In this document: positions 1 through 64,000 of the stretch, piece after piece | Position numbering within the stretch: the stretch's first letter is position 1 | Layout of the letters: every line of letters begins with the position of its first letter | Sequence record: PP620640 | Origin: Escherichia phage fKMPT1 | Reading direction: 5' to 3' (one strand) | Length of the DNA: 64,000 bases | Made by a program: the position numbers and the translations under genes | The notes under the pieces: generated by a model | Database searches by the model: none | What the model was told of the DNA's origin: nothing | Seen by the model: only the letters and a program-made list of their open reading frames with translations

Positions 1-63
1 CTAGAGGAAGCTTTTAAAAATAATATTGGTGCAATTGTAGTTGGTATTTTTAGTGTTATCGGA

Positions 64-363
64 ATGTATACCACGATGCAGGTTTCAAGTGGTAAACAAG
101 AGGTGTCTGTCAAAACAAAGTTACAACAGTTGGATAATTACACAAGTAGTAACTATTCAGCTATTCGTGATTTACAGTCTGACATTAGGCTTATCCAGTT
201 AGGGATGGAGAACCAGAAAGTCCAGTTAGAGAATGTTAAGGGTGAGAACGCAAAACTTACTAAAACCCTTGATAAATTCTCTGACAGCGTGAACAATCTG
301 GCTCAATCAGTATCAGCCCTCCAAGCTATTACTGAAAAGAACACAAAGAATACTGAAAAGTAA
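64..363 (+). CDS. hypothetical coiled-coil protein (C-terminal fragment of a longer gene possible)
   Basis: 99-aa ORF, heptad-like Q/L/K-rich sequence, followed by a hairpin terminator at 371-396. Confidence 0.5.
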   Translation: MYTTMQVSSGKQEVSVKTKLQQLDNYTSSNYSAIRDLQSDIRLIQLGMENQKVQLENVKGENAKLTKTLDKFSDSVNNLAQSVSALQAITEKNTKNTEK

Positions 364-370
364 AGTTTAA

Positions 371-396
371 GGCTCCTTTTTACGGGAGCCTTTTTG
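371..396 (+). terminator. rho-independent terminator, bidirectional
   Basis: ggctcc-loop-ggagcc hairpin followed by TTTTT; sits between convergent genes. Confidence 0.6.
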
Positions 397-399
397 TTT

Positions 400-1299
400 T
401 TACTTACCTACTGACAGAGGTGCTTCAATCTTACCTGCATGTTGGTAGTTATTAATCCCACCAATAAAGTCACTTGCAGTAAGATGTTTCAGGTCACTTA
501 AAGTATTAAGTGGTAGACCAATCTCAAAAGTTGGTGCATGGAACTCTTCATTGTTCATCAGTTCATAAACCTGCTTCATATGGTTCTGATAAATTTGAGT
601 ATCTCCAAAGACACCTATCAAGTACCGTGGAGTGTATCCGGTCATCTTGCAAAGAACTTCCAGAATAAAACCATAAGAGGCAATATTAAATGGAAGTCCT
701 AAGAAGGTGTCTACTGAACGCTGATACCATTGTAAGTCAACTTCACCCTCGTTAGTGATATAAATCTGAAACAGTACATGACAAGGTGCTAAAGCCATTG
801 AGTTCGCTGCAATATCTGCTGCATTCCAAGCATTAACAAGCATGTAACGGTCTGTGATATCACCCTTCATCTTCGTTACTAAGGTCTCTAGCTGGTCTAC
901 AACACAACCGTTATGACCTTCGAAGTTTCTCCACTGAACCCCATAGATTCTCCCACCTGCATCCTCTAACCAATCTTGTTCAGAAGAATAATTAGAGCTT
1001 AACCAGCGTTTAAAATCATCTGACCAGATAGTCCAGCGTTCTCCGTCATTTTCACCCCAAGTACGGTAACGAAGTTCACCAAGCTTATTCTCACCATTCA
1101 GGAACCATAAAGCTTCCCCAATAACTTGCCGTGTAAACACCTGTTTAGATGTTAATAGCGGGAAACCAGTTCGCATATCAAAACGAAACTGAGGTGGAGC
1201 AAATGCAGAGATAACATCTCCAGTTCGTGTAGTACGCAGTTCACCAACGGATAAAACATGGTTCAGGATATTTTTGTAACTTGTATCTGCTTGTGACAT
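400..1299 (-). CDS. thyA: thymidylate synthase
   Basis: 299 aa; active-site motif ALAPCH and overall ThyA-like sequence. Confidence 0.9.
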   Translation of the reverse strand: MSQADTSYKNILNHVLSVGELRTTRTGDVISAFAPPQFRFDMRTGFPLLTSKQVFTRQVIGEALWFLNGENKLGELRYRTWGENDGERWTIWSDDFKRWLSSNYSSEQDWLEDAGGRIYGVQWRNFEGHNGCVVDQLETLVTKMKGDITDRYMLVNAWNAADIAANSMALAPCHVLFQIYITNEGEVDLQWYQRSVDTFLGLPFNIASYGFILEVLCKMTGYTPRYLIGVFGDTQIYQNHMKQVYELMNNEEFHAPTFEIGLPLNTLSDLKHLTASDFIGGINNYQHAGKIEAPLSVGK

Positions 1300-1300
1300 A

Positions 1301-1846
1301 TCAAAAGTGTCCTTTTACTTGTGGAACATAAATTTCAAAGGTTGCTTTACCATCCTCTGATGGTTTTGACTGTACCTTTGTAAATACACGGTTATCATAC
1401 AGCTTCTCGAAGAAGTTTTCAAAAGGTAAATGCACAGTGGTCTCTTCAGTAACTTTATGGAAAACTGTATGGAAAACTACACCAGCATACGGTAAAGCAT
1501 TGACAAGGACACCTGCACCACCAATTACAAAGACATCTTCATCAATAGAGCTATCAAGATAGTTCAAGAATGCTCCAAAGGATTCTTTGCTGGCCTTAGC
1601 ATACATTACATCATCTTTGCCAAAATCTATGCCTAAATATGGTACAGAATTTGTTAAGATTAGGTTTGCACGTTCTGGTAAAGGTTTACTCCCCAGAGTC
1701 TTGAAAGTTTCATTACCCATCACTACTAAGTTGTTTTTAGTGAGTCTCTTAAACTCTTGCATGTCCTGTTTATGTCGAGGCCACGGCATACCAGTTGGAG
1801 TACCAAACTCACCATTTTCACCACTTGCAAAGATTAATTTAATCAT
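1301..1846 (-). CDS. folA: dihydrofolate reductase
   Basis: 181 aa; MPWP motif, VVMGNETF...PLPER pattern; immediately upstream of thyA as in T4 frd-td. Confidence 0.85.
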   Translation of the reverse strand: MIKLIFASGENGEFGTPTGMPWPRHKQDMQEFKRLTKNNLVVMGNETFKTLGSKPLPERANLILTNSVPYLGIDFGKDDVMYAKASKESFGAFLNYLDSSIDEDVFVIGGAGVLVNALPYAGVVFHTVFHKVTEETTVHLPFENFFEKLYDNRVFTKVQSKPSEDGKATFEIYVPQVKGHF

Positions 1847-2103
1847 TTTGTAAATCCTTTCTTAATGAACCAGTTGACAACATTCTTCACAGCTTTATTG
1901 CTATGATAGATTAAGTGTGGTGTAGGTTGGTATGAACCATAGGCCCAGAAAGCAATAATTTCACTACACCCTGTACACCTTGTACTCTCTTCAGCAATAT
2001 GACCGTTGACTATTTCACTCACCTCACCTTGTAAGTCTGTACATCCACAATGTGGGCAACGGATAGGTGCTCCGTCAGACTCATAGCAGTGTTCAATTTT
2101 CAT
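1843..2103 (-). CDS. small zinc-ribbon protein
   Basis: 86 aa with CPHCGC...CTGC cysteine pairs. Confidence 0.5.
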   Translation of the reverse strand: MKIEHCYESDGAPIRCPHCGCTDLQGEVSEIVNGHIAEESTRCTGCSEIIAFWAYGSYQPTPHLIYHSNKAVKNVVNWFIKKGFTK

Positions 2104-2619
2104 TTATTTAACCTCAAAAACTGGTTCAAGAACCAATATAAAGTCTACACAGTCATCTTCTTCATCCAGAATACCATCAAAGTTCTTAGGAACGAAGTCG
2201 AAGAGACTCATCACAAAGCAGTCAGAAGTAACCCTGATAGTTCCTCCGATGTTCTCTACAGTTAACACTGTACGACTTTCTTTTACCTCTCGCAAAAGAT
2301 TACTCACAAAGTCATCTAAGAAGTACTTCATCAGTGATTTAAAGCCTTTAGGGTAATCTGTACCAGAGTATGTTTCAATCTGAGGTACAAGCTTAACATT
2401 TATACTAGTCTTTGTTAAGAATGTGTTAGAGAACATACTATCAGGTAACTTACAAACAATCTTTCCAGTACCTTCATGTTCAATCTCAACAAAACCAGCT
2501 TCATCGCCACATGTAACTATTTTAAAAGATGCTTCATTCTCACACTGTGAAGCCATAAACTTTTTAAGCATAATTTTAAGGAAATCTGCATGAGCATCTT
2601 GTAAGTAGACATCAATCAT
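2104..2619 (-). CDS. hypothetical protein
   Basis: 171-aa ORF, tight packing in operon. Confidence 0.5.
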   Translation of the reverse strand: MIDVYLQDAHADFLKIMLKKFMASQCENEASFKIVTCGDEAGFVEIEHEGTGKIVCKLPDSMFSNTFLTKTSINVKLVPQIETYSGTDYPKGFKSLMKYFLDDFVSNLLREVKESRTVLTVENIGGTIRVTSDCFVMSLFDFVPKNFDGILDEEDDCVDFILVLEPVFEVK

Positions 2620-2632
2620 AGTTAATCACCTA

Positions 2633-2992
2633 TTATGGGAACAGACACTTAATGTCATCATTTTTGAAAACGAAGCTTGTGTAATTGTGACCATCAACAT
2701 CCAGCCAAACAGCCTGAACATCTACACCATCAAGATTGTGGTAAATCTCTTTGATGAAGTGGTCTTTTACAATCTGGCTACTAGTTGTTTCCAGCTTAAT
2801 GTTTGAGATTGCTGAACCTACAGCCATATAACCCATGACACGTTTCTTCTCAGTATGCTTAATCTTACCATCTTTATAAGCCATAATGAGATTGGAAAGA
2901 ATCTTCACACCATAATACTTTTCAAGGTGAGTAGGTACACCATAAAAGCCTAATGCGAAGTTTTCAGAGTGGATAATGTTTTCACGTTTCAT
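2633..2992 (-). CDS. hypothetical protein
   Basis: 119-aa ORF. Confidence 0.5.
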   Translation of the reverse strand: MKRENIIHSENFALGFYGVPTHLEKYYGVKILSNLIMAYKDGKIKHTEKKRVMGYMAVGSAISNIKLETTSSQIVKDHFIKEIYHNLDGVDVQAVWLDVDGHNYTSFVFKNDDIKCLFP

Positions 2993-2993
2993 A

Positions 2994-3323
2994 TTAATCT
3001 GCCAGCCTTAAATTAAAATTAACACCAAATTTTTCGCATACTTCCAACATATACTCAAGCGAGACATTACCAGTGAGGTGGATTATGTTGGATACGCGAG
3101 CCTGAGAGATACCACAAATTTTAGCAACTTGCTCTTGAGAAAGACCTCTGGATTTAATCTCTCTCTTAAAACGATGTGCAACGAAGTCTCTCATTTCGTC
3201 TACATCCATTGGACAAATATAACTCTCCATTTCAGCCTCTCTGTCAACCTCCCAATCATCTTGTGGAGCATAAGGGTCAAAAGTCTCATTCATCTTTCTT
3301 CTTCCGTTTGCGTGAAGTGTCAA
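2994..3323 (-). CDS. helix-turn-helix (XRE-like) DNA-binding protein
   Basis: SQEQVAKICGISQARVSNI HTH-like segment. Confidence 0.55.
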   Translation of the reverse strand: MTLHANGRRKMNETFDPYAPQDDWEVDREAEMESYICPMDVDEMRDFVAHRFKREIKSRGLSQEQVAKICGISQARVSNIIHLTGNVSLEYMLEVCEKFGVNFNLRLAD

Positions 3324-3498
3324 TCAATGAATCTATGTTTGTAGCCCTAACCTTTTCACGTTCATCGTTAAGATAATCATCAAGAGCCTTTTCAATCTGT
3401 GAATCATCTTGACAGATAACTGTAAAGACTGTAAAGCCGTCTGTATCGTCAATTATCTTACCATAACCGCTTCTGGGGTGTAACTTTTTAAGAGCCAT
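3286..3498 (-). CDS. hypothetical protein
   Basis: 70-aa ORF with basic C-terminus; overlaps neighbour by 38 nt. Confidence 0.35.
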   Translation of the reverse strand: MALKKLHPRSGYGKIIDDTDGFTVFTVICQDDSQIEKALDDYLNDEREKVRATNIDSLIDTSRKRKKKDE

Positions 3499-3499
3499 A

Positions 3500-3883
3500 T
3501 CAAATACCTGTGCAGCTTCTGTTTTCTAAGAAATACTCAACACCATACATAGCTTTTTGCATCAAATCTTCTTTAAACTGGATGCGATGGTTGAGCATAG
3601 CCTGTACATCAATATCATCATGGTGCTTTTCTTTAATATTTGCAGATTGCAGGAAATACTCTCCAAGAACACGATACTGGTAGTCAGTTACCTTATCAGT
3701 CATCTCTGTCAAAGACTCTTCAGAGATTGGTTTAAGTAGCTCACCTTTAGATAGCGCAACACCTTTTACAATCTGGCAAGTGTCTTCTGGAACACCTGAT
3801 AAGTCCACATTTGGAAGTTCTGTTGCATTGACTGGTAAATTCATTGCCATAACCATTGCAGCAGCTAATAAAATCTTTTTCAT
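3500..3883 (-). CDS. secreted/periplasmic small protein
   Basis: N-terminal signal peptide MKKILLAAAMVMAMNLPVNA. Confidence 0.55.
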   Translation of the reverse strand: MKKILLAAAMVMAMNLPVNATELPNVDLSGVPEDTCQIVKGVALSKGELLKPISEESLTEMTDKVTDYQYRVLGEYFLQSANIKEKHHDDIDVQAMLNHRIQFKEDLMQKAMYGVEYFLENRSCTGI

Positions 3884-4468
3884 AATGACCTCAAAGTTAT
3901 ATTAAATTTTGTATTACATTGAGTATAAAAATAAGCTATAACACCTGACTTGTCAACAGATTTTATAGCTTATTTGGCAGATTTTTTATAAGGCTACTGC
4001 CATCCTTCCATACCACACCAAACCACACCTTACCTCACACCACCACACCCAACCGAGCCTGACCTTATTAAAAGACCCTCTTAAAGACCTTTTAAAAAGG
4101 TAAGTCTCATTTTAATGTAGTTGAGACTAACTACCCATACTTTACCGGACCTTACTGGACCATACCTAACACCACCGAACCAAACCATACACCACCGAAC
4201 CGTACCATACCAGACATCACTTAAAAACCCTCTTAGAAAGACTCTTAAGTGATGCTGGTGAGTACCCGTTGGTTTATGCTGCTCAGTATACTCACCAAAT
4301 TTTCTATGTCAACAACTTTTATAAAAAAGTTCTGATAGCTATATGCGTCACGAAACAAAAGATTGTAAACAAGACACCCATTGCAAAAGATGTGTCCAAA
4401 AGCTTACTTGCAACGTATGACAATACAAAGACAACCAGTATAAACAAAATGACTGTACTGAACATAGT

Positions 4469-5569
4469 TTACTCATAATCCCTAATAACTAGCCCAACAG
4501 GAAACTGTAAAGACCCCTTACGAGTCATCTTCTGGAACTGAACCGTTAAAGGTTTCCCGATAAACTCTTCAGGATGCTCAGCAAGATACTGTTTCTTCTC
4601 ATGAGTAGTCTTCCATGAGACATCTACAAAGACGTTAGGAAGCGTCTCTACAACGAACTTGCCATGACCACGTTTATCGGTCTTTACACCAGTTACTTTA
4701 AACTCTTCAGTGTGCATCTTCTTGTGCTTAATCAAGAAGTATGAACGGTGACAACACTCATAGAAGGAGTCTTCAGAAATTGAACGGTACATTGCACCTT
4801 CAAACTTAGCTTCAACCCACTTATCATGGGCTTCATCAAACTCTTCCCAAGAGTTAACACGACGAGATTTAACAGGGACAACTTTACAGCCATCTCTAAA
4901 GTCATTCAATGGTGAAGTCTCAATAATATCTCTACGCTCAGGCCACGTCTTAGTACTGTCACAGATATCATACCAGTAGAACTGGAGTAGATGTCGGTCT
5001 GGATTGTCAGCATTCTTAATCATAGACACAATGTCTTCTAAGTCCCAACCATGAGCATAAATCTCGCCATCAAAGTCTTTAACTTGCGGATGTAATTTAA
5101 GCAACAAAAGTAAATCTGGGATTAGTTCTGCTGGAACGTTGTAAACAGTATTCTCACGAGAATAAGCCGTGAAGCTAACTGAATCAGCATCTCTTGAAAT
5201 TCTACAACGAACACCATCAAGTTTTGGTTGAGCATCAGCAGGGAATATCAAATACTTTGCATGACTAACCTTTGCAGCATCATGCGCAAGCTGTACACCT
5301 ACCTTCTCAGTATTCTGTGCAGACTCTTTTGTGTAAGCATAACCTTTGCGGTCAACCTGCTTTTTATACTTAGCAGCAACTTCAAAGAGAGCTTGCTGTT
5401 CAGCGTTACGCTCATTCTTTTTACCGATGTTTTTAGGTTCTGCTGTATACTCTTCAAACATCATCTTGCCATTCTCTTTACCGTAGGTTGTAATAACTTT
5501 GTCGCCTACAGCAACACATGACCAGACGTTGAAGGAGCCATCTTTATTTTGTTTGTATAGAATTGTCAT
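4469..5569 (-). CDS. ATP-dependent DNA ligase
   Basis: 366 aa; adenylation motif I KLDGVR. Confidence 0.8.
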   Translation of the reverse strand: MTILYKQNKDGSFNVWSCVAVGDKVITTYGKENGKMMFEEYTAEPKNIGKKNERNAEQQALFEVAAKYKKQVDRKGYAYTKESAQNTEKVGVQLAHDAAKVSHAKYLIFPADAQPKLDGVRCRISRDADSVSFTAYSRENTVYNVPAELIPDLLLLLKLHPQVKDFDGEIYAHGWDLEDIVSMIKNADNPDRHLLQFYWYDICDSTKTWPERRDIIETSPLNDFRDGCKVVPVKSRRVNSWEEFDEAHDKWVEAKFEGAMYRSISEDSFYECCHRSYFLIKHKKMHTEEFKVTGVKTDKRGHGKFVVETLPNVFVDVSWKTTHEKKQYLAEHPEEFIGKPLTVQFQKMTRKGSLQFPVGLVIRDYE

Positions 5570-5772
5570 TTTCTCTTACCACCAATTTCTACGTCAATAA
5601 CTTGAATATCACCAGCATCATCAAACTTGTGAATGATGCTTTTCACAGTGTAAGTCCAACCCTCGATGCGAACCAATTCACCTTCTCGTGGAACTATTGG
5701 GTTACGTTGAGCTACCGTTGTAGTGGAGTGAACAACATCATAACAATAGATATAGTTTACTAGGACTTCCAT
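5566..5772 (-). CDS. hypothetical protein
   Basis: 68-aa ORF. Confidence 0.45.
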   Translation of the reverse strand: MEVLVNYIYCYDVVHSTTTVAQRNPIVPREGELVRIEGWTYTVKSIIHKFDDAGDIQVIDVEIGGKRK

Positions 5773-5781
5773 GCCTTTTCC

Positions 5782-6015
5782 TTAAAATGATAAGTCAATA
5801 TTGATACGTTCACCCTTAAGGACTCCTGTACGGTCCCTTGCAATCTTACCGTCAACAATAAGGATATGCGCAGACCTTAAAGATTCACTATTAAAACCTT
5901 TTACGAACTTACTAGGCATAACTACAATAAGCATCTCTTGAATCAACTCTGGAGTGTAGCAGTTGTCGTGAAGTTGCTGAATAACGTCTGCAAGTGTCAT
6001 TTTTGATGTCTCCAA
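5782..6015 (-). CDS. small protein, paralog of 6203-6421
   Basis: 77 aa; shares MTL..E..QL...Y...I..M.IV......K.N.E.LR...I.I..GKIA.D.TG.LKGER.NI with 6203-6421. Confidence 0.5.
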   Translation of the reverse strand: METSKMTLADVIQQLHDNCYTPELIQEMLIVVMPSKFVKGFNSESLRSAHILIVDGKIARDRTGVLKGERINIDLSF

Positions 6016-6206
6016 TACTCAATGTCAATAAGTTCTTGTGCAATGCTTTTCAGATTACCTTTCAAGAAAACCTTCTCAGAATCTGAAAGAGATGAATTGT
6101 CAATTAACCTGTTCATTCTCTCAAACAACTTCTGCTTACGATTCTTGATAGTTTCCTTTGAAGCACCTTTCATCATCGCTGCATGGGTTCTTCCACGGTG
6201 GCTCAT
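5997..6206 (-). CDS. hypothetical basic protein
   Basis: 69-aa ORF between the two paralogs. Confidence 0.45.
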   Translation of the reverse strand: MSHRGRTHAAMMKGASKETIKNRKQKLFERMNRLIDNSSLSDSEKVFLKGNLKSIAQELIDIEYWRHQK

Positions 6207-6421
6207 AGTAAAGTCTCAATGTTTACACGCTCACCTTTTAAGTAGCCTGTCTTGTCTTTTGCGATTTTGCCTCCAGCAATAAAGATATCAACTCTACGTA
6301 GAACTTCAGGGTTTACCTTCAAATTCCTACAGCTACTGCAAAGAACAATAAACATCCCTTCAATCTCTTTTTGAGAGTAACCTGCACATTGCAACTGAAC
6401 TTCAATCTCTGAAAGCGTCAT
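6203..6421 (-). CDS. small protein, paralog of 5782-6015
   Basis: 72 aa; see paralog. Confidence 0.5.
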   Translation of the reverse strand: MTLSEIEVQLQCAGYSQKEIEGMFIVLCSSCRNLKVNPEVLRRVDIFIAGGKIAKDKTGYLKGERVNIETLL

Positions 6422-6472
6422 GTGACCTCCTATATAAGATATTGTATATGGTACTCTTCCATGAGCACCTTG

Positions 6473-6976
6473 TCAAGATAGTTTTGCAAACTCTCCGTGG
6501 AGTTTTATAGCAGCTTCACAGTAAGCTTTATGGGCTTCTTCAGGTGTATCAAATAGACCAAGTGATGACCTTTTACCTCTGCATGTTATAGTCGCCCTCC
6601 ACTTATTGCAGTCTTTAAAGTAATGAACACCCTTGTAACCTGATTTGTTAGTCGTCTGCTTTACCCTGTTTTGAGCGTTTCCATATTTATCGGTCTCCCT
6701 AAGATTAGAAATGTGATTATTACTCCTGTTGCCATCAATGTGGTCTATCATCTTAGTAGGTTTGTAACCATGCTCAAACCACCAAACAAGGTGATGCACT
6801 TTTATTACAACATCTTTGAATTTAAGCACTTTGTAACCATAAGCATCACTTCCTCCGGCAACCTGACCAGCTTTAGCTTGTCTATTCCTATCATACCTGT
6901 TGTAGAAGACCCCTTTATCGGGGTCGTAAATAAAGTTGTCCTTGTAATCTTGAAGTGTTAGTGAACGGCGTACCAT
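6473..6976 (-). CDS. HNH homing endonuclease with AP2-like DNA-binding domain
   Basis: HLVWWFEHGY...DHIDGNRSNNHISNLRE HNH motif plus GYKGVHYFKDCNKWRA AP2-like segment; overlaps 3' end of the polymerase gene. Confidence 0.8.
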   Translation of the reverse strand: MVRRSLTLQDYKDNFIYDPDKGVFYNRYDRNRQAKAGQVAGGSDAYGYKVLKFKDVVIKVHHLVWWFEHGYKPTKMIDHIDGNRSNNHISNLRETDKYGNAQNRVKQTTNKSGYKGVHYFKDCNKWRATITCRGKRSSLGLFDTPEEAHKAYCEAAIKLHGEFAKLS

Positions 6977-7509
6977 GTTTTACCTACCTTACCAGTACCC
7001 GTGACAAGTGTCTTACTCTTTAATCCAAGATTTTTTGATGCTTGACCATACATTCTATCAATAATCTCCTTAACATCTGGTACAGCTTTTGTTGGAACCT
7101 CTAAAGAAACTTCGTCGTGGTAACTACAGACCCATCTAGCACCAATAGCTGGTTTCCTACCATTTAGAACTGTAAGTTTTCGCTCTGTTAACTCTCTATT
7201 AGCCAAGTTAATCCCCTCATTCTGTACCTGCGCCTCACTACCCATGAGTGTGAAATTCAATAACTTATGTGGAGATTTACACCATAACCACGCTCCAGCG
7301 ACTTTGATATAACCACCTTTGGCAATTGCAGAAGTTTTTCCAAAAACCTCTTCAAGTGCTTTCTTAGTTGCTTTGAAGTCTTCCTCTAACCTATCAAGCA
7401 GCTTTTTAATCTTAGGTAGACGTACAAAGTAAGTTTGTTTAGTCAATGCACCTTCTTCCGTAGATGATGCCTTGATAGTTTTTGCAAACTTCTCGTCTCC
7501 AGCACCGAA
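6958..7509 (-). CDS. DNA polymerase (family A), exon 2 / C-terminal segment
   Basis: Begins FGAGDEK (motif B continuation, compare T7 YGAGDEK), contains motif C YHDEV; track ORF starts at a TTG so no obvious independent start. Confidence 0.8.
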   Translation of the reverse strand, partial: FGAGDEKFAKTIKASSTEEGALTKQTYFVRLPKIKKLLDRLEEDFKATKKALEEVFGKTSAIAKGGYIKVAGAWLWCKSPHKLLNFTLMGSEAQVQNEGINLANRELTERKLTVLNGRKPAIGARWVCSYHDEVSLEVPTKAVPDVKEIIDRMYGQASKNLGLKSKTLVTGTGKVGKTWYAVH

Positions 7510-7785
7510 CAATACATCTGGTCAATACACTCGCAAGGTGTACCAGTTCTCTTATGAACTTCTCCGCATTTCTACGGAGTGTCGGACTATATCACGTAGC
7601 AGGATGCTACCGTTGCACTTGGGAATGGTCATTAGCTTACCACCCTACTCTACTCAGTTCATACGTTAAGTATGCTTTTCGATAGTCTCTGAACGTTCCT
7701 CTCAAGAGGCTTCGCTGCTGATTACCGTATCTTCTCAGACTTAGGCTTCCAGCAATTCACAACGTTTTACATGCGCCACTGACGC
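7510..7785 (-). ncRNA. putative group I intron interrupting DNA polymerase motif B
   Basis: 276-nt ORF-less insertion between ...KNGIY and FGAGDEK...; upstream exon ends in U, intron ends in G; GUAAA near intron 5' end could pair with exon UUUAU (P1). Confidence 0.45.
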
Positions 7786-9924
7786 ATAAATGCCATTTTT
7801 GGCTTTCTTACGACCTTTTGTAATCTCGTGGAGAAGTTCCTCATCCTGTGTATACCTACAACGAACAATATCTTCTTCCTTGTTCAGACCAAAGTAAATA
7901 CTGTTCAGTGTATGTGCATCAGTACCTGTGTATACTTCATAGAGGTCATTCTCAGCATCATAACGAAGGTACTTGTCAGTTTCTGGATTGAGGTACTTAT
8001 CAAGATGCTTGCAATAGTATCTTCCATCCTCTTGCTTGGTAAATTCTACTGACTCTTTACCTTGTGTTACCGCTTTAGTGAACTCTTCATCACCCATAAA
8101 GTTACAAAGAAGAACTAGCTGTGCTGAGTTTTGGTCTACAGAGATGATATCTGTCCCCTCTTCACAAGTCCACACCTCCCTCATAGGTGCTCCATAGACA
8201 GCAGCACCAGACGGTACGTTTACAATACCATATTGTGTCATACGTCCAGTTGAAGTACCAAATACCATTGCACCAGCACTAAGGCGACCATCAGGACGAA
8301 TCTGGTTCAACCAACCTTTTTCATCATCCTTTGAGTTCTCAATAGTTCTGCGTCGGTGCATCAAAGTATAGTACTTAGCAATCTTCTGTCCAAGCTCACC
8401 TTCAATCGTATCATAAGATGATTCAGTAAGTTTTGGTGAAGTACGGATTAAGCAAGGTTCAAGCAAATCTGTGTATTTCTTCACAGACCAGTTATGTTCA
8501 ATGTACTGGACACCTTCATGTTCAACATAACTCAAACCACACCTTTCAACCATCTCATCCCACTTAGGATGCTTTGTAATCATCTTTTTGTTGTCTTTGA
8601 AACGACAAACTTTGACAGGACGACCATCTGAGTCTTTCTTGTAGTTCCAGTCATCTGGAATCCAACCAACTGATTTCAAATAGTCTTTCACAACTGCTAC
8701 CTGAGTCATACGAGAAACTTCGAACTCAATTGGTGTATATGGTGCATCAATCAAACCTGTGTAGCGACTTGACTCAAGCTCAAAGTGGTTAACAACATGG
8801 CTGTTATAGTACTTCACAGTTTTAACTGTTTTTACTGGCTTCCAATCTTTGCACTTCTTACCAATCTTTGCATTCAACTCATTGCAAATTGCACGAGCAT
8901 CCTTCATTGCTACAAAACCTTCCTTGTACTCTTCACCAGTTACAGAGTTGGTTGGTGTATAGCAATTCCGCTTTTCAATGTTAAAAATCTTTGTAGTTGG
9001 CTTACCAAATGGCTTGATTTCATATGTCTGCATCTCACCGTTACGTACCTGCTGACGATACTTTGTCTTAGGGTACTTGGTAATTCTCTTCAGTCCATCT
9101 GCGTGACCAAATGCTTCAACATACTCATTCCAAGCTTTTGCAAACTCTTCTCCAGTGACTTTAACTTTGGTCTTGATAGTTGGAGGAAGATGTGGTTCAA
9201 CTTCTGAAGCAAGCTCATTAGTCAACTTGTCAAGTTCCTTTACATGGAACTCCATAAGCTCTTTATCAGCTTTCCAACCATTGATAGCTTGTTGACTCAT
9301 CCAGAAAGATGTTTCTTTAGCTCGCATGTAGGTTTCATAAGTATCTACGCCACACTTCTTCAGCTTGAGATATTCATTATCCAGTGCACGTTTAGTTTTG
9401 GCGTTAATACGGATATCTTCTACAACACGAGTGAAGATTTCTGCATTCCACACACCCCAATGTTCAATCTCTGGTTTACGTACACCGACACGAGCACCCC
9501 ATGCAGCCAAGCCATGAGCACCTTTATAGCCTTTTGGAGTTGGTCTATCCATCCATTGAACACGAGATTGGATAAGAGAATCCTGAAAGAAATTACTCCA
9601 CGGCTTACACTTTGGATTATCAAAGTTCCACAAATCAGGTGCAATGTGATTGAAAACCCACCAGTCATACCCCAGACCATTATGGATGCAAAGTCGTTTT
9701 GCCTTTAACGCAAACTCAACACCTTCACGCAAGCCACCCTTAATGTACTTGGTATACTTGTGACCGAGGATAGGCTCATCTGTAAAGACCCATACAGGTG
9801 GCTCTTCATCGTCAGATTTATAGTCTGCGAAAGCCATTACGTGTACTTTAGTGAACTCAAGGAGTAAACCATCAGTTTCTGTATCGCCAACTAAATGTAA
9901 GTTTTTAAAATCTACGTTTTCCAT
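7786..9924 (-). CDS. DNA polymerase (family A) with 3'-5' exonuclease domain, exon 1
   Basis: DTETDG exo motif; motif A VDQNSAQLVLL; start taken at MENVDF with upstream GGAG RBS; frame runs 14 codons into insertion before stop at 7741. Confidence 0.85.
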
Positions 9925-10181
9925 TTTTACTCCCTCTAAAATCATTAACCACATACATTACTGCAAAAAATTATAAAAAGCAAGTTGACAATGTACTTGA
10001 CAAGGTGTTAATCTTTGCGAAGTGGGTTTTTACTTAAAAGGTTACTTAACAGTTTAACTATACAGATACTTTAAAACTCTTAAAAGATTATTTAATAGTT
10101 TTTAAAAAGCTTTAAAGTATAACGTATAGAATACGTTAAGATAAAAGATTAAAACTTAATAGTTACTTAAAAGAGGCTTAC

Positions 10182-10604
10182 ATGCAGAAAATGTTTGTTC
10201 ACCCAGACATAGCTGACTTTGTTAGAGCTTTGCAGAAGTTGGAAGAACTTGACATTGCTGCTCAACGGGAATATGCTCACCATCACAGGAGAATGGTTGA
10301 TATACAACATGAAATAGAGTTGTCTGAAAACTATGAAGATGACTTAAAATGCTCTGTATTTGAGCATATGAAAGATGTTGCTACAGCGAGACGTAAAGCT
10401 AAAGACACAGTTGCTTTACTAGATTCTCTTAAAAAGAGATTGCAAAGTGGTACAGACCTGTGTAATCTAGCGTCACTGATTAACGATGTTGAAACTTCTT
10501 GGGATAGACATTACTATCCACGTTCTGAAAAGACACTTGACTTTTCTTCATCCGAAAACTTAAAATGTTCTAGAAAGAAACTTAACCAACTGAGAGAGAA
10601 ATAA
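10182..10604 (+). CDS. hypothetical protein
   Basis: 140-aa ORF. Confidence 0.55.
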   Translation: MQKMFVHPDIADFVRALQKLEELDIAAQREYAHHHRRMVDIQHEIELSENYEDDLKCSVFEHMKDVATARRKAKDTVALLDSLKKRLQSGTDLCNLASLINDVETSWDRHYYPRSEKTLDFSSSENLKCSRKKLNQLREK

Positions 10605-10605
10605 T

Positions 10606-11418
10606 ATGAACACTACTGTAGACCAGATGCTTAAAGAAAAAGGTGTTGACGAAGCATTCTTAATCAATGCCGTAGAAAGCATGGCTATGATTCTTCGTGG
10701 AAACAACTATACAGAACAGTTTATGCCTGCAAGCTATAACTTACCTAAAGACAAGTCTGATAACGGTGCTTTTGCAGAACAGGTTAATATGATGCTGTGT
10801 GACAAAAAACTTGCTTTAGCATCTATCGTTGTAGGTGTTGATGCTCTTGCAGAGTTCATTTTTTATGAGATGCAGAAAAATGACTATATTGCCATGACCT
10901 CTGAAGAAAAAGACTCGCTACTACTCTTAGATAATAATGAGTTAGTTGACCTGTTAATTTCGTCAACGAGTGCTGTTATGGCTGCTCTTGAGAAGCGCAT
11001 GGAAGAGAAGCTGTCACGATATGAAAAGCTTGATTGGGGTGTAGAAGAGTTAAACCCACGAATCAAAGAGATTATCCAGCAAACTAAAGAGTCTTTAGAA
11101 GAGGCTGTGAAAGATGATTCCGTAGCTGATGTAGAACCACTACAGGTGAAGGTTGCTCTGATGATTCCAGCTATCTCTACAATGATGAATATCGTTGCAC
11201 TAATCCAACTTTCACAGATGTTGGGTGTAACCATTGAGTTCGTTGAGGAGATGACTGGTGGTGTCAGCATGCAAGCAATCAATGATGTTTTGGTAAACAT
11301 TGGCGCTTCAATCATTGAAGAGAAGCTGCGTATTAACTTTGGCGATGATTTTGTGAAGCAAGTATCAGCTATGGCTGAAAAAGAGTATTCACAGATTAAT
11401 ACCGACCAACTGCACTAA
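10606..11418 (+). CDS. hypothetical protein
   Basis: 270-aa ORF followed by hairpin terminator. Confidence 0.55.
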   Translation: MNTTVDQMLKEKGVDEAFLINAVESMAMILRGNNYTEQFMPASYNLPKDKSDNGAFAEQVNMMLCDKKLALASIVVGVDALAEFIFYEMQKNDYIAMTSEEKDSLLLLDNNELVDLLISSTSAVMAALEKRMEEKLSRYEKLDWGVEELNPRIKEIIQQTKESLEEAVKDDSVADVEPLQVKVALMIPAISTMMNIVALIQLSQMLGVTIEFVEEMTGGVSMQAINDVLVNIGASIIEEKLRINFGDDFVKQVSAMAEKEYSQINTDQLH

Positions 11419-11479
11419 GTCTTTATAAACCTTACAAGCCTCCTTAGTTGGGGGCTTTTTAGTAATTAAGGGAGATAGA

Positions 11480-12223
11480 ATGAGTAGTATTATTGCATTT
11501 ACTGGAAAGGCACGTTCTGGAAAAGACACCTCATGTTCTATTGTTAAGAATATTCTAGAAGATGAGTATGGCTACAATGTTGCAGTAATGGCCTATGCAG
11601 ACAATCTTAAACTTTCTGCATCAAAGATATTTGACTTGACTTGGAATGACCTGTACGGTGAAACTAAAGAAACTCCACAGGTTTTTGATTTATCATACTC
11701 TGAACTTATGCCTAAAGTTACAGAAGCTATTGAGTTCACCTTCAAAGATGAACGTTACCATATGGACTTCAAGCTTATGTCAGAGTTAACCGGACGATTA
11801 ATCATGGAGCTTAAGAAGGTTGCTAAACCAACTCTATTGACACGTCTGGGATTTAGCAAAAAGTATAAATTCTCATCAAGACAAATTCAACAGATTTGGG
11901 GAACTGAAGTTATCCGTAAAGTTATGGGTGACAAATTCTGGGCTAAAGACCTTGAAAAACGAATGGCTCGCTTCTTTGAATCTTGTTCACTTATGAGTCA
12001 AGAGGGTGTTGTTTTAATCAGTGACTTAAGGTTTGACTCTGAAGCTGAGTGGCTGAGTAGATTTGCACACCAGATTATTGAAGTAAAAAGAGACAATGTG
12101 GACAAGGTTTCATCACATGTTTCAGAAAATGGAATTTCTACCAAATATGCGCGTGACATTATCCATAATAATGGTACTCTTGCAGACCTTGAAAACAAGC
12201 TAAGAGCTATCCTGAAAATTTAA
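11480..12223 (+). CDS. deoxynucleoside monophosphate kinase-like P-loop protein
   Basis: N-terminal IIAFTGKARSGKDT resembles T4 gp1 dNMP kinase GVKRSGKDT. Confidence 0.65.
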   Translation: MSSIIAFTGKARSGKDTSCSIVKNILEDEYGYNVAVMAYADNLKLSASKIFDLTWNDLYGETKETPQVFDLSYSELMPKVTEAIEFTFKDERYHMDFKLMSELTGRLIMELKKVAKPTLLTRLGFSKKYKFSSRQIQQIWGTEVIRKVMGDKFWAKDLEKRMARFFESCSLMSQEGVVLISDLRFDSEAEWLSRFAHQIIEVKRDNVDKVSSHVSENGISTKYARDIIHNNGTLADLENKLRAILKI

Positions 12224-12231
12224 AAGAGAGA

Positions 12232-12432
12232 ATGAAGATGAGAGTAAAAGATAATTTCAAAGTTATTGACCATCGTTTAGTGGAACTCTCATCTCTTTCC
12301 AATGAGGTAATGATTGAACGTCTTAAGAGAGTTGAATCACGAAGGAAAGAGATTGCAGATGAAGTCCATGAACTTGACAAGATTGAAAATGGATTGAAGG
12401 CAGAACTACAACGAAGAGGTGCTAATGTCTAA
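12232..12432 (+). CDS. hypothetical small protein
   Basis: 66-aa ORF with RBS. Confidence 0.45.
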   Translation: MKMRVKDNFKVIDHRLVELSSLSNEVMIERLKRVESRRKEIADEVHELDKIENGLKAELQRRGANV

Positions 12433-14410
12433 AGGTCGTAAATTGAAAGAGGCTGGTCAGTTTATTGGTCATTGTGCGTGTCCACGTTGTGGTTCATCAG
12501 ATGCTGGTTCAATCTATCATCATGACGATGATTCTTATTCGATGACTTGCTTTAGTTGTAACAAAGGTTTCCCAGAGTGGGATTTTGATAAAGGACAAAT
12601 CGTGAGCACTTATTCTACTGGTTCAGATAATAAAAACCGTACTTTCCGTGGAATGGATTTAGACGATGTAAAAGAAAACCTTGAAGCAATGGACTTGAAA
12701 GACAGGAAGATTCCTGCAAAAGTTCTTGAACGCTTAGGTATCAAGGTTGACATTGACAGTGATGGTGAAATTGATGCACATTTCTATCCGACTTACAAAC
12801 GTAATGAAGATGGCAAGCTAGAACATGTTGGCTACCGTGTTCGTCACCGTTACCCAGAAGACCATCCAAAAGAACACCTACGTGGTAAACTAAAAGACTT
12901 TTCAGGTGGTGTTGGAGACATTAAAGGCGAACTGGCAATGTTCGGTTCATGGATTGCTCCAGAAGGTGGCAATCGTCTATTCATCTGGGAAGGTGAGATG
13001 GAATGTGCTACAGCAATCTACATGACTTCTCTGGCAATTAAAGATAAGTCTCGTCGTAAGAATTACTGTCACGTATCTGTTCCATCAGGTGCAAACATTA
13101 AGTCTATCAAAGACAACTATCAGTATATCACATCATTTGATGAGATTTACTTGTGCTTTGATAACGATGAAGCAGGTGCTAAAGCTACCAAAGAGGCTGC
13201 TGGTATCCTGCCTATTGAGAAGGTTCGTTTATTCCAGTATCCAGAAGGTGTAAAAGACCTTAATGAATGGTGGACAAAGTTCTATAAAGAGAAAGACACA
13301 GTTCTGGAAGGATTTAAGCAGCGTATCTACAACGCACCTCGTTATTGCCCTGCTGGTATCAAGAACTTTGCAGATGGTTTTGAGGCAATGAAGAATCGTG
13401 GTCAGATTCCATTGATTCCTTTCCCAGAGTCTTTCGGGGATTTGAACAGACTGACTTATGGTGGTTACGGTTTAGGTGAGATTACAACTCTGGCAGCACC
13501 ATCTTCAGTAGGTAAATCAGCGTACACCCGTGAAATGATTTACACTGCTTGGAAGGAAACCGATTATAATATTGGTGTAATTCCTGTAGAAGATACCTAC
13601 GAAGAGTTGATGGAAATGCTCTGTGCAATTCACCTGAGCAAGCAGATTTCTGAGATTCCTTATGACGAACGTGATTGGGATGAATTGAAGGAAGCACACG
13701 CAGAGCTATCTAAAGGTCGTCGTATCCATATCGTTGACCATCAAGGGGCAATTGACCAAGATAACCTGCTGGAGTTTGTTGACTATCTTGTTAATAGTTT
13801 AGACTGTAAGATTATTATTCTTGACCCTATTACGTTGGCTCTGTCACGTTCTGATACGGATGAAGAGGAAGTATTGTCTGAACTATTGCGTCGTTGCAAA
13901 CGCTACCAGTATGCGCAGGTAAACGTGTGTCACGTTCGTAAGAGTGCAGGTGGTCAGAAAGCCAACTCTGAAGGTGGAGATATCTCTGAAGAGGACATTA
14001 AAGGTTCTGGTGCGTATTTCCAGATTTCTATGAACAACATTCTGTTAATGCGTAACAAGGTTGACCCAGACCCTGTTAAGAAAAACTTGACAAAAATCAA
14101 GTTAACTAAGTGTCGTCGTCATGGTAAGTCAACAGGTATTGCTGGTCACACTTGGTACAATCCAGACACAGGACGTCTTATCAAAGCTTCTGGATGTGGT
14201 GTTGATATTGATGGTGCAGCAGAAAATATTCGTCAACAGTTTGGTATTGGTGAAGCTGAAGACCATTACGATGACTCTTTACCTCATTATGAGGATGAAG
14301 TGTTTGACCGTGAGACTGGTGAAGTCTATACTGAAGAACAGCGTCAAAGCTCAACGATTCCACCTGTATTAAGTGAGGATGCAGATGACTGCCCGTTTGA
14401 AACTGAGTGA
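12425..14410 (+). CDS. DNA primase-helicase (T7 gp4-like)
   Basis: Zn-ribbon CPRCGS...CFSCNKG, TOPRIM-like middle, Walker A SSVGKSAY with DnaB-like C-terminus; start at ATG 12425 after AAGAGG. Confidence 0.85.
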   Translation: MSKGRKLKEAGQFIGHCACPRCGSSDAGSIYHHDDDSYSMTCFSCNKGFPEWDFDKGQIVSTYSTGSDNKNRTFRGMDLDDVKENLEAMDLKDRKIPAKVLERLGIKVDIDSDGEIDAHFYPTYKRNEDGKLEHVGYRVRHRYPEDHPKEHLRGKLKDFSGGVGDIKGELAMFGSWIAPEGGNRLFIWEGEMECATAIYMTSLAIKDKSRRKNYCHVSVPSGANIKSIKDNYQYITSFDEIYLCFDNDEAGAKATKEAAGILPIEKVRLFQYPEGVKDLNEWWTKFYKEKDTVLEGFKQRIYNAPRYCPAGIKNFADGFEAMKNRGQIPLIPFPESFGDLNRLTYGGYGLGEITTLAAPSSVGKSAYTREMIYTAWKETDYNIGVIPVEDTYEELMEMLCAIHLSKQISEIPYDERDWDELKEAHAELSKGRRIHIVDHQGAIDQDNLLEFVDYLVNSLDCKIIILDPITLALSRSDTDEEEVLSELLRRCKRYQYAQVNVCHVRKSAGGQKANSEGGDISEEDIKGSGAYFQISMNNILLMRNKVDPDPVKKNLTKIKLTKCRRHGKSTGIAGHTWYNPDTGRLIKASGCGVDIDGAAENIRQQFGIGEAEDHYDDSLPHYEDEVFDRETGEVYTEEQRQSSTIPPVLSEDADDCPFETE

Positions 14411-14663
14411 TAGTTATAAAAGAGAGGGGTTTATACCCTTCTTTGAAGAAAAAAGTTTAAATAAATTTCAGGAAGAGTGTTTGACAAAGGTTGATAGGTT
14501 CTATAGAATGCTCTACATGAAATGTGATGGAGGAGTTGAGGTTGAACAAAAGTCCCATCACAGTATAATAACAGTCACTATTACTATACCTCAACATAAT
14601 ATTGGTTGGCTGTTTATAATTAAAGAAAATGTGTTTGAATATCAAGTATATCGGAGAATATCA

Positions 14664-14813
14664 TGAAACACTCTAAAGCATTTGAAAAAGTTTTTGGGGA
14701 TTCCTTAAAAGCCACTGCTGGTAAACCAGCAAAATACTATGAAGAGAAGCGTGTAAGAACTGGAAAAACTGCACGTAAAGCAGCTTCTAAAGATAAGCAC
14801 AACTTCCAGTAAT
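14664..14813 (+). CDS. hypothetical small basic protein
   Basis: 49-aa ORF with GGAGA RBS, not in six-frame track. Confidence 0.3.
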
Positions 14814-14819
14814 TAATGT

Positions 14820-14848
14820 TTGACAATAGAGTATCAACAAATTAGAAT
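14820..14848 (+). promoter_or_regulatory. sigma70-like promoter
   Basis: TTGACA - 17 nt - TAGAAT upstream of 14885 gene. Confidence 0.55.
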
Positions 14849-14884
14849 TGGTACTCTTCATAAATTGAGATAGAGGTTTAAATA

Positions 14885-15742
14885 ATGTCTAAAGTTGTTA
14901 AAATGAAAGCTCCGGTAGAGAAGTACAATGGTACTGAACGTCAAACTCTGCGTTACCTGCTGAAAGATGTTTGGTTTTATTACCTGAACACTTCACCACG
15001 TCCGGGAAAAGGTAAATCCATTGATAAGAAATTCCCAGGCAAAGACTGTAACTACAGTGTTTCAATTCTGGCAGAAGATGGTAATAAACTATTTAAAGAG
15101 TTTACTAAGTCTAAGAAAAACCCAGAAGGTTGGGATAAAGTTACTACTGAAGCAGTTGATGCAGATGACTTCGAAGAGAAGTTTGGTTGCAAACCACCAT
15201 TTGAAGCAGACACTTACTACATCTTGAAAGTAAGTCGTGCAGCAGCTTATAAAGACGGTGCTGTGTGGACAGCTAAACAGTCATTCCCTGTAATGCTGAT
15301 TGAAGAAGTAAATGGTAAGCGTGTAGCTGTTAAACAGCCGATGAAGAAAATCAAAGCTCAAGCATCTGACAAACATGAAGATGACAAGAACTATGATGTA
15401 ATTCATCCAGATATTGCAGTTGGTAACGGTTCTTTTGGTAGTGTGATTCTGTCTACTCACTTCTACACTTTTGAGAACAATGTTCTGACAAAACCTATTC
15501 AGGAACAGTTTATCATTGACACTCTTGTACCTTACACTGGTGGTAACGGTGCTAACGGTGAACCTGAACTGGATGAAGACGAACTGGCTATGCTTGGTCT
15601 TGATGGTGTTGAAGATAACGGTGAAATCACTGAAGAAGACGCAAAAGACCACAAACCTTCTAATGATTCTGATGATGGTGACGATGAAGACTTGCCAGAC
15701 CCAGATGACGAAGAAGATGAAGACTTCGATACAGAAGACTAA
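14885..15742 (+). CDS. single-stranded DNA-binding protein-like (acidic C-terminal tail)
   Basis: 285 aa ending DDGDDEDLPDPDDEEDEDFDTED, typical of T7 gp2.5-type SSB tails; placed between primase-helicase and exonuclease. Confidence 0.5.
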   Translation: MSKVVKMKAPVEKYNGTERQTLRYLLKDVWFYYLNTSPRPGKGKSIDKKFPGKDCNYSVSILAEDGNKLFKEFTKSKKNPEGWDKVTTEAVDADDFEEKFGCKPPFEADTYYILKVSRAAAYKDGAVWTAKQSFPVMLIEEVNGKRVAVKQPMKKIKAQASDKHEDDKNYDVIHPDIAVGNGSFGSVILSTHFYTFENNVLTKPIQEQFIIDTLVPYTGGNGANGEPELDEDELAMLGLDGVEDNGEITEEDAKDHKPSNDSDDGDDEDLPDPDDEEDEDFDTED

Positions 15743-15804
15743 TCTTTAAAAGTTACTTTAAAGCCCTGTACTTAGTATGGGGCTTTTTCATATGGAGAGC
15801 CACA

Positions 15805-16845
15805 ATGGAGAAGTATACACTAACAAAACTTCCCGATTCAGTTACACATGTCTTTATCGACTCTGACAGTATTGCCTATAAAGGTGCTTGTGTAGTTGAG
15901 AAAGCAAAATATAAGTATGTCAATAAACTCACAGCAGAAGAATCTGAACCATTTGATAATGCAAAAGATGCTGCAAGATGGTTAGCAGACCAGAGAATCC
16001 TTGTGGAAGAACTTGGCCTGACATTTGATGAAGATGAATGGGAAAGACAGACTTGGAAAGAGGCTAAGAGTGAAAAAGAAGCTATCATGGCTACTCAGCA
16101 GGTTCTTCAGGAATGGCTTAAGGTTGTTGGTAAAGAAAGAACTTGGGTAGGTTATTTAACAGAGAAGGGTGTACATAAACATAAAGACATTAAAGGTCTT
16201 GAGCACCAATATCAAGGTAACCGTAAAGATGCTGTCACACCAACACACTTAGTTGCTTGCCGTGAATATCTTCTGTCAAGACCAGAGTTTAAGCTTCTCC
16301 GTGGAGGATTTGAAGCCGATTCCATCGTAATTGCTAAAGCTGAAAAGATGGGTAAGAAGGCCGCTCTTATGAGTATTGACAAAGACCTTCGACAAGCTGA
16401 AGGGACTTATTGTATTGATATGACTTATGAAAAATCACCACTAATTTTTATCGCTGATAATAATGTTGGTAACATCTGGGATTGCCCTATCAAATCAAAA
16501 CCAAAAGCTGCAAAAACAGTTGGTGTAGGTTTTAAATTCTTGTGTTATCAGGCTGTTGCTGGAGATAATGCAGATAACTACTTCGGTCTTAAAGGTGCTG
16601 GAAAAGTAGCTGTGATGAATGCTTTAGATGGTAAAGAGACCTATAAAGAGTGCCTTGACGCTATCTATGAACTCTATGCTAAAAAAGAGTCTTACACCTA
16701 TGTATCATGGGATGGGCAGACTGTTACAAAAACACCATTAGAGTTAATGGAGCAGCATTTCTGGGTGGCATATCAAGAGAGAAATCCAAAAGATAATTTC
16801 TCTTTTAAGAAATATAATTGGGAGCCGTGTATGAATGAAGATTAA
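15805..16845 (+). CDS. 5'-3' exonuclease / flap endonuclease
   Basis: GNRKD, GFEADS, SIDKDL and AVAGDNADNYFGLKGAGKV segments resemble T5 D15-type FEN motifs. Confidence 0.7.
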   Translation: MEKYTLTKLPDSVTHVFIDSDSIAYKGACVVEKAKYKYVNKLTAEESEPFDNAKDAARWLADQRILVEELGLTFDEDEWERQTWKEAKSEKEAIMATQQVLQEWLKVVGKERTWVGYLTEKGVHKHKDIKGLEHQYQGNRKDAVTPTHLVACREYLLSRPEFKLLRGGFEADSIVIAKAEKMGKKAALMSIDKDLRQAEGTYCIDMTYEKSPLIFIADNNVGNIWDCPIKSKPKAAKTVGVGFKFLCYQAVAGDNADNYFGLKGAGKVAVMNALDGKETYKECLDAIYELYAKKESYTYVSWDGQTVTKTPLELMEQHFWVAYQERNPKDNFSFKKYNWEPCMNED

Positions 16846-17332
16846 AGGATTTGGCAATTGTCCCACCTATGGTCATTGGGTATCTTTGTGTGGGGAAGTT
16901 GACCCCACTAAACATTTTGGTTTTGTCTATTTAGTATACTGTAAGAAAACCGGACAATATTATATCGGAAAGAAACAGCTTAATAGTGTGACCAAAAGAA
17001 AAGTTGCTGGCAAGACTCGGAAGAAGGTAGTCACTAAGGAAAGTGATTGGATGACTTATGAGACTTCTTCTGAGTATGTTAAAAAAGATATTGAGAGCTT
17101 TGGAAAAGAATTTTTTGACTTTTACATTATTCAAACCTACTACACAAAAGGTGGTCTAGTTTATGGTGAAGCAAACCTTCAACATAAATTCGATGTAATG
17201 ACAAAAAGGATTGACTCTAAGCTCAGACTCTTCTACAATGCCAACATTGCAGCAATTAAGTTTATCACTAAAGAAACTTATGAAGATGCTGAAAAAAGAA
17301 TCCATAAGGTAATGAAAGCAAATTGTGCTTGA
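16835..17332 (+). CDS. hypothetical protein (weak GIY-YIG-like N-terminal motif)
   Basis: VYLVYCKKTGQYYIGKK resembles GIY...YIG but downstream catalytic residues not evident. Confidence 0.45.
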   Translation: MKIKGFGNCPTYGHWVSLCGEVDPTKHFGFVYLVYCKKTGQYYIGKKQLNSVTKRKVAGKTRKKVVTKESDWMTYETSSEYVKKDIESFGKEFFDFYIIQTYYTKGGLVYGEANLQHKFDVMTKRIDSKLRLFYNANIAAIKFITKETYEDAEKRIHKVMKANCA

Positions 17333-17338
17333 TAACTA

Positions 17339-17602
17339 TTGAGAGAGAATAAAATGTTTAACAAAAGTAAAGCTGTGAGTCATGTAGCAAAAGTTGACAG
17401 CAAGATTGAAGAACTTGAGCGCATTCTTGCAAATGTCAGAGAGTCAATAATTAAAGAAGTTGAAGCTGTTGAATCTCAAATGCAGCACCTAATGCTTAAA
17501 CGTCAAGAGCTACGTGAGCATCTGGAATATATTGAAACACGAGAGCTAAAGGTTAACAGATATTTTAAGGAGTCCGAATGTTTAACTCAAGAGAATCAGT
17601 AA
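17339..17602 (+). CDS. hypothetical coiled-coil protein
   Basis: 87-aa ORF. Confidence 0.45.
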   Translation: MRENKMFNKSKAVSHVAKVDSKIEELERILANVRESIIKEVEAVESQMQHLMLKRQELREHLEYIETRELKVNRYFKESECLTQENQ

Positions 17603-18333
17603 AAAACTGGAATCTTCGTTGTGGAAACACCCAAAAGCATCCTTACAGTGACGAGTATTGGGAATCTTTAAAGTCTCAATCTTTATGTATGCTTGAAGAA
17701 GCAAAAGAGCTTGTGAAGGCAATTGAAGAGAAAGACCCCATTGAGACACTGGATGCTCAGGCAGATTTGCAATATGTTCTTGATGGTTTGATTTACCTGT
17801 CACAACATGACCATAACGGTGCTATGAAAGCTGTTTGCCATAACAATGACCTGAAGTACACAGACGACTATGAAGAAGCTTTAAAACGTCTTGCAGATAT
17901 TGAGAAGCGTACTGGTCAAGAGTGTATCATCAGAATGTCAGTAGTTGATGGCAAAGAATGGTATGCAATTGCTCGTGCAGCCGATGGGAAGATTATGAAG
18001 CAATCTAATCTCCCTAAAGTTCAGCTTGGTGAATACATTGTAGAACTTGAAAGCCAAGAACTTTTTGTGGTAGTATCTGACACATGCGTTATCTGCAAAG
18101 GTATTGTATGTAGCTTAAAGGATTTGGGTGTAGATGGTTTTGTAGAAGTTAATCCAATTACCTCTAAAGCAGATAAAGATTTCTGTAAAGAGAATGGACT
18201 ATGGATTGCAGATATTGTCTACTATGATGGTGAGCAGTTCCATGTAACCTCATACCCGAAACTTAATTATGATGCTAATAACCTGAAGTGCTGGTTAAAA
18301 GGGGTTGGTTATAATGGATTCACAGAACATTAA
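17578..18333 (+). CDS. hypothetical protein
   Basis: 251-aa ORF. Confidence 0.5.
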   Translation: MFNSRESVKNWNLRCGNTQKHPYSDEYWESLKSQSLCMLEEAKELVKAIEEKDPIETLDAQADLQYVLDGLIYLSQHDHNGAMKAVCHNNDLKYTDDYEEALKRLADIEKRTGQECIIRMSVVDGKEWYAIARAADGKIMKQSNLPKVQLGEYIVELESQELFVVVSDTCVICKGIVCSLKDLGVDGFVEVNPITSKADKDFCKENGLWIADIVYYDGEQFHVTSYPKLNYDANNLKCWLKGVGYNGFTEH

Positions 18334-18637
18334 TAAAGAAGGTGTGGCTCAGAAGAGCCACTTCTCAAACTACAATATCTCTATGACGGTGTTTATGAAT
18401 GACCCGTTACTTGAGAAGTATGGTGAGACTCCAGATACACTTCTGGATAATGAACAAGTTTTAAAAGCAGTTCTGTACAAATACGGGATTGATATTGAGA
18501 AAGAGTATTCTTTTGAAATCTGTCAACACAGGAATACTTTTGGTAAAGTTGTAATGGCTCCACTCTTCATGGGTGTAGAAAGAACTGACTATGGTTGGTT
18601 ATATCTAAAAAGAAACTTGGAGAAATACCGTGTCTAA
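18305..18637 (+). CDS. hypothetical protein
   Basis: 110-aa ORF. Confidence 0.45.
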   Translation: MVIMDSQNINKEGVAQKSHFSNYNISMTVFMNDPLLEKYGETPDTLLDNEQVLKAVLYKYGIDIEKEYSFEICQHRNTFGKVVMAPLFMGVERTDYGWLYLKRNLEKYRV

Positions 18638-18968
18638 AGCAAAAAAGCTATCTTATGATGACATTATCTCAGGTGCTAAATTAGGTGTTGATAGTATCGG
18701 ACAAGATGTTAAGCACGGAGACACAGTTATGTACTGTGATGACCGAAGAGGGAGAAGTGCAATCTTGTTTGGAAGAATTGTTTGCAAGATGCGAGGTAAT
18801 TACGTTGTTGCAGACATGGATGTGAACGTTACACAAAAACTTGAAACACTTATGGATGATAATACATCATCATGGTTCTCCCTGAATTGTATGCACACTT
18901 CTTCAGTCACAAAAGTAAGTGATAAGTTTTACGATATGTGGCAGAATGAGCAAATTTTCAAGATTTAA
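18630..18968 (+). CDS. hypothetical protein
   Basis: 112-aa ORF followed by terminator. Confidence 0.5.
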   Translation: MSKAKKLSYDDIISGAKLGVDSIGQDVKHGDTVMYCDDRRGRSAILFGRIVCKMRGNYVVADMDVNVTQKLETLMDDNTSSWFSLNCMHTSSVTKVSDKFYDMWQNEQIFKI

Positions 18969-18971
18969 ACT

Positions 18972-18997
18972 AGGGAGCCTCTTCGGAGGCTCTTTTC
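18972..18997 (+). terminator. rho-independent terminator
   Basis: ggagcctc-ttcg-gaggctc hairpin + TTTT. Confidence 0.6.
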
Positions 18998-19014
18998 ATC
19001 TGTAGGATTTAAAA

Positions 19015-21249
19015 ATGATTAAGACAATTAAAAAATCAAACGGTACAGTAGTAAGCTTTGACCCAGAAAGACTGAATAAGTGGGCATCATGGGCAGATAA
19101 GCGTGGAATTATCTGGTCAGAAGTCACTATGGAAGCCATGAAGCGTGTCTATGAGGGTTGCACTACAAAAGAGATGCACCAAGCCATGATTGATGTTTGT
19201 GTTGATAAGCAAACTCAAGAGTACTCAGATATGGCTGGGCGGCTACTTCTGGGGATTATCTACAAAGAAGCCTTTGGAGGTTTTACTAAGGTTCCTACGC
19301 TGGTTACCTTCGTTAAAAATATGGAGAGAGCAGGACTTTGGGAGAAAATGGACTATTCTCAGGAAGAGCTTGAATATCTGCAAGGGTACATTGTGCACTC
19401 AAAAGATATCTCTTACGGTTATGCAGTATTGAAACAGTTTAGAGACAAGTATGGTATCCGTGATATTAAAACGGGAAGACTTTTTGAGTCACCACAATTT
19501 ATGTTTATGGGTATGGCTATGAAAGCCTTCGAGAAGCAACCAAAGCACCGTAGGCTGCAAGATGTTATCAAGCTGTACACTTACCTATCTGACCTGAAGA
19601 TTAACGCTCCTACGCCTTATCTGAATGGTTTAAGAGCTACTAAATCAGGTTATGCGTCATGCTGTTTGATTAAGGCAAATGATACTGCCGAATCACTTGG
19701 TATTGCTGCAAAGGTTGCTTATGATATGACTACAAAGCAAGCTGGTATTGGTATGCTTATGGAGACTCGCACTATTGGTGATGGTATCCGTCAAAACACG
19801 ATTGAGCACATGGGTAAGCTGCCTTATTACAAGCTTGTACGTTCATCTGTAGAGGCAAATAAACAGAAGAGTCGTGGTGGTTCAGCTAACAACTTCTACA
19901 CCGCTCTAGACCCGCAGATTGAAGATTTACTGCGTTTGAAGCACCCTACAACAGTTCCTTCGAAACGTATTAACGAGATGGACTACTCATTCGGTACAAA
20001 TGATTATTTCTGGCAGTGTGTTCAGTATGATACAGATTGGTTGCTATTCTCTTACAAGGATGCACCAAAACTTTATGATATGTTCTACACCGCATCTGCT
20101 GATGAGTTTGCTATGGCAGTTGGTCACGCAGTACATTCTGGTGTTAAACACAGACGAGTAAAGGCTCGTGAAATTGCTAAACTGTTTATCCAGCAGCGTT
20201 ACGCAACAGGTCGTGTGTATCCATTCTTCACAAACAATGCAAACACACATACACCATTTAAAGAGCCTTTGAAGATGTCAAATCTGTGTATGGAAATTGT
20301 GTTGCCAGTATACGGCTTTGAGAAAGAGACAGACCTTTACAGAGATGATGCTGTGAAAGAGGATGGTGAGGTAGCTCTTTGCTTCCTAGCTAGTTTGGTT
20401 GCAGGGAGAATTTCAGAAGATGAATACGCTGACGTTGCTTATTATGCTCTTGCAATGGTTGACTCCGTTATTGACCTTATGGATTATCCGTATCCGTCGA
20501 TGCGCAACCATGTTCAGAAGCGTCGCTCTGTTGGTATTGGCCTTACAAATGTGGCTCATTACCTTGCGAAAAACTATGTGAACTATTCTTCAAGAGCAGG
20601 TAAGACAAAGCTTCATGAGCTTGCAGAGATGCACTCTTACTACTTACACGAAGCTTCTTTAAGACTTGCTAAAGAACGTGGTGTACCTGAGTATATGCAG
20701 TTCACTAAATATCCTGAAGGTTGGGTTCCTCCGAAGACAGCTAACAGGAAGATTGATGAAAAGCATGATGCAAAACTACGATATGATTGGGATGACTTAG
20801 CACAACGTATCAAAGAAAATGGTGGAATCCGAAACTCTGTATTAGAAGCTTACATGCCTAATGAAAGTTCTTCACTAGCAACTAATACGACAAATGGCTT
20901 GTACCCAATTCGTGACTTTATTTTAACTAAAAAGTCTGCAACTGGTAACGTACTGTTTATTGTTCCAGATTACGAAGAGTTGAAGTATGTCTATGAAATT
21001 GCTTGGGATATTGACACCTTTGACCTGATAGATTGTTATGCAATTGTTCAAAAGTTCACTGGTCAAGCTATCTCTTCAGATTTCTATGTTGACTATGCAA
21101 AGTCTAAGAAGGTATCATTGGCTCAAGCTCTGAAGTACATGATTTATGCCAACTCGGTAGGTATGAAAACCATGTACTACCTTAACAGTCGCATCGGTGT
21201 AGGTAAATCTGCACTGCAAGATGCTTATTGCGAGGGTTGTGGTGTTTAG
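19015..21249 (+). CDS. nrdA: ribonucleotide reductase class I large subunit
   Basis: 744 aa; N-terminal ATP-cone-like region, active-site SNLCMEI motif. Confidence 0.9.
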   Translation: MIKTIKKSNGTVVSFDPERLNKWASWADKRGIIWSEVTMEAMKRVYEGCTTKEMHQAMIDVCVDKQTQEYSDMAGRLLLGIIYKEAFGGFTKVPTLVTFVKNMERAGLWEKMDYSQEELEYLQGYIVHSKDISYGYAVLKQFRDKYGIRDIKTGRLFESPQFMFMGMAMKAFEKQPKHRRLQDVIKLYTYLSDLKINAPTPYLNGLRATKSGYASCCLIKANDTAESLGIAAKVAYDMTTKQAGIGMLMETRTIGDGIRQNTIEHMGKLPYYKLVRSSVEANKQKSRGGSANNFYTALDPQIEDLLRLKHPTTVPSKRINEMDYSFGTNDYFWQCVQYDTDWLLFSYKDAPKLYDMFYTASADEFAMAVGHAVHSGVKHRRVKAREIAKLFIQQRYATGRVYPFFTNNANTHTPFKEPLKMSNLCMEIVLPVYGFEKETDLYRDDAVKEDGEVALCFLASLVAGRISEDEYADVAYYALAMVDSVIDLMDYPYPSMRNHVQKRRSVGIGLTNVAHYLAKNYVNYSSRAGKTKLHELAEMHSYYLHEASLRLAKERGVPEYMQFTKYPEGWVPPKTANRKIDEKHDAKLRYDWDDLAQRIKENGGIRNSVLEAYMPNESSSLATNTTNGLYPIRDFILTKKSATGNVLFIVPDYEELKYVYEIAWDIDTFDLIDCYAIVQKFTGQAISSDFYVDYAKSKKVSLAQALKYMIYANSVGMKTMYYLNSRIGVGKSALQDAYCEGCGV

Positions 21250-21304
21250 TTTTAATAACTATGAGGGTCGTAAAAGACCCTCTAAAATTAACTTTGGAGA
21301 AACT

Positions 21305-21562
21305 ATGAAAGATTTGATAGCGAATCACGAATGGCCCATATACTTGCTCCACAAACCTCGGAAAACGATGTACTATGTGAGTAGCACAGACATGATGATA
21401 AAACAAAATGATGACTCATGGGTCGAGGGTGTCTCTTACATCTCTACAGCAGATGGTAAAATCTATGCAAGACCTTATGACATGTTTAACAAAGAAAATT
21501 GGGAAGTTTTAGACAGAAAACAAGCCTTAGAGATGATAAAGAAAGGAGAAATCACACTATGA
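21305..21562 (+). CDS. hypothetical protein
   Basis: 85-aa ORF between nrdA and nrdB, start MKDLIANHEW after GGAGA. Confidence 0.4.
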   Translation: MKDLIANHEWPIYLLHKPRKTMYYVSSTDMMIKQNDDSWVEGVSYISTADGKIYARPYDMFNKENWEVLDRKQALEMIKKGEITL

Positions 21563-22632
21563 TTAACCAACACCCAATCTTTTTAGGTGGTGAGAGAAAG
21601 ACATTTGACTCACTTAACAAGCACTACCCAAAAATCTTTGAACTCTATAAACAACAAAAAGCACAAGACTGGTCAGAAGATGAGTTCCCTTTTGAACAAT
21701 CACGTCTTGATTTTGAGAGTGTGCCAGCATCAATGTCAGGTGTAATGCTTGAGATTCTTAAGTGGCAGTGGGAAGCAGATACCCAAGTTGCTAAGAGTTT
21801 AGCGTTTGCTTTTGCACCATTCATCTCTGATGACATTTATGCAACTGCAATTATGAAGCAGTCTGAGATTGAAAACCTACATGCTCTTACTTACTCAGAG
21901 ATTGTAAGGCAATGTATTAAAAATCCTGAGACAATCTTAGATGAGATTAACCAGAACGTTGCTGTACAAGACCGATTAAAAACTGTGAATCGTGTTCTTG
22001 AAGAATTACTGGATGAAGGTATAAACTATCGGCTGAGTTATGTCCGTGACTCACTTCTGGACAAAGACCCTTTACACTTCCATAAAGTGATTCTAAAAGG
22101 TCTATTTGCAGTGACTGCACTTGAAGGTATTTCTTTTATGGCATCCTTTGCATGTACTTTTGCACTTGATGCTCAAGATAAATTTCAGGGTATTGCTCAA
22201 GCTGTCCAGAAAATTATGCTTGATGAAATTCTTCACACTAAAATTGATATTGAAGTTTTAAAAGAAACTTTAAGAGATGATGAGTGGCAAAAAGCTTTCC
22301 AACAAATTCTTCCAGAGATTAAAGTAATCTTAGATGAAGTAGTTGAAAGTGAAGAAAAATGGTCGTATTATATCTTCTCCGAAGGACGTGCTGTAGTTGG
22401 TTTAAATACAAAGCTTCTTCATGAGTGGGTTTACTATAATGCTGCCCCACTGTATGATATGTTTGGCATTCCCAGAGATTTTGTAGCTCCTAAAGAACCA
22501 CCTTTGAAGTATATGATTAAGAAGATGGAAATTGATAAAGAGCAGAATGCTAATCAGGAGCAACAGAACGGTGCGTACTTATTGAATACTGTTGTAGATG
22601 ATTTGAATAGTGGATTTTTAGAGGTTCCTTAA
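21559..22632 (+). CDS. nrdB: ribonucleotide reductase class I small subunit
   Basis: Start MINQHPIF after AAAGGAG; di-iron ligand-like E...H segments. Confidence 0.85.
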   Translation: MINQHPIFLGGERKTFDSLNKHYPKIFELYKQQKAQDWSEDEFPFEQSRLDFESVPASMSGVMLEILKWQWEADTQVAKSLAFAFAPFISDDIYATAIMKQSEIENLHALTYSEIVRQCIKNPETILDEINQNVAVQDRLKTVNRVLEELLDEGINYRLSYVRDSLLDKDPLHFHKVILKGLFAVTALEGISFMASFACTFALDAQDKFQGIAQAVQKIMLDEILHTKIDIEVLKETLRDDEWQKAFQQILPEIKVILDEVVESEEKWSYYIFSEGRAVVGLNTKLLHEWVYYNAAPLYDMFGIPRDFVAPKEPPLKYMIKKMEIDKEQNANQEQQNGAYLLNTVVDDLNSGFLEVP

Positions 22633-22874
22633 TGACTTATGTAATTTACTCCAAAACTGGATGCCCTCAGTGTGAGACTGCAAAGAATTTTGCAAAAGCT
22701 CGTGGTATTGACCATGTTGTGAGAATGTTAGGGCAGGATTATGAACTGTCAGACCTGATGGATATTGCACAGATGCCAGTTCGTCAGATGCCATTCATCA
22801 TGAAGACTGATGGTCAAAATCTAAAACCTGTTGGGACGCTACAGAATTTTATGGCAGAGGTGAATAATGCTTAA
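22632..22874 (+). CDS. glutaredoxin-like (NrdH/NrdC-type) redoxin
   Basis: 80 aa with CPQC active site. Confidence 0.75.
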   Translation: MTYVIYSKTGCPQCETAKNFAKARGIDHVVRMLGQDYELSDLMDIAQMPVRQMPFIMKTDGQNLKPVGTLQNFMAEVNNA

Positions 22875-23073
22875 ACGCCTTTGGGAAGGTTTGGTTGTTG
22901 ATGCACCAGCCATTGTGATTGGTATGCTTGTTGTTAACCTATTTACTGATTTTGAACAAGGTTCATTGTTTGGAGCCATGCTATTATGGGTTATCTTTGA
23001 AATATTAGAGATACAGCTAGGCATCACTGAAAAACTAAGAAAACTCGTTTCAAAGTTTTCTAAAAAGATTTAA
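22867..23073 (+). CDS. small membrane protein
   Basis: 68 aa, two hydrophobic segments. Confidence 0.4.
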   Translation: MLKRLWEGLVVDAPAIVIGMLVVNLFTDFEQGSLFGAMLLWVIFEILEIQLGITEKLRKLVSKFSKKI

Positions 23074-23081
23074 AATGAAAG

Positions 23082-23104
23082 GGTCTCTTCGGAGACCTTT
23101 TTAG
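23082..23104 (+). terminator. rho-independent terminator
   Basis: gggtctc-ttcg-gagacc hairpin + TTTT. Confidence 0.6.
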
Positions 23105-23121
23105 CATGTAAAGGGGCAATA

Positions 23122-25266
23122 ATGAACAAAGTACAGATTATTAAAAAGAATGGCTCACTTGAAGAACCTGATATCAAAAAAGTTTTAGCAGCAGTAACTA
23201 AGTCAGCTAATAGGGTTGGGTATAAAGAACTCCCACCAGATGTTACCCAAGCTCTTGAGTCAGCATTCATGAGGATTCTGGTGAAGTCCACTAAGCAGAA
23301 TAATTTGCTCATCTCGGTAAATGACATTCACAGTATTGTTGAGGGTGCTTTGGCAGAAGTCAATCACGAGATTTACGAGTCTTACTCAACATATAGAAAT
23401 TACCGTAAAGAGGTTGCTCAAAATTGGGATGAGCTTTACCAAAAGACTAGAGACACACTCTTCTTAGGTGACCGTGAAAATGCTAACTTTGACAGCAGTT
23501 TAATCTCTACAAAAGGCTCAATTATTCGTGGTTATCTGACTAAAGAAATCTTTAAACAGTACCATTTAACACCAGAAGAACTCGAAGCCATTGAACAAGG
23601 GTTTATCTACATCCATGACTTAAGAGACCTAATTTTTGGTGGTATTAACTGTTGCTTGTTTGACATTGGTAAAGTACTGAAAGGTGGCTTTGAAATGTCT
23701 GGCATCGAATACTGTGAACCGAAGTCTGTACTGTCAGCCTTACAAGTCATCGGTGATGTAGTTCTTTCAGCAACTGCACAGCAATTTGGTGGCTTTACTT
23801 TAGCAGAGATTGATAAGGTACTTGTACCGTATGCTAAGAAGTCTCTACGCTATCATGCTGAGAAAGCAGCATCTTACGGTATTCCTAAAGAACATTACCA
23901 TAACTATGTCATGGAGCAGCTACAGATTGAATTAACTCAAGGCTTCCAGTCACTAGAGATGAAGCTAAATACTGTACCTTGTAGCCGTGGTGATTTCGCA
24001 TTCACAACTTTAACATTTGGGTTGCTCGACTCAGATATGTCTAATGAAGACAACAGACTGCAATACATGATTGCAAGTACTCTCCTAGATGTTCGTATGA
24101 ATGGGCAAGGTAAGAGCAAAAAACCTGTTGTATTCCCTAAACTGGTTTATATCTACGACCAGAAGAGACATGATGAAAATATCTGTCAAGGTCACCTGTA
24201 CAGTAAAGCTATCGAGTGTTGCTCTAAAGCAATGTATCCAGATTTCTTAAGTGTATCTGGTCACGGTGCTGTAGCAGAGGCTTTTGAGCGTTCTGGTAAG
24301 GTAATTTCACCGATGGGTTGCAGAGCTTTCTTGTCTCCATATCTTAACGATGATGGGGAAGAGTTCTACGTTGGTCGTGCTAACATTGGTGCTGTGTCTT
24401 TGAACTTGCCAATGATTTACCAGTATTCTAAAGAGAATGGTTTAGATTTCTGGAAAGAGCTTGATAAGTACCTAGAGATGATTCGCAGCTTCCACAAGAA
24501 ACGCTACGAAATGATTGCTAATATGCCAGCAAGTTCTAACCCTCTTGCATTCACACAAGGTGGTCTGTACAAAGGTACTAAGAAATCTACTGACAAGGTT
24601 GGCTGGGATATCGTGAAGTCCTTCACAGCTTCTTTTGGGGTTACTGCACTTGATGAGTTATCTGTTCTTGCTGAAGGTAAACGACTTCATGAAGTTGGAA
24701 GCTATAGTTTCGCATACGATGTTCTGGCATACATCAACATGAAAACTGAAGAGTTTAAAAATGAAGATGGCTTCTTATATGCTGTCTATGGTACTCCAGC
24801 AGAATCACTTTGTGGAACTCAGCTAAAACAGTTCAGAGATATGTTTGGCGTTATTAAAGGCGTTTCTGACAAGGAATACTTCACAAACAGTTTTCATATG
24901 AATGTTGCAGCAGACATCTCACCATTTGAGAAGCAGGACTTAGAAGAGCCATTCTTCCATATCTGTAGAGGCGGTAGAATCCAGTATGTAAGGGTAGCTA
25001 ACCCAGAAAACTTAACAGCACTTAAAAGTTGTATTACAAGAGGGATGTTGAAGGGTTTTTATCAGGGACTTAACTTTGACTTAGCAATCTGTGAACATTG
25101 TGGTAGCAGACCAAAGGCTGATGTTGAAGAATGTGAGGTTTGCCATTCACATGATATCTCTGTGATTAACAGGGTGTGCGGGTACTTGGGGTGGACTAAG
25201 ATTAAAGGTGAATCCCGAATGAATGATGCAAAAATTGCTGAGATTCGTGATAGAGTATCTATGTAA
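23122..25266 (+). CDS. nrdD: anaerobic ribonucleotide reductase (class III)
   Basis: 714 aa; C-terminal Zn site CEHCGS...CEVCHS and glycyl-radical motif RVCGYLG. Confidence 0.9.
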   Translation: MNKVQIIKKNGSLEEPDIKKVLAAVTKSANRVGYKELPPDVTQALESAFMRILVKSTKQNNLLISVNDIHSIVEGALAEVNHEIYESYSTYRNYRKEVAQNWDELYQKTRDTLFLGDRENANFDSSLISTKGSIIRGYLTKEIFKQYHLTPEELEAIEQGFIYIHDLRDLIFGGINCCLFDIGKVLKGGFEMSGIEYCEPKSVLSALQVIGDVVLSATAQQFGGFTLAEIDKVLVPYAKKSLRYHAEKAASYGIPKEHYHNYVMEQLQIELTQGFQSLEMKLNTVPCSRGDFAFTTLTFGLLDSDMSNEDNRLQYMIASTLLDVRMNGQGKSKKPVVFPKLVYIYDQKRHDENICQGHLYSKAIECCSKAMYPDFLSVSGHGAVAEAFERSGKVISPMGCRAFLSPYLNDDGEEFYVGRANIGAVSLNLPMIYQYSKENGLDFWKELDKYLEMIRSFHKKRYEMIANMPASSNPLAFTQGGLYKGTKKSTDKVGWDIVKSFTASFGVTALDELSVLAEGKRLHEVGSYSFAYDVLAYINMKTEEFKNEDGFLYAVYGTPAESLCGTQLKQFRDMFGVIKGVSDKEYFTNSFHMNVAADISPFEKQDLEEPFFHICRGGRIQYVRVANPENLTALKSCITRGMLKGFYQGLNFDLAICEHCGSRPKADVEECEVCHSHDISVINRVCGYLGWTKIKGESRMNDAKIAEIRDRVSM

Positions 25267-25328
25267 AACTTGACAAGGTGGTGTGGGTCTTGGTAGGCTT
25301 ACATCACCTTTTTTATTGGAGTTGCATT

Positions 25329-25673
25329 ATGGGCTTATGGCTTTATGTAGCAGTTGGTGGACTTGCATGTGTTATAATCTTAGTTGTTCTTGGAGTAATG
25401 CGATTCAAAGACATCATACGGTCAGATTTTTGGCCTGATTTTATTTTAAAATCTGTAGCAGTTGTGGTCATTATACTTTGTGTTTTTGTTGTGTACTACG
25501 CATATAAAACTATAATATGGATGGACACAAGCAACTGTGTAAAAACCTCTCAACATCGTGAAGTTACCTACTTTGTAAGTGTGTTAAGTGGGAGCACCAC
25601 TATACTTGTTCCACAAACTTCTGTAGAGTATCTTTACACATGTGATAATGGTAAAACTATATGGTGGAATTAA
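25329..25673 (+). CDS. membrane protein
   Basis: multiple hydrophobic helices; start after GGAG. Confidence 0.45.
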   Translation: MGLWLYVAVGGLACVIILVVLGVMRFKDIIRSDFWPDFILKSVAVVVIILCVFVVYYAYKTIIWMDTSNCVKTSQHREVTYFVSVLSGSTTILVPQTSVEYLYTCDNGKTIWWN

Positions 25674-25675
25674 CA

Positions 25676-25876
25676 ATGACAACACTCTTAAAGGTATTGA
25701 CACCCATACTACACATAGCAATCTTCTTCTTTGGTGTTAGTGTTATGGTGTGGGGTTTTTCAGACCCACAATGGGGTTTCTCATATCATGGTCAGATGGA
25801 TTTATGGTCATGCTTCAAACCATTCTTAGGGTTAGCTATAGCATTCAGTGCATTACCAACTAAGGTGAAATTATGA
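25676..25876 (+). CDS. small membrane protein
   Basis: 66 aa hydrophobic. Confidence 0.4.
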   Translation: MTTLLKVLTPILHIAIFFFGVSVMVWGFSDPQWGFSYHGQMDLWSCFKPFLGLAIAFSALPTKVKL

Positions 25877-26268
25877 TTAAGTTGAACAAAAAACAGCTAG
25901 AGTGGATTAAAGATTACGCCTCAGAGTGTGGCTCTTGCGAAAAGAATCACGTAAGATATTCAGCATTCCATACGACCTTCACATTGTACATCAGTGACAA
26001 CGTTCTAAGTGATTCCGTAGAAGATGGTGTAGCGTTGCCTAATGAATTACTTGATAAATTAGCTATAGTCACTGGAACTTGGTCTGAAGAAGACGGTCAT
26101 GAATTATTTGACAATGTTGTCTTCTACAGTCTTGAAAACATTATGAATCCAGAGTACATTATGCTAATGACTTGTGCACAAGACTGTGTGCCATTACAAA
26201 ACTTCATTAAAGAGCACTGTGAAGAGTTTATTACTAAACAGGTTCCTTGTCAGGTGGTGTTTGAATGA
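25873..26268 (+). CDS. hypothetical protein
   Basis: 131-aa ORF. Confidence 0.5.
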   Translation: MIKLNKKQLEWIKDYASECGSCEKNHVRYSAFHTTFTLYISDNVLSDSVEDGVALPNELLDKLAIVTGTWSEEDGHELFDNVVFYSLENIMNPEYIMLMTCAQDCVPLQNFIKEHCEEFITKQVPCQVVFE

Positions 26269-26564
26269 GTAAAACAATTCGAAGAAAAGGTTTAAAGAAC
26301 GTTCATGGACTTTATGAGTGGAGAAATGAGGTACGTAACAGAGAAAATGCTTCAGAGGTCTACTACCACTCTGATATGATGTCCAGAAAAGGTGGCTCTT
26401 ACGACTTCACAAGTCAGCCTTGTAGAGAGATTAAGAAGGCTACTAAACGTCTTACAAGAACACAAATAAGGCAGCTTTCTAAGACATCCTACTTAGATGA
26501 AGACTTTGACATTGATAGTAAGTCTCCAAAGAAAGCTGCTCAGAGCACTTATATGTATTGGTGA
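26265..26564 (+). CDS. hypothetical protein
   Basis: 99-aa ORF. Confidence 0.5.
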   Translation: MSKTIRRKGLKNVHGLYEWRNEVRNRENASEVYYHSDMMSRKGGSYDFTSQPCREIKKATKRLTRTQIRQLSKTSYLDEDFDIDSKSPKKAAQSTYMYW

Positions 26565-26573
26565 GGTAACTAG

Positions 26574-27059
26574 ATGAATTACATGGAGATTCGGCCATTT
26601 GACACAGCTAATGGTGAAGGGGTTCGTGTAAGCCTCTTTGTAGCTGGTTGTAAGCACCACTGTGAAGGCTGCTTTAACAGGGAATCTTGGAAGTTTAATG
26701 CTGGTAAAGAGTTTACTTATGCAAACCTCTACGGCATCATTAAGTTAATGGATGATGAGGCCATCAGTGGTTTGTCAATACTTGGTGGAGAACCTCTGGA
26801 TGATAGAAATATTCAAGAGGTTACCAACATATGCAAACGTATTAAAACTGTTTATCCAGAAAAGTCTATATGGCTTTGGACTGGTTTTCAACTGCACGAA
26901 AAAATCCACTTAGATGTAATGAAATATGTTGACGTGGTGATTGATGGTAAGTATGATTCATCTAAACCAACAGTTAAACCATATCGTGGTTCTGATAACC
27001 AAAACCTCTGGAGAAAAGAGTATGGGTGGCAAGGTGATTGTCAATGGCGAGCAGAATGA
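26574..27059 (+). CDS. nrdG: anaerobic RNR activating protein (radical SAM)
   Basis: 161 aa; CKHHCEGC radical-SAM-type cysteine cluster. Confidence 0.85.
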   Translation: MNYMEIRPFDTANGEGVRVSLFVAGCKHHCEGCFNRESWKFNAGKEFTYANLYGIIKLMDDEAISGLSILGGEPLDDRNIQEVTNICKRIKTVYPEKSIWLWTGFQLHEKIHLDVMKYVDVVIDGKYDSSKPTVKPYRGSDNQNLWRKEYGWQGDCQWRAE

Positions 27060-27297
27060 TTATTCTGGCAAGTGGACTTACGACATCAACAAGTTAGATG
27101 CTTGGATGATTTACACAAGAGAAAAATTTGGCGAACGTTCATTATGTGCTCTTGCAACGATGGTGAAGAACGTTACCTTTGTCATTCATGAATCAGATAA
27201 GTTTGGAGACTTCTACAGGATTCAAAACATCAGAGAAGGTATAACTCCAATCGGTATCACTGAAGAAGAACTTCATAAGTTCTGTATTAAACTTTAA
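27022..27297 (+). CDS. hypothetical protein
   Basis: 91-aa ORF overlapping nrdG 3' end. Confidence 0.35.
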   Translation: MGGKVIVNGEQNDYSGKWTYDINKLDAWMIYTREKFGERSLCALATMVKNVTFVIHESDKFGDFYRIQNIREGITPIGITEEELHKFCIKL

Positions 27298-27312
27298 TGA
27301 GAGAGACTAAAA

Positions 27313-27579
27313 ATGGGAATTTTAGGTAATATGAAAGCTGGCTTCTTGAAGGCACTGGCAAAAGCAGCAGCAATCATTTCTATGACTGGGAAGCAGGTTG
27401 GTGTAGATGCTTCAGCAATTGCACAGGTTCTTGCAAGCCAAATTGAACAGCAGCCTTACATCCACGTTGGACGTGGTAAAGGTGGTAAGAAGCAGGCTCA
27501 TCGTAAATCTGGTGCAGCAGCTATTAAACGAGCAGCTAAAAAAGCTCGTAACCGTAAACGTAACAAGAAGGTTAAATAA
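27313..27579 (+). CDS. small protein with highly basic C-terminus
   Basis: C-terminal KRAAKKARNRKRNKKVK. Confidence 0.5.
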   Translation: MGILGNMKAGFLKALAKAAAIISMTGKQVGVDASAIAQVLASQIEQQPYIHVGRGKGGKKQAHRKSGAAAIKRAAKKARNRKRNKKVK

Positions 27580-27581
27580 TC

Positions 27582-27893
27582 ATGAGCAAAGTTTATAACA
27601 CTCGCAAGATTCAGATTTTAGCACTTTGTCAGTTCATGCTTGACAAACATAATGCTCACTATTGTGGGACTGGCTTCTTGTGTTTTGACCGAAAGTATAT
27701 ACCTTTCAAAGAGGCTGTAAAGCTCTACAATGAGCATGATGAAAGTGACAAAGAGTTAAAACAACTTAAGCTGACTTATGACAAGAAGCATAAGAAGATT
27801 GTTTGCCTGAACAATTATATCAAGCCAACTGAAGTACTGAAGTCAACGCTTGGTGAAGGTGAATTTGAAAAAGTCTTGAAGGCTATCCAATAA
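27582..27893 (+). CDS. hypothetical protein
   Basis: 103-aa ORF, terminator follows. Confidence 0.5.
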   Translation: MSKVYNTRKIQILALCQFMLDKHNAHYCGTGFLCFDRKYIPFKEAVKLYNEHDESDKELKQLKLTYDKKHKKIVCLNNYIKPTEVLKSTLGEGEFEKVLKAIQ

Positions 27894-27945
27894 GCTTGTA
27901 TGATTAGGGAACTGTAAAAGGTTCCCTTTTTATTTTGGAGAAAAT

Positions 27946-28479
27946 ATGTATCTGGCAAACCTTAAGCGCTCTGCTGCAATGTCTGTCCTTCGTCTTGACT
28001 TTGATGAGCGTCAAGAATTTATAGACTCCCACAAGTATGACCCTTCAAATTCTAATCACATGGTTCTTTGGAATCGTGGAAGCTTCCGTGATAAATCCCT
28101 CTTCAGATACTACCCACATTACACCATTGATAACCTGTATGAGTACTGCGTTGTCAAAAACACTATTACAGTACTTAATAAACTATGCAAATACTCTGAC
28201 AAGAGAGCCTTCACATTAGGTCACCACACACCTGTTACAAAAGGTGGCGAGCATCACTGTACAAACTGGTTTATCCAAACTAAAGCTGATAATCAGAAGC
28301 AAGGGGATAACCTACTAAGTACTCCTAAGATGACCTATGAAGAGCAAGAGAAATATATCAAAAATAATATGCCAGATGTGCTTGACAACAACTATACAGA
28401 TTTGGCAATATCTCTCCTGTTGAAGTTCGAGACAGTTTATAGGGCAACTTACAATGGCAGTAACAAACGTAACTTTTGA
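27946..28479 (+). CDS. HNH endonuclease
   Basis: GHHTPVTKGGEHHCTNWFIQTKADNQKQGDN HNH motif. Confidence 0.7.
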   Translation: MYLANLKRSAAMSVLRLDFDERQEFIDSHKYDPSNSNHMVLWNRGSFRDKSLFRYYPHYTIDNLYEYCVVKNTITVLNKLCKYSDKRAFTLGHHTPVTKGGEHHCTNWFIQTKADNQKQGDNLLSTPKMTYEEQEKYIKNNMPDVLDNNYTDLAISLLLKFETVYRATYNGSNKRNF

Positions 28480-28494
28480 TTGAGAGAGAAAACT

Positions 28495-28950
28495 ATGATT
28501 TTTTGCAGCTTCCAAAAAAGAATTATTGAGATTCTATACAATAAGTTTGGGACAGATAACACATTTGACTCAAATGAAGCTATTGAAGCCCTACAAGAAG
28601 GAAGTGATTACATCAAAAAACAGCCAATAGCAAACATCAGGTACTACTTGACTCAGATGAGAAAGTGGGGTGTGCTCATCGTGGTAGGACAGATTAAGCA
28701 ACAAGGGAGGATGCTCATCAACCAATTAAATAGGGGTTTTATTGAGAAGCACATTCAGCTAGAATATTTACTTAAAGAGCCACGAAACCAACGTGAAGAA
28801 CAGCAAAAAGACTTAAGTGATGGTGTAGGTGTGTCTCCAGACATAAAATTCTTTATTGGTGAGTTGATGTTTGATACACTCCAAGACGCTGTCGAACACT
28901 GCAAAAAGTATATTATCAAAGTAAAACGTGCAAAAATTATTTGGGAGTAA
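28495..28950 (+). CDS. paralog family member A1 (unknown function)
   Basis: MIFCSFQKRIIEILY...EAVEHCKKYIIKVKRAKIIWE; tandem paralog set. Confidence 0.6.
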   Translation: MIFCSFQKRIIEILYNKFGTDNTFDSNEAIEALQEGSDYIKKQPIANIRYYLTQMRKWGVLIVVGQIKQQGRMLINQLNRGFIEKHIQLEYLLKEPRNQREEQQKDLSDGVGVSPDIKFFIGELMFDTLQDAVEHCKKYIIKVKRAKIIWE

Positions 28951-28954
28951 TAAC

Positions 28955-29350
28955 ATGTTTGAGCTTCTGAAGGTTCTGTATATAACTTTTGGCTATGATA
29001 AAACATTTTCTGGCTCACAGCTAACTAAGGTTTTTAATAAATATCTACCACATGCTTCAATCAGGGATAAAGCTAATTGGTCTCACAGATTACGTAAAAG
29101 TGGGTATATTAGCGTTGTTGGAGCGACAGGCTTTAATAATGAGTATCTTATGAGAATCAATGAAAGCAAAGCTAAAAAGGTGCTTTTAAATTGTAATGAC
29201 CATCAACAAAAGTATGAAGAGGCTAGTGTAGGTGAAGTAGGGTACTTCATAGGTGACATACACTTTACCAGTATGGAGGCAGCAGTTGAGCATTGTAAGA
29301 AAACGGTTATCCAAACAAAAAGAAAGCGTATTGTTTGGGAAGAAGTTTAA
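28955..29350 (+). CDS. paralog family member B1 (unknown function)
   Basis: MFELLKVLYITFGYD...AVEHCKKTVIQTKRKRIVWE. Confidence 0.6.
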   Translation: MFELLKVLYITFGYDKTFSGSQLTKVFNKYLPHASIRDKANWSHRLRKSGYISVVGATGFNNEYLMRINESKAKKVLLNCNDHQQKYEEASVGEVGYFIGDIHFTSMEAAVEHCKKTVIQTKRKRIVWEEV

Positions 29351-29371
29351 ACATTTGATTAGGAATACACT

Positions 29372-29836
29372 ATGATTTTTTGCAATTTACAGAAGCACGT
29401 AATAGAGATTTTATACAAAACCTTCGGGACAGAAAACACTTTTGACTCTAATGAAGCAATTGACGCATTAAGAGAGAATAGTCTTTTTATACGAGGCCAG
29501 TCAATCAGTAATACCCGTGGGTATCTAACAATGTTAAGACAGTCTGGTGTACTGCTGACTGTAGGGCAGGTAAAAAGCAAAGGTAGGCTAAGTATTAATC
29601 AATTAAATCGAGCCTTTATGGAGAAGCACATACAACTGTCAAGGATGCTAGATAATACGCGTGAAGAGTTGGGGAGTTCACAAAAAGCAAGTTCATCTGA
29701 TGTTAAAGATGTGGATGTACAACCTGACGTAAGATACTTTATCGCAGATGTTATGTTTAAAACACTTGATGAAGCTGTTGAGCACTGCAAAAAGCATCTT
29801 ATTAAAGTTAAACATGCAAAAGTTATTTGGGAGTGA
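29372..29836 (+). CDS. paralog family member A2 (unknown function)
   Basis: MIFCNLQKHVIEILY...EAVEHCKKHLIKVKHAKVIWE. Confidence 0.6.
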   Translation: MIFCNLQKHVIEILYKTFGTENTFDSNEAIDALRENSLFIRGQSISNTRGYLTMLRQSGVLLTVGQVKSKGRLSINQLNRAFMEKHIQLSRMLDNTREELGSSQKASSSDVKDVDVQPDVRYFIADVMFKTLDEAVEHCKKHLIKVKHAKVIWE

Positions 29837-29840
29837 TGTT

Positions 29841-30221
29841 ATGATTGAACTGTTAAAAGTCCTATATAATAAGTTTGGTTATGATGAAACTTTTACTTGT
29901 TCACAGATACGTAGTATCCATGATAAGGAATTTCCAAATGTATCCAAGACAAACAAGTCAACTCGGTTCAATCGTCTTCGCCAGAGGGGTTACATTAAAA
30001 TAGTTGGATACAAGAATAACTCTTTTGAGTATGTAATGCAGATTAACAGAGAAGTATCAAGTAAAATACTTGAAGAGCCAACAGCCGAAGAACAAAAGAT
30101 ACAAGATGGTGAAGTTCGCTTCTTTGTGGAGAAGGAAAGTTTTGGGTCAATAGACGAAGCTATCGAATATTGCAAAAAGAACATTATCCAGATAAAGCGT
30201 AGAAAGGTTATTTGGGAATAA
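29841..30221 (+). CDS. paralog family member B2 (unknown function)
   Basis: MIELLKVLYNKFGYD...EAIEYCKKNIIQIKRRKVIWE. Confidence 0.6.
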   Translation: MIELLKVLYNKFGYDETFTCSQIRSIHDKEFPNVSKTNKSTRFNRLRQRGYIKIVGYKNNSFEYVMQINREVSSKILEEPTAEEQKIQDGEVRFFVEKESFGSIDEAIEYCKKNIIQIKRRKVIWE

Positions 30222-30240
30222 AGAGAAAGAGAGAGAAACT

Positions 30241-31122
30241 ATGAAAACATCTATCCGCGTTACAGTTCATTCACCAACTAAAGGAACTTATGAAGAAGAG
30301 TTTAACATCATCCAATTCCCTTCTGGTGAGATTGGTGGACACTTTTCACCAGAGTTTGTTGACTTCACTACTTATGCAGCATCATCTATCAACAATGTGA
30401 TTATGATTGTAAAAGGTTATGATAAAGATACATTGTTTGCTGTGGCACTTGCTAAAGAGGCGGTGGACAACTTAGTACCTCATAAGTTTGCTATGAAGAC
30501 CATTATCTTTTACTATTTGCCAAATGCACGTTATGACCGTCACATGTTTAAAGGTGATGCAGCAGCTTTGAAAGTGTTTGCACAACAGGTTAATGCAATG
30601 GGTTTTGATGCAGTCTGTGCAGTTGACCCTCACAGCTATGTACCAGATAACCTGTTTAACTGCTTCCAAAGTATCCCTCAAAATGAAGTTGCAGTTCACT
30701 ATGCAAATGACCCTCTGGTTGATTACTTAGTAGCCCCAGATGCAGGTGCTTCTAAGAAGATTGCAGAGACTGCTAAAGAGGTGGATAAACCATATATCAC
30801 AATGTCTAAGGTGCGTAACCTTAAGACTGGTGAAATTACTGGTATGCGAATCCTTGATGATGTTGATTTGACAGATAAAACCGTCATGATTCTGGATGAT
30901 ATTTGTGATGGAGGACGAACCTTCATAGAAGCAGCTAAACATCTTCGTGAAGCAGGTGCAAAACGTGTGGAACTCTATGTAACTCATGGTATTTTCTCTA
31001 AAGGGGTTGAAAACTTGCTTGACAATGGTATTGACCATATCTACACTACAAACTCTTTAGGGGAAGCTAAAGACCGTGGCTTAACACATTATGCTCAAGT
31101 TACTGTAGCAAACCTTGATTAA
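30241..31122 (+). CDS. ribose-phosphate pyrophosphokinase (PRPP synthetase) family enzyme; candidate ADPR-pyrophosphate synthetase
   Basis: 293 aa; PRPP/phosphoribosyl-binding loop VMILDDICDGGRTF. Confidence 0.75.
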   Translation: MKTSIRVTVHSPTKGTYEEEFNIIQFPSGEIGGHFSPEFVDFTTYAASSINNVIMIVKGYDKDTLFAVALAKEAVDNLVPHKFAMKTIIFYYLPNARYDRHMFKGDAAALKVFAQQVNAMGFDAVCAVDPHSYVPDNLFNCFQSIPQNEVAVHYANDPLVDYLVAPDAGASKKIAETAKEVDKPYITMSKVRNLKTGEITGMRILDDVDLTDKTVMILDDICDGGRTFIEAAKHLREAGAKRVELYVTHGIFSKGVENLLDNGIDHIYTTNSLGEAKDRGLTHYAQVTVANLD

Positions 31123-31167
31123 AACTTTATAGGGGCTTACAAGCCCCATTTTGAGAGAGATTAAAAG

Positions 31168-32949
31168 ATGACTAAATCACTTTATGCAGTACCAGCAGGT
31201 TTAAACGCAGACGCTTACAAATCTGGTCACATCTACCAGTATCCTAGTGCAATAGAGTACTTGATGTTCAACCTGACACCACGTAGTGATAAATGGTTTA
31301 ACAGCCCCTTAGCAATTGACGGTGTAGTGGCTTTTGGTATTCAACGTTTTGTTAAAGATTACCTGATAGACCACTGGAACGCCACCTTCTTCGAACGTGA
31401 CAAAAAAGAAGCAATTGACGAAATCTTAGAAGTCATGAACGGTGTTCTGGGTAAAGATGCTATTGGTCGAGAACATTGGGAAGCACTCCACGACTTAGGT
31501 TATCTACCAGTTGAAGTATACGCTGTAGAAGAAGGCACAGTTGTCCCTATGCGTGTACCAATGATTGTCTTCCAGAACACTGTTTCAGGTTTCCATTGGG
31601 TAGCGGGGTATCTGGAAGATGCTTTCTCTGCTGAGATTTGGAAGGCTTGTACCATTGCAACTATTGCATTGCACTACAAACGTATCTGTAAGAAGTGGTC
31701 TGACCTTACTTGTGACAATGACTTGCATTTACCTTATCAGTGCCATGACTTTGCTATGCGTGGTATGTCTGGCTTTACTGATGACGCATTTAATGCTGTA
31801 GGCCACTTAACCAGCTTTAAAGGGACTGATAGCTTCCCTGCTGTATACACGGCTAAACGCATCTATGGACAGCCCTACCCAATCTCTGATATTGGTAGTT
31901 CTGTACCAGCCACTGAACACTCTGTAATGTGTGCAAACATTGCTTGGGAAGGTGGTAATGAGTTGATTGAAGAAGAAAGACGCTTTAAAGGTGAGTTACA
32001 AACCTTCCGTCGTTTCTTAACAGAAACTTACCCAACTGGTATTGCAAGTGTTGTTTCAGACACTTATAATTTCTGGAAAACTGTATCAGAAATCTTACCA
32101 GCACTTCGCAAAGAGATTATGGAACGTGACGGAAAACTGGTAATTCGTCCTGACTCTGGCGACCCTGTACATATTGTCACAGGTTATAAAGCAATCCACT
32201 TAGAGTGCGCTAAAAAAGCTTATTACGAACACCTAAGCAAGCTGGAAGCCAGCGACACAAAGTTGAATGCTGTTCTGAACATGAATCTTGAAGACATTCA
32301 CTATATTATGGCTGGGTGGTTACGTACAGAAGGCTATGAAATGGTGGTTGACAGAGAAGACTTTGAAGTAGCTGATACAGTGCTTCTGAAAGATGCCTAC
32401 ATCAACGGCTCTGCAAACGTTGTAACACGTCCTGTAGCAGAGATTGATGGAGCTATTAAGACCCTGTATAACATCTTTGGAGGGACTATCAACGCTAAAG
32501 GTTTTAAAGTACTGGATGAGCACATTGGACTTATTTATGGTGACTCTATCACGTTGGAACGTGCAAACGAAATCCTTAAGCGTTTGTATGAAATGGGTTT
32601 TGCAAGCTCTAACGTAGTGTTTGGTGTAGGTTCTTACACTTACCAGTACATGACTCGTGACACCTTTGCATTTGCTGTTAAAGCAACTCTGGCAAGCATT
32701 GGTGGCAAAGAGATTATGCTTGCAAAAGACCCTAAAACAGATAGTGGTGTTAAGAAGTCTGCTTTTGGTGGTGTAGCACCTATGTGGGATGGTGATAAGC
32801 TGAAAGCTGTAGATGGCTATGGGTTCCAGAGCTTTGCAGATGTGCTTGAACATCCAGCTTGTGCTTTACGTTTAGTCTTTAGTGACTCTGAGCAGTTTGG
32901 TTACACAAATCTTGGTGATATTCGAAATAATATTGACAAGCAGCTTTAA
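31168..32949 (+). CDS. nicotinamide phosphoribosyltransferase (NAMPT) family enzyme; candidate nicotinamide ADPR transferase
   Basis: 593 aa with NAMPT-like core; directly downstream of PRPS-like gene; terminator follows. Confidence 0.75.
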   Translation: MTKSLYAVPAGLNADAYKSGHIYQYPSAIEYLMFNLTPRSDKWFNSPLAIDGVVAFGIQRFVKDYLIDHWNATFFERDKKEAIDEILEVMNGVLGKDAIGREHWEALHDLGYLPVEVYAVEEGTVVPMRVPMIVFQNTVSGFHWVAGYLEDAFSAEIWKACTIATIALHYKRICKKWSDLTCDNDLHLPYQCHDFAMRGMSGFTDDAFNAVGHLTSFKGTDSFPAVYTAKRIYGQPYPISDIGSSVPATEHSVMCANIAWEGGNELIEEERRFKGELQTFRRFLTETYPTGIASVVSDTYNFWKTVSEILPALRKEIMERDGKLVIRPDSGDPVHIVTGYKAIHLECAKKAYYEHLSKLEASDTKLNAVLNMNLEDIHYIMAGWLRTEGYEMVVDREDFEVADTVLLKDAYINGSANVVTRPVAEIDGAIKTLYNIFGGTINAKGFKVLDEHIGLIYGDSITLERANEILKRLYEMGFASSNVVFGVGSYTYQYMTRDTFAFAVKATLASIGGKEIMLAKDPKTDSGVKKSAFGGVAPMWDGDKLKAVDGYGFQSFADVLEHPACALRLVFSDSEQFGYTNLGDIRNNIDKQL

Positions 32950-32962
32950 AAGTATATGATAA

Positions 32963-32986
32963 GAGGCTCCTACGGGAGCCTTTTTA
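32963..32986 (+). terminator. rho-independent terminator
   Basis: ggctcc-tac-gggagcc hairpin + TTTTT. Confidence 0.6.
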
Positions 32987-33002
32987 ATTTCTGGAGAAGA
33001 TT

Positions 33003-33338
33003 ATGAAAATCAAAGAAATGAATATCAATATTGTCTTAGAAGAACGTTGGGAGAACATCAAGAAGCCTGAAAATGGTCATAAGTTCCTCAACAAAATCTT
33101 AGTAGCAGCTAAAGAAGAACTGACTGGCAAGGTTGCAGCAGCAATTACAATAAAGGTGTGTGTAAAAGGTCTTCCAGACAATCACCAATTTGCACTTGAC
33201 GAGTTTAAAGAAAGCTTCTACAATCCAAACAAACAGATGCTTGAAAGTAATTTTGCAGTATCTACAAGTATCGTCCATGACAGAAGCTTTATCCTTTACA
33301 AGAATATGAGAGGTGAGTCATGCAAGCATATTGGATAG
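33003..33338 (+). CDS. hypothetical protein
   Basis: 111-aa ORF. Confidence 0.5.
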   Translation: MKIKEMNINIVLEERWENIKKPENGHKFLNKILVAAKEELTGKVAAAITIKVCVKGLPDNHQFALDEFKESFYNPNKQMLESNFAVSTSIVHDRSFILYKNMRGESCKHIG

Positions 33339-33496
33339 AAATTTTACTGTCACTTGGTAGTGTAGCAGTATTTGTTTACCTTCTTTGCAAGTACTATGCA
33401 GAACACAAAAAATGTGACTTCTGTAACGGAGAGGGTTATACAAGAGCAGGTTGTTGCCCTATGTGTGGTGGTTCTGGTAAAATGTTTAATAAGTAA
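33320..33496 (+). CDS. small membrane-anchored protein with DnaJ-type zinc finger repeats
   Basis: 58 aa; hydrophobic N-terminus then CDFCNGEGY...CPMCGGSGK (CxxCxGxG x2). Confidence 0.4.
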   Translation: MQAYWIEILLSLGSVAVFVYLLCKYYAEHKKCDFCNGEGYTRAGCCPMCGGSGKMFNK

Positions 33497-33524
33497 TTTA
33501 ACAGTAAACTAAGAGGAAAGTATT

Positions 33525-35891
33525 ATGCGCATGGTAAACGACCACGCAGAAGTGATTAAGAGTTCAACTTCTTTAGAGACGTCGCAAGCACAGATTACAA
33601 TGACACCTGAAATGTTCAGCCTTTTGAGTTCTGGTGTATATACCTTTAAAGAAAGGGCAGTGATTCGTGAACTGTCATGTAACGCAGTAGATGCTCAGAA
33701 AGAAGCTGGAAAAGAGAATATCCCGTTCCATGTGCATTTACCTACTCGTTTTGAGCCTTACTTTGAAGTTCGTGATTTTGGAACTGGATTAACTCATGAT
33801 AAAGTTATGAGTTTGTACCTAAACTATGGGGCTTCTACGAAGAATGACTCTAATGACTACATTGGTGCAATGGGTATCGGCTCAAAATCACCATTTGCAA
33901 TTGCTCAGTCATTCACAGTGTCTAGCTATGTTGACGGTGTTGTTAATAAGTACTCTGTTTATCTTGAGAATGGTATCCCTCAAGTAACTAAACTGACCAC
34001 TAACCCAACAAAAGAACCTAATGGTTTAGCTGTACGTGTGGCAGTTGCTGACCACCGTATTTCAAAGTTCTTTGAAGAGGCTGGTAATGTATACTCATAC
34101 TTTGCTGTAAAACCAGAAAGTAACATCGAGTATGACGATGTACTAGCAGATATGAATGTCATTGCCCGTGAAGAAGGTGTCTATGATGCCATGATTCATA
34201 AGCAAAGCTGGCGTTCTAGTGGTAACAGGACAGAGTTTAATGTGGTGATGGGTAATATCGCCTATCCAGTTAACATGGAAGCATTACTTGGAGATGATTT
34301 CTTCAAAGTCTTGCCAGAATTTTTCCGTAGGAGCGTAGACCTTGTAAACATCTACATGCCTATTGGTTCAGTCGCTATTGCAGCTTCTCGTGAAGCATTG
34401 CAGATGAATGATACGACAAAAAATGTTATCATTGAGGCTACTAAAAAGATAACTGAAGCAATTACAAAGGATGTTATCAAGAAAGTTAATAGCCAACCTA
34501 CACTCATGGATGCTGCACAGGCTTATGCTGAGTTACGTTTGAACTCACGAGAGATGTTCAATGCTGTGTGTCCAAAGCTAGAGTGGGGTGGTGTTAAGCT
34601 TGATTCTCTGGAAGAAGAATTACTAAACATTCGTCGTGGAATTATCTACGCAGAAGACGGCTCAGTCATTTACGAACGTGACGGCAAAGGCAATATTAAG
34701 GTTGATAGGAACGGGAACAATATCCCTAAAGTAGATTATCTTTATGACCCAGTTGCTTACGTCAAGTTCAACTCTTTAGAGAGTAAGATTCGTGCAACAT
34801 CGCTTTCCTACACTCAAGAGGCAAGTATGTTCAATATCTTTGGCGCAATGCGTAAAAGCCAAATTGAACAGTTTTTGTTTGTTATAAATGACCGTCGCAA
34901 TAAAAATGGTACTGAGAAGACTGTAGGACGCAATCAAATTTTGCGTGGTGCATGTCGAGACTATGCCAATGAGTCAAGTCTGTTTCACAGATACAATGGT
35001 ATTGTCTTTGTATTCTCTACAGAGAAAGAGCTAGACGACTTAATCAATTTGCACAAACTTGATAAAAGCTTGTTAAAGATTGTGAAGATGTCTGATAAGG
35101 AACACCATTATCAGCGTAAAGAAGCTGTAAGAGGTGTTGTAAAACTTTGGAAAGCTGTTCCAGCAGAAGGTGTAGCTTCCTATAAAGAGGTTTCAGAGGA
35201 CTTTGATACAATTGAAGAACCTCAGCTTTACATTAAGGCAGTCGGCGACACAGTTGACGGTGAATGTTTTTGCTCATCTCCAGAAGATGTAGCTAAGTCA
35301 GTTGCAAATGTCATTGGGAAGACAGTCTATGTTTTCCGAAAAGCAAATTGGAAAAAGATACCAGAAGACTGGATTGAAGTAGATGAGAAGCTCTTGAACG
35401 ACAGCTTAACTGATGTTCACTGGATTAACCATAATAGGTATATGACACGCATCTATATGAATGGTGTCCTTGACCTCACAAGCAGTTGGATTATTGCCAG
35501 AAACTTTACGTTCAATAACAGGAAGATTTCTCGTGGCTATTGTTATTCACGGGATACAAACAAAACTATCTTCCTAGAAGGCAATGAGGATGCTGTTGAG
35601 GCAATGTTTGGTAAAATCCAATACGTTGCTGCACCGTTTGCATACACTTACACTATTAGTAGACTGCAAACTTTGAAAGAATGCCTTGATAACGATACAA
35701 AGCTGTACAAGAAAATCAAGAAAGCTGGTGACCGTATGGTCATTAAGGTGACAAACTACCTTTCAAAAAGGAAACAAGAAAACTTCTTGCTTTCTCATTT
35801 AGATTGGGATAAAGTGTCACCCATCGAAGTGAGTAAGTTCTTAGGCTTTGATGTGAAGTGTGTTCCAGAAGGGACTACAATTTACGATTAA
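33525..35891 (+). CDS. rIIA: rIIA-like protein (GHKL ATPase-like N-terminal domain)
   Basis: 788 aa; N-terminal ELSCNAVDA...GAMGIGSKSPF resembles HATPase-like motifs of phage rIIA. Confidence 0.55.
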   Translation: MRMVNDHAEVIKSSTSLETSQAQITMTPEMFSLLSSGVYTFKERAVIRELSCNAVDAQKEAGKENIPFHVHLPTRFEPYFEVRDFGTGLTHDKVMSLYLNYGASTKNDSNDYIGAMGIGSKSPFAIAQSFTVSSYVDGVVNKYSVYLENGIPQVTKLTTNPTKEPNGLAVRVAVADHRISKFFEEAGNVYSYFAVKPESNIEYDDVLADMNVIAREEGVYDAMIHKQSWRSSGNRTEFNVVMGNIAYPVNMEALLGDDFFKVLPEFFRRSVDLVNIYMPIGSVAIAASREALQMNDTTKNVIIEATKKITEAITKDVIKKVNSQPTLMDAAQAYAELRLNSREMFNAVCPKLEWGGVKLDSLEEELLNIRRGIIYAEDGSVIYERDGKGNIKVDRNGNNIPKVDYLYDPVAYVKFNSLESKIRATSLSYTQEASMFNIFGAMRKSQIEQFLFVINDRRNKNGTEKTVGRNQILRGACRDYANESSLFHRYNGIVFVFSTEKELDDLINLHKLDKSLLKIVKMSDKEHHYQRKEAVRGVVKLWKAVPAEGVASYKEVSEDFDTIEEPQLYIKAVGDTVDGECFCSSPEDVAKSVANVIGKTVYVFRKANWKKIPEDWIEVDEKLLNDSLTDVHWINHNRYMTRIYMNGVLDLTSSWIIARNFTFNNRKISRGYCYSRDTNKTIFLEGNEDAVEAMFGKIQYVAAPFAYTYTISRLQTLKECLDNDTKLYKKIKKAGDRMVIKVTNYLSKRKQENFLLSHLDWDKVSPIEVSKFLGFDVKCVPEGTTIYD

Positions 35892-35970
35892 AGTGTTTGA
35901 CAAGGGGCTTCAAAGCCCCTTAGAATAGTCTTACAAAATGATTTATTAACTAACAAGAGAGAGTAATAAG

Positions 35971-37080
35971 ATGACTACTAAAACTAAAGCACAGATTGAC
36001 GCAGAAATTTACGAACTGGTTAAAGAAGGTAAGCTGACTAAAACAGCTATTGCACAGAAGTTCAATACTTCAACCCGTTCAGTTGGTCGTGCTGTAGAGC
36101 GTCATGAAGCAACCTTAAAAGGTAAGAAGAAGACGACTTCTAATCCAGCTAAGAAGACCCTAAAGCAAGTTGCTAAGTCAGTTAAAAAGAAAGCTGGAAA
36201 ACCAGTTGAAAAGGTTGTTAAAAAGGCTGTACAAAAAGCTCCGGTAAATAAACTACACGAAGCTATGCAGAAAGATGACAAGATTGAGTACATGATTACT
36301 GGTGACTCTGTAATTATGACTTACGGTTCAGAATCTGAAATTGTTGAGTCTACTCATCCGAACTATCAAGAGATTGTAGTTCATGTTGTGAAAGGTGAGT
36401 TCAAGAAAGCCTTTGAACTGATGAACATTCGTAAGTCTATCGAAAACTTCACTCAGGGTGCTATCACAATCAAAGGTGACAAGTTATTCTACGGTGCTGT
36501 TGAGATGCGTTCTACTCTGGTTGACCGTATTCTTCACATGATGAAGACTGGTGATAAAGGTTTTGAACGACTTGTAATGTTCTTCGAAAAACTGATGGAA
36601 AACCCATCTAAAGACTCTGTAGAACAACTTTGGGGATTTGTATCTCACCTTGATGTTGAGATTGATGAAGAAGGCTTCATCATTGGTTGGAAGAAAGTCT
36701 CTACTCGTGAAGGTAAGCTGGTTGACTCCCACACCTACAAAGTACCTAATGATTTGGGTAACATTGTAGAAATGCCACGTTGGATGGTTGATAACAACCG
36801 TAACGTAACTTGTTCTCAAGGTCTTCATGTTGGTGCTTGGGATTATGTTCGTTACTTCTCAGGTGATACCATCCTGAAGGTTCGTGTCCATCCACGAGAT
36901 GTTGTATCTGTTCCAACTGATTACAACGATATGAAGATGCGTTCATCCCGTTATGAAGTTGCAGCAATCGTTGATAATCAGCGTAAAGTACTGAAAGCGT
37001 GGGATGGTAAGACTGAGGCTTTGCATGTCATCGTTGGCACTGCTGGTGAACTCATCTCCCAACGTAAACGTGAAATCTAA
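35971..37080 (+). CDS. hypothetical protein (rIIB-like by position only)
   Basis: 369 aa, lysine-rich N-terminal region, immediately downstream of rIIA-like gene. Confidence 0.5.
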   Translation: MTTKTKAQIDAEIYELVKEGKLTKTAIAQKFNTSTRSVGRAVERHEATLKGKKKTTSNPAKKTLKQVAKSVKKKAGKPVEKVVKKAVQKAPVNKLHEAMQKDDKIEYMITGDSVIMTYGSESEIVESTHPNYQEIVVHVVKGEFKKAFELMNIRKSIENFTQGAITIKGDKLFYGAVEMRSTLVDRILHMMKTGDKGFERLVMFFEKLMENPSKDSVEQLWGFVSHLDVEIDEEGFIIGWKKVSTREGKLVDSHTYKVPNDLGNIVEMPRWMVDNNRNVTCSQGLHVGAWDYVRYFSGDTILKVRVHPRDVVSVPTDYNDMKMRSSRYEVAAIVDNQRKVLKAWDGKTEALHVIVGTAGELISQRKREI

Positions 37081-37096
37081 TAAGTAATTTCTTAAA

Positions 37097-37120
37097 AGGC
37101 TGCTTCGGCGGCCTTTTTTA
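37097..37120 (+). terminator. rho-independent terminator
   Basis: ggctgc-ttcg-gcggcc hairpin + TTTTTT. Confidence 0.6.
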
Positions 37121-37180
37121 TTTGTATTTTGTGCAGAGTGCTGTATAATTGTTGTCACGATAAACTAAACAGGAGAACCA

Positions 37181-37729
37181 ATGAAGAATTTGATTCTAGG
37201 TTTGTGCTTAATGTTTACAGCACACTTATCTTATGCAGTTGACTGCCCAGAGCTATCAATTAGCCAAAAAGTAAACATGTTAAAAGCTTACCAGTATGGT
37301 GAGAACAACATGGGTAAAGGTTGGGGTATCACTCTAGCAGCTATAGCCTTACAAGAGTCAGAGTTAGGTCTGAAGGTAGAGAATAAAAAGACCCATGACT
37401 ATGGTATTTTCCAGAATCACTTGAAGACTGTTGTAAAGCGTAACAAAATCAGTCCTAATGTGGCTAAAAAGAAACTCTTAAAAGATTTTGACTATGCTGC
37501 AAAAGAGACACATAAAGAGCTTGAGTTTTGGACTAAGGTACATGGTCACCCGAAGTCAAAGAAGACTTTACAAAAAGTTTTGGCATCATATAATGCTGGG
37601 TATTCGTACAAAATCCCTAAAGCTAAGAAATACTCTCAAGATGTCTATAACAATATGAAAGTTATTGCTCAATGTGAATTTGCAACAAACATTTCTAAGG
37701 TAAATCATGAAAAAATTAAGAAAGTCTGA
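37181..37729 (+). CDS. secreted lytic-transglycosylase-like protein
   Basis: signal peptide MKNLILGLCLMFTAHLSYA; LAAIALQESELG resembles SLT catalytic region. Confidence 0.45.
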   Translation: MKNLILGLCLMFTAHLSYAVDCPELSISQKVNMLKAYQYGENNMGKGWGITLAAIALQESELGLKVENKKTHDYGIFQNHLKTVVKRNKISPNVAKKKLLKDFDYAAKETHKELEFWTKVHGHPKSKKTLQKVLASYNAGYSYKIPKAKKYSQDVYNNMKVIAQCEFATNISKVNHEKIKKV

Positions 37730-38402
37730 TGAAGTCCTGTGCCACGCTTATGACTTGCATCCTCATGAGTTAGGTCTTGATTCCTGTGTATGGACTCCAG
37801 AACAGTGCAGGGATTTTGAAGACACTGCAAGAGAAGTTGTATGTTCACTTGAAGAGTTCCACACATCAGAACCAATTGTGAACGTTGTGGATAAAGAAAC
37901 TGGACAAGCTATAGGTGTAAGTCGTGATAGTTTAGTCATAGTCAATGAAGACCTTGTAGAAAAAGGTAACCTCATCTTAGCAGATATTGATGGTGTTCTT
38001 ACAAATTTTAATCACGAAGATTGCTCAACGGAATTGACTGACGGGTCATTTTCACAGTACACTAATCTTCTTGACTCTGTAAGAGCAAAACCAACATATA
38101 TTTTCAGTATCATTGATGCAATTGCTAATCATGCTGCCATTGGCCTCTTAACAGCAAGAGGTGAAACTCAGAGAATACCTACTGAGATGTTCTTGAGGCA
38201 CAATATAGAGCATGATTACATGCTTTTTATGCGTGGTTTTGGAACTAACTCTCTAAGTGCAGAAAGTTTAAAAGTGAGGATGATTCAGTCTTGCATTCTT
38301 CCTTACTTTAATATAGTATGTTTTATAGAAGATACAGAGAAGAATGTTCAGAAGGTTAACAGAATCCTTCCACACATCAAAACCATGCTAGTTAAACATT
38401 GA
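37707..38402 (+). CDS. HAD-like phosphatase/nucleotidase candidate
   Basis: LILADIDGVLT resembles HAD motif I DxDGT. Confidence 0.4.
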   Translation: MKKLRKSDEVLCHAYDLHPHELGLDSCVWTPEQCRDFEDTAREVVCSLEEFHTSEPIVNVVDKETGQAIGVSRDSLVIVNEDLVEKGNLILADIDGVLTNFNHEDCSTELTDGSFSQYTNLLDSVRAKPTYIFSIIDAIANHAAIGLLTARGETQRIPTEMFLRHNIEHDYMLFMRGFGTNSLSAESLKVRMIQSCILPYFNIVCFIEDTEKNVQKVNRILPHIKTMLVKH

Positions 38403-38412
38403 GAGAAAACTT

Positions 38413-38877
38413 ATGAACAATATCATTACGGTAGCACTGGACGTTACGGAAAACAAATCTGCAGTAGTTCGTAACATTATCAAGAGCAACTTTGAGGGTA
38501 AAATCTTCCGTGCTGTCAATGTAAAAGCAGACGGGAACATTCGGGAGTATCGTGCTCTTCTGAATGTTAAGAAACATGTCAAAGGTGCTGGTTCAACGAC
38601 TGCACACAAAGAAAACCTGATGACTATCTATGATATGGGTATGGCTTCAGAGTTAGGTGCTGAAGGTATCGTTAAAGAAGGTGCTCCGTATCGCTCTTTC
38701 AATCTGGAAACTGCTCTTATGCTTTCCTTTACAAGTGGTTCTAAAACAACTACTTATCTCTTTACTGATGCTGCAACGGTATCTGCTATTAAGGATAGCA
38801 CTGTCAAAGCTGGGGTAGCTGCTGCTGCAAAAGCTTCTTCGATGGCTGCAAATGTCCTTGCTAAAGTCCTCAGTTAA
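38413..38877 (+). CDS. hypothetical protein
   Basis: 154-aa ORF followed by strong terminator. Confidence 0.5.
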   Translation: MNNIITVALDVTENKSAVVRNIIKSNFEGKIFRAVNVKADGNIREYRALLNVKKHVKGAGSTTAHKENLMTIYDMGMASELGAEGIVKEGAPYRSFNLETALMLSFTSGSKTTTYLFTDAATVSAIKDSTVKAGVAAAAKASSMAANVLAKVLS

Positions 38878-38888
38878 GGTTAAGATAC

Positions 38889-38911
38889 AGGCTCCTTCGG
38901 GAGCCTTTTTC
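38889..38911 (+). terminator. rho-independent terminator
   Basis: ggctcc-ttcg-ggagcc hairpin + TTTTT. Confidence 0.6.
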
Positions 38912-38929
38912 ATTTCAGGAGATTGTTAA

Positions 38930-39277
38930 ATGACATTTAAAGAGTTTTGTCAAGCTACTTTCATAATTGTTTTCTTAGTTGGGGCAGGTGTCTGGGGAGG
39001 ATACTCTTACAGAGACTACCAAGTTGCTGAAGCTGAGCTAAATAATGAGAAACTAATAAGTGTCGCTAAAGATGCTTATCAGGAAGGTTTAGTCACACTC
39101 AGCACCAATTACAAAAATGATTTGAAAGACGTGCTTGCTAAGAATAAGCATACAAAAGAGGTACTAACATATGAAAAAACTAAGCCAGAGTTTTATAATG
39201 TTTGTGTTACTGATAATTATGTCAGGGTGTTCAACGAACAAAGTGAACAGTACATTCAAAAACTCCCAAGTAAGTGA
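38930..39277 (+). CDS. i-spanin-like protein (N-terminal TM, periplasmic coiled-coil)
   Basis: TM segment FIIVFLVGAGVWGG then charged helical region; overlapped by lipoprotein ORF. Confidence 0.45.
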   Translation: MTFKEFCQATFIIVFLVGAGVWGGYSYRDYQVAEAELNNEKLISVAKDAYQEGLVTLSTNYKNDLKDVLAKNKHTKEVLTYEKTKPEFYNVCVTDNYVRVFNEQSEQYIQKLPSK

Positions 39278-39440
39278 GAGTGACAAGTACACTCAAGAAG
39301 AATCAAGATTCACTGTCAAAGGCAACACTGGTAGTGATGTGGCAGCAGCCCTTGAGTTTTATCGTGATGGTTTTTACCAGTGCACAATCAAAGCTAATAA
39401 CCTTATTGATATGATTTTATTAGGAAACAAACAGCAATGA
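39171..39440 (+). CDS. o-spanin-like lipoprotein
   Basis: lipoprotein signal with lipobox IMSGC; starts inside 38930-39277 in another frame. Confidence 0.45.
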   Translation: MKKLSQSFIMFVLLIIMSGCSTNKVNSTFKNSQVSESDKYTQEESRFTVKGNTGSDVAAALEFYRDGFYQCTIKANNLIDMILLGNKQQ

Positions 39441-39706
39441 CAGAGAATGAAGACACTTTCTATGTAGAAGGGTACTTACTACTACCACGACCAAAAGAAA
39501 CTTATATACGGGTTGATTTCTCACCAACCATTATGGATAACGTGATGTGTCATATCTTTATGCAAGGTGTCACAGCACAACTTAAGCATGTTGGTAAAGA
39601 GTGCAAAATAAAGGTTGACACTCATCCAGAAATCAAAGAGAATCACTACACATGGTTCTTGCCAGACTCTAAAGAAATCTTAGCAGTTCTTAAAACGAGG
39701 AAATGA
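39437..39706 (+). CDS. hypothetical protein
   Basis: 89-aa ORF. Confidence 0.5.
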   Translation: MTENEDTFYVEGYLLLPRPKETYIRVDFSPTIMDNVMCHIFMQGVTAQLKHVGKECKIKVDTHPEIKENHYTWFLPDSKEILAVLKTRK

Positions 39707-40017
39707 TTATGCAATTCCAGCCAACAAATCGTGGATTTTCTTATGCAGAATTTAAAGATGCTAAAGGAGAGATTTGTACTTTACAAGAAAGTTCATCATA
39801 TGAACCATGTATCTGGTTAGGTGCTAAAGAGGTCTCTGTTCAGTACCTAGATGGTGGCTGGAAAACACTTGATATCCAAGCGTTAGTAGGCAAAGATTTT
39901 GTAGGTAACCAAAGAATGAAACTCAACCAAGAACAGGTGAAAGAGTTATTGCCATACCTTCAGTACTTTGCTGAAAATGGTGAATTACCAACAGAGGAAC
40001 TTACAAATGCAGATTAA
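39703..40017 (+). CDS. hypothetical protein
   Basis: 104-aa ORF. Confidence 0.5.
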   Translation: MIMQFQPTNRGFSYAEFKDAKGEICTLQESSSYEPCIWLGAKEVSVQYLDGGWKTLDIQALVGKDFVGNQRMKLNQEQVKELLPYLQYFAENGELPTEELTNAD

Positions 40018-40333
40018 TGGAAGAGACTTTGTAGCCGTTTACTACGAGAAAGATAAAGAAGTTGGCGTAGCACAAGTATCTTATGGTAATGGTAAGTGGT
40101 TATATGGCACAATCGCAGTAGTAGGAACAAGAAGTGATACAAAAACTTTTAAAGACTGTGTTGACCTTCTTGAAGAATCCATCCACAATCATTGGTGTCT
40201 GATATGGATGACTGACAACGAAGTGATAGAACGCTTCAAAAAGATTGGTATCAACATTGATAGCATTGAGCATGTTGACTTGTATGAGCTAACTGAGAAG
40301 GTAAATTATGAAAGTAATACTAGCCAGAGATAA
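39968..40333 (+). CDS. hypothetical protein
   Basis: 121-aa ORF. Confidence 0.5.
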   Translation: MLKMVNYQQRNLQMQINGRDFVAVYYEKDKEVGVAQVSYGNGKWLYGTIAVVGTRSDTKTFKDCVDLLEESIHNHWCLIWMTDNEVIERFKKIGINIDSIEHVDLYELTEKVNYESNTSQR

Positions 40334-40527
40334 AAAGACACGGAAAATTATCCGGTCAGCAGTATTCATTGGAAGAAATAAAGTGATTCCATTTACAGCA
40401 AATGATGTAATAGCCTACAGGGAAAAATTAGCATTTAGTTATTGCTTGCGTGGCTTCATCTCACAACCATTGGAAGACTTCAAAAGTCGTTGTGGCAAAG
40501 GTATCATCATTCAAGAGGCAATTATTC

Positions 40528-40728
40528 ATGGCTGACTTCTGCAAAGATTGTGCTATCGAAATGTTCGGGCGGGATACAGGAGACTTAAAAGGTCTTATCA
40601 CTGAAGATGACTTTAAAGCTGGCTATGCAATGCCAGTAATCTGTGAAGGCTGTGGATGTATCTGGGTAGACCACGAAGGACAACGTGTAAAACCTTCAGA
40701 AGATAAAGAATCTTGGGAGAGATGTTAA
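40528..40728 (+). CDS. small zinc-ribbon protein
   Basis: MADFCKDCAIE...CEGCGC; start after AAGAGG. Confidence 0.45.
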   Translation: MADFCKDCAIEMFGRDTGDLKGLITEDDFKAGYAMPVICEGCGCIWVDHEGQRVKPSEDKESWERC

Positions 40729-41514
40729 ATGGGTATTGTAAAAATCATCAATGGTGATATCTTTGCAGCATTTGATAAAGGTAAGTTTGACATCATCGGT
40801 CACGGTTGCAACTGTATGAACTTAATGGGTGCAGGTATCGCTGACAAGATTTCTAAACTTTACCCAAAAGCATATGAGACCGATACAGAAGTTTATCTGT
40901 ATGCAGGTGGTATAGGTCACAAACCCTGTGAAAATTTACTAGGCAATTTCTCTGTAGCACGTTTAGAACAAGGCCGTATAGCTAACCTTTACACTCAGCT
41001 TAAGACTGGTAAAGATGCCCGATACAGTGCTTTAGAGTCATCTTTGAAACAGCTTAACAGATACTGTGAAGTTAACCAGTTGAAGAAAGTTGGTTTACCT
41101 ATGATTGGTGCAGGTATCGGTGGACTGGACCCTCAAGCCGTTACCGTTATCATTAATCAGGTGATGAAGAGTGTAGATGTGTATCTGTATGTCTACGAAG
41201 GGGAGATGTACCACGAGTTACGCTCAGGTTGGAAGAACTACTGTGAACCAGAATACTTTGCAGGTGTAGTAACGTTCACTGATGATGCAGTTACCCTCTT
41301 CAGACGAAGAAAAGGTAAGATACATCAAAGTAACCCTCCGGTTGAAAAGATGTCTCTAAGTAACGCTCTAGTTACCCACCTGTCGAAGAGCAATCACAGA
41401 ATTGCCGTGACATTTGGTAGCGATGCAGATACATATATCTATGCAAGAACTGATGAGGATGTTGAGGAAATTTTCTCTTCACCAGAAGTTACCTTCTTAG
41501 ACGCAAAGAACTAA
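40729..41514 (+). CDS. macro-domain (ADP-ribose binding/hydrolase) protein
   Basis: N-terminal IINGDIF...DIIGHGCNCMNLMGAGIADKI resembles macro-domain Gly-rich ADP-ribose pocket. Confidence 0.6.
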   Translation: MGIVKIINGDIFAAFDKGKFDIIGHGCNCMNLMGAGIADKISKLYPKAYETDTEVYLYAGGIGHKPCENLLGNFSVARLEQGRIANLYTQLKTGKDARYSALESSLKQLNRYCEVNQLKKVGLPMIGAGIGGLDPQAVTVIINQVMKSVDVYLYVYEGEMYHELRSGWKNYCEPEYFAGVVTFTDDAVTLFRRRKGKIHQSNPPVEKMSLSNALVTHLSKSNHRIAVTFGSDADTYIYARTDEDVEEIFSSPEVTFLDAKN

Positions 41515-41544
41515 GAAACTCTGTATAATATTCACAATAGACTA

Positions 41545-41590
41545 AGCCTTCCTTATCTGGTAAATTTTTTAGGTAAGGAGGGCTTTTTCA
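41545..41590 (+). terminator. rho-independent terminator
   Basis: ccttcctta...taaggaggg hairpin + TTTTT. Confidence 0.55.
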
Positions 41591-41768
41591 TTTTAGAATT
41601 GTGCAGGTAGAGTTCTGGACAGAAATCTGTAGAGAGAATTTTGAACTCCAAAGAGAAAATTCATTTTCAAACTGTGCAGGTAATCTCCAAAGAGCTTTTT
41701 CATTTTCAAAACGTGCAGAGAAAAATCAGGTCGGGCAAGAAAAATCATTTTCGAATTGTGCAGGTAGG
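41588..41768 (+). repeat. four direct repeats (iteron-like) cattttcNaaNtgtgcaggta
   Basis: copies at about 41588, 41659, 41700, 41745 with variable spacers; followed by AT-rich tract 41915-41945. Confidence 0.6.
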
Positions 41769-41945
41769 TGGGTGCAGGTGGGGATGTCGCCATTTCTCAC
41801 AAGGCTACCACATCTGAAAAGAAAAGTCAACAGAAAAATTTGTAGCGGATTGAAAAATAATTCTTGATTGTAGTTCTGTTTTGTGGTAGTCGCGTGCGCC
41901 CGTTTCATTACAGTTTTTTGAAAAAAAATATTTTTAAAATTTTTA

Positions 41946-41974
41946 TTGACTCCTCGAACGGGTTTTTATAGTAT
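41946..41974 (+). promoter_or_regulatory. sigma70-like promoter feeding the small-ORF array
   Basis: TTGACT - 17 nt - TAGTAT. Confidence 0.5.
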
Positions 41975-41980
41975 TTGCAT

Positions 41981-42035
41981 CAACGGGGAGGGAATGAACT
42001 TCCCACTAACTAACCTTAAACTAGGAGATTCTAAA
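41981..42035 (+). repeat. type-B conserved leader (hairpin + Shine-Dalgarno); copies also at 44043, 44906, 46128, 46696, 47291
   Basis: caacGGGGAGGgaatgaCCTTCCCCactaagtaaaacccttaaactaggagattcaaaaATG repeated 6 times. Confidence 0.8.
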
Positions 42036-42242
42036 ATGATTTACAGCCGTGAATTGATGGTCACAACTAACGTTAACACAAAGGTAAAACGTTTTTATAT
42101 GCAAGTATGCGGCGCATGGCGTAGAATATCAGAATCTGATTATTGCAACTATGTAGAAACGGCTATTAATTCTAATTGCTATCTTACAAAGAATACAAAG
42201 CGACATATAAAACAGACAGCGGTTTACTATTACGATATATAA
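42036..42242 (+). CDS. cassette small protein 1
   Basis: 68 aa; ATG after conserved leader; track ORF 41946 is a spurious upstream extension. Confidence 0.55.
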   Translation: MIYSRELMVTTNVNTKVKRFYMQVCGAWRRISESDYCNYVETAINSNCYLTKNTKRHIKQTAVYYYDI

Positions 42243-42332
42243 AAAGTACTTTACAAGGGGCTTATAGTTCGATAAAGTAAGCCCCAGATAAAAAGCTTTA
42301 TCACATTAACCTTAAACTAGGAGATTCAAAAA
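42243..42332 (+). repeat. type-A conserved intergenic element (8-bp hairpin + Shine-Dalgarno); copies also at 42717, 43058, 44373, 45166
   Basis: tttacaaGGGGCTTAtagttcgataaagTAAGCCCCagataaagagctttac...aaactaggagattcaaaaATG repeated 5 times. Confidence 0.8.
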
Positions 42333-42716
42333 ATGGCTTATCGTGCACCTAAATTCATCAACAAAGACAACTTCCGCAACGCACTGGAAAAATCACTTGG
42401 TGAGAACTTTACAGGTCAGATTATTGTTGTTCACGCATATAATTTTAAGTATGATATTAACGGGAACAGAATCAACCATTACACGGCAACCATGTTAGAT
42501 GGTGCGCTTTCAAGTGAAAAAGCCGTACTGAATGCACTTGCTGGACGTGGCAAAAACCTGATAAAATGCGATAAGAGACGTTATCAAGGTGGCGCATATG
42601 GTTATGATGATGCTGTTTACCATCTTGAAAATATGGGCTATCAGGTGGAAAAAGCCGGAGTGTCTCAAATAATCGGCAGTGATGGTTATGTGACAATTTT
42701 CAAAATTAACGGATAA
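42333..42716 (+). CDS. cassette small protein 2
   Basis: 127-aa ORF behind type-A leader. Confidence 0.6.
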   Translation: MAYRAPKFINKDNFRNALEKSLGENFTGQIIVVHAYNFKYDINGNRINHYTATMLDGALSSEKAVLNALAGRGKNLIKCDKRRYQGGAYGYDDAVYHLENMGYQVEKAGVSQIIGSDGYVTIFKING

Positions 42717-42801
42717 AGTACTTTACAAGGGGCTTATAGTTCGATAAAGTAAGCCCCAGATAAAGAGCTTTACCACTCAATCCTAAATTGGAGATTCTAA
42801 A

Positions 42802-43059
42802 ATGGCTATTATCAAAAACGTTGTAATTACTGCAAAAACTCGCGATGACGCTCGCATCATGGCGAAAAAGTTAGGCGGGAAAGTTGTTGACAACGGAAAA
42901 CAATCTGCTGTAAGGTGGGGCGTGAAGGCTGATAAACAACTAACCTTAAAACGCAGTTCAAACAATCTTTTTAAAGGTGTAAAATCACTCGGTAAAGTGA
43001 ACGTGTTTACCAAAAAAGGCTATAAAATGCACTTATCATTAACTGGCAATTTAATCTGA
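42802..43059 (+). CDS. cassette small protein 3 (basic)
   Basis: 85-aa ORF behind type-A leader. Confidence 0.6.
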   Translation: MAIIKNVVITAKTRDDARIMAKKLGGKVVDNGKQSAVRWGVKADKQLTLKRSSNNLFKGVKSLGKVNVFTKKGYKMHLSLTGNLI

Positions 43060-43149
43060 TAAAGTACTTTACAGGGGGCTTAAAAGCTGATATCTTAAGC
43101 CCCAGATAAAGAGCTTTACTACATTAACCTTAAACTAGGAGATTCAAAA

Positions 43150-43662
43150 ATGAAAACTGTAGACGCTACCTTTGAAGTTGTAAAAGAAAAATTTTCCATC
43201 ATTTACGAAGCTGTTAACTGCTACGAAGCAAGCCATAGCCTTGATAATTGGGAATTTACAGATAATCATCAAGGCGGTGTGACTATTAAAAACCCCAACT
43301 ATCGTTATAATGCTTTTAAATATGCAATCCCTTTACATTACAGCCTTAAACAGCTTTCAAGCGACTATGCAAAACAAGGCCGGGAAAATCCATCAAAAGC
43401 GGCCTATATCAGCTTGCAGAGAGAACTAGAAAGGGATTTAGAAGCATCATCATATAATATTGCCGCAAAAGTTGTAGACGCAAACGGGAAAACGGTTTTA
43501 GATAGTTTTTCTGTTGGTTACGCTTTCGATTGGTGCTATAGCGACGGCGTCGATTTAGCGGATAGACTAAAAGAGGAAGTGAGCAATTCAGGTGCAGAAT
43601 CTGAAGTTATGGAACAATTGGAAGCCTTAAAAGATTCAGTGATGAATATCTTTAAAAATTAA
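43150..43662 (+). CDS. cassette protein 4
   Basis: 170-aa ORF behind type-A leader. Confidence 0.6.
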   Translation: MKTVDATFEVVKEKFSIIYEAVNCYEASHSLDNWEFTDNHQGGVTIKNPNYRYNAFKYAIPLHYSLKQLSSDYAKQGRENPSKAAYISLQRELERDLEASSYNIAAKVVDANGKTVLDSFSVGYAFDWCYSDGVDLADRLKEEVSNSGAESEVMEQLEALKDSVMNIFKN

Positions 43663-43678
43663 ATTAAGAGGAAACACC

Positions 43679-44011
43679 ATGTTAATGATGGGTATCACTG
43701 CAAGCATTGCCATTATAGCACTTTATAAGGCATATAAAGCCTATAATCTGGCAAGTAAGGCAATCACACAACAGGTCAATAATAGTCTTGTAATGAGCTT
43801 TCTGGAGCGTTTAAGTGATGAGCAATTGAAACGGTTAGAAATGAGCTTCAGATTTCAATCAAAAACTTATCAAATCAGCGACATTTTCAAAGAGGATTTT
43901 CAGCTTGTCGATGATTATAACTCACTGATAAATGCTTTAAATATCAGTGACTTAAAAGATTATTACACTGTAATTGTTCAAGAATTAAACAAACGAAAAA
44001 ATTTCTCTTGA
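43679..44011 (+). CDS. cassette protein 5 (N-terminal TM)
   Basis: 110 aa; own RBS AAGAGGAAA. Confidence 0.55.
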   Translation: MLMMGITASIAIIALYKAYKAYNLASKAITQQVNNSLVMSFLERLSDEQLKRLEMSFRFQSKTYQISDIFKEDFQLVDDYNSLINALNISDLKDYYTVIVQELNKRKNFS

Positions 44012-44098
44012 TTTTGGTTTTAAAAGCAAGTAAATTACTAATCAACGGGAGGGATGACCTCCCCACTAAGTAAAACCCTTAAACTAGGAGATTCTAAA

Positions 44099-44371
44099 AT
44101 GTATACTACTAACAACGGTCGCACCTTAAACGTAACCCTGCGCCACTATGTAAACGGGGTGATGCACTTCGAGGATTTACGGGCTGAACAGCACATTTTG
44201 GATTGGCAACTTGCAGGATTCCAAAAAACTGCTACCGGATACGGGAAAAAGATTCCAACTAGTTGGAAAGTATACTACGAAGGACGTTTGCGCAGAATTT
44301 ATCAGGATGTATATAGCAATAGCGCATCAACTTACATCATGGTAAAAGGTAAAAAATTACACTTAGTGTAA
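44099..44371 (+). CDS. cassette small protein 6
   Basis: 90 aa; ATG after type-B leader. Confidence 0.55.
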   Translation: MYTTNNGRTLNVTLRHYVNGVMHFEDLRAEQHILDWQLAGFQKTATGYGKKIPTSWKVYYEGRLRRIYQDVYSNSASTYIMVKGKKLHLV

Positions 44372-44456
44372 AGTACTTTACAGGGGGCTTATAGTTCGAT
44401 AAAGTAAGCCCCAGATAAAGAGCTTTACTACTCAATCCTAAATTGGAGATTCTAAA

Positions 44457-44861
44457 ATGGCTATTAATAACCGTGAATTATCAATCTTAAAAGCACGTTT
44501 GACCGTTAACCGGATTAATGTTATTACGTCATCAGCACCAGACGAGACACTGCACAACATTATTGGGAAGATTCAAAGTGTTGTCTTAGACGTTGAAAAC
44601 GTGAAAAACTCATTAACTGACGTTGCAGCAGGTATCACGCTAGACGGTGCACAATATGAAATGGCTGACATGTTGGGCAAATCTAAGGTAATGAATAGGG
44701 AGTTAGATTTGAAAATGTTTCGTTTTGCTGTTAAAGTGTGGCTATCTGTCGAATATGACGCAAATTTTGCAATCGCTGACTTTTTTGCAACATGGTTGCA
44801 ACGTAATTTAACAAATCACGATTTTCGTAGTATCTGTGATGCAATCTATGCAGAACTTTAA
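44457..44861 (+). CDS. cassette protein 7
   Basis: 134-aa ORF behind type-A leader. Confidence 0.6.
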   Translation: MAINNRELSILKARLTVNRINVITSSAPDETLHNIIGKIQSVVLDVENVKNSLTDVAAGITLDGAQYEMADMLGKSKVMNRELDLKMFRFAVKVWLSVEYDANFAIADFFATWLQRNLTNHDFRSICDAIYAEL

Positions 44862-44961
44862 AAAATTTTGTTGACACTGGTTTTTAAATAGATTAAATTA
44901 CACATCAACGGGAGGGATGACCTCCCCACTAAGTAAAACCCTTAAACTAGGAGATTCTAAA

Positions 44962-45165
44962 ATGGCTATTATCAACGGTTTAAACATTGAAACTACTCAC
45001 ATCAAAGATATCAAAGTTGGCGATATAGTCCTTTTTCACGGTGTAGAGAAAACTGTTACCGCAAAAGATATCAAAGAGAGTTCATTCATGGGCCGGACCC
45101 TCTTCGGTGATTCGTATTGCTTAGGTTACCGTGCAGTTTTAAAAGTTGTCAAAAATAACAGATAA
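44962..45165 (+). CDS. cassette small protein 8
   Basis: 67 aa; ATG after type-B leader. Confidence 0.55.
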   Translation: MAIINGLNIETTHIKDIKVGDIVLFHGVEKTVTAKDIKESSFMGRTLFGDSYCLGYRAVLKVVKNNR

Positions 45166-45252
45166 AGTGCTTTACAAGGGGCTTAAAAGCTGATATCTTA
45201 AGCCCCAGATAAAGAACTTTACCACTCAATCCTTAAACTAGGAGATTCAAAA

Positions 45253-45795
45253 ATGAAATGCTTTCACGGTACTACTCAAGAAAACTTTATCAACCTGATT
45301 AATAACGGCGATAAGCCATCAGGTGCATGGAATTGTTCGGATATGGATGGAAATTTTTACGTTTATCCAGAAAATAAAATCTATGGCGACGATGAGGAAG
45401 AGATAGCATCTGAAGGTATCCAGCAAGCGTTAGGCAATGCAGCTATCACCGCAGCTTTTCAGATGAAAACCCAAAATATTGTTATCTTAGAACTTGATAT
45501 CCCAGAAGATGAGTTAAATGATGATTATTCTTGTGATAATATGTCTGGCGTGGCAAGTTTTACAGAATATTTCGATTTAAACTGGATTAAAAAGGTTTAC
45601 ATCACTGAATTTAATGCTATGTTTTCACCATTTTGTCTGCCTTCACTGGATAACCCAAATTTAAATTATATTGATGAGTCTCTGGAACTTCTCGCTAAAA
45701 GTGTTCAACAGTCCGACAGTATTCAGGTTTTTTGTGACATCATGGACACACTAACAGGAAACATTATAGAAAGCGATTTAAAGGGCTTTTTATAA
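45253..45795 (+). CDS. cassette protein 9 (acidic)
   Basis: 180-aa ORF behind type-A leader; terminator follows. Confidence 0.6.
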   Translation: MKCFHGTTQENFINLINNGDKPSGAWNCSDMDGNFYVYPENKIYGDDEEEIASEGIQQALGNAAITAAFQMKTQNIVILELDIPEDELNDDYSCDNMSGVASFTEYFDLNWIKKVYITEFNAMFSPFCLPSLDNPNLNYIDESLELLAKSVQQSDSIQVFCDIMDTLTGNIIESDLKGFL

Positions 45796-45861
45796 TAACC
45801 TATACAATCACCTTATAAACACTGATTAGCCCCTTCTAGGGGCTTTTAAGGAGCTTTAATC

Positions 45862-46095
45862 ATGCTTACAACCGTTTATCTTATCCTTTCTATTTGTAAC
45901 GGTCATTCATGCGATTTTAAAGGGCTTGAGGAGTTTACAGGGAGTAAAGAAAATGCTATTCAAGTTTGCCAGATAGCAAGGCAAGACTACCCCGCCAGTG
46001 ATGATATACAATGTTATTTTAAGACAGAAGACAGCGACGGCGTTTATTTTGATAGCGTTGATGGTCAATATGAAATTATCATTGATAAAGATTAG
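45862..46095 (+). CDS. cassette small protein 10
   Basis: 77 aa, hydrophobic N-terminus. Confidence 0.5.
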   Translation: MLTTVYLILSICNGHSCDFKGLEEFTGSKENAIQVCQIARQDYPASDDIQCYFKTEDSDGVYFDSVDGQYEIIIDKD

Positions 46096-46188
46096 ACAAG
46101 CCGGATAAAAGCCTGTAAATTGTCAATCAACGGGGAGGGGATGACCTTCCCCCACTAAGTAAAACCCTTAAACTAGGAGATTCAAAAA

Positions 46189-46530
46189 ATGGCTTATGTA
46201 ACCGTCATTACTGATAAAGCTGGGTCATCTTGGTCAACTCAAGTAAGTGATAAGATGACACCTATGCAGTGCCTAAAATACTTTGAGCAATGGAATAAAG
46301 GCGAGGATGTAAGCCCCTTCCAAGTGATGCAGATTATCCATACAGACAACGAAGGGAATAAAACGACCTTGAACAGTGAATACTACGCAAGCCGTTTTGA
46401 AACGAGAAGTAAAACGATGAAACTATTACGTGAATCCGGTTATTCTCATATTGCTGCGCTAATCTGGGATGACTTGCTAAAAAATCAGCGTATCAGCTAC
46501 GTAAAACCTGAAAAAATATTCATCAGTTAA
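46189..46530 (+). CDS. cassette protein 11
   Basis: 113-aa ORF behind type-B leader. Confidence 0.6.
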   Translation: MAYVTVITDKAGSSWSTQVSDKMTPMQCLKYFEQWNKGEDVSPFQVMQIIHTDNEGNKTTLNSEYYASRFETRSKTMKLLRESGYSHIAALIWDDLLKNQRISYVKPEKIFIS

Positions 46531-46750
46531 TCAATAACTTACAAAAAACTTTCAAAAAAGTGTTGACAATACCCCTTGACATTGGTAATGTTGTTCGAGG
46601 GGGTTTATCTTAAAGGGATTCACTTAAAAGATTTCTTTAAAGATAAACTGAAAAAATTGCTTGCAAAGGCAAATCAAATCCAGTAAATTACTAATCAACG
46701 GGGGGATAACCTCCCCACTAAGTAAAGTCCTTAAACTAGGAGATTCAAAA

Positions 46751-47281
46751 ATGAACAAGTTCAAAGCCATCAATTACATCCGCTCAAATGCTGTAATGTC
46801 TAAGCCTGTAAAAGATACCTACGAATTTCGTTGTAATGGTGTACACTTTGCAACAATCACCAAATCAGAAAACGGGGCTTATTACGTCCATCGTCGTAAT
46901 GTTGCAACCGTTGTTGTCTCTCATTTTATGCAAGCTGTCGCGGAGCTTCTCCCGATGTTTTTAGGGCTTTACTTAGATGAGTGTAAAAACGTTCACAGTC
47001 ACGTTAAAAACCTTTTAAATAGTTATAAAATGGCTTACGAGCGTTCTCTCAAGTACTTAAACAAGTTTTATAAAGCCCCTGTAAACACTGTTTCAATGGC
47101 TTACACTGTAAGCGGTGAGCTGGTTAGTCTCTTCGAAGTGGAAGAAATCGAACTGCATGACTTACGCCCTGAAGGTTATTCTAAGACCATCGGCGAAGGT
47201 TTAACGTTCAATATCAAGAACCTAGAAAAAACTTTAAAAGATATCGAAAAAGATATTGACGAGACCATCAAAAATCTGTAA
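46751..47281 (+). CDS. cassette protein 12
   Basis: 176 aa; ATG after type-B leader. Confidence 0.55.
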   Translation: MNKFKAINYIRSNAVMSKPVKDTYEFRCNGVHFATITKSENGAYYVHRRNVATVVVSHFMQAVAELLPMFLGLYLDECKNVHSHVKNLLNSYKMAYERSLKYLNKFYKAPVNTVSMAYTVSGELVSLFEVEEIELHDLRPEGYSKTIGEGLTFNIKNLEKTLKDIEKDIDETIKNL

Positions 47282-47349
47282 ATTGTCAATCAACGGGGAG
47301 GGAATGACCTTCCCCACTAAGTAAAACCCTTAAACTAGGAGATTCAAAA

Positions 47350-47598
47350 ATGGCAACTATCCGCGCAACTGTTAACGAATTCGGCTTCTACTCTCTGGAC
47401 GTTAAATTTGACCTTGTAGGTACTGGTAACGCCTTTGAAATGGTGAAAGGCCTTATCAGTCAGACCATTAAAGACTATAACCCTTCTGATGAGTTCTGGG
47501 AGGAAACAAAACAGGAAGTTTTTACGCATGGACACACCTATCACTATTGGGGTGAAAAAATTGTCTCCCTGTACTATGATAAAGAAGGCACTAACTAA
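47350..47598 (+). CDS. cassette small protein 13
   Basis: 82-aa ORF behind type-B leader. Confidence 0.6.
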   Translation: MATIRATVNEFGFYSLDVKFDLVGTGNAFEMVKGLISQTIKDYNPSDEFWEETKQEVFTHGHTYHYWGEKIVSLYYDKEGTN

Positions 47599-47599
47599 T

Positions 47600-49330
47600 C
47601 AACGCAACGGGGCTAAATAGCCCCAGATACCTTTACAGCCCCTTTATATTGATTCGATAGAATCTATCTCATAGGGGCTTTTTTACATCTCTGTAATAGC
47701 CTCTATACAATCCCTTTCCTTCCCTTTCCAGAATCTATCCCACTAATTCGATAGAATCTTACCAGACCTTAAAAGTAATAACTCTATAGCTTACTCTATA
47801 GCCCCTTATCAAATCAACTTAAATAAAAGCCCATAACCCGAAAGGGAAGGGCAACCACTAAAACGCTATATAAAGCTCTATAACAGCCTTATCAACCTAA
47901 CTTAAGGGATTGCATTACCTCACCCTTAAAAGCCCTTTATAAAGCTTTCTAGGGGGGCTTAAAAGAGTCTTAAAAGAATCTTATAAGGGTGTAAGCTTTA
48001 TCATCTCGTTAGCTATCCTGTGAATAACTAAAAAGGGCTTGTTAGTGTCTTAAAAGTATGTTATAGGGGGCTGTGAAGTTACTTCAAAGTTACGTGAAAG
48101 AGGCTATAAAGTTACGTAAATGCTAGCCCCCTTAACATTTTCTTAACAATTTCTTAACAATCCCTACATAGTTATGCTTGTTAGCAACTTGTTAGCCCCT
48201 TGTTAAATCTCTGTTAAGACCACGTAAAAGCCTTGTAAGAGTCTTTGGCATAGCCTTTAAAGCCCCTGTAAAGCTCTATAAAGAGGTGTCTGTATAGTTG
48301 GGGTGTAATTACTAGGAAGAGGCTTAAAAGAGCTTACAAGGGGCTATAGAGAGCTTTTAAGAGGTATGTTTAAAGAATCACTAAGAGGGAAAGGGAACTA
48401 TAGACCAAGAGATAGTGACCATGTTAATAGCTTGTTAAAAAGATTAAACACTTGTTAGGAATTTGTTAATTATCTTAACAAAATAACTCTTAAAAATTAA
48501 CTTGTTAGCTCTTATTAGTCATCTGTTAAGACTCTGTAAAGCCTATGTATCAACTGTTAAGAAACTGTTACCCTCTTGTTAAAACTGTTAAGAAACTGTT
48601 AAGACCTCTGAAGAGATGTTAAAAAGGTGTAGTATCTGTTAAGAGATTGTTAAGGATATTTTAAAATTCTGCAAAGGGGATGTTACAGGGATGTTAAGGG
48701 CTACCAAGCAGATATACATCTTCTACAGATATTTTTCAGTTCCTTCAAAGACCCTAAAAAATGACTTGATAGTCCTATTTTATAAAAATTTTAAAATTCT
48801 GAATAATTACCTAGACAGTCTTCTAAAAATACAGGCATAAACAGGCTTATAAGATACCTTGTTAGTACCGTGTTAGACCTTGTGAGATAAGGCCTGTAAA
48901 GATATTCCTGTTAAGTTTGTTAAAACAGTCTATATAGAGGCTTAGTAATACCTAGTGAACACCTATAGAGGGTAACATATCTAACCTAGAGATTAAGAGG
49001 TGTATAGGAGCTTCTAAGAGGGTGTAGAGAGATGGTTAAGGTGATTGTATAGGCTGTTAAGAAGGCTTGTTAGAGGGCTTGTTAGAGGGCTATTTAGAAG
49101 GTTTATACAGAGGAGCTATTAAGACCACTAGATAGAGACTAAGATACTATATAGTACTATATAACTATATATATAGAGAGTAAGCTTAAGAAGGATGTTA
49201 AGAAGGATAGATATTTTATTCACATATGATGGTGACCCAGAGGTTGGGACAACCGATAAAATTTTATAAAAATTATAAATTTCGTAAAATTTACTCAATA
49301 AAAAGCCCCCAATTAAGGAGGCTCTTAAGA
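47600..49330. repeat. ORF-free repeat-dense region (TGTTAAG / CTTGTTAG motif clusters)
   Basis: no ORF of 60 aa or more on either strand for 1.7 kb; dozens of short direct repeats; lies between convergent transcription units. Confidence 0.7.
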
Positions 49331-49334
49331 TATT

Positions 49335-49928
49335 TTAAACCAGTGTTTCCAGAACTGTCTTCAGTGATGACTTTGTTGTCTGATAAAAATGAGTAAATCC
49401 ATTGTTGTTATCAAATACCTGCATCATGATATCATCTCCCTTGATTGGGTACACTCGGATATCATAGTGAAAACCATTAAATACAGCAGAACCATTACAG
49501 AATGCTCGAAAGTCATCCACTGAGATATACTCTTCATGACCTGTGATTTTTATACAAACACCTTTACTCGGTCTCTTAGGGTTGATATCTTCCATCACAG
49601 ACATACTCTGTCCACCAAGAGATACCAGAGTGACCACTTTACGGTTCTTCTGTCTAAAGTACATCTTAACTTTCTGCAAAGTGTGTTCATAGAACGGATA
49701 AGATTTCTCTACAAATATTCCTTCAAGTGGCTCTTTACCATTTACAATACCCCTAGTATGCCGTACTGCGAAGATAAGTTGCTTTAGTGTGTCAAGATTT
49801 TCTTCGGATAGTGCTTCCCGAATATCATTCCAGTCAAGGACTAGGTAGTTACCTTCAACATCTTTTAAATTATCTTTTTCCATAGCTATCACACCATTAT
49901 CGTAAAACTTGGTAAGCTGGTACTGCAA
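49335..49928 (-). CDS. hypothetical protein
   Basis: 197-aa ORF. Confidence 0.55.
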   Translation of the reverse strand: MQYQLTKFYDNGVIAMEKDNLKDVEGNYLVLDWNDIREALSEENLDTLKQLIFAVRHTRGIVNGKEPLEGIFVEKSYPFYEHTLQKVKMYFRQKNRKVVTLVSLGGQSMSVMEDINPKRPSKGVCIKITGHEEYISVDDFRAFCNGSAVFNGFHYDIRVYPIKGDDIMMQVFDNNNGFTHFYQTTKSSLKTVLETLV

Positions 49929-50361
49929 ACTTGTTGCCGTTGTTCTTAATGAGGTCTTCTTCTGTTACTAGGAATGTAATCCCACACAAGTGTGTGTATT
50001 GGCTGTCATACTCAAATATTTTAAGTAAGTATTTACCATCGTGATAAACAAATTCTACTACACCTTTTGCAACAATCTTTCCAGTCTTGAAATCTTTAAG
50101 AGAGTATACATTACCAACTTCAGGGGCTGTTTTCATCTCAGGTTCTTTTAGTTTCTCACTAACTTCTACATCACCTAGTAAGTTAGAACTTTCAAAAGCT
50201 CTGAATCTCATATAAGCTTCTGAACATTCCCAGATAAAACAATGTACAAGAACCTTAGCAGCATGTCTTGAGCAATTCAACTCATCACAGATTTCTTTGT
50301 ACATTTCATCTTTAGTTGAATTGGTAAGCATTGCTTTTCGAACTGTTTCTTTAATTTTCAT
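49897..50361 (-). CDS. hypothetical protein
   Basis: 154-aa ORF with AGGAGG RBS. Confidence 0.55.
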   Translation of the reverse strand: MKIKETVRKAMLTNSTKDEMYKEICDELNCSRHAAKVLVHCFIWECSEAYMRFRAFESSNLLGDVEVSEKLKEPEMKTAPEVGNVYSLKDFKTGKIVAKGVVEFVYHDGKYLLKIFEYDSQYTHLCGITFLVTEEDLIKNNGNKFAVPAYQVLR

Positions 50362-50414
50362 TTTGCTACCTCCTAAGTTTCTATAAAGGGGCTATCAAGT
50401 AACCCCTCAAGTTA

Positions 50415-50639
50415 CTACTCAGACTTTTCAGTCTTCTTATCGGATTTCTTACTAGTCTTCTTCTCAGCTTTCTGCTCAGGTTCCTTCTCAGAAGTTGCCT
50501 TGATAACCATATCAAGAAGCTCTGATACGTCACTCTTCAGCAGAGTAACAGGCTGCTCATTGTAGAAGTTTTTGTCAAGATAAACTTTGAACTCTTCAAT
50601 AGAAGGAAATCCAAAAATTGGTACAGGTGTCTTAATCAT
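50415..50639 (-). CDS. hypothetical small protein with lysine-rich C-terminus
   Basis: 74-aa ORF. Confidence 0.45.
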   Translation of the reverse strand: MIKTPVPIFGFPSIEEFKVYLDKNFYNEQPVTLLKSDVSELLDMVIKATSEKEPEQKAEKKTSKKSDKKTEKSE

Positions 50640-50715
50640 TACTTAGTCTCTCCATAGGCATCTTTCAAGATTGCCTTGTTAATCATTTCAGCGATTGCAA
50701 AACGAACACATACAG

Positions 50716-51249
50716 CTATAATTGTAGGTTGCATTCTTTACTTACCTCTTCAAGTTTAACCTCAGAGTCCTTAAGTCGTTTCTTATGAACTCTGAATCTC
50801 ATTAGTGCGATGATGATACCAACTAAAGGGACAACATACAAGTACCAAACATCATATACCTTTGCAGTAATCTGTGTAATGGTTAAGTCTTGAGCTATGG
50901 AACTGATTGTTGATACTGCCAGTAATGTTGCTAGGAAAAATGCCAGTACCATTACCGTACTTAAACAACCTCTGGCATGGTGTTCATGCTTAATGCACTT
51001 ATTCTTTTCGTCAACAACCCTGTTGTAGTCATTTGTAAAGTCTCTGTAGAAAGCTTTCAAGTATTCTTGACTGTAGCCTTCAAAGCAACCTGTACCGTAC
51101 CAATAATCACCACCAAAGTGTGCTATGATACCGGTATCCCCATTCGGTTTGGTTACTCTTAGGGAGACATGATGACCAGTCTTCTGGTAATCTATTTTGT
51201 ATCTTTCTTCGTAAATCATTTCCCAACCCCTCTCAATCGTTTGTTCCAC
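50716..51249 (-). CDS. membrane protein
   Basis: 177 aa; two central hydrophobic helices. Confidence 0.5.
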   Translation of the reverse strand: MEQTIERGWEMIYEERYKIDYQKTGHHVSLRVTKPNGDTGIIAHFGGDYWYGTGCFEGYSQEYLKAFYRDFTNDYNRVVDEKNKCIKHEHHARGCLSTVMVLAFFLATLLAVSTISSIAQDLTITQITAKVYDVWYLYVVPLVGIIIALMRFRVHKKRLKDSEVKLEEVSKECNLQL

Positions 51250-51449
51250 TCAAGGTCAACAAGTCTTTGCAGGACTTTCCCTCTAGGTGTTACACCTTTT
51301 AAATCTGCATCATAGCAATGGTAAAAGTCACCTTCAGCGTGTTTACCATAACATTTTCTGATATTCTGACTTCTACGATATTGTTCTAATAGGGACAGCT
51401 TGTAGTAATCTTCAACTGTAGTTAGTTTTTTCATTCTTTCACCACGCAT
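51216..51449 (-). CDS. hypothetical small protein
   Basis: 77-aa ORF. Confidence 0.4.
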   Translation of the reverse strand: MRGERMKKLTTVEDYYKLSLLEQYRRSQNIRKCYGKHAEGDFYHCYDADLKGVTPRGKVLQRLVDLEWNKRLRGVGK

Positions 51450-51507
51450 CTTCTCCAGAAACTAAAAAGGGAACTACCTCTCGATAGCTCCCATTATAGA
51501 TAATATT

Positions 51508-52098
51508 TTATACTCTGCAAGAGTATTTCTTAGGCATTAATGCACTACGTTTGCTGCTCTCTTCACTCAACAATGCGATAAAGTCATCACCTTTACCTTT
51601 CCACGGGCTGAATGAAGGGATATGCTCACGAATAGCCTCAATAACCGTCTTAAGTGCTGTATTTTTCATCCACCAGTCAGAGTCTGCTGATGCCACTACG
51701 TAGTATCCACCGTCATCAGTAAGGATTGGCTCTGAGATACATGGAGAAATCAAAGTTGTGACGATTGAACCATTGTTCATGTAGTATGTACGCTTAATAA
51801 CCTTTTCAAGAAGCTTGTGAAGGTCACCAAACAGTGTTACAAGTTCTTTATGGTCAATATCTTTTTCGAGACTAGCTCGATACTTCAATAGTGCAGCATC
51901 AACTTCTCTGTCATTAAACTTGAAGTACTGGACTTCATCAACAAGACAGACACTAATGTTATTAACATTCATAGTCAACTTACAGACTTTTGCAGGAGAA
52001 TTGATACTTGGTTGAAAAAGTGCAACACAACCTTCAATGTTCCCAAAATGTTGGACTAGTGTTACTTGTGGGATAATATCCTGTTGCTCTTCAGACAT
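51508..52098 (-). CDS. hypothetical protein
   Basis: 196-aa ORF. Confidence 0.55.
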   Translation of the reverse strand: MSEEQQDIIPQVTLVQHFGNIEGCVALFQPSINSPAKVCKLTMNVNNISVCLVDEVQYFKFNDREVDAALLKYRASLEKDIDHKELVTLFGDLHKLLEKVIKRTYYMNNGSIVTTLISPCISEPILTDDGGYYVVASADSDWWMKNTALKTVIEAIREHIPSFSPWKGKGDDFIALLSEESSKRSALMPKKYSCRV

Positions 52099-52442
52099 TA
52101 CAGTTTCCTCATTAAATACTTTTTAAGTTGTGTGTTAGGTTTCTCAAAAACTTCTATAGAAGATATCTTAACAGATTCACCACGCATACCAGTATGTTTG
52201 AAAATATAGTACTCTAACATACCTATGTACTTTGCTGGTAAGTCGTGTTTGACATACACCGTTACAGAATCTTCAAATTCAACAACCTTTGTACCATCTT
52301 TGTAGTTAAACTCTTTAGGATGGCTGTAGTTGTCGATATCATACATTAAAAAGAGTCTTTTCCGTTGCATGTCAAGCTTATTGGTTAAAGACTCTTTGAT
52401 ATCTGAGAAGTTTTTGTACACTGTGACATGGAGCTTACTCAT
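52098..52442 (-). CDS. hypothetical protein
   Basis: 114-aa ORF. Confidence 0.5.
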   Translation of the reverse strand: MSKLHVTVYKNFSDIKESLTNKLDMQRKRLFLMYDIDNYSHPKEFNYKDGTKVVEFEDSVTVYVKHDLPAKYIGMLEYYIFKHTGMRGESVKISSIEVFEKPNTQLKKYLMRKL

Positions 52443-52728
52443 CGTTAAACTCTCTGACGAAGAAATAGTTGACTTTGTTGTTACCTACCATAAGGTCAAA
52501 GCAGGTGTTCTCAAAAGGTTTGTTGTAGGCATCATATGAAGTGTACGTATCAGCTACTTGTTTAGTATTGAGCTTTTTACTTGATGGGTTTAAGAGGCCA
52601 CCATACAGTTTCTTGATAGCCTCTTCTACAACAGACCAGATAATTTCGTCAGTAATTTCTTCGTACAGGTCAAGTTCACGCTCTAGTGAGAAGTCACAAA
52701 TAGGGAAGATAACCTGCACTTTACTCAT
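52435..52728 (-). CDS. hypothetical protein
   Basis: 97-aa ORF. Confidence 0.5.
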   Translation of the reverse strand: MSKVQVIFPICDFSLERELDLYEEITDEIIWSVVEEAIKKLYGGLLNPSSKKLNTKQVADTYTSYDAYNKPFENTCFDLMVGNNKVNYFFVREFNDE

Positions 52729-53123
52729 TAACGAATAACCTGTGTGACTTGAATTGCTTCAGTTACGGACAATTCACCCACTTTCTCTTCTTTGATAAAA
52801 GTGAAGGTGAGTTCAACAGGTTCTTCCTCTTCTTGCTCAACTGGAACACCATTAAGTTCATCAAAGATTGATTGAGTTGTCCAGTCTTCACCACCATCTG
52901 GGTAGTGGATGGCATAAAGAGGAAACTCTAAATTGTACCAAGCAAAAACAGGGCAACCATCTGCATCATCTCGGCATCTGTGGAGATATGTGTTTGTACC
53001 TTCAAAATGCAAATGGAGATTACCATTCTTCTCAAAGAGAAGAGCATCTTGCAGGTCTAGTTCCTCATTTTCGCTGTAACGACTGACATCAACTTTAACG
53101 TGGATATGACTGTTATTATTCAT
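52728..53123 (-). CDS. hypothetical protein
   Basis: 131-aa ORF. Confidence 0.5.
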   Translation of the reverse strand: MNNNSHIHVKVDVSRYSENEELDLQDALLFEKNGNLHLHFEGTNTYLHRCRDDADGCPVFAWYNLEFPLYAIHYPDGGEDWTTQSIFDELNGVPVEQEEEEPVELTFTFIKEEKVGELSVTEAIQVTQVIR

Positions 53124-53514
53124 AAAAACCTCTCTCTGCTTGTTCGATTTTCGCTTTTAGAACTTCACACCGTTCAATGTGATATCTGGCTTCATGTTCA
53201 TGTGTCGCCAAAGTTCTTTCAAGAATGGTTTTATAGTAACCTGCAAGTTGCTCTCTTGTCAATGGATTCTCTGAAATAATATCGAGACCGCTTTCACCCA
53301 GAGTATTAAACTGCCCATGTTCATTTACATGATAAGTCTCAAACTTGAATAAACCATTATTAGCAGCTTCAATAGGTGAGAGTTCAACCAACTCAACGGT
53401 GAACATTGTATGCACTCTATCACCAACTGTAACAATGTTACTTCCAATGATGCGTACAAGCGAACCATTACGAGTGTACTTAAAAGTCCCAAAGTCACTA
53501 GCCCAAAGCTTCAT
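53116..53514 (-). CDS. hypothetical protein
   Basis: 132-aa ORF. Confidence 0.5.
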   Translation of the reverse strand: MKLWASDFGTFKYTRNGSLVRIIGSNIVTVGDRVHTMFTVELVELSPIEAANNGLFKFETYHVNEHGQFNTLGESGLDIISENPLTREQLAGYYKTILERTLATHEHEARYHIERCEVLKAKIEQAERGFYE

Positions 53515-53533
53515 AGTTTTCTCCTTAGAAAAT

Positions 53534-53556
53534 AAAAAAGGCTCCCGAAGGAGCCT
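53534..53556 (-). terminator. rho-independent terminator
   Basis: on minus strand ggctcc-ttcg-ggagcc + TTTTTT just downstream of lysozyme gene. Confidence 0.6.
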
Positions 53557-53565
53557 ATGAAGATA

Positions 53566-54030
53566 TTACTTTGGGTATACGCTGTCAAGATAAATGTCAG
53601 CTTCCATTCTACGTCTGTTTTTAAGACCGTTTGAGGTGACCTTCTTACCTTTGACTGTAACCTTGTTCCACCACTGCATAGCTTCTGCACAACCTACCTT
53701 ATTACAAGCATTGTGGCGCTTGATAAATGTAGAATCCTGCATAGCTGTGATACCGATGTTGTATGTTTCACTTACAAGTGCATCGAACTCATTCTGAGAA
53801 GTTGGAACCTTGATAGCTTTGTTCACTGCTGCAACAAACTTTTCAACATCTGCGAGAAGATACTGTTCGGCTTGTTCAGCAGTAATTTTCATACCCATCT
53901 TAACAGGTTTACCAGAAATACTGGTTGTCCCATACCCAATTGTAGGGATTCCAGCAGAGTCTTCGTAAGCCTCTAACTTCAGACCTTCAAAGAACTTAAT
54001 AGCTTCTAAACCTTTTCTTGAGAGTTGCAT
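53566..54030 (-). CDS. lysozyme (T4 e-type, GH24) endolysin
   Basis: KGLEAIKFFEGLKLEAYEDSAGIPTIGYGT matches catalytic N-terminus of T4-type lysozymes. Confidence 0.8.
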   Translation of the reverse strand: MQLSRKGLEAIKFFEGLKLEAYEDSAGIPTIGYGTTSISGKPVKMGMKITAEQAEQYLLADVEKFVAAVNKAIKVPTSQNEFDALVSETYNIGITAMQDSTFIKRHNACNKVGCAEAMQWWNKVTVKGKKVTSNGLKNRRRMEADIYLDSVYPK

Positions 54031-54914
54031 TATGCCTCCCCTGTTGGGTTAACTGTAACTGTTGCCGCATTAGATGTTACAGAGCCACCTGCACCAGTTA
54101 CTACACAAGTGTAGCTCCCTGCATCAGCAGCAGTTGCACCTTCTTTGGTGTAAGTTGCAGCAGTTGCGTCTGGGATGACTTCCTCACCTTTCTTCCACTG
54201 GTAACCTGTTGCACCAGTTGCCACAACATTCAGCGTTAAGGTCTCACCTTCAGTGATTTCTTGATTTGCTGGCTGTTGAGTGATTACAGGAAGAGCATTC
54301 ACAGTAACTGTTGCCGCATCTGAAGTAACACTTGTCCCAGCCTCTCCAGATACAACACAAGTGTATGAACCAGCATCGGCAGGTACTACAGATTGTTTTG
54401 TGTAAGTTGCAGAAGTGGCACTAGGGATGTCCTCACCACCCTTCTTCCACTGATATCCAGTGGCGTTAGTTGCGACAACGCTTAAGGTAAGTGTGCCACC
54501 CTCATTGACTGTTTGGTTTGTTGGTTGCTGAGTGATTGCTGGTGGCTTAATGGCATCCTTCAACTTAGCATTCAACATTGAGAACGGTTTAACCCTTGCC
54601 AGCCATTCACAATAAACTGTATCAACATCTTTACCATTGATAATTGCATACTGTAAATCCATGAAGAAATCAGCAGTTCTCATCTGTGCACCAACACTGT
54701 AAAGGAGTTCATCACTAAAAGGAACTTTGTAGTCTGGTTTGTAGTCAAACTTCTTAACCTCTGCAATATCAGCTTCAGGCCAATATGAGCTATAGGTTAG
54801 TGGTAAAATAGCTTCTTGATACGCTCTAAAATCATATCTCTTACCAGCTTTTACGTTTGCAACGAAACCTTTTACAAACTCTTTGAAGTCTGGGTAAGTC
54901 TTTGCTTTAATCAT
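54030..54914 (-). CDS. Ig-like repeat protein (possible virion decoration/adhesin)
   Basis: two tandem ~85-aa repeats QQP.NQ...EG.TLTL.VVATGATGYQWKKG...YTCVV...VTVN. Confidence 0.55.
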   Translation of the reverse strand: MIKAKTYPDFKEFVKGFVANVKAGKRYDFRAYQEAILPLTYSSYWPEADIAEVKKFDYKPDYKVPFSDELLYSVGAQMRTADFFMDLQYAIINGKDVDTVYCEWLARVKPFSMLNAKLKDAIKPPAITQQPTNQTVNEGGTLTLSVVATNATGYQWKKGGEDIPSATSATYTKQSVVPADAGSYTCVVSGEAGTSVTSDAATVTVNALPVITQQPANQEITEGETLTLNVVATGATGYQWKKGEEVIPDATAATYTKEGATAADAGSYTCVVTGAGGSVTSNAATVTVNPTGEA

Positions 54915-55106
54915 TTCTTTTTAGCCTCTAAATGTGCGTTTAATCTCAAATAAACTTTATGTAGTGGGACACATCACCAACAATGATGTTCTTCACTATT
55001 TCACGGAATTGATGTGTAGTTGTGGGAGCAATAAAAGTCTTTTACACTTTTACCTTTATAGGGTGTGCTTATAAATAATTAAAGGGGCATCAGCCCCTAT
55101 TCACAC

Positions 55107-55697
55107 TTAAGCTTTAGTCTTAAGTAGGTTCTTAAGTTTTTTGAGATTCATACTCTCATCAAACTTAAAACCAAATCCATTGACATAATCAATGAACTCG
55201 GATTTCTTACTGAGTGACAATGCGTAACTCATATCAAAGTTCTTACTTGTTTCTGCGTCTGGACTAGAGTTCACATCAAATGAAATTTCTGTAGGCTCAA
55301 GCTTGCCACTTCCCATATTATCAATTAATAGACATGTATAGTTTGCTGGATAGAAGTTTACACTGCCATCAACGTAGCTGTACTTATTATTATGGATAAG
55401 GTTGGAAAATACCTTAAGAAATGTTTCTGAGTCGTGGCATACAAGCTTGAATTGACTACTTTCTCCAAGAGCCACTAAAGAGTAAGGGCTTTCACTATCA
55501 ATGTCATAGTTTGGATTTGATGTTGTAACCGTTACACGCATCAAGTTATTAGCAATAGTCTTCTGCTTAAAAGAATTTGGAACATAGTGAAGACCTCTAT
55601 CACACTGGTTAACTAACTCTTTCAAGAGGTCATTAGCATACGGTGAATTAATTGATACAGAGCCATCACTATTATAATTAAAACTTACTGTTAACAT
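55107..55697 (-). CDS. hypothetical protein
   Basis: 196-aa ORF. Confidence 0.5.
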   Translation of the reverse strand: MLTVSFNYNSDGSVSINSPYANDLLKELVNQCDRGLHYVPNSFKQKTIANNLMRVTVTTSNPNYDIDSESPYSLVALGESSQFKLVCHDSETFLKVFSNLIHNNKYSYVDGSVNFYPANYTCLLIDNMGSGKLEPTEISFDVNSSPDAETSKNFDMSYALSLSKKSEFIDYVNGFGFKFDESMNLKKLKNLLKTKA

Positions 55698-55924
55698 TTT
55701 TCAGTTCTCCTGCGGTTTATAATTTTGCTGCAATAGAGAAACGAAGTAAACTCACTGGAAGAAACCATTAAGTGTTGTTCACTAGATTGAGCCATTGCCC
55801 TGAAATACATTCCAGTCAAAGCATCGTAGTGACTATTCTTTCCAATTGAGGTTATATAGCCATGACTCTTTGCAGTTTTATATAAATCTATAATATCTGC
55901 GATTTCTAATTGGGAACTACACAT
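55691..55924 (-). CDS. hypothetical small protein
   Basis: 77-aa ORF. Confidence 0.4.
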   Translation of the reverse strand: MCSSQLEIADIIDLYKTAKSHGYITSIGKNSHYDALTGMYFRAMAQSSEQHLMVSSSEFTSFLYCSKIINRRRTEKC

Positions 55925-56316
55925 AGATAATCCTCTTGTCTTCTGTAATTTTGAAAGAACAGGTACAGACCAATTTCAGAGGATGAATAGTAGAGTAACT
56001 CTACCCTTTTTGATTCCTTACAGTGATTGGTATTTTTACCTTTCTTCGGGTTATTTGATTTTCTCATTAAGTCTCCTTTGTAGAACAAGGCAGACCCACA
56101 GCTTTAAGTAAGATGGTACAGTAATCCATACAACAAGTCAAGAACTATTGCAAGTTAAAAAAGTTGTTGACAAAGGACTTGACAAGGTGTAGGCTTCTAA
56201 ATACTTAGAAGATAACTTAAAAGGTTCCTCTAAAAAGGCTATTTAAACAGATATCTTTCTGGATATCTATCTTTTATCTTAAAAGCCTTTTAAGAGGTCT
56301 TATAAGAGGCATACCA

Positions 56317-56688
56317 ATGAAAAACAGAACAAACAAAGGCCAGTTTAAAAAAGGCCAATCTGGAAACCCATCTGGAAGACCAAAAGGCTCTCGTAACAAA
56401 AGCTCACTTGTAAAAGCTCAACTGACCATTGATAATTCTGCTGAGTTTGCTGCAAAGTTGTTTGAGGCGATTGTTACAAGGGATGCTGCTAAGCTTGCAG
56501 AGTTCGGTTTGACGACTGACGATGTAAACCTGAAGTCGATGATGGAAGCTGGTAAAACTATCATGACTCACTCAGCAGGTGAGATGAAAGCCATTGCAGC
56601 AGACACTAAGAAGACTCCTGATAACGGTGGTCAGTCTCAGACAGAAAACAAACCAACGTTCTCTGCTGTTGCAACGCTTAAAAAATAA
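56317..56688 (+). CDS. hypothetical protein with basic N-terminal GNPSGRPKG motif
   Basis: 123-aa ORF. Confidence 0.5.
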   Translation: MKNRTNKGQFKKGQSGNPSGRPKGSRNKSSLVKAQLTIDNSAEFAAKLFEAIVTRDAAKLAEFGLTTDDVNLKSMMEAGKTIMTHSAGEMKAIAADTKKTPDNGGQSQTENKPTFSAVATLKK

Positions 56689-56769
56689 TTTTAAAAGGTG
56701 TTGACAGACTCTATAAAGCTACTCTAAAGTCTGTCACATCAAACAACAAATGAGAGAAGAGAGTAAAAT

Positions 56770-58185
56770 ATGAGCGAATTATTTAAACATGCGCACCTTC
56801 ATGCAGGTCGAACTGAAAATGGTGCTGTAAACCATACTTCATCAATGTCTGCTCTTGTAGACTTTTACAAAGCTGCTGGTTCAAGCCGTAGCAATGTAGA
56901 AATCTTACCAGACTTGTTCTACAAAGCTTTGCGTGAGGATGTTGATGTTGCAGTTCGTATTTTGCTTCACATGCGAGATGTACGAGAAGGTATGGGTGAG
57001 CGTAAAGCCTTCAGAACTGTTTTACTTCAAGCAATCGAAGATAAAGTTTTAGAGCCTACACAGGTTCTTCGTATTATGGATAAGATTGCAGAACTTGGTC
57101 GTTTTGATGACTTCAAAATCTTCGTAGGTACTCGTTTTGAGACAGATGCCTTTAAGCATTTAGAAGCAGCATTACTAGACCCTGAGACAGCAGGTTTAGC
57201 AGCTAAGTGGTTACCACGAGTAAAACCACGACACAAACAGTTTGTAAAACGTTTCTGTAAGTTTGCTAACTTGAGTGAGAGAGAGTATCGCACACTGTTA
57301 TCTGTACTGTCTGATACTGTTGAGCAAAAAATCTCTGCTAATGAGTTTGGTAAGATTGACTACAGCAAGATTCCTTCACTCGCTGCTGCACGTTACCAAA
57401 AACTCTTTAACCGTAAAGATGGTGAACGCTACAAAGCTTACATCGAGTCACTCTCAAAAGGTGAGGCTAAGATTAACGCTGGTGCTGTTTACCCATACGA
57501 TGTGATTAAGTCTATCAAGTATGGTAATGCAGATGTTGCTAATGAGCAGTGGAAAGCACTACCAAACTGGATGGCAGAAGGTGAAAACATTTTGTGTATG
57601 ACTGATGTTTCAAGCTCAATGTCTTGGGTGAATCTTGGTTCAATCACTGCTCTTGATATTGGTGTATCTCTTGCCTTGTATGTAGCAGAACGCAACACTG
57701 GTTGCTTTAAGAATGAGTTAATGGTTTACTCAACAAACCCTCACTTCATCGAACTGAGTGGTGATTTACGAAACCGTCATCGTCAGGTAATGCGTCACGT
57801 TGAATATGGTTCAACTAACTTACAAGCAGCTTTTGACCGTATTCTTGAGGTAGGTAAGAGAAACAACTTGACTCAGAAAGATATGCCAAGTAAGCTTATT
57901 ATCTTCTCTGATATGGAGTTTAATCAGGTTGACGGTGCAAATGGTCGTACAAACTTTGAAGCAATTCAGAGTAAGTACAAAAAAGCTGGATACGAAATGC
58001 CACAACTGGTATTCTGGTACTTAGCAAACCGTAATGGTACTTGCGAAGTATCTGTTAAGGATAACGGTGTAGCAATGGTATCAGGGTTCTCTCCAGCCAC
58101 TTTAAAAGCTCTGCTTGGTGGTGAGAAGTTTGACCCAATCAGCGTAATGCTCAAAGCAGTAATGATTGACCGTTACATCTGGTAA
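56770..58185 (+). CDS. vWA-domain protein with helical N-terminal domain (TROVE/Ro60-like or DUF2828-like candidate)
   Basis: 471 aa; helical N-terminus, then MIDAS-like DVSSSM and SDMEF vWA features. Confidence 0.5.
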   Translation: MSELFKHAHLHAGRTENGAVNHTSSMSALVDFYKAAGSSRSNVEILPDLFYKALREDVDVAVRILLHMRDVREGMGERKAFRTVLLQAIEDKVLEPTQVLRIMDKIAELGRFDDFKIFVGTRFETDAFKHLEAALLDPETAGLAAKWLPRVKPRHKQFVKRFCKFANLSEREYRTLLSVLSDTVEQKISANEFGKIDYSKIPSLAAARYQKLFNRKDGERYKAYIESLSKGEAKINAGAVYPYDVIKSIKYGNADVANEQWKALPNWMAEGENILCMTDVSSSMSWVNLGSITALDIGVSLALYVAERNTGCFKNELMVYSTNPHFIELSGDLRNRHRQVMRHVEYGSTNLQAAFDRILEVGKRNNLTQKDMPSKLIIFSDMEFNQVDGANGRTNFEAIQSKYKKAGYEMPQLVFWYLANRNGTCEVSVKDNGVAMVSGFSPATLKALLGGEKFDPISVMLKAVMIDRYIW

Positions 58186-58203
58186 AAAGTTTTAAAAAGG
58201 GTA

Positions 58204-58232
58204 TTGACAATGTGTTTAATACCCTTTAATAT
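58204..58232 (+). promoter_or_regulatory. sigma70-like promoter upstream of tRNA array
   Basis: TTGACA - 17 nt - TAATAT. Confidence 0.5.
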
Positions 58233-58350
58233 GTTCTACATAGAAACGAAATGAGAGCTTTTCTAAGATACTGAAAAATATTTTAAAAAAGTTCTTGACA
58301 ACCACTAAAAAATAATGTTAAAGTGGTTACATAGAGTTTGAAAAGTTTAT

Positions 58351-58427
58351 CTCTGTTTAGCTCAGCTTGGTAGAGCGTTCCGTTTGGGGCGGTAAGGCCG
58401 GAGGTTCAAGTCCTCCAACAGAGACCA
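58351..58427 (+). tRNA. tRNA-Pro (anticodon TGG)
   Basis: hand-folded cloverleaf, GGTTCAAGTCC T-arm, encoded CCA. Confidence 0.7.
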
Positions 58428-58434
58428 AATTAAT

Positions 58435-58512
58435 GTTCCAGTAGACAAAATGGTAAAGTCACCACTCTTTCAAAGTGGATATTTGAGGGTTCAAATCCCT
58501 TCTGGAACGCCA
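58435..58512 (+). tRNA. tRNA-Glu (anticodon TTC)
   Basis: perfect acceptor and anticodon stems, encoded CCA. Confidence 0.7.
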
Positions 58513-58603
58513 GTTTTGACAGAAGACCAATTGCAGCAAACTTAATCTTATTCATCTGACACGAAATCGGACAAAGAAGAGATTTGGTCTGGTCATTAAG
58601 AAT

Positions 58604-58680
58604 TGCGGGTATAGAGAAAGGGCGTCTCACATGTCTCATTAGCATGGTATCGGCAGGTTCGACTCCTGCACCCGCCTCCA
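58604..58680 (+). tRNA. tRNA-Met (anticodon CAT), 1:72 mismatch
   Basis: T-arm and anticodon arm clear; acceptor 5' boundary uncertain. Confidence 0.55.
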
Positions 58681-58763
58681 AATTTACAGAAGACCGTTTA
58701 CAGCAATATTTATTAAATTTTTAGCGGAAAAATTGAAAGATACGGTCTGGTAATACTAAACAT

Positions 58764-58840
58764 GGTTAGGAAGCACATAAGGTATGTGCGGTCGCCTGTT
58801 AAGCGAATGGCACAGGGTTCGAATCCCTGACTAACCGCCA
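58764..58840 (+). tRNA. tRNA-Asn (anticodon GTT)
   Basis: cloverleaf with perfect T-stem, CCA encoded. Confidence 0.65.
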
Positions 58841-58909
58841 AATTTAGGAGAGAAGCGATTGCTCACCGATTTGTAAGGTGCAAGTCCTTAGCCTGAATAG
58901 AAATTAAAT

Positions 58910-58997
58910 GTGTCGTTATCCCGTAGATGGTAGCGGTGGGGACTGTAAATCCCTTGTCATTGAGACTCGGTAGGTTCGACTCCTACACGGCACACCA
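58910..58997 (+). tRNA. tRNA-Tyr (anticodon GTA), long variable arm
   Basis: 88 nt type II structure, anticodon loop CTGTAAA. Confidence 0.7.
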
Positions 58998-59003
58998 AAT
59001 AAA

Positions 59004-59081
59004 GGTTATGTAGTTTAATCTGGTTAAAATACTCCCCTGTCACGGGAGATGATGAGGGTTCGAATCCCTTCGTAACCGCCA
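59004..59081 (+). tRNA. tRNA-Asp (anticodon GTC)
   Basis: anticodon arm ctccc-CTGTCAC-gggag. Confidence 0.7.
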
Positions 59082-59537
59082 AATTATAATAAGTATTTCA
59101 AAATGATGTTTTGAGAGGGCTATTTAGCCCCTCCCTTAAAGAGTTCTTACGAGTATTCTTTAAAGGAGCAGAAGACCAAATTCAGCAAGAACGTATGAAA
59201 TTTCAAGCCAATTTAATTTTGAAAATTTAAAACTTGGTCTGGCTCAACAAATTTACAGAAGACCGTTTACAGCAAAACTTAAACAATCTATTTCTCGGTA
59301 AAGAAAAGGCGAAGGTTCGATTCCTTCACTCGGCAGATGTCGAGTTGGTGTAATGGTAGCACTTAAGATGATAAACAACGGTCTGGTAATTGTCTTTGCA
59401 GTAGCTTATGTGGCTAATTATGTCGTCCCATGAGTGCCGATGAATTTCCTTAGCATGATTCTAGATTAGCTTAATAGGAAATGACTCTACAGACCCTTTA
59501 GCAAGGTCTGCGTAGGTTACTGCAAAGATAATTTAAT

Positions 59538-59613
59538 GGAAGTGTAGCAGAATGGTGATGCGGCAGACTTTTAATCTGACAGGCGATGGGTTCGAATCCC
59601 TCCACTTCTACCA
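59538..59613 (+). tRNA. tRNA-Lys (anticodon TTT)
   Basis: cloverleaf; weak T-stem; paralogous to 60859-60934. Confidence 0.55.
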
Positions 59614-59617
59614 ATAT

Positions 59618-59694
59618 GGTTCAGTCGCAGATAAGGTAATGCAGGGGTTTCATAAGCCCTATGAATGTGGGTTCGATTCCCATCTGAACCTCCA
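59618..59694 (+). tRNA. tRNA-Met/Ile2 (anticodon CAT)
   Basis: perfect acceptor stem, anticodon loop TTCATAA. Confidence 0.65.
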
Positions 59695-59696
59695 AT

Positions 59697-59771
59697 TGTG
59701 GGTTAGCATAAATGGTAATGCAAACGGCTGATAACCGTTAGAAGAGGGTTCGATACCCTCACCTACAACCA
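59697..59771 (+). tRNA. tRNA-Ile (anticodon GAT)
   Basis: anticodon arm aacgg-CTGATAA-ccgtt perfect. Confidence 0.7.
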
Positions 59772-59786
59772 ATTTCAATAAAGTTG

Positions 59787-59815
59787 TTGACATTGAGATG
59801 TGACTACTTTATAGT
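59787..59815 (+). promoter_or_regulatory. sigma70-like promoter inside tRNA region
   Basis: TTGACA - 17 nt - TATAGT. Confidence 0.55.
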
Positions 59816-60109
59816 AACTGAAAATGATTCAGCATATGTATAATTCAAACACCAATACATGAGCGTTAGACGTAACACAATGTGGGGAAATTTGTTGTAC
59901 ATATTCTGAATAGTTTTCGTTGCGTAGCGTCTATTTTGCAAAGTTAAAATAAATGCAAACGACAATGTTTTTCTGGCAGTAGCTTGATAGGCTAAACACC
60001 AGTGAGGTCTTCCAACCCCTCATCAAAGAATTTGGCGTACTAGCCCACGGTATGATTAATAAGGTGGGCATCTTTAAGGGCTTTCTAAGAGAGTCTTTAA
60101 AGATAATTA

Positions 60110-60191
60110 CGGGGCGTATCTCAGCTGTCTTCTAAACAGCCGTTAACCGAGTAAGTGGAGTATGCGGGTTCGAGTCCTGCCGCCTCGACCA
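60110..60191 (+). tRNA. tRNA-like gene, non-canonical (no D-arm; anticodon-like hairpin with TCT)
   Basis: perfect acceptor and T-arm with CCA; internal hairpin gctgt-CTTCTAA-acagc; only 7 nt where D-arm should be. Confidence 0.4.
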
Positions 60192-60334
60192 ATTTAGTTA
60201 GCAGATTACTTAGACGACCTTATCGGGTCTTCCTGTAGGGAGGTGGTCTGTATCTCATGTTTTCCAGAACATGTAAATAATCTGAGAAGGGGCTTTACAG
60301 TGTTGTGAAAATACGGTAAGCTTCGAACTATAAT

Positions 60335-60417
60335 GTGGGACGATGTTAAGACTCTAAGGCATGAGCAACGGCTTCCAACACCGTTTCAAAGGGGTTCAAA
60401 TCCTCCGTCCCATGCCA
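60335..60417 (+). tRNA. tRNA-like gene, isotype undetermined (9-nt loop hairpin containing CCA/TCC)
   Basis: acceptor/T-arm/CCA canonical; internal hairpin aacgg-CTTCCAACA-ccgtt; D region irregular. Confidence 0.4.
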
Positions 60418-60430
60418 AAGTCTTATTAGG

Positions 60431-60518
60431 GGTAGGTAGCGGCTAATGGTAGCCAAACTGTCTTGAAAACAGTTGCCACTGTAGAGATACGGTGAGGGTT
60501 CGACTCCTTTACTTACCG
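60431..60518 (+). tRNA. tRNA-Ser (anticodon TGA), long variable arm; CCA not encoded
   Basis: anticodon arm actgt-CTTGAAA-acagt perfect; 20-nt variable arm. Confidence 0.65.
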
Positions 60519-60773
60519 CCTAATAAGATTTACACCGTCCATGCTCGCTCGCATTTTCGGTTTATCCCTCGTGTTGTCGTACACTTTGATAAAGCACCTA
60601 GTAGGTGTCACGGAGAAGAGATAATATCAAGCTCTCCAAAGGTTCTAGTCACCGGATTAAACAAGACTATGCAAAGACCTATTTAGGTCTTTTTAGAGGG
60701 CTTCTAAGGTTATTACAGCTTGTTGTGGAACCTTGTTGCTTAGGTTCTTAGAAGTTCTCTAAAAAGATTTAAT

Positions 60774-60851
60774 GGGAGATTGACGGTAATTGGTAAACCT
60801 ATCTCGCTTAGAACGAGATGTTTGAGGGTTCGAATCCCTTGTCTCCTACCA
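60774..60851 (+). tRNA. tRNA with Leu anticodon TAG, short variable arm
   Basis: anticodon arm tctcg-CTTAGAA-cgaga perfect; type I length; A73. Confidence 0.55.
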
Positions 60852-60858
60852 AATTAAT

Positions 60859-60934
60859 GCAGGTGTAGCAAAATGGTTATGCGGCTGACTCTTAATCAGT
60901 AAGACGATGGGTTCAATTCCCTCCACCTGTACCA
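60859..60934 (+). tRNA. tRNA-Lys (anticodon CTT)
   Basis: anticodon loop CTCTTAA; encoded CCA. Confidence 0.6.
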
Positions 60935-60940
60935 AACATT

Positions 60941-61016
60941 GGGGTCATAGTTTATATGGTTAAAATTCGAGTTTTGCAAACTTGGGAACTGAGTTCAATT
61001 CTCAGTGACTCCACCA
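60941..61016 (+). tRNA. tRNA-Ala (anticodon TGC)
   Basis: G3:U70 wobble in acceptor stem, anticodon loop TTTGCAA, perfect T-stem. Confidence 0.75.
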
Positions 61017-61022
61017 ATTAGT

Positions 61023-61097
61023 GCATCCATAGTTTAAACGGGAAAATTACAGTCTTCCAAACTGAGGTTGAGGGTTCGATTCCCTCTGGATGCTCCA
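61023..61097 (+). tRNA. tRNA-Gly (anticodon TCC)
   Basis: perfect acceptor stem, U73 discriminator, anticodon loop CTTCCAA. Confidence 0.7.
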
Positions 61098-61103
61098 AAC
61101 AAT

Positions 61104-61180
61104 GCTGCTTTCGTATAATTGGCTATTACACATCCCTTGTAAGGATGGAGATGCGGGTTCAAGTCCTGTGAGCAGCACCA
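61104..61180 (+). tRNA. tRNA-Thr (anticodon TGT)
   Basis: anticodon arm catcc-CTTGTAA-ggatg perfect. Confidence 0.7.
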
Positions 61181-61275
61181 ATTTAGAGGTCAAGTGAAAG
61201 ACCGCTGGTGTCAACTGAAGACCGTAACAAATTCCACGGAGTTGAGTTAGCGGCACAACTTCAGACCTCTTTCAT

Positions 61276-61350
61276 ACTCGCTTAGTTTATATGGTAAAAC
61301 ATCACCCTTACAAGATGAAGAAAAAGGTTCAAGTCCTTTAGTGAGTACCA
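61276..61350 (+). tRNA. tRNA-Val (anticodon TAC)
   Basis: perfect D- and T-stems, anticodon loop CTTACAA. Confidence 0.65.
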
Positions 61351-61351
61351 T

Positions 61352-61429
61352 GTTCCAGTATCCCAATTGGCAGAGGATGCAAGCTCAAACCTTGTACTAG
61401 TGACGGTTCGAATCCGTCTTGGAACACCA
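61352..61429 (+). tRNA. tRNA with Leu anticodon CAA, short variable arm
   Basis: anticodon arm gcaag-CTCAAAC-cttgt; type I length; A73. Confidence 0.55.
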
Positions 61430-61543
61430 ATTTTAGGAGAGCACTATGAGTGATAAGTCAATAGCAAAAAAGTTTAGAGCGTCATACCTAAACAGACGTA
61501 AAAACAAAGATTGTGAAAAACTGTATGGTGTTCTTGTAGGTAA

Positions 61544-61619
61544 GCAGGATTAGTTCAAATGGATAGAGCAGCAGTCTACGAAGCTGTTAATAGGGGTTCG
61601 AATCCCTTATCCTGCGCCA
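61544..61619 (+). tRNA. tRNA-Arg (anticodon ACG)
   Basis: perfect acceptor stem; anticodon loop CTACGAA. Confidence 0.65.
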
Positions 61620-61638
61620 ATTTAAAGAGGCTATTTAG

Positions 61639-62196
61639 ATGAGATATTTGAAGTATGCTTCATGGATTTTCTTAGCTTTGTTAGAGCCATTTGCAGCAAT
61701 CTTAGCAGTTATCTTAGCACCTTTCGTGGTTCCATTCTACAGTGAGAAGAAAGGACATCTACCTTTCGGCTTCAGATGGATGGAGACATACGACAACCCA
61801 ATTGATGGTGATGAAGGTCATGTCGAACGATGGGCTAAGATTAGAAAGATTGGTAAGCTGGGTGTCTACATGCAGAGAGTTGGATGGCTCTGGAGAAACA
61901 AAGCTTATAACTTCTCTTACCATGTATTAGGAAGAGATGTAAAAGATGTTACTAAGTGGAAAGGCAATATCAACGTAAGTTCTAACCCTGAAGATAATCA
62001 GACAGGTTATCTCCTAATGTGGAACAGTAATGCTTGGGGATTATTCGCTTTTATCCCATCAATTAAAGTCTTTGGTAAACAATTCTACTGGAGAATTTAT
62101 ATTGGGTGGAAGCTAAAAAGTGTTGTCCCAGAAGAAAGAGCATTCTCAAGGGAAAGAGTTATGTTGGCATTCTTTATTCATCCACTAAGAAAGTAA
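61639..62196 (+). CDS. membrane protein embedded in tRNA array
   Basis: 185 aa; N-terminal hydrophobic helix, aromatic-rich C-terminus, AAAGAGG RBS. Confidence 0.55.
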   Translation: MRYLKYASWIFLALLEPFAAILAVILAPFVVPFYSEKKGHLPFGFRWMETYDNPIDGDEGHVERWAKIRKIGKLGVYMQRVGWLWRNKAYNFSYHVLGRDVKDVTKWKGNINVSSNPEDNQTGYLLMWNSNAWGLFAFIPSIKVFGKQFYWRIYIGWKLKSVVPEERAFSRERVMLAFFIHPLRK

Positions 62197-62204
62197 AGAT
62201 TTAA

Positions 62205-62280
62205 AGGGGATTAGTTTACAAGGTTAAAACCTCGGTCTTTGAAATCGAAGAAGTTGGTTCAATTCCAACATCCCCCGCCA
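62205..62280 (+). tRNA. tRNA-Gln (anticodon TTG)
   Basis: perfect D-, anticodon and T-stems; 1:72 mismatch. Confidence 0.65.
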
Positions 62281-62282
62281 AT

Positions 62283-62361
62283 GCTCCATTACTCCAATTG
62301 GCAGAGAGGCCAGACTTAAAATCTGTGTTATGTATCGGTTCGAATCCGATATGGAGTACCA
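62283..62361 (+). tRNA. tRNA with Leu anticodon TAA, short variable arm
   Basis: anticodon loop CTTAAAA; perfect T-stem; A73. Confidence 0.55.
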
Positions 62362-62366
62362 AATTT

Positions 62367-62442
62367 AGCGGTATAGCATAACTGGCAATGCAGCAGTCTC
62401 TGAAGCTGTCCTATTAAGGTTCAAATCCTTATGCCGCTGCCA
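62367..62442 (+). tRNA. tRNA-Gln (anticodon CTG)
   Basis: perfect D- and T-stems; anticodon loop CTCTGAA. Confidence 0.65.
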
Positions 62443-62473
62443 CTTCTAAGGGTTCTTACGAGAGTCCTTAAAT

Positions 62474-62549
62474 GTGGCCTTATCATAAACGGTAATGACC
62501 CATGCTGTGAACATGGTCTATACGGGTTCAAATCCCGTAGGTCACCCCA
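62474..62549 (+). tRNA. tRNA-His (anticodon GTG)
   Basis: all four stems near-perfect; C73 discriminator. Confidence 0.75.
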
Positions 62550-62554
62550 ATTTA

Positions 62555-62631
62555 TAGTCCAAGTAGCTTATATGGTTAAAGCGCGTGTCTGAAAAACATG
62601 AGAAGAGGGTTCAAATCCCACTGGACTACCA
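62555..62631 (+). tRNA. tRNA-Phe (anticodon GAA), boundaries approximate
   Basis: anticodon arm cgtgt-CTGAAAA-acatg; acceptor/D junction irregular. Confidence 0.5.
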
Positions 62632-62646
62632 ATTTCAAAGGTGCTT

Positions 62647-63382
62647 AATGAAAGAGATGACAGAACAAGGTAAGGAGATTTTTAATCTCTTAAAAACTGG
62701 TAAAGGGTTTTCTAACCCCCTTATTACTGGTGCAGCAGTTCTCGGTGGAACCGTAGCTGCCTCTACATCACTTGTAAGCTCTATTAGCTCTGTAACAGAC
62801 CCTACAATAAAAGATAAGCTTGTTGCTGCTGGGCTTACAACAGTTCTGCTTAGCAGCTTTACAACGAGTCTGACAAGCACTACAGCAACTACTAAGACCC
62901 TAACAGACTATGGTCAAAAGTCCATTGATGAGTTTTCATCACGTATGCAGGTAGCAAAAGGTTATTCTAATGCTATGGGTGCAGCAGGTGAACAAGTTGG
63001 CTGTACACCATTTAGTGGTATTATGGGTGTTGCTACAGAGTATGGTCAAAAAGCTATGGATACGATTAACAGCGCACTAGATGGCGTTAATGATGTATTA
63101 AGCGACTTACAAGATGCTATTGACAAAGGTCTTGATACTGTTTCTGATTTAGCTAACCAAGCTGTTAGCAAGATTAATGAAGGTATCTCGAAGATTACAG
63201 CTTATGCAGATGAAGTTGTGCAGATGATTGAAGAAGAAGCTGCCCTTATTGCAGAGTACCTTAAAACGAATATCAATGGGTTCTTAGCAGGTATCTTACC
63301 AGACTGGTTTGATGATGCTTGTAAAACTGGTGTGATTGATACTATTGCAACACCAGAAATGAAGAACGCATTACAGAAATAA
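62647..63382 (+). CDS. hypothetical Ser/Thr/Ala-rich protein
   Basis: about 245 aa from ATG after AAAGG; track ORF start 62585 overlaps tRNA-Phe and is unlikely. Confidence 0.5.
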
Positions 63383-63383
63383 C

Positions 63384-63476
63384 GGAAGATTAACCCTAAA
63401 AGGTAAGGGAGCAGTTTGCTAAACTGCCAGTAGCTGAGAAATCGGTGTACCAGTTCAAGTCTGGTATCTTCCTCCA
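63384..63476 (+). tRNA. tRNA-Ser (anticodon GCT), long variable arm
   Basis: 93 nt; anticodon arm gcagt-TTGCTAA-actgc perfect; T-stem perfect; CCA encoded. Confidence 0.7.
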
Positions 63477-63480
63477 ATTT

Positions 63481-63556
63481 GAATCCGTGACAGAAATGGC
63501 TATGTGCCTGTCTGCAAAACAGGTTTATAAGGGTTCGAGTCCCTTCGGATTCTCCA
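63481..63556 (+). tRNA. tRNA-Cys (anticodon GCA)
   Basis: perfect acceptor stem, U73, anticodon arm cctgt-CTGCAAA-acagg. Confidence 0.7.
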
Positions 63557-63778
63557 AGTTATTTTACTCTCTCTCAATTAAAATAATAATAATGCCCTGC
63601 TATAAGTATTCTTCCTTTCGCTACCGAAGAGTATTTTTAGACAGGGCTTTTTTACAGAGTTATACTTTATAAGAAGCCTTATACAGTATGTCTCTGACGT
63701 ACATTGTGGTTTCTCCTTGACGGTCTCTGTGCCGTCTTTTTTAAGGGGAAACAAGATTAATTATTTGGAGAAAACATA

Positions 63779-63979
63779 ATGAGCGAGAACGTTTATAAAG
63801 AACTTTATGAAGCTAACAAGAAGCTAGAATTTATGCAGAATACTATCATGGCAATTGCAGACAGATTATCTGTAGCAACAGGCATTGATATTAAAGAAGC
63901 ATCTATGGATGCACTTCTTGATGCTGTTGATGCAAAGTTCGAAGTTAAGAAAGAAGAGACTGCTACAGACTCTGAATAA
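63779..63979 (+). CDS. hypothetical small acidic protein
   Basis: 66-aa ORF with GGAGAAAA RBS. Confidence 0.5.
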   Translation: MSENVYKELYEANKKLEFMQNTIMAIADRLSVATGIDIKEASMDALLDAVDAKFEVKKEETATDSE

Positions 63980-64000
63980 TTCTATTTGCGGAGGTGCTTA

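What the first reader, a model, noticed from the sequence alone, without database searches (positions are those of the whole stretch)
56770..58185. vWA-domain protein with helical N-terminal domain directly upstream of the tRNA/ncRNA array
The 471-aa protein has a helical N-terminal half then a vWA-like domain with a MIDAS-type DVSSSM motif, the domain order of TROVE/Ro60-like RNA-binding proteins (also compatible with phage DUF2828-type vWA proteins). Ro60 orthologues bind small structured, sometimes tRNA-like, RNAs. This gene sits immediately before the promoter that starts the tRNA array. The functional link is a hypothesis only.
Basis: inference. Interest (0 to 1): 0.5.

Follow-up and report, generated by a model that had tools for sequence, protein, structure and literature searches.

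The report
Phage Ro60-like protein with partner RNAs
This phage gene encodes a ring-shaped Ro60-like protein already reported to block a bacterial defence nuclease, and next to it, here and in very distant phages, lies an apparently undescribed family of small structured RNAs, one a tRNA mimic, that are its likely RNA partners.

Summary

The protein part is already published. The window is a Felixounavirus, and the protein is 98% identical to Bas63 gp130, reported as Ro60-like, upstream of the tRNAs, and a counter of the Ppl defence nuclease.

What appears new is an RNA family. Four copies lie between tRNAs (58515-59391). Each is closed by a covarying bulged helix with a conserved CAGCAA motif. 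The fourth encloses a permuted tRNA-like domain (V-T-hairpin-D), as in bacterial YrlA Y RNA. A covariance model finds 100 hits in 1.67 Mb of loci carrying homologues, all on the gene's strand. It finds none in 0.92 Mb of control viral DNA or in the T4/T5 tRNA arrays. In 38 of 55 loci an element lies within 500 nt of the gene (4 expected). Binding is inferred, not shown, and gp130 counters Ppl without these RNAs.

The parts
56701..56730 (+). Sigma-70-like promoter candidate 40 nt upstream of the Ro-like ORF (TTGACA-18-TAAAGT).
   Evidence: Consensus scan, 10 of 12 matches. Not evidence of function.
56770..58185 (+). Ro60-fold protein of 471 aa. It has a helical TROVE-like ring domain (about residues 1-263) and a vWA domain with a complete MIDAS motif (D279, S281, S283, T349, D381). 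It belongs to Pfam DUF2828+DUF7788 and PHROG 850, and is the orthologue of Bas63 gp130.
   Evidence: (461/471 identical to bas63_0130).
58204..58324 (+). Two sigma-70-like promoter candidates (58204-58232 and 58295-58324), each embedded in an inverted repeat, between the ORF and the first tRNA.
   Evidence: stem 58196-58227 of 12 pairs.
58351..63556 (+). Array of 25 tRNA genes, all on the same strand as the ORF. It is interrupted by two ORFs (DUF7338 at 61639-62196 and DUF7217 at 62585-63382) and by structured non-tRNA spacers.
58515..58597 (+). Y-like RNA element E1 (short). Outer stem TGAC/GTCA, AGA/G internal loop, inner stem AGACCAA/TTGGTCT, and a CAGCAA motif. It fills the spacer between tRNA-Glu and tRNA-Met.
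   Evidence: R2 63 bits. The fold is and covariation.
58682..58755 (+). Y-like RNA element E2 (short). Outer stem TTAC/GTAA and inner stem AGACCGT/ACGGTCT. It lies between tRNA-Met and tRNA-Asn.
   Evidence: R2 69.7 bits.
59164..59247 (+). Y-like RNA element E3 (short). Outer stem GAGC/GCTC and inner stem AGACCAA/TTGGTCT.
   Evidence: R2 69.8 bits.
59251..59391 (+). Y-like RNA element E4 (long, 141 nt). It has the same closing helix and CAGCAA motif, enclosing a small hairpin, a T arm (GAAGG-TTCGATT-CCTTC), a closed 7-bp hairpin and a D arm (GTGT-AATGGTA-GCAC). This is a permuted tRNA-like domain in the YrlA order V-T-AS-D.
   Evidence: R2 54.1 bits. The Rfam tRNA model matches only the T arm. 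The same layout occurs in distant loci, and the order was checked against Chen 2014.

Best explanation
The ORF encodes a Ro60-type protein. An N-terminal helical-repeat (TROVE-like) domain and a C-terminal vWA domain with an intact metal-ion site together give the Ro60 fold. It is the orthologue of Bas63 gp130, a phage counter-defence factor that neutralises the host Ppl nuclease. I propose that during infection it also assembles, as Ro60 does with Y RNAs, with four small RNAs transcribed from the adjacent tRNA array and released by tRNA processing. All four share a conserved bulged closing helix with a single-stranded CAGCAA motif, which is the presumed protein-binding module. One of them carries a permuted tRNA-like domain, which is the presumed effector or tethering module, as in YrlA. 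The resulting RNP would bind or shield nucleic-acid 3' ends, or sequester host nucleases such as Ppl or PNPase.

Shown here or in cited papers: the fold, the orthology, the RNA family's conserved structure, its genetic linkage to the gene, and (published) the anti-Ppl phenotype.

Inferred: physical binding of the RNAs by the protein, expression and processing of the RNAs, and how nuclease inhibition works.

For: Orthology and function: the protein is 98% identical to Bas63 gp130 with the same synteny. Deleting gp130 gives tiny plaques on ppl+ cells, complementation rescues this, and transferring gp130 to T7 rescues T7.

RNA family: there are 4 copies in the window against 0.21 expected. RNAalifold recovers the closing helix on an unfitted alignment. 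All 11 pairs covary, with 97% pairing against 64% in shuffles and 29-45% in slid controls.

Linkage: model R2 gives 100 hits, all on the gene strand, in 1.67 Mb of homologue loci. It gives 0 hits in 0.92 Mb of control viral DNA, and noise only in the T5 and T4 tRNA arrays. In 38 of 55 loci an element lies within 500 nt of the gene, against 4.1+-1.9 permuted. Sixteen such loci have no tRNA at all. Adjacent copies occur in Listeria, Campylobacter, Enterococcus, Bacillus, Staphylococcus and Klebsiella phages.

tRNA mimicry: 12 of 19 long variants carry a T loop in the order T-hairpin-D, matching YrlA.

Precedent: Thermus phage phiRo60 binds phage-encoded Y-like RNAs and host PNPase.
Against: gp130 expressed alone from a plasmid, or inserted in T7, suffices to counter Ppl, so that activity does not need the phage RNAs. 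No binding, expression or processing data exist for the RNAs. The element does not match Rfam YrlA or Y RNA models and lacks the GNCGAAN0-1G Ro-binding motif. About a third of homologue loci show no element in the available flanks, including the Serratia jumbo phage and the Fusobacterium phage. Alignment A4 was fitted to the model, and alignment A2 was pre-selected for pairing, which inflates the percentage-paired figures. Ppl is described as a DNA exonuclease, not an RNA enzyme. The helical half has no sequence match to Pfam TROVE.
Confidence: 0.65

Rival explanations
1. The protein acts alone as a Ppl inhibitor. It either binds Ppl through the vWA-MIDAS face or caps single-stranded DNA 3'-OH ends in the ring. 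The neighbouring RNA elements would then be unrelated to it, for example processing or punctuation signals of the transcription unit.
For: gp130 alone, from a plasmid or inside T7, restores plaquing on ppl+ cells. Ppl is reported as an ssDNA 3'-5' exonuclease activated by 3'-OH ends. vWA-MIDAS domains are typical protein-interaction modules (established knowledge).
Against: The RNA element abuts the gene in 16 loci that contain no tRNA at all. It is on the gene strand in 100 of 100 hits and is absent from the T4 and T5 arrays and from control DNA. This is hard to explain without a gene-specific relationship. Host RNAs could substitute in the T7 and plasmid experiments.
Confidence: 0.2
2. The protein and its RNAs form an RNA quality-control or repair platform for the phage tRNA pool. 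They would work with RNA ligases, as in the bacterial rsr-yrlBA-rtcBA operon, to salvage or triage tRNAs cut by host anticodon nucleases. Ppl inhibition would be a secondary effect.
For: The gene is enriched at the edges of tRNA arrays. RtcB lies 1.3 kb downstream in Listeria phage LMTA-34. In Serratia phage BF an RNA ligase lies immediately upstream and a CCA-adding/2',3'-cPDE enzyme lies 3.3 kb downstream. RNA ligase families are the most recurrent neighbours, in 4-5 of 36 loci. Iyer et al. 2021 list ROT/TROVE proteins among phage RNA-repair gear. LeBron encodes Ro-like, PNK and RNA ligase proteins.
Against: There is no obligate ligase neighbour, since most loci have none within 3 kb. The only experimental phenotype concerns a DNA exonuclease defence. 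Half of the homologue loci have no tRNA nearby.
Confidence: 0.25
3. The repeated elements are promoters, terminators or remnants of a mobile element, rather than functional RNAs.
For: E1, E2 and E4 begin with TTGACA or TTTACA, and one weak promoter match overlaps E2. The interiors are AT-rich and individual folding z-scores are modest, from -0.9 to -1.9.
Against: Distant copies lack the -35-like hexamer but keep the helix through compensatory changes at all 11 pairs. The hits are strictly strand-specific. A conserved single-stranded CAGCAA motif and a permuted tRNA-like interior recur in at least six lineages. There are no terminator-type U tracts.
Confidence: 0.05

Closest known systems
Bas63 (Escherichia phage JohannRWettstein) gp130, PhageMaP preprint 10.1101/2024.10.10.617714
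   Same: It is the same gene: 461/471 identical, the same length, and the same position between the DUF5681 gene and tRNA-Pro. It was reported as structurally similar to Ro60, directly upstream of the tRNAs, and as a counter of Ppl. The authors speculate that some 'tRNAs' are Y RNAs.
   Different: The preprint did not identify any partner RNA. The candidates defined here are not annotated tRNAs but spacer elements between them, and they are conserved far beyond Felixounavirus.
Bacterial Ro60 (Rsr) with Y RNAs YrlA/YrlB (Salmonella rsr-yrlBA-rtcBA; D. radiodurans Rsr-Yrn1-PNPase RYPER), Chen et al. 2014, PMC4201824
   Same: The protein fold is a ring plus a vWA domain. Several Y-like RNAs are encoded next to the protein gene on the same strand. 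There are short and long forms, and the long form carries a tRNA-like domain in the order V-T-AS-D inside a terminal stem. RNA ligase or RtcB is an occasional neighbour.
   Different: The protein is not a Pfam TROVE member by sequence. The RNA lacks GNCGAAN0-1G and is not found by Rfam models. Its recognition module is an AGA/G-bulged helix with CAGCAA. The RNAs are embedded in a tRNA array. The known phenotype is anti-defence against a DNA exonuclease.
Thermus phage phiLo phiRo60 with Yrl1/Yrl2 (NAR 2025, PMC12135203; PDB 9l5y)
   Different: phiRo60 is annotated as a TROVE-domain protein and shares only about 15% identity. Its Yrl RNAs were picked by a CGAA motif and RNAfold, without comparative support. 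No tRNA-array context is reported.
Small stable RNAs in phage tRNA clusters (T4 rnaC/rnaD 'species 1 and 2'; T5 RNAI, RNAIII, RNA1, RNA2 and others)
   Same: They are non-tRNA stable RNAs, some tRNA-like and of unknown function, interspersed in phage tRNA arrays (annotations).
   Different: T4 and T5 lack the Ro-like gene, and model R2 finds nothing above noise in their arrays. They are therefore different RNA families.

Membership tests
Pfam DUF2828 + DUF7788 (PHROG 850 'RNA-binding protein') | Matches to both Pfam models above their gathering scores, and a full-length match to the PHROG profile. | tested here: met
   PF11443 scores 101.8 bits (cut-off 29) and PF25043 scores 149.3 bits (cut-off 27.1). 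phrog_850 matches at 3.8e-183 over residues 1-471. All 73 homologues carry both domains.
Ro60 / TROVE-vWA ring proteins | Overall fold: a helical-repeat ring domain followed by a vWA domain, superposable on solved Ro60 structures over both domains. | tested here: met
Ro60 / TROVE-vWA ring proteins | A MIDAS motif in the vWA domain (DxSxS ... T ... D). | tested here: met
   D279, S281, S283, T349 and D381 are invariant in 73 sequences. This stretch aligns to Ro60's DVSASM.
Ro60 / TROVE-vWA ring proteins | A sequence match to the Pfam TROVE domain model (PF05731). | tested here: not met
   There is no TROVE hit at E<=0.1 for the window protein or at E<=1 for any of 73 relatives. Only the vWA half shows a weak specific signal: PF25045 vWA_Ro60 in 14 of 73 relatives, best E 4.7e-4.
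Ro60 / TROVE-vWA ring proteins | Binds Y RNA on the outer surface and misfolded RNA 3' ends in the central cavity. | not testable with these tools
   This needs RIP/CLIP, EMSA or a structure.
YrlA-type bacterial Y RNA (for element E4, 59251-59391) | A tRNA-like domain in the order V, T arm, acceptor-like stem-loop, D arm, enclosed by a stem formed from the RNA's 5' and 3' ends. | tested here: met
   RNAfold gives this layout for E4. The same order recurs in L001, L017, L023, L028, L031, L092, L093 and L095, with covarying T stems. The defining order was checked in Chen 2014, section 6.
YrlA-type bacterial Y RNA (for element E4, 59251-59391) | The GNCGAAN0-1G motif near the 5' end, and a match to the curated covariance model. 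| tested here: not met
   The only motif hit (GGCGAAGG at 59308) is part of the T stem, not near the 5' end, and is absent from distant long variants. There is no Rfam Y RNA or YrlA hit at E<=1 over 55000-64000 or at E<=10 over 59150-59420.
YrlA-type bacterial Y RNA (for element E4, 59251-59391) | Encoded next to a Ro60 orthologue, usually on the same strand. | tested here: met
   All 100 hits are on the gene strand. In 38 of 55 loci an element lies within 500 nt, against 4.1 expected.
Anti-Ppl counter-defence protein (Bas63 gp130) | Orthology to the tested protein. The function itself is relief of Ppl restriction. | tested here: met
   Orthology: 98% identity and identical synteny. The function was not tested here and comes from a preprint.

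The most novel reading that the evidence does not exclude
DUF2828/DUF7788 Ro-like proteins and the RNA family defined here (an AGA/G-bulged closing helix, a CAGCAA motif, and a variable or permuted-tRNA interior) form a widespread, previously unrecognised phage Ro-Y RNP. It spans phages of enterobacteria, Vibrio, Campylobacter, Firmicutes and possibly mycobacteria. Its RNA recognition module differs from all known Y RNAs. It would account for part of the unexplained 'non-tRNA' content of phage tRNA arrays and would act in counter-defence against host nucleases.
Probability: 0.45. Interest if true: 0.8.

Novelty: new variant of a known kind. Interest (0 to 1): 0.66.

Why it matters
The protein itself is not new. 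Its Ro60-like fold, its position upstream of the tRNAs and its anti-Ppl role are published for a 98%-identical orthologue, and databases already label the family 'RNA-binding' or 'Ro-like'.

What this analysis adds is a concrete, testable RNA partner. It is a structured RNA family with strong covariation, strict strand specificity and tight genetic linkage to the gene across very distant phages. One form mimics tRNA in the same permuted way as bacterial YrlA.

If the protein binds these RNAs, three things follow. Ro-Y RNPs would be far more common in phages than the Pfam TROVE annotation suggests. Ro60 recognition of Y RNA would be shown to have diversified. And there would be defined reagents (E1-E4 and a covariance model) to ask how a Ro ring neutralises a defence nuclease, and what the non-tRNA spacers in phage tRNA arrays do.

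Tried and rejected
- **Sequence search against PDB:** the single protein found nothing. The family profile gave only sub-significant Ro60 hits at E about 0.3, so the fold search was needed.
- **Other profile libraries:** PADLOC and NCBIfam gave no hits.
- **Rfam:** there was no Y RNA or YrlA match around the gene.
- **Ro-binding motif GNCGAAN0-1G:** there was one hit in a gap, at background frequency, and it turned out to be part of a T stem. I rejected it as a marker.
- **Exact-motif scan of IMG/VR for CAGAAGACCnnnnnCAGCAA:** multi-copy hits occurred only in Felixounavirus contigs and the single hits look like chance. This was not useful for diversity, but those loci served as a negative control.
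- **Promoter explanation for the element:** rejected, because distant copies lose the -35-like hexamer yet keep the helix.
- **'General tRNA-array feature' explanation:** rejected, because the element is absent from the T5 and T4 arrays and present next to the gene in tRNA-free loci.
- **Obligate protein partner:** the neighbour census found none. DUF5681 is a neighbour only within Ounavirinae-like phages.
- **Literature:** searches for DUF2828 returned only plant papers. No primary Ppl mechanism paper is in the library, only a review.
- **Not done:** I did not inspect the model's cavity, because no coordinates were available.

Full report
**1. Observation.** The ORF at 56770-58185 (+, ATG, 471 aa) exists as described. 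ARAGORN finds 25 tRNA genes at 58351-63556, all on the + strand, and the first starts 166 nt after the stop codon. Between the ORF and tRNA-Pro lie two sigma-70-like sites (58204-58232 and 58295-58324). A third lies 40 nt upstream of the ORF. The DVSSSM motif is at residues 279-284. In an alignment of 73 homologues at 40-88% identity, D279, S281, S283, T349 and D381 are invariant, which gives a complete MIDAS signature.

**2. Identity of the genome and the family.** The window is 100% identical to Salmonella phage fBSPA4 and about 95% identical to many Felixounavirus genomes. Pfam assigns DUF2828 and DUF7788 to the protein, and PHROG 850 ('RNA-binding protein') matches it end to end. tblastn finds homologues in 709 phage records, from hosts including Escherichia, Salmonella, Mycobacterium, Vibrio, Listeria, Staphylococcus, Campylobacter, Enterococcus and Bacillus, as well as in Lak megaphages. 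These are variously annotated 'RNA-binding protein', 'Ro-like RNA binding protein', 'vWFA protein' or 'DUF2828'. The large protein database holds at least 2926 relatives.

**3. Fold.** AlphaFold2 with the 73-sequence alignment gives pLDDT 90.1 and pTM 0.89. The model is helical to about residue 263, followed by an alpha/beta vWA domain.
- **Foldseek against the PDB:** the top 11 hits are all Ro60/TROVE proteins. They are 9kop, Xenopus 2i91 and 1yvp, human 9nfa, 9nf8 and 9nep, Thermus phage phiLo 9l5y, and D. radiodurans 2nvo. E-values run from 2.8e-8 to 1.8e-6 over 512-560 alignment columns. Generic vWA domains start at E 1.7e-3 with about 170 columns.

The helical half therefore superposes on the TROVE ring as well. 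At sequence level the relationship is barely visible. There is no Pfam TROVE hit for this protein or for any of the 73 relatives. PF25045 (Ro60 vWA) is hit weakly by 14 of 73 relatives. The family profile reaches Ro60 in the PDB only at E about 0.3, at the MIDAS strand.

bas63_0130 has the same length and position as the window ORF and is 461/471 identical.

Related published work:
- Thermus phage phiRo60 binds two phage Y-like RNAs and host PNPase.
- Iyer et al. list ROT/TROVE proteins among phage RNA-repair functions.
- LeBron gp53, a 31.5%-identical homologue, is moderately toxic on overexpression.
- A 2026 review describes Ppl as an ssDNA 3'-5' exonuclease activated by nucleotide depletion and by 3'-OH ends.

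**5. Linkage to tRNA arrays.** In annotated phages, the positions relative to the homologue are as follows.

| Phage | Nearest tRNA or RNA-repair neighbour |
|---|---|
| Klebsiella FBKp34 | tRNA array starts 480 nt downstream |
| Campylobacter F370 | three tRNAs end about 240 nt upstream |
| Listeria LMTA-34 | array ends about 620 nt upstream; RtcB 1.3 kb downstream |
| Enterococcus Bill | array with a tmRNA ends 1.2 kb upstream |
| Bacillus 2S-4 | 13 tRNAs end about 190 nt upstream |
| Mycobacteriophage Samty | one tRNA 1.2 kb upstream |
| Staphylococcus S-CoN_Ph7 | one tRNA 2.3 kb downstream |
| Vibrio XZ1 | 26 tRNAs end 5.5 kb upstream |
| Serratia BF | none within 12 kb; RNA ligase immediately upstream, CCA-adding/cPDE enzyme 3.3 kb downstream |
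| Fusobacterium phiKSUM | none within 12 kb |

In 80 IMG/VR loci, every tRNA found is on the gene's strand. After collapsing these to 17 protein clusters, 9 have a tRNA within 1 kb. Among the 11 with any tRNA, 9 are within 1 kb, against 3.4+-1.5 under random placement (p about 0.0006). The link is frequent but not universal.

**6. A structured RNA family in the array.** The non-tRNA spacers fold unusually well, with z-scores from -3.8 to -6.0 for the larger ones.

Four elements share the motif CAGAAGACCnnnTnCAGCAA. They lie at 58515-58597, 58682-58755, 59164-59247 and 59251-59391. That is 4 matches against 0.21 expected. RNAfold closes each with the same helix: an outer 4-bp stem, an AGA/G internal loop, and an inner 7-bp stem AGACCNN/NNGGTCT.

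Stems differ between copies and between genomes by compensatory changes, for example TGAC/GTCA, TTAC/GTAA, TTGC/GCAA, GAGC/GCTC and GGGC/GTCC, and AA/TT against GT/AC. On a plain MAFFT alignment of 30 distinct copies, RNAalifold predicts exactly this helix. Five of 11 pairs change on both sides, although those copies had been pre-selected for pairing.

No Rfam family matches the elements.

**7. The RNA tracks the gene.** A covariance model built from the Felixounavirus copies (R1) found significant matches in loci whose protein is only about 40% identical. Inner stems were fully replaced by compensatory pairs while CAGCAA was retained.

On the broader alignment, all 11 pairs show double changes. 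Pairing is 97% against 64% in shuffles, and 29-45% when the register is slid. That alignment was fitted to the model.

The second-generation model (R2) gave these results.

| Sequence searched | Result |
|---|---|
| 1.67 Mb of homologue-bearing loci | 100 hits at E<=1, all 100 on the gene strand |
| 0.92 Mb of unrelated viral DNA, each stretch containing the 20-nt 5' motif by chance | 0 hits |
| Complete T5 and T4 tRNA regions, filters off | 17.4 bits or less, on either strand |
| Rest of the 64-kb window, filters off | 15.2 bits or less |

Of 85 hits outside Felixounavirus, 43 lie within 500 nt of the gene and none lies inside it. At locus level, 38 of 55 are within 500 nt, against 4.1+-1.9 permuted. 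Thirteen of 17 protein clusters carry the element. Sixteen loci have it next to the gene with no tRNA anywhere in the locus. Adjacent copies occur in Listeria, Campylobacter, Enterococcus, Bacillus, Staphylococcus and Klebsiella phages, and weakly in Mycobacterium phages. About a third of loci show none, including Serratia BF and the Fusobacterium phage.

**8. A tRNA mimic.** The long form (E4) encloses a small hairpin, a T arm, a closed hairpin and a D arm. Rfam's tRNA model matches only its T arm. Twelve of 19 long hits contain a GTTCRA T loop, against 3 of 81 short hits. At least six lineages show the same T-hairpin-D order, with covarying T stems and often canonical D arms.

This is the V-T-AS-D order that defines YrlA. 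However, the terminal recognition module differs and the GNCGAAN0-1G motif is absent.

**9. Interpretation.** The best-supported picture is a Ro-Y-type RNP, made of a Ro60-fold protein plus short and long Y-like RNAs produced from the tRNA transcription unit.

The published anti-Ppl activity is autonomous to the protein. The RNAs are therefore more likely regulators, tethers or specificity factors, as Y RNAs are for Rsr, than essential cofactors for that activity. How a Ro ring blocks a 3'-5' ssDNA exonuclease is unknown. Capping of 3' ends in the ring, or MIDAS-mediated binding of Ppl, are both inferences.

An RNA-repair or quality-control role alongside ligases remains plausible and is not exclusive of this picture.

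**10. Verdict.** The protein part is already known. The RNA family and its linkage to DUF2828/DUF7788 genes were not found in Rfam 15 or in the searchable literature. They make this a new variant of the Ro60-Y RNA kind, pending binding and expression data.

Noticed in passing
window 60105-60194: This is a degenerate tRNA-Arg(TCT)-like element with an encoded CCA end. It is called as a tRNA in Bas63, L092 and L093, but ARAGORN does not call it here, and Rfam gives only a weak 23-bit tRNA-like hit. It folds with an acceptor stem and T arm but poor D and anticodon arms.
   Followed up: partly
window 59911-60195 vs L094 10254-10539: This 286-nt stretch inside the array is 97.6% identical to a contig whose Ro-like protein is only 63% identical. 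That suggests recent horizontal exchange or mosaicism within tRNA arrays.
   Followed up: no
window 60335-60417: This is a cryptic tRNA-like element just upstream of tRNA-Ser. It has an 8-bp acceptor stem, a canonical T arm (GGTTCAAATCC) and an encoded CCA, but no proper D arm and an oversized 'anticodon' loop. Neither ARAGORN nor Rfam calls it.
   Followed up: partly
window 58196-58227 and 58300-58330: Both promoter-like sites between the ORF and the array sit inside inverted repeats. One example is AAAGGGTATTGACA...TAATACCCTTT, which forms 12 pairs. The -35 hexamer is therefore in a hairpin, and the meaning of this is unknown.
   Followed up: no
window 56317-56688: A small DUF5681 protein (123 aa, N-terminal GNPSGRPKG-type basic motif) is the conserved upstream neighbour of the Ro-like gene in all Ounavirinae-like contigs, down to 55% protein identity (L092-L095). 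It is not a neighbour in more distant phages.
   Followed up: partly
window 61639-62196 and 62585-63382: Two protein-coding genes (DUF7338, 185 aa; DUF7217, 265 aa with tape-measure-like coiled-coil similarity) are embedded inside the tRNA array on the same strand.
   Followed up: no
window 59398-59417, 59976-59995, 62560-62579: A repeat resembling a tRNA 5' half (GCAGTAGCTTATGTGGCTAA-like) occurs twice in non-tRNA spacers and once in tRNA-Phe. This hints at further tRNA fragments or pseudogenes in the gaps.
   Followed up: no
L005 (Listeria phage LMTA-34) 17808-19019; L008 (Serratia phage BF) 10256-11515 and 16811-17923: RNA-repair enzymes lie close to the Ro-like gene in some phages. These are RtcB in the Listeria phage, and an RNA ligase plus a tRNA nucleotidyltransferase/2',3'-cyclic phosphodiesterase in the Serratia phage. 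The arrangement echoes the bacterial rsr-rtcB operon.
   Followed up: partly
L216 (phage T5) 10285-13950 and 20849-21567: The T5 record annotates eight 'stable RNAs with unknown functions', some described as tRNA-like, inside its tRNA region. They do not match the RNA model built here.
   Followed up: partly
L051 9728-9840: One distant variant of the element encloses a normal-order D arm, anticodon-like arm and T arm. The bulged closing helix replaces the acceptor stem, instead of enclosing the permuted layout.
   Followed up: no
L007 (Enterococcus phage Bill) 11346-11693: A tmRNA gene is annotated inside the phage tRNA array, upstream of the Ro-like gene.
   Followed up: no

What the first reader, a model, noticed from the sequence alone, without database searches (positions are those of the whole stretch)
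59281..59375. Apparent tRNA 3'-half followed by a tRNA 5'-half (permuted or fragmented tRNA)
The order is: a T-arm-like element (gaaggttcgattccttc) with a 3' acceptor-like strand (actcggc), then 6 nt later a 5' acceptor strand (gtcgagt, complementary with one wobble) and a D-arm-like gtcgagttggtgtaatggtagcac. The halves are in reversed order relative to a normal tRNA; this could be a permuted gene or a recombination remnant.
Basis: seen in the sequence. Interest (0 to 1): 0.35.

Follow-up and report, generated by a model that had tools for sequence, protein, structure and literature searches.

The report
Phage Y RNA that mimics tRNA
The "reversed tRNA halves" are the tRNA-like core of a small noncoding Y RNA (YrlA type) that Felix O1-like phages encode, with three simpler sister hairpins, just downstream of their Ro60-like protein gene; this is a known kind of RNA, but it is unannotated in these phages and standard tools miss it.

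Summary
At 59311-59362 a T arm, a 7-bp acceptor-like stem closed by a 4-nt loop, and a D arm lie in "permuted" order. It is not a broken or permuted tRNA gene. It is the tRNA-like domain of a ~135-nt RNA (59253-59389) with YrlA architecture: closing stem, V hairpin, T arm, closed acceptor stem, D arm.

A covariance model built only from RNAs of unrelated phages matches it end to end (69.8 bits, E~1e-15). Its helices covary across the family and within the Ounavirinae.

Three shorter hairpins (58517-58596, 58684-58755, 59166-59249) share its closing stem and an ACAGCAA motif. All four lie downstream, on the same strand, of ORF 56770-58185 (DUF2828/DUF7788). The predicted fold of that protein matches Ro60/TROVE structures over its full length.

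In 75 metagenomic viral loci carrying this gene, every matching RNA lies on the gene's strand, almost all within about 1 kb of it.

The canonical YrlA 5' motif and the Rfam YrlA threshold are not met, so this is a divergent subfamily. Expression, protein binding and function are inferred, not shown.

Verdict: new member of a known kind, moderate interest.

The parts
56770..58185 (+). Gene for a Ro60-like protein (471 aa; helical-repeat ring plus vWA domain with a DxSxS MIDAS motif), the presumed protein partner of the RNAs
   Evidence: Pfam DUF7788 (1.3e-43) and DUF2828 (5e-29). PHROG 850 'RNA-binding protein', 3.8e-183. AlphaFold model pLDDT 83, pTM 0.84. Foldseek best hits, all full length: 9kop TROVE domain, 2i91 Xenopus Ro60, 2nvo Deinococcus Rsr, 9l5y Thermus phage Ro60, E 1e-8 to 7e-7. 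D279/S281/S283 are invariant in 34 homologues. Mycobacteriophage homologues are annotated 'Ro-like RNA binding protein'.
58204..58324 (+). Two sigma-70-like promoters (58204-58232 and 58295-58324) that would drive the tRNA and Y-RNA array. This role is inferred.
   Evidence: Consensus scan gives 10 of 12 matches for each, and no terminator-like site on the + strand before the next promoter at 59787. A consensus match only.
58517..58596 (+). Module M1: short Y-RNA-like hairpin (YrlB-like) between tRNA-Glu and tRNA-Met. Closing stem AGACCAA/UUGGUCU, CAGCAA motif at 58534.
   Evidence: Repeat families D6, D7 and D17; fold. Model R2, built from 19 hairpins of other phages, matches 58521-58594 at 27.7 bits, E 5.5e-4. 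This is the second-best hit in the whole window.
58684..58755 (+). Module M2: short Y-RNA-like hairpin between tRNA-Met and tRNA-Asn. Closing stem AGACCGU/ACGGUCU, ACAGCAA at 58700-58706. Its 5' 34 nt are 94% identical to M4.
   Evidence: R2 matches 58688-58752 at 36.6 bits, E 3.4e-6, the best hit in the window. R1 also matches its stem and motif at 25.7 bits.
59166..59249 (+). Module M3: short Y-RNA-like hairpin directly 5' of M4. Closing stem AGACCAA/UUGGUCU, CAGCAA at 59183.
   Evidence: R2 matches 59170-59244 at 18.9 bits, E 0.087, the third-best hit in the window. This is the weakest of the four modules.
59253..59389 (+). Module M4: the whole YrlA-type Y RNA that contains the finding. Outer 4-bp stem 59253-59256 with 59386-59389, then an AGA/G internal loop.
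   Evidence: R1 matches 59259-59386 at 69.8 bits, E~1e-15, over the full model. The MFE fold shows all elements (-33.4 kcal/mol, z -2.0). All 9 distinct Ounavirinae sequences keep every pair.
59260..59267 (+). 5' arm of the closing stem (AGACCGUU). It pairs with 59377-59384 (AACGGUCU) and is followed by an unpaired G at 59385.
   Evidence: Helix 1 is 98% paired in 47 distinct sequences, and all 7 pairs show double changes. The paralogues covary: CCAA/UUGG in M1 and M3, CCGU/ACGG in M2 and M4.
59377..59384 (+). 3' arm of the closing stem (AACGGUCU)
   Evidence: As for the 5' arm.
59269..59275 (+). ACAGCAA motif, single-stranded, just 3' of the 5' arm. It is the candidate recognition element for the Ro60-like protein (inferred).
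   Evidence: CAGCA is invariant in both seed alignments. The motif is present in all four window modules and in RNAs next to DUF2828 genes in phages of Mycobacterium, Klebsiella, Listeria, Campylobacter, Staphylococcus and Aeromonas.
59278..59282 (+). Connector helix, 5' strand (CUUAA). It pairs with 59363-59367 (UUAAG) and occupies the place of the tRNA anticodon stem.
   Evidence: MFE fold. It is needed for the cloverleaf that ARAGORN called in the re-joined construct.
59287..59309 (+). V hairpin, in the position of the tRNA variable arm. It varies among relatives.
   Evidence: Fold. Its length and sequence differ among the Felixounavirus, Suspvirus and Mooglevirus sequences.
59311..59327 (+). 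T arm, GAAGG-UUCGAUU-CCUUC, with U54, U55, C56 and A58
   Evidence: Helix 2 is 98.7% paired, with 4 of 5 pairs showing double changes across the family.
59328..59345 (+). Acceptor-like stem-loop (AS): ACUCGGC, loop AGAU, GUCGAGU. 7 bp, closed by the loop.
   Evidence: Three compensated versions exist within the Ounavirinae: ACUCGGC/GUCGAGU, ACACGUU/GGCGUGU and ACCCUUC/GAAGGGU. Helix 3 has all 7 pairs with double changes across the family.
59346..59362 (+). U8 and G9, then the D arm GUGU-AAUGGUA-GCAC, with A14, G18, G19 and A21
   Evidence: Helix 4 has 3 of 4 pairs with double changes.
59363..59367 (+). Connector helix, 3' strand (UUAAG)

Best explanation
The finding is the tRNA-like domain of a phage-encoded Y RNA of the YrlA type (59253-59389, + strand).

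Shown here: the RNA has a closing stem followed by a single-stranded ACAGCAA motif, a connector helix in place of the anticodon stem, a V hairpin, a T arm, a 7-bp acceptor-like stem closed by a 4-nt loop, and a D arm. It is homologous to RNAs that sit next to DUF2828-type Ro60-like genes in many unrelated phages. Its helices are kept by compensatory change. Three simpler hairpins (M1-M3) share only the closing stem and the motif. The neighbouring ORF 56770-58185 has a Ro60 (TROVE ring plus vWA) fold.

Inferred:
1. The four RNAs are transcribed with the tRNA array from the promoters at about 58204 and 58295.
2. They are cut free by the tRNA-processing enzymes. M1 and M2 fit between tRNAs with gaps of only 3-8 nt.
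3. The closing stem and ACAGCAA module binds the Ro60-like protein, as Y RNA stems bind Ro60.
4. D-loop G18/G19 pair with T-loop U55/C56, giving the domain an L-shaped tRNA-like body.
5. That body presents a tRNA mimic that recruits or distracts a tRNA-recognising factor. Candidates are an exoribonuclease as in Ro60/Y RNA/PNPase complexes, tRNA-modifying or processing enzymes, or a host defence nuclease.

Because the acceptor-like stem has 7 bp, RNase P could open it between 59338 and 59339.
For: - Architecture: read directly from the sequence and from the MFE fold.
- Homology: model R1, built without any Felix-like sequence, matches 59259-59386 at 69.8 bits, E~1e-15, over the full model. Members of the same RNA family in LeBron, Samty and Klebsiella phage FBKp34 are matched by Rfam YrlA RF02553 at 38-40 bits (E 1.6e-7 in a local search), right after the DUF2828 gene.
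- Covariation: 95% of cells are paired, against 60% after shuffling and about 40% when the partner is slid. 21 of 23 pairs show double changes. Within the Ounavirinae 100% are paired, and the acceptor-like stem has been rewritten twice.
- Linkage to the gene: 50 of 50 R1 hits and 51 of 51 R2 hits lie on the gene's strand, mostly within about 1 kb of the gene.
- Sister hairpins: the three best R2 hits in the 64-kb window are exactly M2, M1 and M3.
- Protein fold: Foldseek hits Ro60, Rsr and a phage Ro60 over the full length, E 1e-8 to 7e-7, TM 0.5-0.6. The MIDAS residues are invariant.
- Literature: the YrlA definition and its order V-T-AS-D, and RNase P cleavage with CCA addition for the 7-bp stem of M. 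smegmatis YrlA (PMC4201824). YrlA described as a circularly permuted tRNA-like RNA (10.1101/312249). Bas63, a Felixounavirus, has a Ro60-like gp130 directly upstream of its tRNAs, and the authors could only guess that Y RNAs exist there (10.1101/2024.10.10.617714).
Against: - There are no expression, end-mapping or binding data.
- Rfam's YrlA model gives no hit on the window even at E<=10.
- The canonical 5' motif GNCGAAN0-1G is absent, so Ro60 recognition would have to work through a different element.
- The partner protein is not a Pfam TROVE member. The link to Ro60 rests on a predicted fold with 11-15% identity.
- The Levitt pair cannot form as a standard pair: position 15 is A and position 48 is C or A.
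- The MFE z-score is modest (-2.0).
- Alignments A3 and A4 were fitted to the model, which favours its structure.
- Bas63 gp130 alone, from a plasmid or inside T7, counters the ppl defence. The RNAs are therefore not needed for that phenotype.
Confidence: 0.8

Rival explanations
1. A tRNA-like processing or stability element of the polycistronic tRNA transcript. It would be an RNase P/RNase Z 'punctuation' site or a nuclease-resistant cap that works without the Ro60-like protein. The ACAGCAA hairpins would then be processing or regulatory signals of tRNA arrays.
For: The modules are wedged between tRNAs. The acceptor-like stem has 7 bp and begins with N-CCA in 7 of about 19 relatives, like a tRNA end. 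A 114-nt 'tRNA-Asp' of Klebsiella phage FBKp34 carries a similar stem plus UUUACAGCA as an insert. gp130 works without the RNAs against ppl.
Against: The same hairpins flank the DUF2828 gene in Listeria, Campylobacter and Staphylococcus phages and in many metagenomic phages, where no tRNA array adjoins them, and they are always on the gene's strand. The element shared by all modules is the stem and motif, not a tRNA-like part.
Confidence: 0.1
2. A genuine permuted tRNA gene. The transcript would be circularised or re-joined and then opened at the acceptor stem to give a decoding tRNA, as in Cyanidioschyzon merolae.
For: The halves are in permuted order. The re-joined construct is called a tRNA by ARAGORN once the V region is trimmed. 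Trp is missing from the 25 tRNAs called in the window.
Against: There is no anticodon loop: the connector runs into a closing stem with an asymmetric internal loop. With the native V region ARAGORN finds nothing at its default threshold. No bulge-helix-bulge motif is seen, and bacteria are not known to have the splicing endonuclease needed (and general knowledge). Family members vary freely in the region where an anticodon would lie.
Confidence: 0.03
3. A recombination remnant: the 3' half of one dead tRNA next to the 5' half of another.
For: It lies in a tRNA cluster whose content varies between relatives. Indels, an HNH endonuclease gene and two tRNA-Arg alleles are seen.
Against: The two 'halves' pair perfectly with each other, and this pairing is kept by compensatory changes in three versions. 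The whole 128-nt unit is homologous to RNAs in distant phages. No matching other halves exist nearby.
Confidence: 0.02
4. The acceptor piece and start of the coding piece of a two-piece (permuted) tmRNA.
For: The order 'T arm, 3' acceptor strand, short linker, 5' acceptor strand' is the order found in permuted ssrA genes. A tmRNA-like tag template does exist about 600 nt downstream.
Against: ARAGORN, which detects permuted tmRNAs, finds none. Rfam tmRNA_permuted gives no hit on 59082-59537 at E<=10. Positions 3:70 are C-G, not G.U, no CCA is encoded, a true D stem is present, and no tag reading frame follows within the RNA.
Confidence: 0.01

Closest known systems
YrlA (Y RNA-like A) of Salmonella Typhimurium, Mycobacterium smegmatis and more than 250 bacteria and phages (Rfam RF02553; Chen et al. 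2014, PMC4201824; structure in Wang et al. 2018, 10.1101/312249)
   Same: Encoded near a Ro60-type gene on the same strand. A long closing stem is made by the 5' and 3' ends. The element order is V, T arm, closed acceptor-like stem-loop, D arm. The tRNA-invariant T-loop and D-loop bases are present. It comes with shorter sister RNAs (YrlB). It has a 7-bp acceptor-like stem, as in the M. smegmatis RNA that RNase P cleaves.
   Different: No GNCGAAN0-1G motif; instead ACAGCAA follows the 5' arm. No Rfam hit. A long V hairpin. The partner protein is of the DUF2828/DUF7788 type, not Pfam TROVE. There are four RNAs, interleaved with tRNA genes 0.3-1.2 kb downstream of the gene.
YrlA-like RNAs next to the 'Ro-like RNA binding protein' of cluster L mycobacteriophages (LeBron, Samty) and of Klebsiella phage FBKp34
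   Same: Same covariance model (R1 scores 93-105 bits for them, 69.8 for the window). Same ACAGCAA motif, same WG...CWG closing stem, same partner protein family (31-52% identity), and the same mix of one tRNA-like RNA with short hairpins.
   Different: In those phages the RNAs lie directly after the gene, and Rfam YrlA still detects them weakly (38-40 bits). The window's RNA has diverged beyond that.
Yrl1/Yrl2 of Thermus phage phiLo with phiRo60 (PMC12135203)
   Same: Phage-encoded Ro60 homologue with adjacent small hairpin RNAs that bind it. The solved protein structures (9kop, 9l5y) are among the best fold matches of the window protein.
   Different: The phiLo RNAs carry the CGAA motif, lie upstream of the gene, and are not described as tRNA-like.
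Circularly permuted tRNA genes of Cyanidioschyzon merolae and some archaea
   Same: The 3' half precedes the 5' half, the acceptor stem is initially closed by a loop, and the ends pair with each other.
   Different: Those transcripts contain an anticodon loop after processing and need the archaeal/eukaryotic splicing endonuclease. Here no anticodon loop exists.
Two-piece tmRNA from permuted ssrA genes
   Same: Permuted order of the tRNA-like domain.
   Different: No G3.U70, no encoded CCA, no tag template within the RNA, no ARAGORN or Rfam call.

Membership tests
YrlA-type Y RNA (Chen et al. 2014; Rfam RF02553) | Encoded within about 4 kb of a Ro60 orthologue, on the same strand | tested here: met
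   The RNA starts at 59253 and the gene ends at 58185, on the same strand. The Ro60 fold of the gene product is supported. The protein is DUF2828/DUF7788 by Pfam, not TROVE.
YrlA-type Y RNA (Chen et al. 2014; Rfam RF02553) | Conserved T and D stem-loops with a stem-loop between them in the place of the acceptor stem, and a V region before T (order V-T-AS-D) | tested here: met
   Covariation.
YrlA-type Y RNA (Chen et al. 2014; Rfam RF02553) | GNCGAAN0-1G motif near the 5' end (the proposed Ro60 contact) | tested here: not met
   There is no CGAA in 59253-59290. The conserved element is (A)CAGCAA.
YrlA-type Y RNA (Chen et al. 2014; Rfam RF02553) | Score at or above the Rfam gathering threshold (69 bits) | tested here: not met
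   No RF02553 hit on 59082-59537 at E<=10. Relatives in other phages reach 38-40 bits.
YrlA-type Y RNA (Chen et al. 2014; Rfam RF02553) | tRNA tertiary-interaction bases: U8-A14, G18-U55, G19-C56, U54-A58, and the Levitt pair 15-48 | tested here: inconclusive
   U8, A14, G18, G19, A21, U54, U55, C56 and A58 are present. Position 15 is A and position 48 is C (A in some relatives), so no standard Levitt pair can form.
YrlA-type Y RNA (Chen et al. 2014; Rfam RF02553) | Bound by Ro60/Rsr in vivo, and modified by TruB and DusA | not testable with these tools
   Needs immunoprecipitation and modification mapping.
DUF2828-associated ACAGCAA RNAs (family defined here by models R1 and R2) | Closing stem W-G...C-W plus an unpaired G, with (A)CAGCAA 1-4 nt after the 5' arm, next to a DUF2828 gene on its strand | tested here: met
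   M4 69.8 bits; M2 36.6, M1 27.7 and M3 18.9 bits. Strand and position statistics.
Transfer RNA | Contiguous cloverleaf with an anticodon loop | tested here: not met
   ARAGORN and Rfam tRNA make no call. There is no anticodon loop.
Circularly permuted tRNA gene | After re-joining the ends the molecule is a complete tRNA with an anticodon loop, and a processing motif (bulge-helix-bulge) lies at the junction | tested here: not met
   Only an artificial loop plus a trimmed V region gives an ARAGORN call. The native junction is a long stem with an ACAGCAA internal loop.
Two-piece tmRNA (Rfam RF04321; ARAGORN permuted tmRNA) | G3.U70 acceptor stem ending in ACCA, a tag reading frame in the coding piece, and a model score | tested here: not met
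Ro60/TROVE protein (for ORF 56770-58185) | HEAT-like helical ring plus a C-terminal vWA domain with a MIDAS motif | tested here: met
   Predicted structure and Foldseek; DxSxS is invariant. This rests on a prediction, and sequence searches of the PDB find nothing.
Ro60/TROVE protein (for ORF 56770-58185) | Match to Pfam TROVE (PF05731) | tested here: not met
   Only DUF2828 and DUF7788 are matched.

The most novel reading that the evidence does not exclude
In this phage subfamily the closed acceptor stem may be a processing substrate. RNase P would cut between 59338 and 59339, the upstream piece would be trimmed to A73 and receive CCA, and the result would be a two-piece, base-paired tRNA mimic with a free acceptor end that is held on the Ro60-like protein.

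Such a particle could be charged, bind EF-Tu, or act as bait for tRNA-targeting defence nucleases. That would tie the RNAs to the anti-defence role reported for Bas63 gp130.

Support:
- The stem is 7 bp in nearly all members.
- In 7 of about 19 distinct members the loop begins with N-CCA, exactly like an encoded tRNA 3' end. About 0.3 would be expected by chance.
- M. smegmatis YrlA is processed this way.

The window's own loop is AGAU, so here CCA would have to be added by the host enzyme.
Probability: 0.2. Interest if true: 0.7.

Novelty: new member of a known kind. Interest (0 to 1): 0.42.

Why it matters
Felix O1-like phages are widely used for typing and therapy. Their Ro60-like protein (Bas63 gp130) was recently shown to counter a bacterial defence system, and the authors could only guess that some annotated tRNAs might be its Y RNAs.

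This work places four concrete, unannotated candidate partner RNAs at exact coordinates. It gives a signature (WG-stem, ACAGCAA, stem-CWG-G) and two covariance models that find such RNAs next to DUF2828-type Ro60-like genes in a wide range of phages where Rfam fails or falls below its threshold. It also raises a testable idea: many of these tRNA mimics may be opened to expose a CCA end.

It also warns annotators that T-arm and D-arm fragments in phage tRNA clusters need not be pseudogenes.

Tried and rejected
- **ARAGORN and Rfam (gathering and E<=10)** on the region found no tRNA, tmRNA or YrlA call.
- **Sequence search of the PDB** with the neighbouring protein found nothing. Only the predicted fold revealed Ro60.
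- **A crude scan for 'CAGCAA plus any 6-8 bp stem'** was too noisy to use as evidence, so I replaced it with covariance models.
- **Re-joining the halves.** With the native V region ARAGORN finds nothing at its default threshold. It calls a tRNA only when the V region is cut to 5 nt (default threshold) or to the V hairpin alone (relaxed threshold). The domain is therefore cloverleaf-compatible but not a hidden tRNA.
- **Supplementary phage list of Chen et al. 2014** is not held. The Annual Review on bacterial Ro60 and, by the PMC id I recalled for it, the 2016 RNA-repair paper are not held either. I could not check whether the cluster L mycobacteriophage RNAs or the ACAGCAA motif have been described.
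- **A literature search for Felixounavirus transcriptomes** found nothing useful.
- **A guessed accession for Bas63** (MZ501111) turned out to be Bas51. The identity of the window ORF with Bas63 gp130 rests on the preprint's description (Felixounavirus, gene directly upstream of the tRNAs), not on an alignment.
- **Genes flanking the array** carry no RNA-repair functions that would sharpen the mechanism.

Full report
**Where the window comes from.** The window is a Felix O1-like phage. The 456-nt stretch around the finding is 100% identical to Salmonella phage fBSPA4 and is conserved in 251 phage records, nearly all without annotation there. The finding lies in a gap between tRNA-Asp (59004-59081) and tRNA-Lys (59538-59613), inside an array of 25 tRNA genes.

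**Check of the observation.**
- T arm GAAGG-UUCGAUU-CCUUC at 59311-59327.
- ACUCGGC at 59328-59334.
- A 4-nt loop AGAU.
- GUCGAGU at 59339-59345, which pairs with ACUCGGC over 7 bp with one G.U.
- U8 and G9, then a D arm GUGU-AAUGGUA-GCAC at 59348-59362.

ARAGORN calls nothing here. Rfam's tRNA model sees only the T arm, at 14.9 bits.

**What surrounds it.** A repeat search showed four copies of a 5' element CAGAAGACC(N3-4)(A)CAGCAA. Each is matched 50-110 nt downstream by (N3)GGUCUGG. These define four hairpin modules:
- M1, 58517-58596
- M2, 58684-58755
- M3, 59166-59249
- M4, 59253-59389

Their closing stems covary between paralogues: CCAA/UUGG in M1 and M3, CCGU/ACGG in M2 and M4.

Only M4 has a large insert, and the insert is the finding. 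The MFE fold of M4 gives, from the outside in:
- an outer 4-bp stem and an AGA/G internal loop;
- the 8-bp closing stem;
- a connector helix (59278-59282 with 59363-59367);
- four elements in the order V hairpin, T arm, closed acceptor-like stem-loop, D arm.

That order and topology are the published definition of YrlA, the tRNA-mimicking Y RNA found next to bacterial Ro60 genes (PMC4201824). [quoted passage not shown]

**The neighbouring gene.** ORF 56770-58185 lies on the same strand and ends 1.07 kb upstream of M4.
- It matches Pfam DUF2828 and DUF7788 and PHROG 850, 'RNA-binding protein'.
- A sequence search of the PDB finds nothing.
- An AlphaFold model built on 34 homologues (pLDDT 83, pTM 0.84) matches Ro60 structures over its full length. 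These are the phiLo TROVE domain 9kop, Xenopus Ro60 2i91, Deinococcus Rsr 2nvo and phage phiLo Ro60 9l5y, with E 1e-8 to 7e-7 and TM 0.5-0.6.
- The DxSxS MIDAS residues are invariant.
- Homologues occur in 709 phage records. Those of cluster L mycobacteriophages are annotated 'Ro-like RNA binding protein', yet they too are DUF2828/DUF7788 by Pfam.
[quoted passage not shown] Its authors only speculated that some tRNA genes might be Y RNAs.

**Homology of the RNA.** Rfam's YrlA model does not hit the window. It does hit, below threshold, right after the DUF2828 gene in LeBron, Samty and Klebsiella phage FBKp34 (38-40 bits; E 1.6e-7 in a local search). Reading those regions showed the same grammar as in the window: stem, then (A)CAGCAA, then a plain loop or a V-T-AS-D domain, then stem.

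I fetched 80 metagenomic viral loci that carry the gene and aligned 11 tRNA-like examples, none of them Felix-like. I wrote in the four helices and built model R1.

R1 matches the window at 59259-59386 over the whole model: 69.8 bits, E~1e-15. These E-values are rough. The runners-up are tRNA-tRNA junctions at 26.6 bits or less, which are a known class of false positive, and the stem and motif of M2.

Over 86 sources all 50 hits are on the gene's strand. On that alignment:
- 95% of cells pair, against 60% after shuffling and about 40% with slid partners;
- 21 of 23 pairs show changes on both sides;
- all four helices are supported.

The alignment is fitted to the model, which favours it.

Within the Ounavirinae the T arm, D arm and closing stem are invariant, while the acceptor-like stem exists in three fully compensated versions: ACUCGGC/GUCGAGU, ACACGUU/GGCGUGU and ACCCUUC/GAAGGGU. 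This rules out chance and decay.

**The short hairpins.** A second model (R2) was built from 19 short hairpins of other phages. Its three best hits in the whole 64-kb window, on both strands, are M2 (36.6 bits, E 3e-6), M1 (27.7 bits, 5.5e-4) and M3 (18.9 bits, 0.087).

In 75 metagenomic loci all 51 R2 hits lie on the gene's strand. Nearly all sit within a few hundred nucleotides upstream or downstream of the gene, and 40 loci have at least one.

The same hairpins flank the gene in Listeria, Campylobacter, Staphylococcus and Aeromonas phages. The stem-plus-ACAGCAA module is therefore the element that travels with the protein, which is why I take it to be the protein-binding module. That step is inference.

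**How it most likely works.**

Shown: the architecture, the homology, the covariation, the linkage to a Ro60-fold gene, and the presence of the bases needed for the D-loop/T-loop interaction (U8, A14, G18, G19, U54, U55, C56, A58).

Inferred:
- Co-transcription with the tRNAs from the promoters at 58204 and 58295.
- Release by tRNA-processing enzymes.
- Binding of the closing-stem module to the Ro60-like protein.
- Display of a tRNA-shaped body that recruits or distracts a tRNA-recognising factor, as Y RNAs tether Ro60 to PNPase in bacteria and in phage phiLo.

Against an obligatory role: gp130 alone suffices against ppl in T7.

[quoted passage not shown] In 7 of about 19 distinct family members the loop starts with N-CCA, like an encoded tRNA end (Mordin GCCA; LPCS28, L046, L087 and L082 ACCA). 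The window's loop is AGAU.

This makes a two-piece, CCA-ended mimic plausible for the subfamily but unproven. It is my 'novel case'.

**Rivals.**
- A decoding permuted tRNA is excluded by the lack of any anticodon loop. Re-joined halves are called a tRNA only with an artificial loop and a trimmed V region: 5 nt at ARAGORN's default threshold, or the V hairpin alone at a relaxed one.
- A recombination remnant is excluded by the covariation and the distant homologues.
- A two-piece tmRNA is excluded by C3-G70, no CCA, a true D stem and no model hit.
- A Ro60-independent processing or stability element cannot be excluded without binding data. I give it 0.1.

**Membership and novelty.** It works like a YrlA and shares its defining architecture and gene linkage. 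[quoted passage not shown]

It belongs to a phage subfamily that includes the mycobacteriophage RNAs. Y RNA-like RNAs have been reported for mycobacteriophages, but I could not check whether these particular ones, or the ACAGCAA signature, have been described.

I therefore file it as a new member of a known kind. The subfamily signature may deserve description in its own right.

Noticed in passing
window 59919-60110 (tag template 59955-59990; promoter 59787-59815): A tmRNA-like mRNA domain. AAAAUAAAU is followed by GCAAACGACAAUGUUUUUCUGGCAGUAGCUUGAUAG, which reads ANDNVFLAVA** (E. coli ssrA tag: ANDENYALAA**), and then by several hairpins. Rfam tmRNA gives only 15 bits (E 4.5e-4 in a local search) and ARAGORN calls nothing. 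The domain is conserved in Mordin, with a synonymous change in the tag frame and a covarying hairpin after the stop. Copies at 80% identity occur in 339 of 5426 E. coli genomes, mostly on plasmids and without annotation. In one lambdoid prophage the copy lies between the Q antiterminator and holin genes, with tag ANEEMYLAVA*. No 5' tRNA-like part is seen, and the tRNA-like part lies 3' of the tag. It could be an unrecognised tmRNA variant, a decoy or a leader peptide.
   Followed up: partly
window 60112-60191: A tRNA-Arg(UCU)-like gene without a D arm, with a 23-nt variable region, G3.U70, A73 and an encoded CCA. ARAGORN misses it, and Rfam tRNA gives 31.2 bits in a local search. Other Felixounaviruses (L011, L013, Mordin) have a normal tRNA-Arg(UCU) at the same place. 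L014 carries the D-arm-less allele with a compensated anticodon stem, so this allele appears to be under selection.
   Followed up: partly
window 60335-60418 (Mordin L001 about 4711-4793): A tRNA-like gene with an encoded CCA and a 9-nt anticodon-like loop: CUUCCAACA here, CCUCCAAAA in Mordin, where the stem is compensated (AACGG/CCGUU becomes GUAAG/CUUAC). Rfam tRNA-Sec gives only 21.8 bits and ARAGORN does not call it.
   Followed up: no
window 59388-59535: A 150-nt structured element between M4 and tRNA-Lys: a closing helix of about 24 bp with three inner hairpins, MFE -54.8 kcal/mol, z -6.5. The closing helix is kept with a compensatory C-G to U-A change in Shigella phage Z31, whose interior is replaced by other sequence. 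Function unknown.
   Followed up: partly
L002 6003-6116 (Klebsiella phage vB_KpM_FBKp34): The 114-nt gene annotated 'tRNA-Asp' is a tRNA with an insert between the D arm and the anticodon stem. The insert contains a small hairpin (cuucuuagagaag) followed by UUUACAGCA, the same motif as the Y-RNA-like modules just upstream. It may be a fusion of a tRNA with the protein-binding module.
   Followed up: no
L001 4424-4548 (Citrobacter phage Mordin): A 125-nt tRNA-like element with acceptor GGUCAAG/CUUGACU, a T arm and an encoded CCA, but a long internal insert. It is not annotated and has no counterpart in the window.
   Followed up: no
window 59822-59915: An insertion of about 95 nt, directly after the strong promoter at 59787-59815, is present in the window and in L012 but absent from L011, L013, L014 and Mordin. 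In those, the tmRNA-like leader starts right after the -10 box.
   Followed up: no
L008 5808-7019 (Listeria phage LMTA-34): An RtcB RNA ligase gene lies 1.3 kb downstream of the DUF2828 gene and its two ACAGCAA hairpins. This echoes the bacterial rsr-yrlBA-rtcBA operon. No such gene is near the Ro60-like gene in the window.
   Followed up: no
window 128-201: A weak match to the short-hairpin model R2 (17.3 bits, E 0.21), with a UUACA-CAA variant of the motif and a UGGAUAA/UUAUCCA stem, far from the Ro60-like gene. It is probably chance.
   Followed up: no

What the first reader, a model, noticed from the sequence alone, without database searches (positions are those of the whole stretch)
59780..60700. 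Promoter-driven ORF-poor segments inside the tRNA array: candidate small RNAs
A near-consensus promoter (TTGACA-17-TATAGT at 59787-59815) fires into about 300 nt with no convincing ORF and no tRNA before tRNA-like 60110. A second ORF-poor segment (60520-60670) ends in a clean hairpin terminator (agacctatttaggtct + TTTT at 60676-60696). The 64-aa track ORF at 60492-60686 has no RBS.
Basis: seen in the sequence. Interest (0 to 1): 0.45.

Follow-up and report, generated by a model that had tools for sequence, protein, structure and literature searches.

The report
Headless tmRNA-like RNA in phages
The 'empty' stretch behind a strong promoter in this Felix O1-type phage's tRNA cluster encodes a conserved folded RNA that copies the message half of the bacterial ribosome-rescue RNA (tmRNA) but has no tRNA half, and the same unannotated RNA sits in hundreds of unrelated enterobacterial phages and prophages.

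Summary
TTGACA-17-TATAGT (59787-59815) is one of three near-consensus sigma-70 sites in 64 kb, and it faces about 300 nt with no ORF and no ARAGORN tRNA.

That stretch is not empty. Window 59914-60078 is a conserved structured RNA, found in 608 phage records and 350 of 5,426 complete E. coli genomes, and never annotated. It has the anatomy of a tmRNA mRNA-like domain:
- an A-rich leader;
- a start-less GCA 'resume' codon;
- a 10-codon tag frame, ANDNVFLAVA here (E. coli: ANDENYALAA);
- stop codons in a helix-5-type hairpin;
- two pseudoknots proven by covariation.

No tRNA-like domain is attached, so ARAGORN and Rfam do not call it.

Directly downstream, 60110-60191 belongs to a second unannotated family. 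It is a rearranged, D-arm-less tRNA-Arg(UCU)-like RNA. Relatives hold a canonical tRNA-Arg(UCU) in the same slot.

The second segment (60521-60675) is non-coding and hairpin-rich. It is restricted to Ounavirinae and ends in a modest terminator-like hairpin. Its role is unresolved.

Best reading: a tmRNA derivative acting on host trans-translation. The frame looks decoded, but how it would reach the ribosome is unknown. I found no description of it in the searchable literature.

The parts
59787..59815 (+). Sigma-70-type promoter, TTGACA-17-TATAGT. The predicted start is near 59822.
   Evidence: Scores 11/12. One of 3 such sites in 64 kb. Identical in relatives. Equivalent promoters lie 7-12 nt or 82-97 nt upstream of the core in 30 of 64 representative loci from other phages.
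59822..59912 (+). Optional 5' hairpin domain: a long stem with a conserved cargo, AAUUCAAACACCA ... GGGAAAUUUGUUGU. It lies between the promoter and the core.
   Evidence: RNAfold predicts a long hairpin. Absent from some Felix-like contigs (L024, L096, L102), where the promoter abuts the core. A homologous hairpin with compensatory stem changes precedes the core in Chaseviridae phage flopper.
59914..60078 (+). tmRNA-like core: the mRNA-like domain plus two pseudoknots, with no tRNA-like domain.
   Evidence: The only hit of covariance model R1 in the window, 135.2 bits, E = 6.9e-25. Conserved block 59909-60085 across 64 representative loci. Sub-threshold Rfam hits to tmRNA families here and in four unrelated phages.
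59955..59990 (+). Start-less tag frame GCA AAC GAC AAT GTT TTT CTG GCA GTA GCT = ANDNVFLAVA, followed by TGA TAG.
   Evidence: Every one of 32 distinct nucleotide versions has exactly 10 codons. At the conserved residues the extra states are 1/1/8 at codon positions 1/2/3. In 89 of 98 copies an in-frame stop lies 6-15 codons upstream with no start codon in between. Compare E. coli ANDENYALAA.
59973..60002 (+). Helix-5-like hairpin holding the end of the frame and the stop codons. Outer pairs 59973-76/59999-60002; inner pairs 59981-83/59991-93.
   Evidence: Outer helix 95% paired, with 3 of 4 pairs changed on both sides (GC:29 and AU:27 at one pair).
60003..60035 (+). Pseudoknot A. The hairpin is 60003-07/60018-22. 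Its loop bases 60012-15 pair with 60032-35.
   Evidence: Both helices are 100% paired. The stem covaries (CG:33/UA:28, GC:37/AU:23). The loop-to-downstream pairing appears as CCAA/UUGG, CCGA/UCGG and CCAG/CUGG. In the SSU5-type phage-plasmid it is replaced by GUUUC/GAAAU.
60036..60069 (+). Pseudoknot B. Stem 1 is 60036-41/60049-54; stem 2 is 60043-48/60064-69. The third loop, UGAUUAAUAA, is conserved.
   Evidence: Stem 1 was predicted independently by RNAalifold. It is 99.7% paired, with CG:44/GC:10/UA:7 at one pair. Stem 2 differs in sequence and length in each lineage but stays complementary (read from alignments).
60070..60104 (+). Spacer hairpin ATCTTTAAGGGC...GTCTTTAAAGAT. It looks like an 'empty' version of the cargo-carrying stems seen at this position in relatives.
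   Evidence: Sequence. At the same place relatives L003, L096 and L102 carry a stem with a 26-nt cargo.
60110..60191 (+). Non-canonical tRNA-Arg(UCU)-like RNA. Layout: 7-bp acceptor; a 3-bp helix (60120-22/60149-51) continuous with a 5-bp stem and the loop CUUCUAA (anticodon 60131-33); an 8-nt bulge; the 12-nt segment UAAGUGGAGUAU; a T arm; then A and an encoded CCA.
   Evidence: 25 distinct family members from phages of E. coli, Klebsiella, Streptomyces and Vibrio and from metagenomes. 99% of cells are paired, 15 of 20 pairs changed on both sides, and the covariation score is 0.72 against 0.19 in shuffles. Relatives have a canonical tRNA-Arg(UCU) in the same slot.
60193..60334 (+). Structured spacer. 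HNH endonuclease genes are inserted in this spacer in relatives. It contains a weaker promoter-like site at 60305-60334.
   Evidence: Fold z = -2.5. Restricted to Ounavirinae and modular in relatives. HNH gene at L003:2036-2383. Promoter-like site scores 10/12.
60335..60417 (+). Decayed tRNA-like sequence: an 8-bp acceptor-like stem, a weak T arm and a 9-nt loop CUUCCAACA.
   Evidence: Not called by ARAGORN or Rfam. The differences from SLAM_phiST56 break pairs rather than compensate.
60521..60675 (+). Second ORF-poor segment: non-coding and hairpin-rich. Function unresolved.
   Evidence: Two alternative 45-nt hairpin blocks and 2-nt indels among relatives. Found only in Ounavirinae. The fold is no better than shuffles, z = -0.3.
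60675..60694 (+). Terminator-like hairpin: a 6-bp stem, a 4-nt loop and T5. It overlaps the 5' arm of the long hairpin 60683-60772.
   Evidence: Sequence. The stem is kept and the loop varies in relatives. Not listed by the terminator scan. Inverted repeat I1.

Best explanation
The promoter at 59787-59815 transcribes a multi-part RNA. Its first conserved product (59914-60078) is a tmRNA derivative reduced to the mRNA-like half. It has an A-rich leader, a GCA resume codon, a 10-codon degradation-tag frame ((A)ANDNVFLAVA), stop codons held in a helix-5-type hairpin, and two pseudoknots. It has no tRNA-like domain.

Shown: it is a real, selected, structured RNA shared by many unrelated enterobacterial phages, and its frame evolves like a translated frame although it cannot be initiated conventionally.

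Inferred: ribosomes read the frame after a trans-translation-type template switch. Stalled nascent chains in the infected cell would then receive a phage-specified tag instead of, or alongside, the host tag. The acceptor function would come in trans, from the host tmRNA-SmpB system or from separate tRNA-like RNAs in the same non-coding islands.

The unit continues into a rearranged tRNA-Arg(UCU)-like RNA (60110-60191) that most likely supplies AGA decoding. It then runs through a decayed tRNA, tRNA-Ser and a spacer to the hairpin at 60675-60694.

My sub-estimates: tmRNA-type mRNA-like-domain RNA, about 0.85; frame actually decoded, about 0.55; delivery route, unknown. The overall confidence given is for the statement as a whole, including the inferred decoding.
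For: Tag frame.
- 17 distinct peptides at the first count and 32 distinct nucleotide versions, all of 10 codons, with the pattern AN[D/E]....[A/V]A.
- At the conserved residues, third positions vary 8 times, against 1 and 1 at the first and second positions.
- In 89 of 98 copies an in-frame stop lies upstream with no start codon between it and GCA.
- The leader AAAAUAAAU-GCAAACGAC resembles E. coli AAAAAUAGUC-GCAAACGAC, and the ORF length is the same.

Structure.
- 19 pairs are 99% paired; 11 changed on both sides; the covariation score is 0.306 against 0.134 in shuffles; slid controls pair at 31-45%.
- RNAalifold independently finds two of the helices.

Rfam.
- The only families that hit, all below threshold, are tmRNA families, and they hit in five independent lineages. 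The best is RF04321 at 33.1 bits, E = 6e-5, in IME11.

Distribution and expression signals.
- 608 phage records, including Ounavirinae, Ackermannviridae, Schitoviridae, a lambdoid phage (HK633) and unclassified 46-48-kb Klebsiella phages; Chaseviridae were added by the CM hit in flopper.
- 350 of 5,426 E. coli genomes, including about 110-kb plasmids that look like SSU5-type phage-plasmids (my reading, from size and gene content).
- It always lies in tRNA or non-coding islands, or in the late leader between pR'/tR' and the holin gene.
- It has its own promoter in 30 of 64 representative loci.
Against: - No tRNA-like domain is attached. ARAGORN finds no tmRNA in the window or in 64 representative loci. 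A scan for acceptor plus T-arm modules finds no partner common to all lineages.
- The nearby tRNA-like RNAs do not keep G3.U70.
- All Rfam tmRNA hits are below the gathering scores, and model R1 does not hit E. coli ssrA.
- There is no known way for an mRNA-like domain to enter a ribosome without a linked tRNA-like domain.
- No complementarity to host tmRNA stands out above shuffles.
- The last four codons also lie in a helix, so part of the frame conservation could be structural.
- No expression data were available.
Confidence: 0.5

Rival explanations
1. Decoy or sponge. The RNA is not translated. It mimics the mRNA-like half of host tmRNA in order to bind and titrate a trans-translation factor such as ribosomal protein S1, SmpB on the ribosome, or RNase R. 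That would damp or redirect host ribosome rescue during infection.
For: - There is no tRNA-like domain, so entry into the ribosome is hard to picture.
- There is a precedent for a partial phage tmRNA acting as an inhibitor: mycobacteriophage DS6A carries little more than the tRNA-like domain, and such molecules inhibit tmRNA (PMC4131195).
- The leader, helix 5 and the pseudoknots are the parts of tmRNA that contact ribosomal components (my knowledge of tmRNA-ribosome structures).
Against: Variation concentrates at third codon positions while the amino acids stay fixed (1/1/8). The frame always has exactly 10 codons, ends in a protease-type C-terminus and is followed by a stop. A pure RNA mimic should conserve nucleotides, not codon meaning.
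Confidence: 0.25
2. A regulatory or processing RNA of the tRNA or late operon, unrelated to tmRNA. On this view the resemblance of the frame to an ssrA tag is coincidental.
For: - It always sits in tRNA islands or operon leaders.
- It is flanked by long processing-type hairpins.
- Rfam scores are below threshold.
Against: The coincidence would have to cover many features at once: the leader sequence, the GCA start, identical first codons, identical length, a hydrophobic Ala-rich end, stop codons in a hairpin, downstream pseudoknots and codon-type variation. It would also have to hold in every lineage.
Confidence: 0.08
3. An evolutionary relic. It is a decaying fragment of a once complete, perhaps two-piece, phage tmRNA gene and no longer has a function.
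For: - Complete two-piece tmRNA genes exist in marine phages (PMC9004378).
- The leader matches the consensus of permuted tmRNAs best.
Against: Compensatory changes, frame maintenance, its own promoters and spread across at least five phage families plus one lambdoid subfamily all argue for continuing selection.
Confidence: 0.05
4. The segments hold small protein-coding genes, as some deposited annotations suggest ('hypothetical protein' x4-6).
For: Automatic annotations in several relatives. Short ORFs exist.
Against: - The ORFs are 25-64 aa and overlap tRNAs.
- They are broken by 2-nt indels and block exchanges.
- The conserved pattern is base-pair covariation.
Confidence: 0.02

Closest known systems
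tmRNA (ssrA), one-piece, e.g. E. coli
   Same: - A-rich leader followed by a GCA resume codon with no start codon.
- A 10-codon tag, ANDxxxxLxxA-type against ANDENYALAA.
- Stop codons in a helix-5 hairpin.
- Pseudoknots after the frame.
- Enterobacterial setting.
   Different: - No acceptor stem, T arm or CCA end, so no tRNA-like domain.
- Only two downstream pseudoknots, and no demonstrable PK1.
- About 165 nt instead of 363.
- The sequence outside the frame is unrelated (R1 does not hit ssrA).
- Not called by ARAGORN or Rfam.
Coding piece of two-piece (permuted) tmRNA: Rfam RF04321, RF01849, RF01850; also found in marine phages
   Same: - These give the best sub-threshold Rfam matches.
- The leader UAAAU-GCA-AAC-GAU is identical to the RF04321 consensus.
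- In some lineages a long 5' hairpin occupies the place of the helix that carries the tRNA-like domain in the model.
   Different: - The acceptor piece is missing. About 70 model positions are replaced by a 14-nt loop in IME11.
- In many lineages the promoter abuts the core, leaving no room for an upstream acceptor piece.
Partial phage tmRNA of mycobacteriophage DS6A (tRNA-like domain only)
   Same: A phage-borne half of a tmRNA (PMC4131195).
   Different: It is the opposite half: DS6A keeps the tRNA-like domain and loses the message, whereas here the message is kept and the tRNA-like domain is absent.
D-arm-lacking mitochondrial tRNAs (e.g. metazoan tRNA-Ser(AGY)), compared with the 60110-60191 RNA
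   Same: No conventional D arm, yet the acceptor, anticodon arm and T arm are kept. Background from PMC4013460 (listed).
   Different: [quoted passage not shown]
- A 3-bp helix encloses the anticodon arm.
- A D-loop-like UGGAG segment sits in the variable-region position.

Membership tests
tmRNA (ssrA) | tRNA-like domain: 5' and 3' ends forming an acceptor stem with G3.U70, a T arm and a CCA end | tested here: not met
   ARAGORN finds no tmRNA in the window or in 64 representative loci, while it calls E. coli ssrA. A custom scan finds no common acceptor plus T-arm partner. Neighbouring tRNA-like RNAs lack a conserved G3.U70.
tmRNA (ssrA) | mRNA-like domain: a start-less frame beginning at an Ala resume codon, encoding a short tag with a hydrophobic Ala-rich end, closed by stop codon(s) | tested here: met
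   59955-59990. All 32 versions have 10 codons with the AN[DE]...[AV]A pattern. There are upstream in-frame stops and no start codons. Variation is at third positions.
tmRNA (ssrA) | Stop codon presented in helix 5, with pseudoknots following the frame | tested here: met
   Helix 5 and two H-type pseudoknots are supported by compensatory changes.
tmRNA (ssrA) | Pseudoknot PK1 upstream of the resume codon | tested here: inconclusive
   Each lineage has a helix whose 3' strand ends about 6 nt before GCA: CUUUG/CAAAG, UUAUG/CAUAA, and UAUUUU/AAAAUA in the window. It appears nested rather than knotted, and the alignment there is unreliable (read).
tmRNA (ssrA) | Score at or above the curated Rfam thresholds (RF00023, RF01849-51, RF04321) | tested here: not met
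   The best scores are 15.3-33.1 bits against thresholds of 47-84.
tmRNA (ssrA) | Alanine charging, SmpB and EF-Tu binding, and tagging of stalled nascent chains | not testable with these tools
   Needs biochemistry or proteomics.
Two-piece (permuted) tmRNA | An acceptor piece (T arm, 3' acceptor strand, CCA) encoded upstream of the coding piece in one precursor | tested here: not met
   The promoter lies 7-12 nt from the core in 19 of 64 representative loci. Where a 5' hairpin exists it has no T arm or acceptor.
Canonical tRNA (for 60110-60191) | Cloverleaf with a D arm between the acceptor and the anticodon arm | tested here: not met
   Only UAU plus a 3-nt strand precede the anticodon stem, and that strand's partner lies 3' of the anticodon arm. 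There is no ARAGORN call and no Rfam tRNA hit.
Canonical tRNA (for 60110-60191) | 7-bp acceptor, 5-bp anticodon stem with a 7-nt loop, T arm with a TTCRA loop, discriminator plus CCA | tested here: met
   All are supported by covariation in 25 sequences. The loop is CUUCUAA, or CCU in 2 members.
Canonical tRNA (for 60110-60191) | Aminoacylation and decoding of AGA/AGG | not testable with these tools
   Indirect only. The same slot holds a canonical tRNA-Arg(UCU) in relatives. Arrays carrying the odd form lack a canonical tRNA-Arg(UCU).
Intrinsic terminator (60675-60694) | G+C-rich hairpin followed by a T tract | tested here: inconclusive
   A 6-bp stem with 3 G-C pairs, then T5. It is below the scan's criteria, and the T tract can pair within the long hairpin 60683-60772.

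The most novel reading that the evidence does not exclude
A free-standing mRNA-like domain is sufficient for template switching. The RNA's own leader and pseudoknots would dock it on a ribosome whose mRNA channel is empty, either stalled on a broken message or just vacated by host tmRNA-SmpB. This would place the GCA codon in the A site, where ordinary Ala-tRNA reads it. Phages would then re-tag, or un-tag, the host's rescue products without any tRNA-like domain. If so, the tRNA-like and mRNA-like functions of trans-translation are separable in nature.
Probability: 0.12. Interest if true: 0.95.

Novelty: new variant of a known kind. Interest (0 to 1): 0.8.

Why it matters
tmRNA is defined by the union of a tRNA-like and an mRNA-like half. 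A strongly selected, promoter-driven, message-only version would be unexpected, particularly one carried by virulent and temperate enterobacterial phages, by about 110-kb plasmids that look like phage-plasmids, and by about 6% of complete E. coli genomes.

It gives a direct experimental handle on two open questions: how phages deal with host ribosome rescue, and whether the two halves of tmRNA can work apart.

It also affects annotation. Hundreds of deposited genomes show 'no feature' or spurious small ORFs at this locus.

The accompanying rearranged tRNA-Arg(UCU)-like family, if it is charged and decodes, would be a natural non-cloverleaf tRNA working on bacterial ribosomes.

Tried and rejected
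1. The downstream tRNA-like RNA (60110-60191) as the missing tRNA-like domain. In the window it has G3.U70 and A73. Across the family, however, pair 3:70 is GC 12, GU 5, AU 4, CG 3, UA 1. The family also occurs in phages without the core, and relatives replace it with a canonical tRNA-Arg. Rejected.

2. A common acceptor plus T-arm partner within 1.5 kb of the core. None is shared across lineages.

3. Pairing with host tmRNA. Whole-molecule duplex energies are no better than shuffles.

4. The 5' hairpin cargo ('UUCAAAC-ACCA ... GGGG') as a vestigial T loop, CCA end and 5' acceptor strand. The strands do not pair. Not supported.

5. Origin from a bacterial tmRNA with the same pseudoknots. The one genome-contig scan was swamped by chance matches to a degenerate pattern, with only 2 of 120 real, both prophage-like. 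Uninformative.

6. The Rfam tmRNA_permuted hit 59714-59987. It borrows the T arm of the upstream tRNA-Ile, which lies on the other side of the promoter. Treated as an artefact for the tRNA-like part.

7. The alternative frame starting at the AUG that overlaps the leader. That AUG is absent in Ackermannviridae copies.

8. Literature searches for the tag sequences, 'tmRNA-like' with phage, partial or truncated tmRNA, and Felix O1 small RNAs. Nothing relevant was found.
Full report
**Source and setting**

The window is a Felixounavirus, 99.9% identical over this region to Salmonella phage fBSPA4. ARAGORN finds 25 tRNA genes between 58351 and 63556. It finds none between 59771 and 60431, and no tmRNA.

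**Check of the observation**

- TTGACA-17-TATAGT at 59787-59815 is present. It is the best promoter-like site in 58000-64000 at 11/12, although the total number of such sites there is not above chance.
- It is one of only three sites in 64 kb within one mismatch of the consensus, where about one is expected.
- The following 300 nt hold no + strand ORF of 25 aa or more except a 27-aa frame at their 3' edge.
It is too weak for the scan. Its T tract is also one arm of a 26-nt inverted repeat, 60683-60772.
- The 64-aa ORF begins inside tRNA-Ser. In relatives it is interrupted by 2-nt indels and by the exchange of a 45-nt block.

**First lead**

A sensitive BLAST of the region showed that pieces of the 'empty' stretch occur in unrelated phages.
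- Window 59946-60070 matches Ackermannviridae, 46-48-kb Klebsiella phages, the N4-like IME11 and Erwinia phage phiEa21-4.
- Window 60109-60195 matches phi92, KpS8 and EC.P1, and phages of Streptomyces.
- Window 59837-59918 matches phage flopper.

In each case the match lies in unannotated DNA next to tRNA genes.

**What the core is**

Aligning five copies showed a frame that reads like an ssrA tag. In the window it is AAAAUAAAU-GCA AAC GAC AAU GUU UUU CUG GCA GUA GCU UGA UAG, which gives ANDNVFLAVA. The other four copies give ANDNTFLAVA, ANEEVYLAVA, ANDDVVLMAA and ANDAQFLAVA.

E. coli ssrA, which ARAGORN calls correctly as a control, has AAAAAUAGUC-GCA AAC GAC ... and encodes ANDENYALAA, also 10 codons.

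An IMG/VR pattern scan returned 120 loci.
- Every true homologue has such a frame, with 17 different peptides at the first count.
- Among 98 unique copies there are 32 different nucleotide versions, all of exactly 10 codons.
- At the five conserved residues the extra nucleotide states are 1, 1 and 8 at codon positions 1, 2 and 3.
- In 89 of 98 copies an in-frame stop lies 6-15 codons upstream, with no ATG, GTG or TTG between it and the GCA.

The frame therefore evolves as if translated, but it cannot be initiated conventionally. That is the signature of a tmRNA message.

**Structure**

The end of the frame and the stop codons lie in a hairpin (59973-60002).

A 5-bp hairpin follows (60003-07/60018-22). 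Its 10-nt loop pairs with a downstream strand (60012-15/60032-35), appearing as CCAA/UUGG, CCGA/UCGG and, in HK633, CCAG/CUGG. In the SSU5-type plasmid this pairing is replaced outright by GUUUC/GAAAU.

A second pseudoknot comes next. Stem 1 is 60036-41/60049-54 and stem 2 is 60043-48/60064-69. Its third loop, UGAUUAAUAA, is conserved.

On 61 diverse copies, 19 of these pairs are 99% paired and 11 show changes on both sides. The covariation score is 0.306 against 0.134 in shuffles, and slid controls pair at only 31-45%. RNAalifold finds two of the helices unaided. Stem 2 of the second pseudoknot is obvious by eye but is misaligned by MAFFT because its length differs between lineages.

A covariance model of the core hits the window once (59914-60078, 135 bits, E = 7e-25). 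It hits nothing else in the window and does not hit E. coli ssrA. It also finds diverged copies in Chaseviridae (98.6 bits) and in a 110-kb E. coli plasmid (72 bits).

**Relation to tmRNA**

The only Rfam families that respond are tmRNA families. All are below threshold, and they respond in five independent lineages: RF00023 and RF04321 in the window; RF04321 at 33.1 bits and RF01849 in IME11; RF04321 in VLCpiS13b and HK633; RF01850 in Cba120. The matched part is the leader and the frame. About 70 model positions that hold the tRNA-like domain are replaced by 14 nt in IME11.

No tRNA-like domain is attached.
- ARAGORN finds no tmRNA in 64 representative 900-nt extracts, and in 50 of the 64 it calls no gene at all.
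- My scan for an acceptor plus T arm plus CCA finds ordinary tRNAs and a few odd tRNA-like RNAs, but nothing common to all lineages.

I therefore file it as working like, and probably descended from, a tmRNA message domain. It is not a member of the tmRNA family.

**Expression signals and distribution**

In 19 of 64 representative loci a sigma-70-type promoter ends 7-12 nt before the conserved 5' sequence AGUUUUCG. In 11 loci, the window among them, it lies 82-97 nt upstream with a long hairpin in between. The remaining 34 have no promoter of their own. In the one annotated lambdoid phage examined, HK633, the element lies in the late leader between pR'/qut/tR' and the holin gene.

The window's 5' hairpin (59822-59912) is absent from some Felix-like contigs. 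It is shared, with compensatory changes, with Chaseviridae.

The core occurs in 608 phage records. It also occurs in 350 of 5,426 complete E. coli genomes, at 141 chromosomal places and 219 places on plasmids; the listed plasmids are about 95-115 kb. It is never annotated.

**Mechanism**

It is shown that this is a selected, structured RNA with a tmRNA-type message. I infer that the message is read, because the constraint is on codon meaning.

How it would reach a ribosome is unknown. The alternatives are a decoy for rescue factors or a relic, and I rate these lower for the reasons given under the rival explanations.

From my own knowledge of the E. coli system, the N-terminal AANDxxY part of the tag binds SspB and the C-terminal LAA binds ClpX. 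Many phage tags keep ANDxxF/Y but end in LAVA or LMAA, which would fit an altered fate for tagged proteins. This is speculation.

**The tRNA-like RNA at 60110-60191**

It belongs to a family found in 277 phage records and in metagenomic viral contigs. Twenty-five distinct members support the following layout:
- a 7-bp acceptor;
- a 3-bp helix, CUC/GAG, CGC/GCG or CAC/GUG, that encloses a 5-bp stem;
- the 7-nt loop CUUCUAA (CCU in two members);
- an 8-nt bulge, CGUUAAYY;
- a 12-nt segment, UAAKUGGAGUAU;
- a normal T arm.

Across these, 99% of cells are paired, 15 of 20 pairs changed on both sides, and the covariation score is 0.72 against 0.19 in shuffles.

In SLAM_phiST56 and others the same slot holds a canonical tRNA-Arg(UCU). 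Arrays that carry the odd form lack a canonical one. I infer a functional AGA decoder with a rearranged core. A decoy of the tRNA-Arg anticodon arm is the alternative.

**Remaining segments**

- 60193-60334 is a structured spacer (z = -2.5). Relatives carry an HNH endonuclease gene there.
- 60335-60417 is a decayed tRNA-like sequence whose differences from relatives break pairs.
- 60521-60675 is confined to Ounavirinae and is non-coding. Its fold is no better than shuffles. I could not assign it a role.

**Literature**

Searches for the tag peptides, for tmRNA-like RNAs in phages, for partial tmRNAs and for Felix O1 small RNAs found nothing that describes this element.

An exhaustive ssrA survey of RefSeq viruses reported tmRNA only in eight mycobacteriophages. 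From genomes outside that dataset its authors added Bacillus phage G and DS6A, the latter carrying only the tRNA-like domain (PMC4131195). Complete two-piece tmRNAs are known in marine phages (PMC9004378).

Subscription-only literature was not searchable, so prior description cannot be excluded.

Noticed in passing
window 7562-7844 (- strand): Group I catalytic intron, Rfam RF00028, 59.9 bits, above the gathering score.
   Followed up: no
window 58520-58539, 58687-58706, 59169-59188, 59256-59275 (+): The 20-nt motif CAGAAGACCNNTTNCAGCAA occurs four times, only inside the tRNA array, where 0.03 is expected by chance. It could be a processing, promoter or homing-site signal.
   Followed up: partly
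window 60070-60104 and 60683-60772; L128:3119-3228; L003, L008, L016: Long 'cassette' stems with exchangeable 50-90-nt cargo flank the tmRNA-like core in many phages. The same cargo, CCCTTATGGGGCTTGGCTTAAATGCA, sits in different stems in Felix-like and lambdoid contigs. They may be processing sites or a family of modular small RNAs.
   Followed up: partly
L006:2402-2468 (IME11); L257:2107-2199 (flopper); L004, about 100 nt 3' of the core (Cba120): These are tRNA-like RNAs with an acceptor stem and a T arm but a 4-5-nt loop where the anticodon loop should be. IME11 and Cba120 encode CCA; flopper does not. They lie in the same non-coding islands as the core. None has G3.U70.
   Followed up: partly
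L290:2468-2639 (E. coli plasmid NZ_CP027358.1): About 110-kb E. coli plasmids of apparent SSU5 phage-plasmid type carry a diverged core (tag ANEEVYLAVA) behind its own promoter-like site and upstream of tRNA-Asn, Tyr, Thr and Ser. There are 219 plasmid places among complete E. coli genomes.
   Followed up: partly
L001:400-828; L003:2036-2383; FelixO1, Alf5 and Sugarland records: HNH homing endonuclease genes are inserted at different points of the tRNA array in relatives, and next to the odd tRNA-like gene in Sugarland.
   Followed up: no
window 60305-60334: A second promoter-like site, GTGAAA-18-TATAAT (10/12), lies directly upstream of the decayed tRNA-like sequence.
   Followed up: no
window 59309-59329: A T-arm-like GAAGGTTCGATTCCTTC lies in the 456-nt gap between tRNA-Asp and tRNA-Lys. 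It suggests a further tRNA remnant. The scan flagged it as a minus-strand terminator.
   Followed up: no
window 61639-62196: A 185-aa ORF is embedded in the tRNA array after tRNA-Arg(ACG). At the corresponding position one relative (SLAM_phiST56) annotates a holin and another (Si3) a hypothetical protein; I did not compare the sequences.
   Followed up: no
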